A stretch of 24,000 nucleotides of DNA from Bacillota bacterium. GTDB taxonomy: Bacteria; Bacillota; Clostridia; Oscillospirales; Ruminococcaceae. The position numbers and the translations under genes were made by a program. Shown here one piece after another: positions 1 to 24,000 of this stretch. The notes under the pieces are model-generated. The model ran no database searches, was not told the origin of the DNA, and saw only the letters and a list, made by a program, of their open reading frames with translations. Location of the stretch: positions 156,202-180,201 of the forward strand of contig JAEWWT010000027.1 in NCBI GenBank assembly GCA_023396225.1, in the 5' to 3' direction. How positions within the stretch are numbered: position 1 is the first letter of the stretch; every line of letters starts with the position of its first letter.

Positions 1-10
1 TAATGAATAA

Positions 11-40
11 GGGGAGGATGGAAATGTCCTCCCCATTTCT
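11..40 (+). terminator. Terminator-like hairpin of an off-window upstream gene
   Basis: GGGGAGGA (11-18) pairs with TCCTCCCC (27-34) around an 8-nt loop, followed by ATTTCT. It sits just after a TAA at 1-3. The T-run is weak. Confidence 0.4.
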
Positions 41-192
41 GCAAAGTGCTTACATTCAAAAATTACAATATTGTTACGATTTTCTTATTATTGTAATAAA
101 TAATAAATTTATTTATCAGAAATTAGCTTATTTAATATCCAAAATGTACATTGTGAACGAATTGCAAAACTTAAATTTGTATTTAGTGTACA

Positions 193-221
193 TTGACACT
201 TTAGACGCATAATGATAAAAT
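193..221 (+). promoter_or_regulatory. Sigma-70-type promoter of surface-protein paralogue A
   Basis: TTGACA (193-198), a 17-nt spacer, and an extended -10 TGaTAAAAT (213-221). It lies about 110 nt upstream of the ATG at 334. Confidence 0.6.
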
Positions 222-333
222 AATAGCGTGATATACGGATGGATACATATTCCGTATATTCGTTATACGTGTTTCCAATATTATTGGAGATATATAGAAT
301 AAAAATAACAACAAAACAAGGAGGATTTTTTTC

Positions 334-2037
334 ATGAACATGAAAAAGACAATCGCTGCTCTTTCAGCAGCAGCAGTAGCTGTATCTGCAATGGCTACAA
401 CAGTATCAGCTGAAGAAGCTAAGCAGGGTTCATTTACATATGACCTCGTTAGAGAAACAAAGACAATCGAAGACGGTACTGCTACAATAACAACAATTGC
501 TTCAGGTCTTGACCTTACAGCTGCTACAGATCTTAAGATCACAATGAACAATGCTGATGTTAACAAGTATAAGGCTGGCGAGACAACTTACACAATTACT
601 GTTACAAAGCCAGGTACAACTCAGGTTTGGACAAAGGAAATCGGCAGCAAGAATGATAAGGCTAACTTCTCAACATGGATTACATTTGTTGGTGATAATG
701 CTATCGTTACAATCCCTGTTGCTACAGGTGCTACAACAGGCGGTATCGATAATGGTGCAGTTGCATTTGACTCAAACGTAAGAGTTCAGATCGTTGCTCA
801 AACAAAGCACGGCATCAAGGATGACTCACAGAAGAAGTTCAACGCTGCTGTTGCTGCTGGCACAATCAGCACAGAATTTGAAGCTATTTCAGCTGCTAAT
901 GCTGCTGAACTTGCTAAAATTAATGCTGATATCGCTACAGTAAGTGGTTGGGTTATTGGCACAGACGTTAATGGTGCTGCTCTTACAGCTACAGGTGCTC
1001 CTGATATTTCTGGTGTTGCTTTTGACGCTGTTACACAGGCTGATAAGACTGCAACACTTAATGCTCTTGCAGTTCTTAAGAATGCAATCCAGACAAAGGT
1101 TCAGCCACAGATCGCTTCAACAAACGCTGGCGAAAAGATTAACCTTTTCCCAATGATGACAACAGTTAACGGTATTGCTAGACCAAACGGAGTTGGTTCT
1201 GACTATGTTATCACAAATGCTGATGGCAAGCAGGTTCAGAATGATGAATATGACCTTATCACAGCTACACAGTCAAAGGTTTATGATGAATTTGACCTCA
1301 TTGACTACCTCGAACTCAACAGAGGCGACCTCAACGACAGAATTGGTAAGGTTGGCTACCACAATGTACTCCCAGTTCTTAACGACGTTATCGCTAACTA
1401 CGAAGATGTTACATTCACATTCACAACTTCTGCTCTCTATGTAAACATCGATTCAAGAGATAAGAACACAGCTTCTTATGTTAAGAAGGCTGATGATAAG
1501 CACTTTGGTGAAGGTTTCACAGAAAAGAAGGATGATTTCTGGTACAACCCATCATTCGGTCAGCACCTCTATGGTAAGGACTACTATGATGCTGAAGGTT
1601 CAGGATTTGTTGGAACACAGCAGAGCTGGGCATTCAACCTCTTCACAGGCGGTCTTACAGTAAACAACAAGTACACAATGTCACTCAACGATACTCAGGT
1701 ATTCGATTGGGGCGAAAATACACTCTCATTTGATTGGGATTCAGTATCAGATGGTAAGGTAACTAACGCTAGATACCTCCTCGAATACATGAACCTCTAC
1801 ACATCAACACCTTGGTTCTGGGATTCAATGACAGTTGCATTCTCAAATGCAGTTGAAATTGAAGATGCTGAATCTGGTGAAGGCGTTGAAGGCGAAGAAG
1901 AAATCGTTGAAGACGAAGCTCCAGTTGAAGACGAAGCTCCAGCTGAAAACCCAGCAACAGGTAATGCTTCAGTTGCACTTGCTGTTATCCCTGTAGCTCT
2001 TGCTGCAGCAGCAATCGTTGCTAAGAAGAGAAGCTAA
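334..2037 (+). CDS. Secreted cell-surface protein, paralogue A (567 aa), with a putative sortase-type NPATG C-terminal anchor
   Basis: AAGGAGG at 318-324 precedes the ATG. The signal peptide is MNMKKTIAALSAAAVAVSAMATTVSA|EE. The C-terminus has an acidic stalk (EDAESGEGVEGEEEIVEDEAPVEDEAPAE) followed by NPATGN, a hydrophobic helix and KKRS. Codon bias is strong (ACA/GCT/GTT/AAG), like rpsP. The passenger domain was not recognised. Confidence 0.9.
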   Translation: MNMKKTIAALSAAAVAVSAMATTVSAEEAKQGSFTYDLVRETKTIEDGTATITTIASGLDLTAATDLKITMNNADVNKYKAGETTYTITVTKPGTTQVWTKEIGSKNDKANFSTWITFVGDNAIVTIPVATGATTGGIDNGAVAFDSNVRVQIVAQTKHGIKDDSQKKFNAAVAAGTISTEFEAISAANAAELAKINADIATVSGWVIGTDVNGAALTATGAPDISGVAFDAVTQADKTATLNALAVLKNAIQTKVQPQIASTNAGEKINLFPMMTTVNGIARPNGVGSDYVITNADGKQVQNDEYDLITATQSKVYDEFDLIDYLELNRGDLNDRIGKVGYHNVLPVLNDVIANYEDVTFTFTTSALYVNIDSRDKNTASYVKKADDKHFGEGFTEKKDDFWYNPSFGQHLYGKDYYDAEGSGFVGTQQSWAFNLFTGGLTVNNKYTMSLNDTQVFDWGENTLSFDWDSVSDGKVTNARYLLEYMNLYTSTPWFWDSMTVAFSNAVEIEDAESGEGVEGEEEIVEDEAPVEDEAPAENPATGNASVALAVIPVALAAAAIVAKKRS

Positions 2038-2103
2038 TTTTAGCTTAAAGCTGAATAGTTTCATGAAAGATTAACATTACGTTATTCTAACATCTAAATA
2101 AAA

Positions 2104-2137
2104 AGCTGCCCGGATGCAGAACGGGCAGCTTTTTTTG
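2104..2137 (+). terminator. Rho-independent terminator of paralogue A
   Basis: AGCTGCCCG (2104-2112) pairs with CGGGCAGCT (2122-2130), followed by a T7 run. An A-run upstream suggests it may act in both directions. Confidence 0.85.
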
Positions 2138-2188
2138 TGTATTATTTTGAAAAGTAATATATTGAATATTATTGAATAATATGGTACA

Positions 2189-2671
2189 ATGTATTCGGAG
2201 GGATGCATAGTGAATATAGTTGCCGTAATATTGATATTAGTAAGTAGTCTAGTTATACTTTCGTCCATCGTAAATATATTGACAAAGCTAGATAAATATA
2301 GTAAGGTAAGACAGATACTTAAGCACTCTGAAAATGTATTCGGAGAAGTAATGTGTATAACTGAACATAATGAAAAGCTTGGCGGAGCTGAGTGGAAAAC
2401 TCTTAGAATGAATGTGAAATATACTGTCGATAAAAAACAATATGTAATTGACAACATCAAAATAAATAAATCAGACAAAATATTCAAGGGGCAAAATGTT
2501 GTTGTTACATATGATATTAAAAGTCCTGCAAATGCTCTGGTAAAATTGGATATAAACAAAAGAACTTATTTTAATAACGGTAATTTTATTTCATGGCAAT
2601 GGGCAGTTAAAATTTCAGTTGTATTCCTGATTGGAATGGTTGGTCTGCTGTACGCAGTAAGCATACTATAA
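2189..2671 (+). CDS. Small membrane protein, DUF3592-like
   Basis: There is an N-terminal and a C-terminal TM segment. The central beta-like region ends in 'GQNVVVTYDIKSPANALV', which resembles the DUF3592 'V.V.YdP.nP..a' pattern (recalled from memory). GGAGGG at 2197-2202 favours an alternative GTG start at 2210. Confidence 0.6.
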   Translation: MYSEGCIVNIVAVILILVSSLVILSSIVNILTKLDKYSKVRQILKHSENVFGEVMCITEHNEKLGGAEWKTLRMNVKYTVDKKQYVIDNIKINKSDKIFKGQNVVVTYDIKSPANALVKLDINKRTYFNNGNFISWQWAVKISVVFLIGMVGLLYAVSIL

Positions 2672-2675
2672 TAAA

Positions 2676-2712
2676 ACGCATACTTAATGGAAATCCATAA
2701 AGTATGCGTATT
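2676..2712. terminator. Bidirectional terminator hairpin between convergent genes
   Basis: ACGCATACTT...AAGTATGCGT form an inverted repeat between the stops at 2671 (+) and 2714 (-). Confidence 0.55.
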
Positions 2713-2713
2713 A

Positions 2714-3196
2714 TTATTTTTCTATTAAAAGAACGGGATAACCTCGTTCATACTCCTTTACTATGTCAGGATTTTTATCAGCTTCTGCAAAAATTTTGTC
2801 AGCAAGTCCAGTTTCGTTAAGTTCGTTTATAAGTTGACTTAACGGTTTGCTGTACATTGGCGGACATATTGATGCAATCGTGATTACACGCTTTCCCCCC
2901 ATATTCATGATTCTGTAAGGCCAGATTTTACAGTCAAACGGTTTATCGTCTTTAAGTGTGCAGCCTGTATTCATATCAAGCATCGGGCAAAAATATAGCT
3001 CGTTATCATTTTTACGTTCCATACGGAACAGCCAGCTGCTACCTTTGCGTATAAATTTCTGCTCAGGATGATTTGCTAAAATATGATTTTTCAGGTCATC
3101 TGAAACAATTGGTGTCTCCCATAGCTCATAGCTTTCAAATCCGCAGCATATTCTGCAATTTTTGCACTCATCAGGACTAAGAATATTTTTAAGCAA
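2714..3196 (-). CDS. YkgJ-like cysteine-cluster (CxxCxxCC) protein
   Basis: The 160-aa ORF has an N-terminal 'CKNCRICC' matching the CxxCxxCC zinc/iron-chelating motif, plus further conserved Cys residues (FCPM, GCTL, DCKIWP). Confidence 0.7.
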   Translation of the reverse strand: MLKNILSPDECKNCRICCGFESYELWETPIVSDDLKNHILANHPEQKFIRKGSSWLFRMERKNDNELYFCPMLDMNTGCTLKDDKPFDCKIWPYRIMNMGGKRVITIASICPPMYSKPLSQLINELNETGLADKIFAEADKNPDIVKEYERGYPVLLIEK

Positions 3197-3322
3197 TTAA
3201 TCACTTCCTTATTATCAAATGAATTAAATAAAAATATTATGATATAATAATTACATAATAACACAACAGGGGCAGTTGCATTGCTTTGGGTAAATAAATA
3301 GCAAAAAGGATGGGGGATTAAT

Positions 3323-3763
3323 ATGAAAGTAAGTAAAAACCAATATCAGAATATGGTGAAGAAAGCATCACCCGGCTCTAAAAGCTGGATAGACATTCCT
3401 AAGGCATTCGTAATAGGAGGACTAATATGTTGCATAGGTCAGGCATTTCTGATATGGTTCAAGTCAATCGGACTTGATGAAAAATCCGCTGGAACATATA
3501 CATCAATCTGCCTTGTAGTATTAAGTGCAATCTTTACTGGGTTAGGATGGTATGAAAAAATTGCAAAACATGGCGGTGCAGGTACGCTTGTCCCAATAAC
3601 AGGATTTGCAAACGCAGTAGTGTCGCCGGCACTTGAATTCAAAGCAGAGGGTTTTGTTTTAGGTCTTGGTGCAAAAATATTTGTAATTTCGGGACCAGTT
3701 ATACTATATGGGGTGGCGGCATCCTTTATTTACGGATTGATTTATTATTTATTCCTTAAATAA
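3323..3763 (+). CDS. spoVAC: Stage V sporulation protein AC
   Basis: Strong family resemblance by eye: 'KAFVIGGLICCIGQ', 'GAGTLVPITGFANAVVSPALEFKAEGFVLGLG'. There are four predicted TM segments. GGATGGGGG precedes the ATG. Confidence 0.85.
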   Translation: MKVSKNQYQNMVKKASPGSKSWIDIPKAFVIGGLICCIGQAFLIWFKSIGLDEKSAGTYTSICLVVLSAIFTGLGWYEKIAKHGGAGTLVPITGFANAVVSPALEFKAEGFVLGLGAKIFVISGPVILYGVAASFIYGLIYYLFLK

Positions 3764-3765
3764 AG

Positions 3766-4521
3766 CTATTCATCAAAAGCGGATATGCCCATGACTGTAA
3801 CATTGTCTGGGCTTCCGTTAGCTAAAGCTTTGTCAATAAGCATTGAAAGTCTCTTTTGCATACCAATTGGAAGTGCAAGTGTTTCTTCAAAATCTCCCTT
3901 TGAAATATAGTCTGACAAACCATCGGTACATATAATAATCAGGTCACCGTAAGAAATTCCGCCTTCAATTTGTGATATTTCAATTGTTGGATCAGCTGTC
4001 AGATGACCAAGAACAGGAAATATAATATTGCGGTGGGCATGTGAAGATTGTTCTTCTTTGGTAATGTGTCCCTGTTCGTATAAAAGCTGTACAAGTGACT
4101 GATCAGTAGAAAGCTGTTCTATACTTCCGCTGCGGAATCTGTACATTCTTGAATCTCCGATGTTGATCAGTGTAGCATTTTCAAACTCGTCAACGGCAAG
4201 AGCACATAATGTTGTCTGCATATTAATAGATTTATTATGAGTGATGCCATATCGTCTGAGATAATTATGAATATTCATTATTTTTTTGCTCAGATCAGTT
4301 TTCTTGCAATATTTAATATTACTAAGAAGTTCAAGTGCAAGACGTGATGCAATTTCACCGGATGCTTCGCCGGCAACACCATCTGCAACGGCAACAATAA
4401 ACGGACTTTTAATGTTACTTTCAATCTGCGCCTGCGTCATGACAATTTTATTGATTAAAAAAGCGTCTTCATTATTAGAGCGAGTTTTTCCTATATCGGT
4501 CTTACCACAGCAGTAGTACAT
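3766..4521 (-). CDS. PP2C-family Ser/Thr protein phosphatase
   Basis: PP2C motifs are present: 'GKTDIGKTRSNNEDAF', 'VADGVAGEASGEIAS', 'GDSRMYR', 'CTDGLSD', 'GSPDNVTVM'. The GGAGG at 4527-4531 (minus strand) favours the start at 4521 over the ORF-track start at 4554. Confidence 0.85.
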   Translation of the reverse strand: MYYCCGKTDIGKTRSNNEDAFLINKIVMTQAQIESNIKSPFIVAVADGVAGEASGEIASRLALELLSNIKYCKKTDLSKKIMNIHNYLRRYGITHNKSINMQTTLCALAVDEFENATLINIGDSRMYRFRSGSIEQLSTDQSLVQLLYEQGHITKEEQSSHAHRNIIFPVLGHLTADPTIEISQIEGGISYGDLIIICTDGLSDYISKGDFEETLALPIGMQKRLSMLIDKALANGSPDNVTVMGISAFDE

Positions 4522-4757
4522 TGTTGCCTCCACAAAATTCAGCCGAAATACCAAGTAAAATTTCTTTATTCGGCAAAATCAAAAAATACAATTAATTATA
4601 TAATAAAAGTAAAATAATTTCAACTATGATTTAATTATAAATGATAATTATTTTGTTTCATAATATGATACTATATCTATATACATTGATAAGTGAAAAA
4701 ATAGAGGTTCTTTTTGGTTAATCTTATACAAATTTTATATGTAATGAAAGAACATAA

Positions 4758-4786
4758 TTGACAAATTTACAAAAAAGGTGTAATAT
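4758..4786 (+). promoter_or_regulatory. Sigma-70-type promoter of the mini-MCP gene
   Basis: TTGACA (4758-4763), a 17-nt spacer, then TAATAT (4781-4786). Confidence 0.55.
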
Positions 4787-4820
4787 ATAATAAAGTCAGT
4801 ATCAGATGGGAGTTGTTATC

Positions 4821-5366
4821 ATGGCAGCACTTAGTACAAACTATATAAAAGATACAGATTCAACAAAGGCAAGTCAGAATTGTCTTGACGTGGCATCGGA
4901 TTCAGATACTATACTTACTGATGCTGATATCAAAGAGGAAATAAATAATGCCGGCATTATAGCTAAACAGAATCTTGAAAAGATCAAGGGGCTTAATGAA
5001 GCATTTGAACAGCTTAGTAATGTTGCTAAACAGACTTTGGAAGAAGTTGATGCAACTAAGGATACTGTTAAGATTATTCAGGATATTGCTATGAACACAA
5101 GAATTCTTGGATTTAACGCATCAATTGAAGCTTCACGTGCAAAGGAAAGCGGAAAAGGCTTTGGTGTAATTGCTCAGGAAGTAAGGAATCTGGCTGAAAC
5201 AAGTAAGGTATCCGCTGATAAGATTGATGAAATTATGAAGAGAATGACTGATTGTACAAAAGAACTTAACGAAAAAATAGAATATACTGAAAAAATTGCC
5301 GTTGAATGTTATGAAAACCTAAGCGAGTTTATCAGATGCTTTGAACAGCTTCAGAATAACAAGTGA
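4821..5366 (+). CDS. Soluble methyl-accepting-chemotaxis (MCP) signalling-domain protein, short form
   Basis: 'AMNTRILGFNASIEASRAKESGKGFGVIAQEVRNLAETS' resembles the conserved MCP hairpin tip. No TM, HAMP or sensor region is present. GGGAG at 4809-4813 favours the ATG at 4821 (alternative 4806). Confidence 0.7.
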   Translation: MAALSTNYIKDTDSTKASQNCLDVASDSDTILTDADIKEEINNAGIIAKQNLEKIKGLNEAFEQLSNVAKQTLEEVDATKDTVKIIQDIAMNTRILGFNASIEASRAKESGKGFGVIAQEVRNLAETSKVSADKIDEIMKRMTDCTKELNEKIEYTEKIAVECYENLSEFIRCFEQLQNNK

Positions 5367-5393
5367 TTATACATAACGTTGAAAAGAGGTATG

Positions 5394-5512
5394 AAGTTTG
5401 AAAGATAAATCTTTCAAACTATGAGTTTTGTGCTTTTCGAACTGCCGTTCGAAATTTTTCTTAGCAAAAACCACACAAAACATCAAAGAGGGGAAGTATG
5501 GTGATAAATATG
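5394..5512 (+). repeat. Leader-module copy A (26-bp palindrome, second hairpin, SD, ATGGTGATAAATATG)
   Basis: The palindrome AGTTTGAAAGATAAATCTTTCAAACT lies at 5395-5420. The outer stem is GTTTTGTG (5425-5432) with CACAAAAC (5474-5481). The inner stem is TTTCGAAC with GTTCGAAA. Related copies lie at 12407-12532 (-) and 15418-15525 (+). Confidence 0.85.
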
Positions 5513-5716
5513 GATATGCAGACTTCAATTGCTTCTATGGCAACTAGCATGACACAGGCAACATTAATGAATACTGTAAACACTTCAATGATGAAAAAAG
5601 TCATGGATACAAGCACAGATATGGCATCACAACTTATTGAGTCTATGTCTGTTTCAACTCAAAATGTCCAGACTTTTGCTGGTGACGTTGGACATGTCCT
5701 TGATGTAAAAGCATAA
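5498..5716 (+). CDS. YjfB-like 'putative motility protein' family small protein
   Basis: 'MDMQTSIASMATSMTQATLMNTVNTSMMKKVMDTS...GHVLDVKA' resembles the YjfB family (MDI..lsmsmsqa....vavlKKamD....G..lDv.a). The true start may be the second ATG at 5510, which is preceded by GGTGAT. Confidence 0.65.
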   Translation: MVINMDMQTSIASMATSMTQATLMNTVNTSMMKKVMDTSTDMASQLIESMSVSTQNVQTFAGDVGHVLDVKA

Positions 5717-5747
5717 AAGGATAAGATTTCATATTTTAAAGTTATTA

Positions 5748-5783
5748 AAGCACTCGGATAAGGTATATCCGGGTGCTTTTTGT
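5748..5783 (+). terminator. Rho-independent terminator
   Basis: AGCACTCGGATA pairs with TATCCGGGTGCT, followed by TTTTTG. Confidence 0.8.
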
Positions 5784-5857
5784 ATTAAAATTAACTATAT
5801 TGTAAGTAAAAGCGCAATTCATAAACAAAATAAATCCAAATATACATAAGAGTCTTA

Positions 5858-5946
5858 ATGTTAAGGAAAAGTTAAGATATAATTCTTTTGTTGTACACAA
5901 ATATGTTGTAGTATGAGTGACATGGAAGTTAAGATGAAGTTAAGAA
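5858..5946 (+). promoter_or_regulatory. Two pairs of 11-bp-phased GTTAAG direct repeats upstream of paralogue B
   Basis: GTTAAG occurs at 5860-5865, 5871-5876, 5928-5933 and 5939-5944. The second pair is a tandem 11-mer, GAAGTTAAGAT-GAAGTTAAGAA. Confidence 0.45.
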
Positions 5947-6073
5947 AATTAACTCAACGAGGCTATAAGCATTACATATATAATTGAGAAAAAATAATAT
6001 TTGATTGCTTATATTATGGCCTGACTATCCATGTAAAGAAAAAAATTTGAAACAAAACAAGGAGGATTTTTTC

Positions 6074-7783
6074 ATGAACATGAAAAAAACACTTGCTGCT
6101 CTTTCAGCAGCAGCAGTAGCAGTATCTGCAATGGCTACAACAGTATCCGCTGAAACTGGATCATTTACATATGATCTTGTTAGAGAAACAAAAACTATTG
6201 AAGACGGTACAGCAACAATAACAACAGTAGCTTCAGGTCTTAACCTCACAGGTGCAACAAGTCTTAATGTTACAATGAACAATTCAGATGTTAACAAGTT
6301 TAAGGCTGGTGAAACAGTTTACACAATTACTGTTACACAGAATGGTACAAGCCAGGTTTGGACAAAGGAAATCAGCAGCAAGAGCGATGCAGCTAACTAC
6401 TCAACATGGATTTCAGTAACAGGCGACACAGCTGTAGTTACAATCCCATGTGCAGCTGGCGCTACAACAGGCGGTATCGATACAGCAGTATTTGATACAA
6501 ATGTAAGAGTTCAGATCGTTGCTGCTACTAAGCACGATGTTAAGGATGATTCACAGAAGAAATTTAACGCTGCTATCACTGCTGGCACAATCAGCACACA
6601 GTTCGAAGCTGTTTCAGCTGCTAACACTGCTGAACTTGCTTTGATTGATGCTGACATTGCTACAGTAAATGCAATGGTACTTGGCGCAGATGTAACTGGT
6701 ACAACACTTACAGCTACTGGTGCTCCTTCAACAGCTGGTATGACAGCTCTTACAGCTGATCAGAAGGCTTCATTAACTGCAGCTCTTACAGTTCTTAAGA
6801 ATGCAATCCAGGTTAATGTTGCTCCACAGATTGCTTCAACAAACGCTGGCGAAAAGGTACACCTCTTCCCAATGATGACAACTGTTAACGGTATTGCTAG
6901 ACCAGTTGTTTCAACAGGCCTCGTTTCAAACAATGCTGATGGAAAGAATGTTGCTAATGATTCATATGATCTCATTTCAAGCACATCTTCAACATCTACA
7001 CAGTTTGATCTTATTGATTACCTCGAGCTCAACAATGGCGATCTTAACGACAAGATTGGCAAGGTTGGATATAAGAATGTTCTTCCAGTTCTTAACGATG
7101 TTATTGCTAACTACGAAGATGTTACATTCACATTCACAACATCTGCTCTCTATGTAAACGTAGATTCAAGAGATAACAATACTGTTTCATACCTCAAGAA
7201 GGATGATGACAAGGCATTCGGTGAAGGCTTCTCAGAGAAGAAGGATGATTACTGGTACAACCCATCATTCGGTCAGCACCTCTATGGTAAGGACTACTAT
7301 GATGCTGAAGGCACAAACTATGTTGGAACAAACAACAATTGGGCATTCAACCTCTTCACAGGCGGTCTCACAATCAATAACAAGTACACAATGTCACTCA
7401 ACGATACTCAGGTATTTGATTGGGGCGAAAATACACTTTCATTTGATTGGGAATCAGTAACAGACGGTAAGGTAACTAATGCTACACAGCTTCTTGAATA
7501 CATGAACCTCTACACATCAACACCTTGGTTCTGGGATACAATGACTGTAGCTTTCAACGATGCTAATGCTGAAGATGCTGAATCAGGCGAAGGCGTAGAA
7601 GGCGAAGAAGAAGTTGTTGAAGAAGAAACAACAGCTGAAGAAGAAGTTCCAGCTGAAGAAGAAGCTCCAGTTGTTGACGATGCTACAGCTGAAAACCCAG
7701 CAACAGGAAACGCTTCAGTAGCACTCGCAGTTATCCCTGTAGCTCTCGCAGCAGCAGCAATCGTTGCTAAGAAGAGAGGCTAA
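6074..7783 (+). CDS. Secreted cell-surface protein, paralogue B (569 aa), with a putative sortase-type NPATG C-terminal anchor
   Basis: AAGGAGG at 6059-6065 precedes ATGAACATGAAAAA, as in paralogue A. The ORF-track TTG at 6005 is an upstream extension. The protein is roughly four-fifths identical to paralogue A by eye. The C-terminus has an acidic stalk, NPATGN, a hydrophobic helix and KKRG. Confidence 0.9.
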   Translation: MNMKKTLAALSAAAVAVSAMATTVSAETGSFTYDLVRETKTIEDGTATITTVASGLNLTGATSLNVTMNNSDVNKFKAGETVYTITVTQNGTSQVWTKEISSKSDAANYSTWISVTGDTAVVTIPCAAGATTGGIDTAVFDTNVRVQIVAATKHDVKDDSQKKFNAAITAGTISTQFEAVSAANTAELALIDADIATVNAMVLGADVTGTTLTATGAPSTAGMTALTADQKASLTAALTVLKNAIQVNVAPQIASTNAGEKVHLFPMMTTVNGIARPVVSTGLVSNNADGKNVANDSYDLISSTSSTSTQFDLIDYLELNNGDLNDKIGKVGYKNVLPVLNDVIANYEDVTFTFTTSALYVNVDSRDNNTVSYLKKDDDKAFGEGFSEKKDDYWYNPSFGQHLYGKDYYDAEGTNYVGTNNNWAFNLFTGGLTINNKYTMSLNDTQVFDWGENTLSFDWESVTDGKVTNATQLLEYMNLYTSTPWFWDTMTVAFNDANAEDAESGEGVEGEEEVVEEETTAEEEVPAEEEAPVVDDATAENPATGNASVALAVIPVALAAAAIVAKKRG

Positions 7784-7852
7784 TTCTAGCTGACTACTGT
7801 TAACGCAGTTTCATGAATGACTAACAAATCGGTTTCTAACATCTTATAAAGA

Positions 7853-7888
7853 AGAGCCGCCCGGATGCAGAACGGGCGGCTCTTTTTA
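7853..7888 (+). terminator. Rho-independent terminator of paralogue B
   Basis: GAGCCGCCCG pairs with CGGGCGGCTC, followed by TTTTT. The loop GATGCAGAA is the same as in the 2104-2137 terminator, and the stem differs by a compensated pair. Confidence 0.85.
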
Positions 7889-8088
7889 TTATGTAATGAA
7901 AATTTCAAGTCTTAATACCTTTCTACATATACATAATAACGCAGAAATGGCAATTTGTTTTTAAACAATACTACAAATAAAAACCAATTTGTAACCAAAA
8001 TTTCACACAGTCAGTGAATTATTTTGAATTTTGTTTAAAATGTGCATTAGCAAGTGAAATATTTGTGCAAAATCTGTTATAATAATAG

Positions 8089-8117
8089 TTGTAGTGCAAA
8101 AATTAATGTGCTATAAT
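8089..8117 (+). promoter_or_regulatory. Extended -10 promoter of stalk-only gene 1
   Basis: TTGTAG (8089-8094), a 17-nt spacer, then TGcTATAAT (8109-8117). A second TGtTATAAT lies upstream at 8075-8083. Confidence 0.55.
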
Positions 8118-8166
8118 AATCGCATAGTAAAAAACTATAATATCATGTTTAATGGAGGAATTTATT

Positions 8167-8442
8167 ATGAAACTTAAGAAAATTCTTGCTGCTCTTGCAG
8201 CTTCTGCAATGGCTCTCACAATGTTTGGTATGATGGCATCTGCTGAAGGTGTTGAAGGCGAAGAAGAAATCGTTGATGAAACAACTGCTGAAGACGAAAC
8301 TCCTGCTGAAGATGAGGCAGAAGTAGCTCCTGCTGAAGATGAAGCTGCTGCAAACCCATCAACAGGTAATGCTTCAGTTGCACTTGCTGTTATCCCTGTA
8401 GCTCTTGCTGCAGCAGCAATCGTTGCTAAGAAGGCTAAGTAA
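8167..8442 (+). CDS. Stalk-only secreted acidic protein (91 aa): signal peptide, polyacidic linker, NPSTG sorting cassette
   Basis: GGAGG at 8154-8158 precedes the ATG at 8167. The signal peptide is MKLKKILAALAASAMALTMFGMMASA|EG. About 40 residues follow, of which 17 are D/E and none are basic. The C-terminus is NPSTGNASVALAVIPVALAAAAIVAKKAK. The tail nucleotides are almost identical to those of paralogue A. Confidence 0.8.
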   Translation: MKLKKILAALAASAMALTMFGMMASAEGVEGEEEIVDETTAEDETPAEDEAEVAPAEDEAAANPSTGNASVALAVIPVALAAAAIVAKKAK

Positions 8443-8462
8443 TTTTAAAAATTACGAATTTA

Positions 8463-8497
8463 ATAAGCCCACCTAAAATAAGGCGGGCTTATTTTTT
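8463..8497 (+). terminator. Rho-independent terminator
   Basis: ATAAGCCCACC pairs with GGCGGGCTTAT with one mismatch, followed by TTTTTT. Confidence 0.75.
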
Positions 8498-8759
8498 ACA
8501 TAATTAGCTTTGTTTAAAATATGATAAACGGTTCCATGCATATATTATATTGTATCATTTAATTACTTATCTGAAGCAATGCGGTTATAGTTAATTTTTT
8601 ACATTTTAATTATATATACAACATATTAAGTATAACTAAATTAGTTTGTTAGTTATAATTTTTACAATAAAACCACAAGATGGTATGACTTTGGATGATA
8701 ATTATATATTATGCTAAAAAAGTTATAAATTACATGATAATAATTATTGAAATTTAAGA

Positions 8760-8788
8760 TTGTATTAGTTGAAATTGAGTGATATAAT
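8760..8788 (+). promoter_or_regulatory. Extended -10 promoter of stalk-only gene 2
   Basis: TTGTAT (8760-8765), a 17-nt spacer, then TGaTATAAT (8780-8788). Confidence 0.55.
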
Positions 8789-8925
8789 GATTGAAGATTG
8801 GTGAGAGGTAGATAAAATCAATGCGCCTTCTTATCAACTTAAAATAAGATGATAATGGTTTGCGAATAGCTGACTATTACATAAATAGAGATATTAATTT
8901 TAAATTAAAACGGAGGACAATTACT

Positions 8926-9216
8926 ATGAAACTCAAGAAGATTATCGCAGCAGTTGCTGCACTCACTATGGCTGTATCAATGATGGCTGTATCTGCATCT
9001 GCAGATGACACAACAACAGCTGCTGCTGAAGAAACAACAGTTGCTGAAGAAGCTGCTGAAGAAGAAGTTGCTGCTGATGAAGAAGCTGCTCCTGCTGAAG
9101 AAGCTACAGATGCTGCTACAACAGAAGCTCCTGCTACAGGCAACACAGTTGCAGTAGTAGTTGCTGCTATGGCTGTTGCTGGTGCTGCAGTTGTTGCAAC
9201 AAGAAAGAGAAAGTAA
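8926..9216 (+). CDS. Stalk-only secreted acidic protein (96 aa): signal peptide, Ala/Glu/Thr-rich acidic linker, APATG sorting cassette
   Basis: GGAGG at 8912-8916 precedes the ATG at 8926. The signal peptide is MKLKKIIAAVAALTMAVSMMAVSASA|DD. About 45 residues follow, of which 16 are D/E and none are basic. The C-terminus is APATGNTVAVVVAAMAVAGAAVVATRKRK. Confidence 0.8.
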   Translation: MKLKKIIAAVAALTMAVSMMAVSASADDTTTAAAEETTVAEEAAEEEVAADEEAAPAEEATDAATTEAPATGNTVAVVVAAMAVAGAAVVATRKRK

Positions 9217-9238
9217 TTATTACTTTTAAAAGCTGAAG

Positions 9239-9269
9239 GAAGTCCGTCATTTATGGCGGACTTTTTTTG
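9239..9269 (+). terminator. Rho-independent terminator
   Basis: AAGTCCGTCAT pairs with ATGGCGGACTT (one G-U pair), followed by a T7 run. Confidence 0.8.
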
Positions 9270-9425
9270 TGCATTTTGAAATAATGATTGACAGTTTATA
9301 AAGTATCTATTTCTTGTATTAAATATGTTAAATCAAATTTTAATAATTTCTCAAAAAATCTATTATTTATGTATACATGTATGTTGTAAAATATAATAAA
9401 GAAAACTATGGAAAGAGGGCTGCGT

Positions 9426-11036
9426 ATGAAGCAAAGAATACATATTAATCAAGTAGGATATATTTGCTACAAGCGAAAAACAGCAGCTTATGTCGGAAAT
9501 CTGAATTCTTTTGCAGTAATTAATGCAAAAACGCAGAGGGTGCTGTGTTCTGGAACTCTTTCCAAGCCTGTTCTTGATAAAGCTTCCGGAGATATGGTCA
9601 GAATAGCTGATTTCTCTTCATTCAATATGTCCGGAAAGTATTATATAAAAATTGGCATTAAGAAATCATTTGTTTTTGAAATTTCTGAAAAGCCATATGT
9701 TAATGTGAAAAATTTACTTATCAAAGGTTTGTATTATAATCGCTGCGGATGTGCATTAAACAACAAAAATGAAGAATATCCTGCAAATATGTGCCACTGT
9801 GATGTTATACCGTTGCTTAATTCAACTTTACATAAAATTGATGTTTCAGGTGGTTGGCATGATTCAGGAAACTATGGCAGATATGTTCCGCCTGCTTGCC
9901 TTGCACTTGGATATCTCTTAAATGCTTTTAGACTTTTTCCTGAAAGTTTTGGGGATTCGGCAGGGATTGTTTCGGAAACTACTGACTTGCCTGATGTTCT
10001 TGCAGAGGCAAAGGTTGAACTTGACTGGCTTTTGAAAATGCAGGCTAAGGACGGTGGAGTTTATCACAAGGTTGCGCCGCTCAATGCATTTGAATTTACT
10101 TCTCCTAATGAAGATAAAAGTCAGCATTATGTATTCCCTAAGTCACATCATGCAACGGCAGACTTCACGGCATGTACTGCTCTTGCGGCATCTGTTTTCA
10201 AGAATTATGATAATGGATATGCTGAAAAGCTGAAAAGCGCTGCTGTGAACTCGTGGATATGGCTGATGAACAATCCGACATTTGTGAAGTTTGAAAATCC
10301 TCCGTCAACTCATGTAAATACTGCTGGCGACTTTGTTGATGATGATATTAGGGACGACATGCTTTGGGCAAGTTGTGAGCTTTATGGTATGACTGGTGAT
10401 GATTTCTTTGTTGAAAAAATACTGGAGCTTTACAAGCAGGTTAATCTTACAGGCTTTTCAAACTGTCATATTGGTGGGTTCGCATCACTTGCATATTTGC
10501 ATTGTAACCGTGAAAGAAATGCAAAGGTTATGTCTGCAATAAATACAAGCTTCCGTGTTGCCGCAGATAATATAGACTCGCTTGCAAAATCAAATCCGTA
10601 CTTTATTTCAAAGGGATATACTGATTATGTTCTTGGCAGCAACCTTAAATCAATGAGGGACTGCATTGTTCTTATCATTGCAAACCGACTTCTCGGAAAC
10701 GATGACTATATTGATACAGTTGTTGAACAGTTTAATTACATATTGGGAAAGAATTGTATGGGTATGTGCTTTATTACAGGCATTGGCGCTAATTCAGTCG
10801 TGCATCCTCATCACAGACCGTCAATGACATCATATCAGCATAAACCTGTTCCGGGACTGCTTGTTGGTGGACCTAATTCTGAAAGAAAAGACGAGTATGC
10901 AAAATGGAGCATTCCGCAGGATACTCCTCCTGCAAGATGTTATGAAGACTGTGATATGAGTTTTTCAACGAATGAGCCGGCTATATATAACAACGGTGCG
11001 GCTATATTTGTAGAAGCTTTTTTGGAAACATTGTAA
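9426..11036 (+). CDS. Glycoside hydrolase family 9 protein with an N-terminal CelD_N Ig-like domain and no signal peptide
   Basis: 'INQVGY' marks the Ig-like N-domain start. GH9 signature regions are present: 'DVSGGWHDSGNYGRY', 'GANSVVHPHHRPS', 'YEDCDMSFSTNEPAIYNNGAA'. AGAGGG precedes the ATG at 9426 (alternative 9408). Confidence 0.85.
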   Translation: MKQRIHINQVGYICYKRKTAAYVGNLNSFAVINAKTQRVLCSGTLSKPVLDKASGDMVRIADFSSFNMSGKYYIKIGIKKSFVFEISEKPYVNVKNLLIKGLYYNRCGCALNNKNEEYPANMCHCDVIPLLNSTLHKIDVSGGWHDSGNYGRYVPPACLALGYLLNAFRLFPESFGDSAGIVSETTDLPDVLAEAKVELDWLLKMQAKDGGVYHKVAPLNAFEFTSPNEDKSQHYVFPKSHHATADFTACTALAASVFKNYDNGYAEKLKSAAVNSWIWLMNNPTFVKFENPPSTHVNTAGDFVDDDIRDDMLWASCELYGMTGDDFFVEKILELYKQVNLTGFSNCHIGGFASLAYLHCNRERNAKVMSAINTSFRVAADNIDSLAKSNPYFISKGYTDYVLGSNLKSMRDCIVLIIANRLLGNDDYIDTVVEQFNYILGKNCMGMCFITGIGANSVVHPHHRPSMTSYQHKPVPGLLVGGPNSERKDEYAKWSIPQDTPPARCYEDCDMSFSTNEPAIYNNGAAIFVEAFLETL

Positions 11037-11056
11037 AATTAATAATTCAGCATTTT

Positions 11057-11093
11057 GCGTCGGTAATGTAATAAAACATTACCGACGCTTTAC
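11057..11093 (+). terminator. Terminator hairpin after the GH9 gene
   Basis: GCGTCGGTAATGT pairs with ACATTACCGACGC in a 13-bp perfect stem, followed by a short TTTA. Confidence 0.65.
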
Positions 11094-11115
11094 GGTATAT
11101 TTTCATACATTTTGG

Positions 11116-11144
11116 TTGACAATAAAAATAATGTGTATTATAAT
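11116..11144 (+). promoter_or_regulatory. Consensus sigma-70 promoter of the NTase/HEPN pair
   Basis: TTGACA (11116-11121), exactly 17 nt, then TATAAT (11139-11144). This places the ORF-track TTG start at 11112 inside the promoter. Confidence 0.7.
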
Positions 11145-11213
11145 ATAAAAAAACAAATGTGTTTTAATGCGTCGGAAAGGGGACATGCTTCTAAAAGAGG
11201 CATAAATACTGCT

Positions 11214-11525
11214 ATGGAAAATAATCCTATAATCAGACAAATGGCAGATGATATTATTAAAATCTGCTCACCGTTTCAAATTTTTCTTGTTTCTAGCAAA
11301 ACAGATAAAAAGGGTGAACTTACATCTTTCAAGCTGTGTATTATCGTTGCAGACAGTTATACACCTTCTGTTCTTGAAACGGACATTCTTGTAAATACTG
11401 ATTGTCCTGTTCCTTGTGATATTCTGGTATACAATGTCACTGAATGGAATGATATTGTTCAGGATGACTGCTCCTTTGCATATAAGGTAGATAATGCGGG
11501 GGTACTTATTTATGAGCAGAGCTAA
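11214..11525 (+). CDS. Minimal nucleotidyltransferase (MNT)-like protein with degenerate catalytic motifs
   Basis: The C-terminal 'DILVYNVTEWNDIVQDDCSFAYKVDNAGVLIYE' is typical of MNT partners of HEPN proteins. Where GS...DxD is expected it reads 'LVSSKTDKKGELTSFKLCIIV'. The gene overlaps the next gene. Confidence 0.55.
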   Translation: MENNPIIRQMADDIIKICSPFQIFLVSSKTDKKGELTSFKLCIIVADSYTPSVLETDILVNTDCPVPCDILVYNVTEWNDIVQDDCSFAYKVDNAGVLIYEQS

Positions 11526-11949
11526 TCATAACACCGACAGTAAAAGATATTATGACTGGATATTCCATGCGTATCAAGACAGGCTTGCTGCGCAGGTACT
11601 TATGGACGATGAAAGGTTGTACAGCGTTGCAGCTTTCCATTGTCAGCAATGCATAGAAAAAGGTCTGAAGGGCTTTCTGCTGTTTAAGAACAGGAAGCAA
11701 TTCGACGGACATAACCTTACATGGCTTTGCAAACAGGCATCGCTTATGGATCAGAGCTTTACAAAGTGGATTACCAAGAGTGCACTTCTCAACAGGTACT
11801 ACATTGAAACAAGATACCCTGCTGACATCCCGATGGATATTGACAAGGAAACCATTGATGATGTTATGGAAGCCACTACAGAAATGCTTGACTTTATCTG
11901 TGAGCTTATAAAGTTTGATATTAATAGTTATCATAAGAAAAAGAGATAA
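11512..11949 (+). CDS. HEPN domain protein
   Basis: 'AAFHCQQCIEKGLKGFL', 'NRKQFDGHNLTWL' (Rx5H) and 'IETRYPAD' fit the HEPN pattern. The start overlaps the stop of the NTase-like gene (alternative ATG at 11494). Confidence 0.65.
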   Translation: MSRANHNTDSKRYYDWIFHAYQDRLAAQVLMDDERLYSVAAFHCQQCIEKGLKGFLLFKNRKQFDGHNLTWLCKQASLMDQSFTKWITKSALLNRYYIETRYPADIPMDIDKETIDDVMEATTEMLDFICELIKFDINSYHKKKR

Positions 11950-11967
11950 TATTATTATGTAAAGACA

Positions 11968-11998
11968 AAAGGCACTTGCATTATGCTTGTGCCTTCTT
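11968..11998. terminator. Bidirectional terminator between convergent genes
   Basis: AAGGCAC..GC pairs with GC..GTGCCTT, flanked by A-rich sequence upstream and T-rich sequence downstream. Confidence 0.55.
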
Positions 11999-12007
11999 AA
12001 TTTATAT

Positions 12008-12421
12008 TTAAGCATGTACTGTTCTGGGTCTGAACAATTTGCCGAGAAATCTGCATAGAAACACAGCTGGTATTGTAATGAAGTACCATGCCATAGAAAA
12101 CATAAGACATACCTGCCCAAATAGATTCATATATAAGTCTGAATAGTCCCATACGTTCCAGCCAAGCCATAGGTTTACTATACAGCCTGTGACAAATTCA
12201 AGAGCTGTTATTGTAAATGCACCGAAAAGGCACTTGCGGAAAATAGATGTGTCCGGATGGGTTGTGAAATGTCTGTACATTATTAAGAGGCACAAACCGC
12301 CGAGTATTGCCATTGACCAGTGGGTATATCCTCTGTAAATTATCTCTATAATAGAATAGAGAAATGCTCCAATTAAAAAAACTAAAGAGTGTTCTTTGAA
12401 CTTTATCATATTTATGATCAT
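12008..12421 (-). CDS. Polytopic membrane protein, CmpB/DUF1113-like ('putative ABC-transporter type IV')
   Basis: There are about four TM segments. 'FLYSIIEIIYRG' and 'WNVWDYSDLYMNLFGQVCLMFSMAW' resemble the family's WDYS...N..G.vcl..s..W pattern. The start is ATGATCATAAATATG (alternative second ATG at 12409). Confidence 0.65.
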   Translation of the reverse strand: MIINMIKFKEHSLVFLIGAFLYSIIEIIYRGYTHWSMAILGGLCLLIMYRHFTTHPDTSIFRKCLFGAFTITALEFVTGCIVNLWLGWNVWDYSDLYMNLFGQVCLMFSMAWYFITIPAVFLCRFLGKLFRPRTVHA

Positions 12422-12532
12422 GCTTCCATAGGAAGCATGCCTCCTCTTTTTGATGTTTTGTGTTTTTCAAACTGACGTTTGAAAAACACAAAACTCGTAG
12501 TTTGAAAGATTTATCTTTCAAACTTTTTTCCC
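12407..12532 (-). repeat. Leader-module copy B
   Basis: The palindrome lies at 12499-12524. A perfect 18-bp stem with a 4-nt loop lies at 12455-12494. GAGGAGG follows, then an extra 9-bp hairpin CATGCTTCC-TAT-GGAAGCATG (12419-12439) that contains the annotated ATG, then ATGATCATAAATATG. Confidence 0.85.
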
Positions 12533-12657
12533 GTTAAAATTGTAAGTTTTTAATATTATTTGAGAGGGTATATGTGATATACTTATGTATTTAATGACAT
12601 AAGTTCAAATATTATCTATTACAGGAATGATATGCTATAAAAATATATTTTTAGCTC

Positions 12658-12686
12658 TTGACAAGGTAACGCAAATGATGTATAAT
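12658..12686 (+). promoter_or_regulatory. Consensus sigma-70 promoter of the ylxM-ffh operon
   Basis: TTGACA (12658-12663), a 17-nt spacer, then TATAAT (12681-12686). Confidence 0.7.
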
Positions 12687-12730
12687 ATGTAAAGTATTTT
12701 TGCTTTACATATTATTTTGGAGGTGTCAGT

Positions 12731-13105
12731 GTGGATATTGAAAAGGATCTGCAGATCTCTGTGCTTCTTGATTTTTATTCTGAAATGCTGACAGACAAGC
12801 AGAAGGATGTTATTGACTTGTATTACAATGAGGACTTGTCACTTTCCGAGATTGCAGAGCATGAAAATATTACAAGGCAAGGCGTCCGTGACAGTATAAA
12901 GCGTGGGGAACAAACCTTGTTTGATATGGAGAATAAACTCCATATTGCTGAAAAAGCAAAGAAATTCTACAAGATTATTGAAGAAGTCGGGGAGTTTGCT
13001 GCCGGTATCAAGGAGGAAGGTTCGCTGTACGGAAATCCAAAGGGAATCGTAAAGCGTGCCGAGTATCTTATGAAACTTGCAGAGGAAAACAAGGATCTTT
13101 TTTGA
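12731..13105 (+). CDS. ylxM: YlxM/UPF0122 putative DNA-binding protein (SRP-operon associated)
   Basis: GTG start with GGAGGTG 5 nt upstream. 'LLDFYSEMLTDKQKDVIDLYYNEDLSLSEIAEHENITRQGVRDSIKR' is typical of the family. The gene sits directly upstream of ffh. Confidence 0.85.
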   Translation: MDIEKDLQISVLLDFYSEMLTDKQKDVIDLYYNEDLSLSEIAEHENITRQGVRDSIKRGEQTLFDMENKLHIAEKAKKFYKIIEEVGEFAAGIKEEGSLYGNPKGIVKRAEYLMKLAEENKDLF

Positions 13106-13143
13106 TAATGTGACGATATTAATTCATAAAAAGGGTGGTTGCT

Positions 13144-14517
13144 GTGGCTTTTGAAGGATTATCCGAAAAACTGAATGCTGTGTTCAAGCGCCTCAAAGGC
13201 AGAGGTAAACTCAGCGAAGCCGATGTAAAAGAGGCAATGAGGGAAGTAAGGCTTGCCCTTCTTGAAGCTGACGTAAACTATAAGGTTGCAAAGCAGTTTG
13301 TTGCAAGTGTTTCTGAAAGAGCTGTTGGTGAAGAGGTGCTTTCAAGCCTGACACCCGGACAGCAGGTTATCAAGATTGTTAACGAGGGGCTTGTTTCGCT
13401 CATGGGCGGACACAACTCCAAAATAAATATACCTAACAAGCCGCCATGTATTATCATGATGTGCGGACTTCAGGGATCTGGTAAGACTACCCATGCCGCA
13501 AAGCTTGCAAAGTTCTTTAAGGATCAGGGAAAAAGGCCATTGCTTGTTGCCTGTGACGTTTATCGTCCTGCTGCTATCAATCAGCTTCAGGTCGTAGCGG
13601 AAAAGGCAGGAGTAAAAGTATTTGAAATGGGACAGATTAATCCTGTTACCATTGCAAAGGAAGCTGTTAGGCATGCCAAGGATTACGGAAATGATATTGT
13701 AATCCTCGATACAGCTGGTCGTCTTCATATTGATGAAGACCTCATGAATGAGCTGAAAATGATTAAGGCTGAAACTCAGCCACATGAAATTATGCTTGTT
13801 GTCGATGCTATGACAGGTCAGGACTCCGTTAATGTTGCTCAGGCGTTTGATGACGCTCTCGGCATTGACAGTGTTCTTATGTCAAAGCTTGATTCAGATA
13901 CAAGAGGCGGTGCGGCTTTGTCCGTACTTTCCGTTACAGGTAAACCTATCAAGTTCGTCGGAATGGGTGAAAAGCTTGATGATTTTGAGCAGTTCCATCC
14001 TGAAAGAATGGCTTCAAGAATTCTAGGAATGGGTGATGTTCTTACTCTTATTGAGAAGGCACAGACAACTTTTGATGAGGATAACTCAAAGAAACTTGCA
14101 GAAAAACTCAAGGGTAACTCCTTTGACCTTGACGATTTGCTTGCCCAGATGAAGCAGATTCAGAAAATGGGTCCGCTAAAGCAGATTATGGGTATGCTCC
14201 CTGGCGTTGGCGATAAAATAAAAGATGTTGATGTTGACGATAATCAGCTCAAGAGGATTGAAGCGATAATTACTTCTATGACACCGTCAGAAAGAGCGAA
14301 GCCTTCAATTGTAAATCCGCAGAGAAAACGCCGTATTGCCGCAGGAAGCGGAAATACCGTTGCAGATGTAAACAGACTGCTCAAGCAGTTTGAAGAAATG
14401 CAGAAATTAATGAAGCAGTTTGGTGTTATGGGTAAAAACAGCAAGGGTAAGAAAAACAAGCTCAGACTTCCTCCTGGAATGATGGGCGGTGGCGGATTTC
14501 CTGGAATGCCTATGTAA
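13144..14517 (+). CDS. ffh: Signal recognition particle protein Ffh
   Basis: The protein begins 'AFEGLSEKL'. The GTPase motifs are 'GLQGSGKTT', 'DTAGR' and 'SKLDSDTRGG'. The M-domain has a Met/Gly-rich tail. The GTG at 13144 gives the canonical N-terminus (ORF-track start 13135). Confidence 0.95.
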   Translation: MAFEGLSEKLNAVFKRLKGRGKLSEADVKEAMREVRLALLEADVNYKVAKQFVASVSERAVGEEVLSSLTPGQQVIKIVNEGLVSLMGGHNSKINIPNKPPCIIMMCGLQGSGKTTHAAKLAKFFKDQGKRPLLVACDVYRPAAINQLQVVAEKAGVKVFEMGQINPVTIAKEAVRHAKDYGNDIVILDTAGRLHIDEDLMNELKMIKAETQPHEIMLVVDAMTGQDSVNVAQAFDDALGIDSVLMSKLDSDTRGGAALSVLSVTGKPIKFVGMGEKLDDFEQFHPERMASRILGMGDVLTLIEKAQTTFDEDNSKKLAEKLKGNSFDLDDLLAQMKQIQKMGPLKQIMGMLPGVGDKIKDVDVDDNQLKRIEAIITSMTPSERAKPSIVNPQRKRRIAAGSGNTVADVNRLLKQFEEMQKLMKQFGVMGKNSKGKKNKLRLPPGMMGGGGFPGMPM

Positions 14518-14556
14518 TCAGGCAGAGTGGAAGTAATTTAATAGAAAAGGTGACAA

Positions 14557-14769
14557 ATGGATCTTTCTCATAATAACACTATTTTATGGTCTGTAGTTTT
14601 TATTTTGGTAGGTGTTTTGCACTTGTCATCAACATTGCTACAGGTGATAAAAGGCGAAAGACATAAGAAGACTCGTTCATACCTTTATGATATAATAGTC
14701 AGTTTGATACTGATACTGTGTGGGATTCTGGCTTTAATGGGAATAGGAAGTTTTGTTCCTGCTGATTAA
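14557..14769 (+). CDS. Small two-TM membrane protein, unknown function
   Basis: The 70-aa ORF is preceded by AAGGTGA and has two hydrophobic helices separated by 'KGERHKKTRS'. Confidence 0.55.
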   Translation: MDLSHNNTILWSVVFILVGVLHLSSTLLQVIKGERHKKTRSYLYDIIVSLILILCGILALMGIGSFVPAD

Positions 14770-14808
14770 TTATAATAGAGGAGGTACACTTCTTAACGAA
14801 GTAACATC

Positions 14809-15030
14809 ATGGAAACACGTAGCTTAATTTTAATTATACTTTCTATTTTAGCAGGAGCATTTTCGCTGTTGGGTGCAATATTTGATTGGGACTTTTTCTT
14901 TAATAGCTATAAAGCAAGAAGAATGGTGAATTTAATTGGAAGAACCGCTGCAAGAATTTTTTATGCAATTGTCGGTATATTTCTAATTGGTCTTGGCATT
15001 TGTGTTGCTTTGAGTATAATACAATATTAG
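14809..15030 (+). CDS. Small two-TM membrane protein, possibly Imm17-like
   Basis: The 73-aa ORF contains 'GAIFDWDFFFNSYKARRMVNLIGRTAARIFYAIVG', which resembles my recollection of the Imm17 immunity-protein pattern. The SD is weak or distant. Confidence 0.5.
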   Translation: METRSLILIILSILAGAFSLLGAIFDWDFFFNSYKARRMVNLIGRTAARIFYAIVGIFLIGLGICVALSIIQY

Positions 15031-15118
15031 CAGTTAGCGTTAGCGTCAATATTTAACGCTTGTTAAGAATTAACGCTTAACGTTAATATATAAAGTAATT
15101 ATTCGGAGGTGAATATAC

Positions 15119-15361
15119 ATGGCAGTTAAAATCAGACTCAGAAGAATGGGTGCAAAGAAGGCTCCTTTCTATCGTATAGTTGTTGCTGATTCAAGATATC
15201 CTAGAAACGGCAGATTTATCGAAGAAATCGGCTACTATGATTCCACAAAGGAACCATCAGTTGTAAGCATCGATGCTGAAAAGGCTAAGAAGTGGATGGC
15301 TAACGGCGCTCAGCCAACAGACACAGTTAAGAGACTTTTTGACAAGAATGGCGTTAAGTAA
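15119..15361 (+). CDS. rpsP: 30S ribosomal protein S16
   Basis: '[41 protein letters not shown]'. GGAGGTG serves as the RBS. Confidence 0.97.
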
Positions 15362-15417
15362 TTTTTTAACCCCTTCATCTTATGAGGACACCTTTTATAG
15401 GTGTCCGTATCAGGTGA

Positions 15418-15525
15418 AAAGTTTGAAAGATAAATCTTTCAAACTCTGAGTTTTGTGCTTTTCAAATTTACACAAAACATCGTTTCCGCAAAAGTATGGT
15501 CATAAATATGAAATTAAGTAAATAA
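15418..15525 (+). repeat. Leader-module copy C (shortened) with a 9-codon mini-ORF
   Basis: The palindrome lies at 15420-15445. The stem is GTTTTGTG (15450-15457) with CACAAAAC (15471-15478). Then ATGGTCATAAATATGAAATTAAGTAAATAA (15496-15525) encodes MVINMKLSK*. Confidence 0.8.
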
Positions 15526-15605
15526 ACAACAAAGCAAAGCTACTTGATCCGTTTCCAGATAAGGCTTTGCTATTTTCATAATAACGGAATGGAGTTGTGA
15601 GATAA

Positions 15606-15839
15606 ATGGAAGATCTTTTAAAGACTATCGTATCCGGTCTTGTAGAGGATAAGGATGCTATTTCTGTTGATATCAGCGAACCTGACGCAGAGGGCGTAAT
15701 TGTTTATCATCTTCATGTTGCACAGGATGATATGGGACGTGTAATCGGCAAGCAGGGAAGGATTGCTAAGGCAATCAGAACTGTTATGCGTGCAGGAGCA
15801 GGTAGAGTAAACCAGAAAATAATGGTTGAAATAGACTAA
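15606..15839 (+). CDS. KH-domain RNA-binding protein (YlqC/UPF0109 family)
   Basis: 'DDMGRVIGKQGRIAKAIRTVMRA' contains the GxxG KH motif. The position after rpsP is the conserved one. Confidence 0.9.
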   Translation: MEDLLKTIVSGLVEDKDAISVDISEPDAEGVIVYHLHVAQDDMGRVIGKQGRIAKAIRTVMRAGAGRVNQKIMVEID

Positions 15840-15847
15840 ATAATTTA

Positions 15848-15875
15848 AAACCCGCTTTTGCGGGTTTTGTGGTTT
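15848..15875 (+). terminator. Rho-independent terminator inside the rpsP-trmD gene string
   Basis: AACCCGC-TTTT-GCGGGTT, followed by TTGTGGTTT. Confidence 0.7.
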
Positions 15876-15897
15876 ATTGACGGGAGGGTATGACGGA

Positions 15898-16779
15898 ATG
15901 AGCAAATTTCAGGGTGTAACTGCACCTTATGAAACAGCACCGGATCTCAGAAGAATATATAATGTTTATGAGAAAAGGGCAGACTATTCGTTAAGTAAAA
16001 TTAGATTAACAAATTCATTGCTCATAAGCATGACAATTACAGTATTTATTACGTTCGTATTATTGTTAACGTTTAGAGATGCTTATATATTTTTAATTTC
16101 TGTAGCTGTTTTGTTTGCGGCTGGATTTGTTATCACCAATACCATCTTAAGATTGGATGGCTATGAAATTAAAAAAATAGAACGTGATGAGGGCTATTCG
16201 CCATGTTTTCTTCAGCTCATGAATCAGAAGATCAGCACCCATCACTACCCTATTAATATAATTGAGAAGGGCATTTTCAATAATATAAACGGAAACTATG
16301 ACCTGACTATAACGCAGTATAAAAATATTGTTCCATATACAATTCTGAATAATCCGCTTGCTCTGACAACTTTTTATCCTGTTTGCCTTGAAGCACTTTG
16401 CATGACGGGCGATGTGGCAATGGCAAAACAGATATATGAGCAGGGATTATATTTCATGCTCACATATATGGATAGTCCTGTCAATGGATATACAATCTGC
16501 AGAGCAATTGCAATATATGAATATACAATGGGCAATTATCAGGCAAGTCTTGAATGCTGTGACAACGCAATAATGTTGCTAAGTGAGGACAAAAACCAAA
16601 AGGATGCGCCTATACATCAAAGATTAAGTGCGCATATTAAATATATAGTTGCGCTCAATTATGCAGAGCAGGGACGCAAGCAGGAGGCTTTGCAAATCCT
16701 CAACAAAATAAGAATGGGGCTTGTTATTCCTTATACACTTGAACTTGTAAACAAGCTTCAGAATGAATTGATCAAATAG
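15898..16779 (+). CDS. Hypothetical membrane protein with C-terminal TPR-like helical repeats
   Basis: GGGAGGG lies 9 nt before the ATG at 15898. Two TM helices are present (LLISMTITVFITFVLLL and IFLISVAVLFAAGFVI). The C-terminal 'YEYTMGNYQASLECCDNAI...ALNYAEQGRKQEALQILNKI' looks TPR-like. Codon usage is AT-rich, unlike the neighbouring genes. Confidence 0.6.
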   Translation: MSKFQGVTAPYETAPDLRRIYNVYEKRADYSLSKIRLTNSLLISMTITVFITFVLLLTFRDAYIFLISVAVLFAAGFVITNTILRLDGYEIKKIERDEGYSPCFLQLMNQKISTHHYPINIIEKGIFNNINGNYDLTITQYKNIVPYTILNNPLALTTFYPVCLEALCMTGDVAMAKQIYEQGLYFMLTYMDSPVNGYTICRAIAIYEYTMGNYQASLECCDNAIMLLSEDKNQKDAPIHQRLSAHIKYIVALNYAEQGRKQEALQILNKIRMGLVIPYTLELVNKLQNELIK

Positions 16780-16849
16780 GACAGATATTTGCTAAAGCAT
16801 TTAGCTATATATATTTCAATATTTTCTACGGAAAGGAAAGTAAAAATTG

Positions 16850-17362
16850 ATGAAACAATTTCTGGAGGTTGGGAGAATAGTTGCGGTTCAGGGACTGAAG
16901 GGCGAGTTCAGGGTTGAATCCTGGAGTAGCAGCCTTGAATTTATCTGCGACTTTGACAGACTTTATTTGGATAAGGGTGAAAAAGAAGTTACTGTTGAAC
17001 TTGCAAGACCTCATAAAAATGTTGTTGTTATGAAAATAAAGGGTATTGATACTGTTGAACAGGCTCAGATGCTTAGAAATAAAATCCTCTACATGAACAG
17101 GGATGATGTAGAACTTGAAGAAGGATGTTTCTTCATTCAGGACCTTATCGGACTTGACGTTGTTGATGCTGATGACGGAACTGTTTACGGGAAGCTTTGC
17201 GATGTCAGCTTTACAGGCGCAAATGATGTATATCACATCAAAAGACCTGACGGAAAGGGTGAGTGGCTTATTCCTGCTATTCCTGATGTCGTTGCTGAAA
17301 CAGATATTGAAGGCGGAAAGATGACCATTCACAAGATGGAGGGGCTTTTCGATGAGGATTGA
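16850..17362 (+). CDS. rimM: 16S rRNA processing protein RimM
   Basis: 'VGRIVAVQGLKGEFRV' marks the N-terminal domain and a PRC-barrel-like C-terminus follows. The gene overlaps the trmD start. Confidence 0.9.
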   Translation: MKQFLEVGRIVAVQGLKGEFRVESWSSSLEFICDFDRLYLDKGEKEVTVELARPHKNVVVMKIKGIDTVEQAQMLRNKILYMNRDDVELEEGCFFIQDLIGLDVVDADDGTVYGKLCDVSFTGANDVYHIKRPDGKGEWLIPAIPDVVAETDIEGGKMTIHKMEGLFDED

Positions 17363-18068
17363 CGTTGCAACCCTCTTCCCTGAAATGTGCGAAACAGTTT
17401 TATCTGAAAGCATTATCGGCAGGGCAAGAAAAGCTGAAAAGCTAGAGATATATTGCCATCAGATAAGAGATTATTCAAATGACAAGCACCGCCGTGTTGA
17501 TGACACACCATACGGCGGAGGAATGGGCATGGTAATGCAGGCAGAGCCTATTTACAGATGTTTTATGGGCGTTACTGAGAACTTTGAAGAAAAACCTTAT
17601 GTAATTTATATGTCACCAAAGGGAACAGTTTTTAATCAGAAAAAGGCAGTTGAGCTTGCATCTATGCAGAATATTTTTGTCATTTGCGGGCATTATGAAG
17701 GTGTAGATCAGAGAGTTATTGACAAAATTGTTGATGAAGAGGTTTCTATCGGTGATTATGTACTGACAGGTGGTGAACTTCCAGCACTTGTTATGATAGA
17801 TGCTGTTGCGAGAATGTGCGATGGAGTGCTGTCATCATCAGAATGTTACGAAGAGGAAAGTCACTTTTCAGGAATGCTTGAGTATCCGCATTATACTCGT
17901 CCGGAAGTGTGGGAGGGGATGGAAGTCCCACCGGTTTTGCTTACGGGACATCACAAGAATATTGCTGAATTCCGTCGTAATGAGGCTCTGAAAATAACAC
18001 AGGAAAGACGGCCGGATATGTACAAATCTTTGCCCGAAACATATATTATTAATAAAGGTAAGCGTTAA
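17352..18068 (+). CDS. trmD: tRNA (guanine37-N1)-methyltransferase TrmD
   Basis: 'MRIDVATLFPEM', 'DDTPYGGGMGMVM', 'ICGHYEGVDQRV' and 'SIGDYVLTGGELPA' are all present. Confidence 0.95.
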   Translation: MRIDVATLFPEMCETVLSESIIGRARKAEKLEIYCHQIRDYSNDKHRRVDDTPYGGGMGMVMQAEPIYRCFMGVTENFEEKPYVIYMSPKGTVFNQKKAVELASMQNIFVICGHYEGVDQRVIDKIVDEEVSIGDYVLTGGELPALVMIDAVARMCDGVLSSSECYEEESHFSGMLEYPHYTRPEVWEGMEVPPVLLTGHHKNIAEFRRNEALKITQERRPDMYKSLPETYIINKGKR

Positions 18069-18240
18069 ATTGCTATTAGTGTTGAAAATTTATGTCTTAA
18101 TTGCATATAAAAAGATGTTGAAACTTAGTAATACATTATAATTGTGGTGATAATACACAAAGATAAAGGACAATAGTTAAGCCCGCTTAATTCAAATAGC
18201 AGAAAATTTGCTGAAAGTGCGAGAATAGTCAATTTTTACG

Positions 18241-18269
18241 TTGACTATACAAAAAATGCAATGTATAAT
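18241..18269 (+). promoter_or_regulatory. Sigma-70 promoter of the HPr gene
   Basis: TTGACT (18241-18246), a 17-nt spacer, then TATAAT (18264-18269). Confidence 0.6.
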
Positions 18270-18336
18270 TATGTTATAGAAACGTACAGCATTATTAATT
18301 GTAATATATAAGATGTCAGTTAGGAGAGAGAGTATT

Positions 18337-18609
18337 ATGTTCGTTAAAGATGTAATGGTTCAGAATCAGGTTGGTTTGCATGCACGTCCTGCTACATTCT
18401 TCATTCAGAAAGCAAACGAGTTCAAATCATCGATCTGGATTGAAAAGGAAGAAAGACGTGTAAATGCAAAGAGTCTTCTCGGTATCCTTTCCCTTGGTAT
18501 TGTTGGGGGAACACAGATCAGAATTATTGCTGACGGTTCAGATGAGGAAACTGCAGTTTCAGGTCTTGTTGATCTAGTAGAAAGCGGATTTGCTGAAGAA
18601 ACCAGATAG
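18337..18609 (+). CDS. ptsH: HPr-family phosphocarrier protein
   Basis: AGGAGAG serves as the RBS. With the start at 18337, the 'GLHARPA' His is residue 15 and the 'NAKSLLG' Ser is residue 46, the canonical HPr positions. Confidence 0.9.
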   Translation: MFVKDVMVQNQVGLHARPATFFIQKANEFKSSIWIEKEERRVNAKSLLGILSLGIVGGTQIRIIADGSDEETAVSGLVDLVESGFAEETR

Positions 18610-18626
18610 TTTTCATATATTTAACC

Positions 18627-18658
18627 AGCACTGTAGATATTACAGTGCTTTTTTTTTA
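18627..18658 (+). terminator. Rho-independent terminator
   Basis: AGCACTGTA-GATAT-TACAGTGCT, followed by a T-run of about 10. Confidence 0.85.
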
Positions 18659-18833
18659 TAAAACACAGCATAATGCACAAGTATTAACAATTTGTTCACA
18701 CAAATTGATTAAGCTTGTGATAAAATAAGTGTATTAATAATATGACAACTTATGGTGTTTTTTAGCGTTGTTAAAAAGAGAATATAATAGAAGCAGTAAG
18801 TGGTAATTGTATTTACGGCTTATTATCGAAAGG

Positions 18834-19931
18834 ATGGCTAAACAAATGTCAAACAGACTGTTTCAAGGGTTAATCCATCAGATGCGTGATACTATGGATT
18901 GTGTGATAGGGGTTGTCGATTCGTCGGCTACAATTATCGCCTGCAGTGAACTTTCTAAAATTGGCACCACAAATGAATTTGTGTCCCTTGATCTTAGTGA
19001 TTCGCATGATGTTTTTGTTCGTGACGGGTATACATACAAGCCGTTCGGCGCTCATATAAAGCCTGATTATGCTGTGTTTGTTCAGGGAACAGATGAAAAT
19101 GCCGCTAAATATGTAAATATTATGGCAATTACACTTTCTTCAATTAAGCAATATTATGATGAAAAGTATGACAGAAACAACTTTGTAAAGAATGTTGTTC
19201 TTGATAACGTCCTTCCTGGTGATGTTGTTGTCAAGGCAAGAGAACTTCATTTTAACAATGATGTTACAAGGGTTGTTCTTCTTATAAGAATTGTATCCTC
19301 GAACGATGTTTCTGCTTATGATGTTATTCAGAATCTTTTCCCTGATAAGACAAAGGATTTTGTATTCACTATTACTGAAACTGATATAGTTCTTGTAAAG
19401 GAAACTAAGGCAGGCGTTGAATCCAAGGATCTTGAAAAGCTTGCACGTTCAATTTCCGATACACTTTCAAGTGAATTCTATACAAGAGTAAACGTCGGAA
19501 TAGGCACATCCGTAATGGGGGTTAAGGATCTTGCCCGTTCCTTTAAGGAAGCTCAGATTGCTCTTGAAGTAGGAAAGGTATTTGATACTGATAAGATTAT
19601 CGTTTCTTACGATAACCTCGGTATTGCAAGACTTATCTACCATCTCCCGACAACTCTTTGTGAAACATTCCTTCAGGAAGTTTTCAAGAGAGGTTCAATT
19701 GAATCTCTTGACCACGAAACATTGTTTACTATCCAGAGATTCTTTGAAAACAATCTCAACGTTTCAGAAACTTCAAGAAAGCTTTTTGTTCACAGAAATA
19801 CACTTGTATACAGACTTGAGAAAATCAAGAAGCTTACAGGACTTGACCTGAGAGAGTTTGACCATGCTATCATCTTCAAAATTGCACTTATGGTTAAGAA
19901 ATATCTGTCAGCAAATCCAGTTAAGTTCTGA
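18834..19931 (+). CDS. PucR/CdaR-family transcriptional regulator
   Basis: The C-terminal HTH 'ETSRKLFVHRNTLVYRLEKIKKLTGLDLREFDHAI' is typical of the PucR C-terminal domain. The start is uncertain (18807, 18834 or 18846). Confidence 0.75.
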   Translation: MAKQMSNRLFQGLIHQMRDTMDCVIGVVDSSATIIACSELSKIGTTNEFVSLDLSDSHDVFVRDGYTYKPFGAHIKPDYAVFVQGTDENAAKYVNIMAITLSSIKQYYDEKYDRNNFVKNVVLDNVLPGDVVVKARELHFNNDVTRVVLLIRIVSSNDVSAYDVIQNLFPDKTKDFVFTITETDIVLVKETKAGVESKDLEKLARSISDTLSSEFYTRVNVGIGTSVMGVKDLARSFKEAQIALEVGKVFDTDKIIVSYDNLGIARLIYHLPTTLCETFLQEVFKRGSIESLDHETLFTIQRFFENNLNVSETSRKLFVHRNTLVYRLEKIKKLTGLDLREFDHAIIFKIALMVKKYLSANPVKF

Positions 19932-19961
19932 TTTTTATAAATTTAAAATATTGGACAATAG

Positions 19962-19990
19962 GGGCAGAGATTTATTTTTCTGCCCTTTTG
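19962..19990 (+). terminator. Rho-independent terminator
   Basis: GGGCAGA pairs with TCTGCCC, followed by TTTTG. Confidence 0.65.
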
Positions 19991-20003
19991 TTAAGTTTAG
20001 GCG

Positions 20004-20678
20004 GTGCTGAATTTGGTCGAATTAAAGAATGTGTCCGTTACATATGCAAACGGCGTTGACGCTTTGAACAATGTCAGTCTTAAAATAAATGACGGAGATT
20101 TTGTGTTTGTTGTTGGTGAATCGGGGGCAGGGAAAAGTACGCTCATTAAGCTTTTGCTTAAGGAAATAGAGCCAAACAGCGGGCATATAATGGTTAACGG
20201 GTTTAACCTAAACAAGATTAGAATTAGTAAGGCACATAAATTAAGACGTACTATTGGCTTTGTATTTCAGGATTTCAAGCTTATAAATACAATGAATGTT
20301 TATGATAATGTTGCGTTTGTTCTGAGAAGTATTGACGCTCCTTTAAATTACATAAGAAACCGTGTGCCATATGTTATTAGTCTTGTAGGTCTTAAAGACA
20401 AGATAAAGTCATATCCGACAGAGCTTTCAGGCGGTGAGCAGCAGAGAGTTGCCCTTGCAAGAGCGCTTGTAAATGACCCAAAGCTTATTATCGCAGATGA
20501 GCCGACAGGTAACCTTGACCCAAGGACATCCCTTGAAATCGTTGAATTGCTCCAGGCTATCAATCAGTGCGGGACTACTGTTATGATGGTAACGCATGAG
20601 CATGAGCTTGTAAGGCATTTTGGAGGAAGAACCGTTACAATCAAGAACGGGGAAATTGTATTTGATGACTACATTTAA
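20004..20678 (+). CDS. ftsE: Cell-division ABC ATPase FtsE
   Basis: Walker A is 'GESGAGKST', the signature is 'LSGGEQQR' and Walker B is 'LIIADEPT'. The gene is followed directly by ftsX. Confidence 0.9.
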
Positions 20679-20680
20679 CT

Positions 20681-21610
20681 GTGTCGGAAAGGTTTGGATT
20701 AATCGTGAAACTTAGCAGTGCTAATTACCTGTTTAAACAGGGTTTAAGAAATGTATGGACAAACAGGATAATGTCATTTGCGTCATTCTGTATTCTTCTT
20801 GTATCATTGCTGATGATTGGATTTGCGGTATTGTTTACCCAGAATATCAATCTCTTTATCGGCAGCATTGAAGAAAAGAATGAGGTAGTTATTTTCCTTA
20901 ACGATGATATTACAGACGAAATGATTGAAAAAATGGAAATCAAGCTCAAAGGTATGGATAACATAAAGGAAGTTGTTTTCTATTCAAAAGAGCAGGCATT
21001 TGCTGACCTGAAAGCCAATATGCAGAATGCAGAAGAGCTTTTCAATTATGTCGGTGAGGAAAGCCCTTTGCCTGATTCGTTTAAAATCAGAGTTACTGAC
21101 ATTTCAAAGATGAGCCCTACACTAATGGGTATAAATGCACTTGAGGGTATAGATACGGTAAAAGCTCCTACTGACTTTATCAGTATTCTTACAGGACTTA
21201 AAAATATTACTACTATTATTTCAGGAACTGTTCTTGTTGCACTTATAATAATCTGCCTTGTAATTATCTCAAATGCAACAAGGGCAAGCGTTGATATAAG
21301 AAAACGTGAAATTGCAATCATGAAGTATGTCGGTGCAACAAACGCATTCATTAAGATTCCTTTCTTTGTAGAGGGTATGCTAATGGGTGTTATAGCAGGT
21401 GTTGCTTCTACATTCATCACATGGGGTTGTTACGATAAGCTTTGTGAGATACTTGCTTCTGATTCAACGCTCTGGAACATCATGGGTATTTCGGGATTTA
21501 TTCCTTTCAGTTCAATTGCACTTTTTGCAGCAGTAAGTTATATTGCTGCGGGAGCATTTATCGGTGCAATTGGTACAGTTCTCAGTACAAGAAAGTATGT
21601 TAAGGTCTGA
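20681..21610 (+). CDS. ftsX: Cell-division permease-like protein FtsX
   Basis: The protein begins 'ANYLFKQGLRNVWTNRIMSFASF'. It has a large extracellular loop and three C-terminal TM helices. The alternative GTG start at 20705 has a better SD (GGAAAGG). Confidence 0.88.
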   Translation: MSERFGLIVKLSSANYLFKQGLRNVWTNRIMSFASFCILLVSLLMIGFAVLFTQNINLFIGSIEEKNEVVIFLNDDITDEMIEKMEIKLKGMDNIKEVVFYSKEQAFADLKANMQNAEELFNYVGEESPLPDSFKIRVTDISKMSPTLMGINALEGIDTVKAPTDFISILTGLKNITTIISGTVLVALIIICLVIISNATRASVDIRKREIAIMKYVGATNAFIKIPFFVEGMLMGVIAGVASTFITWGCYDKLCEILASDSTLWNIMGISGFIPFSSIALFAAVSYIAAGAFIGAIGTVLSTRKYVKV

Positions 21611-21627
21611 TATGGAGGCGAAGCAGT

Positions 21628-22926
21628 ATGGGTAATAAAATCAAACGTATTGTTGCTTCATGTCTGGCAGCATTAATTTGCATTACATGTTTTTGCTGGT
21701 CAGACGGTCTTGAGTATAGTATTTCAGCAGATACAATGTCAGAACTTGAAGCAAAGCAAAAGGAACTTGCAAATCAGCGTAAAGATCTTGAAAGCAGTAT
21801 GAGTGCAATCGAGGGTAAGGCTGAAGAGCAGGATGAGTATCTTGCGGAATATGATAAGAGAATGAAAATTCAGGAGCAGGAAATTGAAGTTGTCAAGGAG
21901 CAGCTTGCTTTGCTTGAAACTGATATTGAACAGCTCATTTCAGATATAGAACAGAAACAGATTGAGGTTGACAAGGGCATAGAGCAGTTTCGTAAAAGGC
22001 TTCGTGCTTTATATATATCAGGAAATGACAGTCTTGCATCTGTAATTGCAGGTTCAAATGACTTTTATGATATGCTGGCAAGAATGGAACTTGTTGAAAG
22101 AATTTCTGAGCATGACAATCAGATGATTGAGGATCTCAAGACAATGATTCAGGAACTTGAAACCTCAAAAACAGAACTTGAACAGGATCTTGCTGATCTT
22201 GAAGCAAAAAAGGCTGAACAGGAAAAAAATCTTGCCGAACTTCAGGAAACGTATAATAATCATGCAGAAACAAAAGCTATGTATGAAGCAAAACAGGCTG
22301 ATTACGAAAAACGTTCTGATGAGATAGATGCGGAAGAAGCTCAAGTTGAGCAGGCTCTTCAGGAGGAGATCCGAAGGAAGCAGGAGGAACTTGAAAGAAA
22401 GCGTAAGGAAGAGGAAGAACGCAGACGTAAGGAAGAGGAACTCAGAAAGCAGCAGGCTGAGGCTAACGGGCAGCAATATGTTCCTGATAATACTCCTACA
22501 ACGCCTTCCTATTCTGCAACAGGATTTATATGGCCTGTTCCTACTGTAAGGAACATGTCAGATAAATACGGAAACAGATGGATTGTTGAAGAACAGAGAT
22601 ATGACTTTCACAAGGGTATAGATATTACAAAGCCTGGCTGCGGAGGAAGCGAAATTGTTGCGGCAGCAGCGGGAACAGTGATTACAGCGGCAAACACAGG
22701 TAATGGTTACGGATACCATGTTGTTATTGACCACGGCGACAAGATTTCCACACTTTATGGTCATTGCAGCAGTCTTGCAGTAAGCGCAGGGCAGGAAGTC
22801 ACACAAGGACAGGTTATAGGCTACATAGGAAGTACAGGTTATTCTTATGGTAATCATCTTCATTTTGAAGTCAGAATTAATGGACAGCATACTGACCCGC
22901 TGAACTATGTTTCAGTAAACAATTAA
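21628..22926 (+). CDS. Coiled-coil M23 (LytM-type) peptidoglycan metalloendopeptidase, EnvC/PcsB-like FtsEX partner
   Basis: The N-terminus is a signal or TM segment, followed by a long coiled coil. The C-terminal M23 domain has an intact 'HKGID', 'YGH' and 'HLHFE'. Confidence 0.88.
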   Translation: MGNKIKRIVASCLAALICITCFCWSDGLEYSISADTMSELEAKQKELANQRKDLESSMSAIEGKAEEQDEYLAEYDKRMKIQEQEIEVVKEQLALLETDIEQLISDIEQKQIEVDKGIEQFRKRLRALYISGNDSLASVIAGSNDFYDMLARMELVERISEHDNQMIEDLKTMIQELETSKTELEQDLADLEAKKAEQEKNLAELQETYNNHAETKAMYEAKQADYEKRSDEIDAEEAQVEQALQEEIRRKQEELERKRKEEEERRRKEEELRKQQAEANGQQYVPDNTPTTPSYSATGFIWPVPTVRNMSDKYGNRWIVEEQRYDFHKGIDITKPGCGGSEIVAAAAGTVITAANTGNGYGYHVVIDHGDKISTLYGHCSSLAVSAGQEVTQGQVIGYIGSTGYSYGNHLHFEVRINGQHTDPLNYVSVNN

Positions 22927-22945
22927 TCAGAGAGGTTTCATTATA

Positions 22946-24000
22946 ATGAACAAAAAATTATCGCTTGGTGTAACAATAGGATTGATGGCACTTACTGCGG
23001 CGGTTACATTTATTATTACCTATAATTATTCACTGGGCGTTTTCAATGAGAAGGTAAAGAGCGTTTCCGAAAAGGAAGGCTTTTATACAAAGCTTGCAGA
23101 GCTTGATAAGTATGTAAGGGCCAATTACTTTACAGATCTTAATGAAGAAGATCTTCTTAAAGGAATCATAACAGGTTATATCTCCGGTCTTGATGATCCT
23201 TATGCAACATATTATACAGAAGAAGAATATGCAGCACTTTCTCAGAAAGAAACCGGAGTAGCAACAGGTCTTGGGTTTAATTATAAACGTGAAGAAAGCG
23301 GATATATCGTGATTACCGACGTTACAGAGAGTACTTCTGCTGCTGATAGGGGACTTGTTGCAGGGGATGTTATCACTGCTGTAAACAATACTGACGTAAT
23401 TGCATTTGAGGGCGGATATGATGCGGCTGTAAAGCTGTTTACCTGTGCAGAGGGAACAAAGGTAAAATTACATATCAAGCGTATTACAACTGAAGGAATT
23501 GCAGAGTTTTTCTCAATTGATGTTATTTCTTCAACAACTGAAATAGTTTCTGTAACAAGTCATATGATAGATACAAGAGGATATATAAAAATATCTTCAT
23601 TTAACGATAAAACACCTGAACAGTTCAAGACACAGTTGGATACAATTCTGTCACAGGGCGCAACATCACTGATACTTGATTTAAGGGGCAACTCAAGCGA
23701 AAGAGTTTCAGCAATGGGTGATACTGTTGACTATCTTTTGGGAGCAGGGCAGATTGTAACTGCAAAGTATAAGGATAAGAGCGAAGTAATTGTTGAAACT
23801 ACTGAGGCAAATCAGGTTAAGCTTCCTATGGTTGTTCTTGTTGATAACAATACTGCAAGCTGCGGAGAACTCTTTGCTTTTGCACTAAGGGATAATGCAG
23901 GGGCACAGACCGTTGGCATGACTACTTTTGGTAAGGGCGTAATGCAGGTTACAAACAAGCTTACAGACGGAAGTGCTGTAAGAATATCTGTTGCCGTTCT
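22946..24000 (+). CDS. S41 C-terminal processing peptidase (Ctp-like), 3'-truncated by the window end
   Basis: I translated this myself; it is absent from the ORF track because no stop is reached. It has an N-terminal TM segment and a PDZ-like 'GLVAGDVITAVNN'. S41 elements are 'DLRGN', 'NNTASCGELFAFAL' and 'TFGKGVMQ'. The Ser-Lys spacing of 25 residues matches E. coli Tsp S430/K455. Confidence 0.8.
   Translation, partial: MNKKLSLGVTIGLMALTAAVTFIITYNYSLGVFNEKVKSVSEKEGFYTKLAELDKYVRANYFTDLNEEDLLKGIITGYISGLDDPYATYYTEEEYAALSQKETGVATGLGFNYKREESGYIVITDVTESTSAADRGLVAGDVITAVNNTDVIAFEGGYDAAVKLFTCAEGTKVKLHIKRITTEGIAEFFSIDVISSTTEIVSVTSHMIDTRGYIKISSFNDKTPEQFKTQLDTILSQGATSLILDLRGNSSERVSAMGDTVDYLLGAGQIVTAKYKDKSEVIVETTEANQVKLPMVVLVDNNTASCGELFAFALRDNAGAQTVGMTTFGKGVMQVTNKLTDGSAVRISVAV

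Follow-up and report, generated by a model that had tools for sequence, protein, structure and literature searches.

A lineage-restricted dispersed repeat of Clostridia that carries a translation-initiation region, probably a non-autonomous mobile element

Three related modules in the window

The window analysed here is a stretch of 24,000 nucleotides from a Ruminococcaceae genome (contig JAEWWT010000027.1); it is identical to ENA scaffold L113. It contains three copies of a short folded module, named A, B and C in order of position (Table 1). Pfam matches among the neighbouring genes are YjfB_motility, ABC_trans_CmpB, Ribosomal_S16 and KhpA, and a short MCP-signal protein is encoded upstream of copy A. 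There is no gene directly behind copy C. The 27-mer AAGTTTGAAAGATAAATCTTTCAAACT is found exactly three times, each time on the strand of the gene that follows; 100 shuffles give a chance expectation of zero. This agrees with a preliminary description of the DNA, which had reported three related modules oriented with the genes that follow them. A covariance model of the family (described below), run with filters off, matches copies A, B and C and nothing else in the 24 kb.

The outer stem GAGTTTTGTG...CACAAAACATC is present in all three copies by sequence and alignment, as had been claimed. The inner arms, TTTCGAAC/GTTCGAAA in copy A and TTTCAAAC/GTTTGAAA in copy B, also read as claimed; in the alignment the inner hairpins of A and B differ by a G:C to A:T exchange which is truly compensatory. 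The stem of copy B is perfect over 18 bp, and copy C has lost the inner 3' arm. The 12+12 palindrome that had been proposed is present, but its central AA is not palindromic, and the hairpin has 10-11 bp and a loop of 4-6 nt. Exact-protein look-ups returned no record for the proteins flanking site A; the relatives of site B retrieved by such look-ups all have copy B.

Table 1. Positions of the repeat copies and associated sequence features in the window
Copy	Feature	Position	Strand	Basis or remark
A	SD-like AGAGG of native type, downstream gene	5385..5389	+	5 nt before P1; target, not repeat
A	27-mer	5394-5420	+	exact
A	P1 hairpin AGTTTGAAAG-ATAAAT-CTTTCAAACT	5395..5420	+	sequence, fold, covariance model
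A	P2 domain	5423..5484	+	covariance-model alignment, 62.4 bits; fold; hairpin scan
A	Outer stem, GAGTTTTGTG with CACAAAACATC	5423-5432 with 5474-5484	+
A	P2a	5435-5454	+	within P2
A	P2b, degenerate or weak	about 5455-5470	+	within P2
A	Element-borne SD AAAGAGGGG	5485-5493	+
A	3' end ATGGTGATAAAT	within 5485..5509	+
A	ATG-RTS-ATA-AAT-ATG 15-mer	5498-5512	+
A	Likely gene start, ATG	5510-5512	+	YjfB_motility match from residue 11 of the long ORF
B	Weak SD-like CGGG	12533-12530	-
B	27-mer	12525-12499	-	exact
B	P1 hairpin	12499..12524	-	sequence, covariance model
B	P2 and P2a fused, perfect 18-bp hairpin GTTTTGTGTTTTTCAAAC-GTCA-GTTTGAAAAACACAAAAC	12453..12496	-	57.0 bits
B	Element-borne SD AAAAAGAGGAGG and 3' end ATGATCATAAAT	12410..12452	-
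B	P3 hairpin	12439-12419	-
B	ATG-RTS-ATA-AAT-ATG 15-mer	12421-12407	-
B	Likely start of CmpB-like gene, ATG	12409-12407	-	L113 annotation, 133 aa, from second ATG
C	SD-like AGGTGA	15412..15417	+	also in empty allele (L111, L112 alignment)
C	27-mer	15419-15445	+	exact
C	Whole copy, internally deleted	15420..15507	+	44.1 bits; between rpsP and khpA
C	P1 hairpin	15420-15445	+
C	P2 stem	15448-15457 with 15471-15481	+	P2a and P2b absent
C	3' end ATGGTCATAAAT		+
C	ATG-RTS-ATA-AAT-ATG 15-mer	15496-15510	+

Distribution, anatomy and fold of the repeat family

One genome per species was scanned for the palindrome with the pattern AGTTTGAAAG-N6-CTTTCAAACT. The exact P1 hairpin occurs at a minimum of 110 loci among the matches listed, with several per genome and at least 12 in the richest genome; the search beyond the window that had been proposed earlier thus yields further copies. 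Hosts among the matches listed are mostly MAGs of Oscillospiraceae, Ruminococcaceae and Acutalibacteraceae, together with MAGs of other Clostridia and Bacillota and the isolates Acetanaerobacterium elongatum and Harryflintia acetispora. A handful of the matches listed are unrelated palindromes (Enterococcus, Cytophagales, Treponema, Carboxylicivirga and one Lachnospiraceae contig). At nearly every related locus the whole module is found, not the palindrome alone. The covariance model recovers about 102 copies from 92 sources, some of them without an exact P1. Beyond the copy through which each locus was entered, about 12-15 extra copies are present in about 0.8 Mb. Extrapolation from these loci, and from three copies in 24 kb, gives an estimate of tens to perhaps more than 100 copies per genome.

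Five predicted viral contigs (IMG/VR) carry seven copies between them. Two of these copies, on contig L008, precede ORFs which can be read as serine recombinases; the flanks of L008 are identical to those of L201. BLAST of copy A against a plasmid collection gave a single 30-nt chance match and nothing else, and there were no matches in a phage collection. The preliminary description could match the module to no riboswitch or T-box class, and the Rfam comparison likewise gives no known RNA family: Rfam 15 has no match in the window at the gathering threshold, the sole match on 15 loci with typical copies is an unrelated Gut-1 RNA elsewhere in L004, and searches by E-value with copy A and L061 return only sub-threshold noise. 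No description was found in the literature with the exact palindrome string and keywords, where silence is no proof of novelty.

The repeat is folded, non-coding and roughly 90-160 bases long. Its parts typically come in this order: native SD, 2-5 mostly A-rich nucleotides, P1, the P2/P2a/P2b junction, an optional P3, the element's own SD, AUGGUCAUAA and the start codon. The native-looking SD varies (GGAGG, AAGGAG, AGGTGA and similar). P1 is AGUUUGAAAG-N6-CUUUCAAACU, most commonly with an AUAAAU loop, and is followed by 0-3 bases. P2 is typically GGG-UU-UUGUGC / GCACAA-UU-CCC with a 2x2 U.U internal loop, and it encloses P2a and P2b in a three-way junction. The base of P2a (CUUUC/GAAA) is conserved and its top variable, and P2b usually reads UUUCGGC...GCCGAAA. 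The SD that the element carries, GAAAGGA, is conserved, and AUGGUCAUAA is separated from the start codon by 2-4 variable bases. The number of inner hairpins ranges from none to three. Minimal copies consist of P1 and the SD module alone (L100, L036, L009), and others have three or tandemly expanded inner hairpins (L038, L031). The copies in the window belong to a subfamily shared with MAG OH_PFB_246 (L035, L083, L103), in which P2 is closed by GAGUUUUGUG/CACAAAACAUC and lacks the U.U loop. Of the three, copies A and B have P2a, and P2b is present, in weak form, in copy A alone; copy C lacks both.

The covariance model was seeded with 20 uniform copies and a majority-vote structure, and 102 matches were realigned to it. 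Covariation is present across these copies. In this model-fitted alignment, which favours structure, standard pairs fill 93.3% of cells compared with 76.0% in shuffles. Changes on both sides occur in 30 of the 34 pairs; there are 552 both-side changed cells against 159 in shuffles, and none of 500 shuffles reaches 552. When the partner is slid by 1-3 columns, pairing falls to 31-56%. The stems differ visibly between genomes (CGGGUC/GACCCG, GACUUU/AAAGUC, CUGCA/UGCAG, GCGCC/GGCGC), and compensated differences are also found within one genome, as in CGGGUC/GACCCG and CUGGUC/GACCAG of OW818648. MAFFT and RNAalifold on full-length copies recovered P1 alone because the variable hairpins were misaligned. 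P1 itself appears invariant because the loci were retrieved by P1; in copies found by the model only, it is still paired by compensation (GUCUGAAAG/CUUUCAGAC, GCGUGAAAG/CUUUCACGC, AUUUG/CAAAU, GAAAA/UUUUC). The fold is thus kept through compensatory changes, and the covariation-supported secondary structure that is asked of a riboswitch or leader is found in the model-fitted alignment. There are 65 G.U pairs and 69 A.C mismatches, two doubtful pairs set aside. As G.U does not exceed A.C, departures from pairing look like neutral decay or a strand-symmetric constraint; the counts do not indicate selection on the RNA strand of each copy.

None of the results that the preliminary description had named as contrary to its reading (no further copies, no covariation, an Rfam hit) was obtained.

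The motif ATG-RTS-ATA-AAT-ATG had been taken for a shared initiation sequence encoding M-V/I-I-N-M. It is instead the 3' end of the repeat and does not code. Relatives have 0-5 variable bases behind it, and in some cases (L032, L107) the start that comes next is GTG; with such spacers and starts, a conserved M-V-I-N-M coding start is rejected. The real gene start appears to be the last start codon, as shown by MKVLVINCGSSS, which reads as AckA, and by comparison of a gene called korA. Since it is sometimes GTG, the host normally supplies the start codon. This does not hold for copy C, in which TATG stands in place of the TACC of the empty alleles described below. Gene callers begin the affected genes four codons too early (MVIxM...).

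Other roles were considered for P1. Coupling through a leader peptide or uORF from a well-placed UUG in P1 is rejected, as the frames are random (26, 37 and 33 copies) and the stops scattered. A role as intrinsic terminator is also rejected: P1 is AT-rich and no U-run follows it on the sense strand. A simple terminator scan flags P1 weakly, on the antisense strand of copy B.

The genes behind about 96 oriented copies, identified from their N-terminal sequences, appear diverse, with housekeeping genes among them, in agreement with the earlier remark that the downstream genes are unrelated. They include putative ackA, cysS, gatB, formate-THF ligase (fhs), cmk, gmk, purM and glpK, as well as genes that read as spoIIAB, flhB, xseB, pgsA, ABC ATPases, lipoproteins and zinc-ribbon proteins. 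For orthologues read as fhs, pgsA, khpA and an FAD-protein gene, the element is present in one genus and absent in another. In L024 it separates the TAA stop of a gene called korD from the korA ATG. L061 shows only a plain SD and a 9-nt spacer at the orthologous junction, and the element is found upstream of korD instead. No tie to orthologous or functionally related genes across species was found, either among the genes after about 96 copies or in the kor, fhs, khpA and pgsA comparisons. A same-strand ORF ends within 40 nt before P1 in 35 of 90 copies, so many copies are inside operons, often directly behind the stop codon of the upstream gene.

The evidence supports neither the leader of a small regulon nor a DNA operator; the family is a dispersed repeat. 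Of the cis-regulatory leader proposed earlier, the RNA-like fold stands on its covariation but the regulon does not, as the genes are unrelated and orthologues lack the element. An operator for a dimeric regulator, also proposed, finds no support: P1 lies within operons directly after an SD, is kept paired by compensation in divergent copies and is always part of a larger folded module. The proposal that holds is a dispersed repeat which donates a translation-initiation region: at least 100 copies are known from dozens of genomes, each with its own SD, and they cluster within genomes and vary in presence between close relatives.

Gain of copies and the insertion site

Copy C is missing from two Logan contigs, L111 and L112, whose aligned flanks match the window at about 92-97% identity; relative to them it is an 86-nt insertion. 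With hyphens marking the junctions, the empty alleles read ...CAGGTGA-(G/A)AATACC-AAATTAAGT and the filled allele in the window reads ...CAGGTGA-AAAGTTTG...TATGGTCAT-AAATATG-AAATTAAGT. This is the single filled/empty pair found, and at its 3' junction two further bases differ (TACC when empty, TATG when filled), which is more than a clean insertion accounts for. As AGGTGA is present in the empty allele, the upstream SD is the target and lies outside the element. Because no gene lies behind this site, the position of copy C is set by targeting and not by selection on expression. Eighty metagenomic rpsP loci (76-90% RpsP identity, 419 kb) have no copy, so copy C is derived and the family is lineage-restricted.

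Copies in the same genome have an identity of 0.70, compared with 0.60 between genomes, and 62 of 85 copies have their nearest neighbour in their own genome. Copies have thus been gained at new sites within lineages. Dispersed non-coding copies, presence/absence and clustering within genomes, all of which are expected of a mobile repeat, are found here together.

An SD-like word occurs within 16 nt before P1 in 91 of 107 copies, most often ending 2-5 nt before it. In the 5' flanks of the same number of copies, G makes up 52-58% and C 0-2% at positions -8 to -5, and A reaches 78% at position -1. The 2-4 leftover bases restore the normal spacing between SD and start, which suggests that the element sits within this spacer; the kor comparison supports this. 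L102 has a tandem pair with the junction GGATGGTCATA-AGTTTG (GGTCATA-AGTTTG). The 3' end of the element (SD, about 8 nt, ATAA) resembles its own target, which explains tandem insertions.

By inspection, there are no terminal inverted repeats: the P1 palindrome at the 5' end and GAAAGGAATGGTCATAA at the 3' end are not reverse complements. Nor is there a consistent target-site duplication, as the bases before GTTTG and after ..CAT differ from copy to copy; the filled/empty pair allows at most an ambiguous duplication of AAA. The junctions are merely A-rich (..ATA-A on the left, ..CATA-A on the right), and the words on the left flank (ATA, AAA, GAA, TAA) follow no fixed pattern. No transposase was seen in the loci examined. 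Asymmetric hairpin ends, lack of target duplication and strand-symmetric pairing recall single-strand (HUH) transposition.

Nature of the element and comparison with known systems

The three modules are probably copies of a dispersed non-coding repeat, restricted in its lineages, whose behaviour is that of a non-autonomous mobile element. Such an element would land between the SD and the start codon of a gene and supply a replacement SD. The native SD, left immediately before P1, would be disabled, as P1 begins where the start codon is expected and should block its use; translation would then depend on the SD of the element. AAUUCC, the 3' strand of P2, has two potential partners in the common subfamily: the 5' strand of that stem and GGAAU in the SD of the element. 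Minimum-free-energy predictions in which AUUCC is held in P2 and the SD is free, or in which AUUCC pairs with the GGAAU of the SD, are near-isoenergetic; the alternatives are a possible on/off toggle, by which the module could set or switch initiation. GAAAG/CUUUC recurs in P1, the base of P2a and the SD, and may permit further rearrangements; the mutually exclusive pairings suggested earlier are indeed possible. The element may recognise A-rich sites close to an SD, which its own 3' end would mimic.

It is possible, though we hold it doubtful, that a homing repeat which swaps initiation regions also places dozens of genes under shared control through P1 and the junction, as a 'mobile regulon'. 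Ribosome-binding sites might then be recognised through the invariant, anti-SD-like GCCUUUC or through the SD-mimicking 3' end. There is a real chance that the repeat is a homing element and a shared translational regulator at once.

Strict sense orientation at start codons would also fit a regulatory RNA. A cis-acting RNA regulated in trans, either riboswitch-like or a protein-binding leader, in which P1 and the junction switch the SD, would make the copies a regulon and not selfish DNA; we consider this rather unlikely. The multi-stem fold with strong covariation, the conserved single-stranded and junction positions, the sense orientation of all copies beside a start codon, the near-isoenergetic folds with a free or paired SD, and a P1 sequence far more conserved than the other stems are all consistent with it. 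However, the downstream genes have no common function, positions differ between genera, and the recent insertion of copy C has no gene behind it. Resemblance among the variable stems is highest inside one genome, which is not the pattern of ancient paralogous riboswitches; G.U pairs are not in excess of A.C, minimal copies with only P1 and SD exist, and there is no Rfam family. A 'mobile regulator' would be compatible with mobility but is no substitute for it.

A miniature derivative of HUH elements (IS200/IS605 or REP/RAYT), mobilised in trans as folded single-stranded DNA, is decidedly unlikely. P1 would serve as the hairpin that is recognised, with a short A-rich target on the 5' side of the insertion. 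The lack of both terminal inverted repeats and target duplication speaks for such an origin, as do the asymmetric ends and orientation-specific insertion. The tandem junction resembles a joint of right and left ends, the left flank ..ATA-A and right end ..CATA-A are alike, and Watson-Crick pairing is kept with no preference for wobble, as for DNA hairpins. On the other side, a cognate transposase is not seen in any locus, and the target is only A-rich, with no defined tetranucleotide. The left ends of IS608-type elements are cleaved about 19 nt from the hairpin, whereas P1 abuts the flank; SD-proximal targeting is no known property of these families.

It is very improbable that a dimeric protein binds P1 as a DNA site (an operator, or an 11-6-11 or 12-2-12 recombinase core) and that the rest of the module is incidental. 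P1 is a perfect 26-bp palindrome with half-sites invariant in many genera, and its geometry is like that of invertase or Xer-type core sites. However, in these Clostridia it never stands alone: the SD module always comes after it, and in most cases the P2 domain does as well. Many copies are intercistronic and outside promoters. Half-sites differ within a genome and yet are internally compensated, and dozens of recombination sites in both orientations would be expected to destabilise the chromosome. A local duplication artefact or chance similarity confined to the contig, which three copies within 10 kb might suggest, is refuted by the absence of chance matches and by at least 100 copies in unrelated contigs and genomes.

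Among the nearest analogues, BOX elements of Streptococcus pneumoniae (boxA-boxB(n)-boxC) are short, non-coding, dispersed, strongly folded repeats in transcription units; the number of internal hairpin modules varies, and they have no transposase of their own. The mobile repeat favoured here is likewise short, dispersed, modular and folded, lies in transcription units and lacks its own transposase, but it has no sequence similarity to BOX and is found in another host group. We know of no report of BOX elements in the spacer between SD and start, nor of BOX elements bringing their own SD. Correia (CREE/NEMIS), RUP and ERIC elements resemble it in high copy number and in insertion/deletion polymorphism between strains; these known elements are co-transcribed with their neighbours and can alter neighbouring expression. 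They have terminal inverted repeats and target duplication (e.g. TA), whereas the present repeat has neither and is strictly oriented with the downstream gene. PATEs (derived from IS200/IS605) and REP/BIME-RAYT systems also have hairpin ends, no terminal inverted repeats or target duplication, strand and orientation specificity, and pairing kept by compensation. However, no TnpA or RAYT gene was found at the loci here, and there is neither a tetranucleotide target nor a GTAG head; REPs lie 3' of genes, in contrast to the 5' ribosome-binding site occupied here. What sets the repeat apart from BOX, MITEs and IS200/IS605/REP repeats is homing to the SD-start spacer, in strict sense orientation and with a replacement SD.

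SD-sequestering riboswitches and T-boxes are similar in form: a 5' leader with a covarying multi-helix junction, an anti-SD segment and many copies per genome. The repeat differs in lying before unrelated genes at non-orthologous positions, in its recent insertion and clustering within genomes, and in having copies without a junction and no Rfam match; it lacks the conserved gene association that defines riboswitch leaders. Homing to a recurrent host motif is shared with class C group II introns (behind terminators) and IS1397/IS110-type elements (in REPs), but these are autonomous with known enzymes, and the motif here is the SD region. To our knowledge, targeting of the SD spacer with a replacement SD is not described.

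The repeat was previously uncatalogued; its kind, a dispersed structured repeat, is known, and its target is unusual. The covariance model is a ready marker for carrier lineages, and in comparative screens the element can be mistaken for a riboswitch. If the favoured reading is true, this would be a new case of homing to a target motif, open to mechanistic study, with no inverted repeats, target duplication or visible enzyme, and the element would be a natural portable translation-initiation cassette. Across a major group of gut and anaerobic Clostridia it would have rewritten the ribosome-binding sites of many genes, some of them essential, and it would give rise to differences in expression between strains.

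Start calls and the copy C junction

The repeat typically sits between the Shine-Dalgarno sequence and the start codon. ORF and gene calls begin the affected genes at its first ATG (window 5498 and 12421, and many other loci), and this early start gives them a spurious MVIxM or MIINM N-terminus. The CmpB-like protein is an example: it is called as 137 aa in L115, another record carrying the gene, and as 133 aa in L113, an ENA scaffold identical to the window.

Where copy C ends on its 3' side (window 15496-15525), the filled allele reads TATG, whereas both empty alleles (contigs L111 and L112, which lack the copy) read TACC. The two contigs mismatch each other at base 1 of the heptamer containing TACC. 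The two-base difference gives an ATG and a 9-codon ORF, and is not accounted for by simple insertion of the repeat. Directly upstream of the insertion site is a hairpin, which is kept in both empty alleles and may be a terminator or attenuator inside the rpsP-khpA operon.

Other features of the window

Copy B lies at the CmpB-like gene, which adjoins an overlapping gene pair. The first ORF of this pair has no Pfam match; together with the HEPN gene it looks like a nucleotidyltransferase/HEPN toxin-antitoxin pair. The divergent region that includes copy B also holds a perfect consensus promoter sequence upstream of ylxM-ffh. Elsewhere, an inverted repeat separates two ORFs on opposite strands (2189-2671, + and 2714-3196, -) and is probably a bidirectional terminator.

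Two big ORFs, of 567 and 592 aa, are paralogous, with a DNA identity of about 75-88% across repeat blocks that reach 300 nt. Where they were searched against Pfam, neither gave a match. The N-termini of two smaller ORFs resemble theirs and are signal-peptide-like. All four have an acidic tail of GAAGAAGAAGCTCCAGTTG-type repeats, in which E, A, P and V are abundant and the period is 18 nt.

Coordinates of features in the window and in other loci that carry the repeat
Feature	Location	Strand	Details
567-aa ORF	window 334-2037		acidic tail
Inverted repeat	window 2668-2717		24-nt arms, 2-nt gap, 92% complementary
592-aa ORF	window 6005-7783		acidic tail
Smaller ORF	window 8152-8442		acidic tail
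Smaller ORF	window 8860-9216		acidic tail
Overlapping gene pair	window 11112-11949		137-aa ORF, then 151-aa HEPN-domain protein
Sigma-70 promoter	window 12658-12686	+	TTGACA-17-TATAAT, 5' of ylxM-ffh
Hairpin	window 15385-15407		GGACACC-TTTTATA-GGTGTCC, shortly 3' of rpsP
Gut-1 RNA (Rfam RF01706)	L004 5655-5738	-	50.8 bits; gathering score 50
First repeat copy	L008 2464-2580		
Second repeat copy	L008 6001-6117		

Repeat copies in other loci

The Gut-1 RNA found in one repeat-bearing locus, L004, has no relation to the element. Locus L008 carries two copies 3.5 kb apart, with identical flanks in the IMG/VR contig L201; the ORF that follows the second copy can be read as encoding a large serine recombinase. 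The L008 contig is binned as Desulfobulbaceae and is also predicted to be viral. Either a mobile island takes the repeat from host to host here, or the contig was binned wrongly.

The interior of some copies is expanded (about 90-200 in locus L031 and about 3000-3150 in locus L015). L031 has tandem CGATTCCGCTNCGCGNAAAAA units in place of the expected inner hairpin, P2b, and L015 has an insert with GATTCCA repeats. Inner modules of the repeat can thus amplify or take up insertions.

Follow-up and report, generated by a model that had tools for sequence, protein, structure and literature searches.

Two small genes for putative wall-anchored stalk peptides without a passenger domain in Oscillospiraceae

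Results

Two small genes at the locus

Here, we describe two small genes, small1 and small2, in the window, i.e., the whole 24-kb stretch of DNA that was analysed. Their features are listed in Table 1, together with the related C-terminal modules of two large paralogues, big1 and big2 (567 and 569 aa). Translation of both ORFs reproduces exactly the architecture given in the first-pass annotation: a signal peptide of 26 aa, an acidic linker of 40 aa (small1) or 45 aa (small2) with 17 and 16 D/E, respectively, and no K/R/H, and a tail of 25 aa. The AlphaFold2 (AF2) model of small1, computed with 71 homologues, has helices at residues 2-25 and 69-90 with coil in between, and thus predicts no folded passenger between the two helices. 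The exact small1 sequence was absent from the database look-up; an identical gene is nonetheless present in L001.

Table 1. Features of small1 and small2 and related modules of the large paralogues (window coordinates)
Feature	Position	Strand	Basis or remark
big1 C-terminal stalk + type-A tail module (CDS 334..2037)	1872..2037	+	89-95% nucleotide identity to small1
big2 C-terminal stalk + type-A tail module (CDS 6074..7783)	7589..7783	+	80% nucleotide identity to small1
small1 tandem extended -10 promoters	8054..8117	+	invariant elements, conservation in L003
small1 GGAGG Shine-Dalgarno	8154..8158	+	sequence; 8 nt before ATG
small1 CDS, ATG to stop	8167..8442	+	ORF translation, 91 aa
small1 signal peptide, MKLKKILAALAASAMALTMFGMMASA	8167..8244	+	26 aa, predicted cleavage ASA|EG; AF2 helix 2-25
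small1 polyacidic linker	8245..8364	+	40 aa, 17 D/E, no K/R/H; AF2 coil
small1 NPSTG sorting pentapeptide	8353..8367	+	family motif [N/S]PxTGN; predicted cleavage T|G
small1 type-A tail, GNASVALAVIPVALAAAAIVAKKAK, + stop codon	8365..8442	+	AF2 helix 69-90
small1 intrinsic terminator	8462..8499	+	-17.2 kcal/mol, z = -4.8; kept in L003
small2 extended -10 promoter, TTGTAT-N17-(TGA)TATAAT	8760..8788	+	sequence; followed by a leader of ~135 nt
small2 GGAGG Shine-Dalgarno	8912..8916	+	sequence; 9 nt before ATG
small2 CDS, ATG to stop	8926..9216	+	ORF translation, 96 aa
small2 signal peptide, MKLKKIIAAVAALTMAVSMMAVSASA	8926..9003	+	26 aa, predicted cleavage ASA|DD; translation
small2 T/A/E-rich linker	9004..9138	+	45 aa, 16 D/E, 9 T, 16 A, no K/R/H; composition
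small2 type-B tail, GNTVAVVVAAMAVAGAAVVATRKRK, + stop codon	9139..9216	+	NF033846 23.4 bits, cut-off 23.5
small2 intrinsic terminator	9232..9272	+	-21.4 kcal/mol, z = -5.5

Expression signals and codon usage

The extended -10 promoter, GGAGG Shine-Dalgarno sequence, terminator and biased codon usage that had been noted at first pass are all present for both ORFs. The small1 promoter reads TTGTAG-N17-(TGC)TATAAT (8089..8117), and a second extended -10 element, (TGT)TATAAT = TGTTATAAT, lies at 8075..8083. Three of the five TGnTATAAT sites on the + strand of the window are located upstream of small1 or small2. Across six genomes with different neighbours, TGnTATAAT and the TTG of the -35 box are invariant 5' of small1-type genes, as is their GGAGGAA. 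An in-frame ATG at 8152 (MEEFIM...) is unlikely as the start of small1, since it falls within the Shine-Dalgarno sequence. The search of Rfam with the leaders and terminators of both genes returned nothing near any gathering score.

Codon usage of small1 and small2 resembles that of rpsP and the large paralogues, unlike that of GH9, ffh, trmD and ftsEX: Ala is encoded by GCT/GCA only, Val by GTT/GTA only, AAG is preferred to AAA, and GAA exceeds GAG by 12:1 and 12:0. small1 and small2 are thus genuine genes, each transcribed on its own and probably at a high level.

Conservation in a sister species

Both genes are intact in the sister species L003. Their coding sequences are 92-96% identical to those of L003 (GH9: 90.7%), and all indels within them are multiples of three, i.e., 9 and 6 nt in small1 and 63, 9 and 6 nt in small2; the latter three are in-frame insertions that make the L003 orthologue of small2 26 aa longer. 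By comparison, identity in the neighbouring intergenic DNA is 65-71%, and its indels measure 1, 5, 10, 11 and 169 nt. The region upstream of small1 (8000..8166) reaches 94% identity against these 65-71%, and the promoter and UTR of small2 88% against 65% in the DNA immediately upstream. The terminator stem of small2 carries a compensatory change in L003 (GTCCGTC..GGCGGAC against GCCCGTC..GGCGGGC).

Among the loci compared for GH9-linked synteny, only L003 (GH9 93% identity) retains the small genes. At 22 further loci with GH9 at 46-51% identity no small1- or small2-like ORFs were found, even by a loose scan, and the linkage to GH9 is therefore lineage-specific.

A family of small1-type proteins

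A profile of five sequences, small1 among them, gave 214 matches, and the best 120 of these are all 87-136 aa long. As small1 helped to build the profile, its own match is circular; the other small-protein matches are independent and extend down to E = 1e-34 among 5.8 billion sequences. An exhaustive hmmsearch yielded 484 cluster representatives at E <= 1e-3. By profile search, metagenome-assembled genomes of Oscillospiraceae/Ruminococcus encode more than 120 small1-type proteins, 87-136 aa in length; all are annotated as "hypothetical", and none matches a Pfam or NCBIfam model at a cut-off. We define this type-A family by a KKIL-type signal peptide, a linker rich in D/E that has no K/R/H, the motif [N/S]PxTGN, a tail of the form xxxALAV[IV]PVALAAAAxVAKK with a KKAK-like end, and a total length of 87-136 aa. 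small1 shows every one of these features.

Signal peptide and tail (consensus xPxALAVIPVALAAAAxVAKKAK) are near-invariant in the family, while the linkers vary in sequence. The linkers have a median length of 46 aa and a median net charge of -21; 45% of their residues are D or E, and all 5642 residues together include 12 K, no R and no H. The stalk module begins with (A/E)G(V/L/I)(E/D)(G/A)(D/E)..(L/I)(D/E)(D/E), and the small1 linker accordingly starts with EGVEGEEEIVDE and ends in NPST. [N/S]PxTGN occurs in 111 of the 124 small proteins. Over the 28 codons of the tail, distant genomes differ by 7-14 synonymous versus 1-6 non-synonymous changes, which points to purifying selection on the tail. 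The first-pass annotation had proposed to look among relatives for further small ORFs, for purifying selection and for a conserved acidic composition, and for small1 all three are found, purifying selection in the tail. On these sequence grounds, small1 is the local member of a widespread, unannotated Oscillospiraceae family, whose members are short enough for gene callers to miss or mis-start.

A metagenome scan with a four-sequence alignment returned mostly generic signal-peptide patterns; at least one locus (L027) was confirmed, and it gave the way into the type-A family. The sequence database contains a 90-aa and a 132-aa version of one small-family gene, and for one member of the family, P0054, 157 blocks of the sequence collection have an index entry.

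Large paralogues with matching stalks

The proteins of a large surface-protein family, big1 and big2 included, end in the same stalk and tail module as small1, which from 8245 onward is homologous to the stalks of big1 and big2. Over the 28 tail codons, small1 and big1 differ by 3 non-synonymous and 0 synonymous changes. About 115 of the top 150 of the 484 representatives are big1/big2 homologues of 400-1129 aa, and these match the small profile over the signal peptide and the stalk and tail only. The module appears to be the C-terminal wall attachment of the large family. In the AF2 model of big2, pLDDT is 31-35 over residues 499-545, followed by a helix at 556-567. The fold of the large paralogue has no sequence match in the PDB and no Foldseek match below E = 1e-3; its sole resemblance, a weak one, is to the beta-sandwiches of Gram-positive pilins and adhesins.

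Small and large proteins differ at both ends. The KKIL-type signal peptide of small1 is kept across the small family, whereas the large family has a KKTIAA type; the C-terminus is KKAK-like in ~110 of 124 small proteins and KKR[GSKN] or KKKN in 197 of 197 large ones. The stalks, in turn, match within a lineage. The linkers of 106 of the 124 small proteins have a complex 7-mer in common with some large stalk, compared with 4.6% of small-small pairs, and the top small-large pairs are colinear. The genome pairing is firm for the lineage of the window and L003 only, where each pair lies on one contig; one further pair comes from one metagenome sample. In other genomes no small gene adjoins the large paralogues. 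The match of the stalks within a lineage suggests gene conversion or shared selection, and concerted evolution of stalk-only and full-length surface-protein genes within a genome.

It could be argued that small1 and small2 arose from the large paralogues by deletion and are now decaying, or that they are chance ORFs in DNA of low complexity. Indeed, small1 shares 80-95% nucleotide identity in stalk and tail with the 3' ends of both large paralogues, and small2 resembles a type-B gene (see below) without its domain and found no matches as a single-sequence query. Decay, however, is difficult to reconcile with a reading frame that is kept through indels of three-fold length only, with promoters and terminators conserved between species, with a codon bias equal to that of a ribosomal protein gene, with purifying selection on the tail, and with more than 120 small homologues whose distinctive signal peptide and KKAK end are absent from the large family. 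We consider this reading extremely improbable, and for small1 it is already contradicted. That the genes are not dead fragments, as argued at first pass, is thus borne out. small1 and the large paralogues are related, yet small1 is a lineage of its own with a genome-matched stalk and not a recent fragment.

small2 belongs to a different class

The first-pass annotation treated both genes alike, and here the results diverge from it: small1 is of the widespread type A, while small2 has a type-B tail, falls outside the type-A stalk-only family and was encountered in the lineage of the window only. Its tail is of the class found in 213-324-aa proteins whose genes, in other genomes, form a cluster downstream of the small gene, and small2 occupies the position where those genomes have their 213-324-aa type-B proteins. 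Residues 1-12 of its signal peptide are identical to those of a type-B cluster gene in L031, and its linker terminates in APAT. The single-sequence search with small2, a low-complexity query, gave no match at E <= 0.01, and small2 itself is absent from the clustered sequence database. small2 has the look of a type-B protein derivative that lacks a passenger and is specific to its lineage. The term polyanion fits it less well, since its linker, rich in T/A/E and not strongly acidic, has only 36% D/E and its orthologue is lengthened by T/A-rich repeats.

Sorting signals and predicted anchoring

Both precursors carry all four sequence features that define sortase substrates (PMC4155245). A Sec signal peptide is indicated by the n-region MKLKK, a hydrophobic core and the site ASA|, which falls after residue 26. 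NPSTG (small1) and APATG (small2) each start 29 residues from the C-terminus, inside the range of 17-45. Transmembrane segments, ASVALAVIPVALAAAAIVA in small1 and TVAVVVAAMAVAGAAVVAT in small2, are followed by KKAK and RKRK, i.e., by two or more adjacent residues that are basic.

With every curated anchor model, these signals stay below the cut-off. The best NCBIfam matches are Rumino_NPXTG, LPXTG_anchor and EF0750_LPXTG, all below their cut-offs. small2 scores 15.2 bits on PF00746 (cut-off 20), 15.5 on TIGR01167 (15.9) and just misses the NF033846 cut-off (Table 1), on which small1 scores 13.1 bits against 23.5. Even at E <= 1, these three anchor models match only 10 to 15 of 71 family members. 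For small1, no NCBIfam model of exosortase-, archaeosortase- or rhombosortase-type sorting matched, and the models of ArtA-dependent S-layer glycoproteins gave small2 only 4-12 bits against cut-offs of 400-1100. No sortase (PF04203) was found in the window or in the Pfam-annotated neighbourhoods of ~20 kb per genome.

The sub-threshold scores and the lack of a sortase gene in the window and these neighbourhoods would suit proteins that escape sortase processing and remain bitopic, anchored in the membrane by the C-terminus with an acidic ectodomain at the membrane-wall interface. The transmembrane helix is moreover conserved far beyond the need of a disposable sorting signal, and some predicted sortase substrates of C. 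difficile reside in other cell locations (PMC5569036). Against this, more than 300 proteins keep xPxTG at a fixed distance from the transmembrane helix, among them large surface proteins, which are most naturally read as wall-anchored; T, G and N show no variation; and SPKTG and SPQTG, which occur as variants among type-A members, are motifs cleaved in vitro by C. difficile SrtB (PMC4155245). We therefore regard a permanent membrane anchor as distinctly unlikely. Nevertheless, an invariant N after TG together with a near-invariant, Pro-containing helix is out of the ordinary for a signal that only needs to be cut off, and could indicate another processing enzyme or a membrane partner.

Discussion

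What the small genes may provide

From the sequence, the following pathway is proposed for small1 and small2. The precursors would be exported by Sec and cut after ASA by signal peptidase I, while the C-terminal helix and basic tail would retain them at the membrane. A clostridial-type sortase would then cut NPSTG or APATG between T and G and transfer the peptide to peptidoglycan. The mature product would be a disordered, K/R/H-free anionic peptide of 40 or 45 residues with a net charge of about -17 and -16, respectively, fixed to the wall via its C-terminal Thr; a short polyanionic peptide had also been proposed at first pass, and the composition supports it. In or on the wall, such peptides might build up a polyanionic layer resistant to proteases, which would set surface charge and cation binding, or would occupy anchoring sites between the large stalked proteins. 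That small1 and small2 are sortase-anchored polyanionic stalk peptides forming such a layer is the reading we prefer, and we regard it as somewhat probable; the roles of a charge coat, a spacer or a sortase competitor are all plausible.

One may instead look for the function in the parts that are cut off. A membrane signal could come from the cleaved signal peptide or transmembrane peptide, or the precursor could be a high-flux competitor or regulator of sortase, with the linker as a mere spacer. Signal peptide and tail are near-invariant, the "mature" part is constrained in composition only, and the expression signals are strong. Streptococcus gordonii has been reported to sense cleaved LPXTG C-peptides, and signal peptides are the source of enterococcal pheromones. 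The large family, however, has an equally conserved tail and a conserved signal peptide of its own, so that this conservation looks like a property of the targeting pathway and not of the small genes. In addition, K/R/H are strictly excluded and D+E make up 45% in every lineage, which points to selection acting on the linker itself. This makes a function of the cleaved parts very unlikely in our judgement.

A docking platform would be another use of an anchored stalk: the stalk or its conserved N-terminal motif could hold other surface proteins at the wall, non-covalently or via cation bridges. This role has been proposed for CscD-type proteins, which share the architecture (PMC1534035), and the stalk-start motif is conserved in small and large proteins while the remaining stalk is hypervariable. 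Clusters of four surface-protein genes are found at four loci, each with the small gene at its head. Yet the clustered proteins have anchor signals of their own and thus need no separate anchor, the cluster is absent from the lineage of the window, and the small gene is served by a promoter and a terminator of its own. Neither a WxL nor a DUF916-type partner was found among the neighbours of the small genes in the window/L001 and L028-L033, and hypervariable linkers suit a role based on composition better than specific docking. Docking is in our view unlikely.

The wall-layer reading can be extended to a dedicated, ribosomally made wall-polyanion system of Oscillospiraceae, a protein counterpart to wall teichoic acids in function, that combines a highly expressed stalk peptide, specialised type-A sorting and large stalks matched by gene conversion, with small2 as a second origin from type B. 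Small and large stalks would jointly set charge, Ca2+/Mg2+ loading and the spacing of the surface layer. We offer this extension as a speculation that is rather doubtful as a whole.

The relatives in question, Oscillospiraceae and Ruminococcus, are abundant fibre-degrading bacteria of gut and rumen with poorly known cell surfaces. If the product implied by the sequence is the true one, they invest strong expression in a bare polyanionic peptide on the wall. This would bear on surface charge and cation economy, including Ca2+-dependent cohesin-dockerin systems, on resistance to host proteases, on interactions with phages and antimicrobial peptides, and on the sharing of sortase capacity. small1 and small2 would also offer a clean natural "minimal substrate" for clostridial-type sortases.

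Comparison with known systems

Wall teichoic acids and poly-gamma-glutamate are polyanions attached covalently to the wall, where they determine surface charge and bind cations. They are a parallel for the functional hypothesis only, as both are non-ribosomal, with unrelated biosynthesis and linkage. The procyclins of Trypanosoma brucei (PARP, PF05887) likewise combine a signal peptide, an acidic low-complexity region (EP/GPEET repeats) and, at the C-terminus, a hydrophobic signal that is exchanged for an anchor by a transamidase, and the product is a polyanionic, protease-resistant surface coat. This is an analogy without common ancestry: procyclins are eukaryotic proteins whose GPI anchor attaches them to lipid instead of peptidoglycan. 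PF05887 is the sole Pfam match of small1, through composition only (15.2 bits against a gathering score of 100, E = 0.021). The same match is precomputed for two type-A members, P0040 and P0115.

Closer to the present genes are clostridial (S/P)PxTG substrates such as those of C. difficile SrtB, which have the same order of xPxTG, hydrophobic helix and at least two basic residues (PMC4155245, PMC4591827), and the NF033846 "Rumino_NPXTG" anchors, whose cut-off small2 misses by 0.1 bits. Known clostridial substrates carry enzymatic or adhesive passenger domains, which small1 and small2 lack, and differ from the type-A family with its invariant N after TG.

The first-pass annotation knew of no described function for passenger-less anchors. 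This needs amending: the architecture is already on record for the CscD and EF0750/EF2685 small LPxTG proteins of Lactobacillales, Listeria and Bacillus, with a proposed role in anchoring other proteins to the wall (Siezen 2006, PMC1534035; PMC2530867). CscD proteins have 90-140 aa with 40-60 residues between signal peptide and LPxTG (PMC1534035), in good agreement with the 91 and 96 aa of small1 and small2 and their 40 and 45 residues up to the motif Thr. In both groups no domain is recognisable, the linkers are too divergent for informative alignment, and only a short peptide would reach peptidoglycan. NF053819 (EF0750_LPXTG) is the weak second-best NCBIfam match for both genes, with 12.7 bits for small1 and 20.8 for small2 against a cut-off of 47, and a best E-value of 4.7e-5 among 71 family members. 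The differences are equally clear. CscD genes lie in csc operons with CscA (DUF916) and the WxL proteins CscB/C, whereas small1 and small2 are monocistronic and their host clade is Oscillospiraceae within the Clostridia. Instead of LPxTG, the type-A motif is [N/S]PxTGN, the type-A linker is strictly polyacidic and K/R/H-free, and the type-A stalk and tail are common to, and match, a large surface-protein family. The passenger-less wall-anchor architecture as such is therefore known, and the K/R/H-free polyacidic form of the Oscillospiraceae adds a variant to it.

Gene structure and expression signals of small1 and small2

The window represents a low-GC Bacillota chromosome with genes for SpoVAC, a PP2C phosphatase, GH9, ffh, rpsP, rimM, trmD and ftsEX. 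The products of its two stalk-only genes, small1 and small2, divide exactly into the three parts that the first-pass annotation had described: a signal peptide of 26 aa, an acidic linker (the stalk) of 40 aa with 17 D/E in small1 and 45 aa with 16 D/E in small2, both free of K, R and H, and a sorting tail of 25 aa which begins with the G of NPSTG and APATG, respectively. An AlphaFold2 model of small1, based on 71 homologues, has helices at residues 2-25 and 69-90 with coil in between, and thus predicts no hidden folded domain.

Every expression signal previously reported for both genes was found. The forward strand of the window carries five TGnTATAAT sites, three of them upstream of small1 and small2. 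The GGAGG SD sequences are placed 8 and 9 nt ahead of the ATG, and the terminators fold with -17.2 kcal/mol (z = -4.8) and -21.4 kcal/mol (z = -5.5), respectively. Both genes share the restricted codon usage of rpsP and of the large paralogues big1 and big2, unlike GH9, ffh, trmD, ftsE/X and others. In six genomes with differing upstream neighbours, a TTG-N17-TGnTATAAT promoter and a GGAGGAA SD are kept before the small gene of the small1 type.

Coordinates of the features discussed (window positions unless a locus is named)
Feature	Position	Strand	Remark
small1	8167..8442	+	ORF, 91 aa
small2	8926..9216	+	ORF, 96 aa
small1 promoter	8089..8117	+	TTGTAG-N17-TGcTATAAT
small1 second extended -10	8075..8083	+	
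small2 promoter	8760..8788	+	TTGTAT-N17-TGaTATAAT
Inverted repeat	8124..8138		ATAGT-N5-ACTAT
Upstream in-frame ATG region	8152..8166		ATGGAGGAA
small2 leader	8789..8925		~135 nt
big1	334..2037		
big2	6074..7783		
Tail codons, small1	8365..8439		
Tail codons, big1	1960..2034		
Tail codons, big2	7706..7780		
ORFs over small genes	8216..8383; 8877..9146	-	antisense/out-of-frame
ORFs over 5' ends of large genes	201..566; 6025..6297	-	antisense/out-of-frame
Overlapping small gene pair	11112..11949		
Type-A + type-B block, L027	6501..10278		
Type-A + type-B block, L028	10502..13962		
Type-A + type-B block, L031	10568..14039		
Type-A + type-B block, L032	6352..9840		

Several further elements were observed. 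Close to where the small1 mRNA is predicted to start lies a short inverted repeat (alignment A6). L003, L027 and L028 also have it, and L031 has part of it; it might form a 5' stabilising hairpin, but its stem is weak. The small2 leader is 88% conserved in L003 and matches no Rfam family. Within the small1 SD region lies an in-frame ATG (reading MEEFIM...), and longer upstream ORFs are also present, so that gene callers list the same type of gene with 90, 96 or 132 aa (P0003, P0066, P0118); such variable start calls scatter the family across databases. The antisense or out-of-frame ORFs at the small and large genes were rejected as by-products of GCT/GAA/ACA-rich coding sequence. Further downstream, an overlapping gene pair, the second product of which carries a HEPN domain (PF05168), looks like a nucleotidyltransferase/HEPN toxin-antitoxin pair.

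Comparison with a sister species

L001 and L002 are the window organism itself, recovered from metagenomes. L003 is a MAG of a sister species, with a GH9 protein 93% identical to that of the window and the same gene order (big1, big2, small1, small2, GH9). All indels within the small coding sequences are multiples of three, and the small2 terminator shows a compensatory stem change. These orthologues without frameshift bear out the earlier view that small1 and small2 are not dead fragments, and by this comparison we regard both as real genes.

Window compared with L003
Region	Nucleotide identity	Indels (nt)
small1 CDS	92.1%	6, 9
small2 CDS	95.9%	63, 9, 6
GH9 CDS	90.7%	none
big2 CDS	91.9%	3
small1 promoter + leader	94%	1, 1
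small2 promoter + leader	88%	1, 1
Other intergenic DNA	65-71%	1, 5, 10, 11, 169

The type-A small-protein family

A single-sequence search with small2 as query found no family. Among the matches listed in a metagenome scan was L027, from an organism of approximately 46% GC, whose 103-aa product has the signal peptide and tail of small1 and a D-rich linker. A five-sequence profile then matched 214 proteins; the best 120 of these all have 87-136 aa, originate from Oscillospiraceae and Ruminococcus MAGs and, where named, are called 'hypothetical'. By its sequence, small1 can be assigned to a large unannotated family, here termed type A after its tail class, which big1 and big2 have in common with it.

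Type-A linkers range from 32 to 79 aa (median 46); D and E make up 45% of their residues, and their net charge has a median of -21. Of 5642 linker residues, 12 are K and none is R or H. The sorting motif is [N/S]PxTGN, followed by a nearly invariant tail, xPxALAVIPVALAAAAxVAKKAK. Comparison of distant genomes shows 7-14 synonymous versus only 1-6 non-synonymous differences in the 28 codons of the tail, which indicates selection on the peptide. No Pfam or NCBIfam model reached its cut-off on 71 members.

A third genomic context is seen in L033 and L037, related strains from one sample (JGI 3300042599), where the small gene lies between a PfkB kinase gene and a gene for a 727-aa protein with a weak DUF4901 and a faint SLH match. 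L026 (JAMPIC010000001.1, 391 kb) is labelled 'Prevotella sp.', yet its GH9 is of the Oscillospiraceae type and 49% identical to that of the window, and a contig of equal length with that label is the recorded source of the stalk-only protein P0014. The MAG label is probably wrong.

Relation to the large surface proteins

When 1.84 billion cluster representatives were searched exhaustively with hmmsearch, 484 matched at E <= 1e-3. The top 150 comprise approximately 35 small proteins, matched over their full length, and approximately 115 proteins of 400-1129 aa, which align only at their signal peptide and at the C-terminal stalk and tail. Every large sequence examined proved homologous to big1 and big2 (79% identical to each other), and these proteins constitute a family of unannotated Oscillospiraceae surface proteins of that size range, without a match in Pfam or PDB. 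Their signal peptide reads MNMKKTIAA...TTVSA; the N-terminal part that follows varies, whereas the C-terminal domain, which ends in ...ATS.WYWDSM, is conserved. AlphaFold2 confidently predicts an N-terminal beta-sandwich (residues 28-190), and Foldseek reports only a weak resemblance to pilin or adhesin.

The stalk starts with the motif (A/E)G(V/L/I)(E/D)(G/A)(D/E)(G/D/E)(D/E)x(L/I)(D/E)(D/E), exactly 18 residues past ...ATS.WYWDSM in 116 of 130 large proteins. In the small proteins it begins at the predicted signal peptide cleavage site, so that these consist precisely of signal peptide and stalk module. Small and large proteins differ in signal-peptide type (KKIL versus KKTIAA) and C-terminal end (KKAK-like in ~110/124 versus KKR[GSKN] or KKKN in 197/197), which argues for separate lineages. 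Nevertheless, 106 of 124 small linkers have a complex 7-mer in common with some large stalk, as against 4.6% of small-small pairs, and the best small/large pairs are colinear along the entire stalk. The hypervariable small stalk thus appears to track the large ones. In the window and in L003 the genes share one contig, so that small and large proteins can be paired by genome with certainty; an additional pair, P0113 and P0316, comes from one metagenome sample. The small1 tail codons equal those of big1 except for three non-synonymous changes and differ from those of big2 at seven synonymous sites, a pattern that points to a recent conversion event between the small1 and big1 genes.

small2 and the type-B proteins

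The small2 tail, TGN-TVAVVVAAMAVAGAAVVATRKRK, belongs to another class, type B. Tails of this class end four clustered secreted proteins of 213-324 aa in each of L027, L028, L031 and L032, encoded directly downstream of a type-A small gene, i.e., a five-gene block headed by a stalk-only gene. The block lies in differing neighbourhoods: in L028 it follows the ribosomal protein/rpoA operon, in L031 a tRNA synthetase gene. The clustered proteins match no Pfam family; each has a T/A/D/E linker and an xxTGN anchor. Their place in the window is taken by small2, which aligns to them at the signal peptide (residues 1-12 identical to a type-B gene product in L031), the T/A/E linker and the tail, the domain being absent. 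Outside the window organism (window, L001, L002), small2 was found in L003 alone, where the conserved copy is 26 aa longer via T/A-rich repeats. With 36% D/E, small2 is less acidic than small1. We read small2 as a younger, lineage-specific passenger-less derivative.

Predicted anchoring and role

The features that define clostridial sortase substrates (signal peptide, motif 17-45 aa from the end, TM helix, at least two basic residues) were taken from PMC4155245 and are all present. C. difficile SrtB cleaves SPKTG and SPQTG in vitro (PMC4155245), and both motifs occur among type-A members; no sortase gene lies in the neighbourhoods read (~20 kb each). Following established sortase biology, the small proteins would be exported by Sec, cleaved by signal peptidase, held in the membrane by TM helix and basic tail, cut between T and G of the motif, and the stalk peptide moved onto peptidoglycan. 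That they stay in the membrane uncleaved is quite improbable, and it is very doubtful that the conserved peptides which are cleaved off carry the role. Mature wall-linked peptides would comprise 40 residues with a net charge of about -17 (small1) and 45 residues with about -16 (small2). Lacking K/R and almost lacking aromatics, they are expected to withstand gut proteases of the trypsin and chymotrypsin type. Their most economical role would be to form a polyanionic layer fixed to the wall, or to serve as filler among the stalked large proteins.

Comparison with known systems

The first-pass annotation stands as regards real, non-debris genes, given L003 and the family; it knew of no described function for passenger-less substrates, whereas their architecture has a precedent. 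CscD combines signal peptide, short linker and sorting signal (PMC1534035), and the enterococcal EF0750 and EF2685 loci lie within the same WxL clusters (PMC2530867). small1 and small2 do not belong to this family, since csc and WxL genes are absent nearby and they score at most 20.8 bits on its model, NF053819 of NCBIfam, against a cut-off of 47. A docking role, as proposed for CscD, is by analogy conceivable, if unlikely. The sole Pfam match of small1, to the procyclins, rests on composition and offers a striking analogy.

The observation is confirmed and turns out wider than was first seen; what it contributes is the definition of an abundant, overlooked small-protein family and the stalk matching between small and large genes. 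While the stalk-only architecture itself is already described, the type-A family differs from the CscD precedent in host clade and motif, in being strictly polyacidic and monocistronic, and in having a stalk in common with a large protein family, whose stalks it matches.
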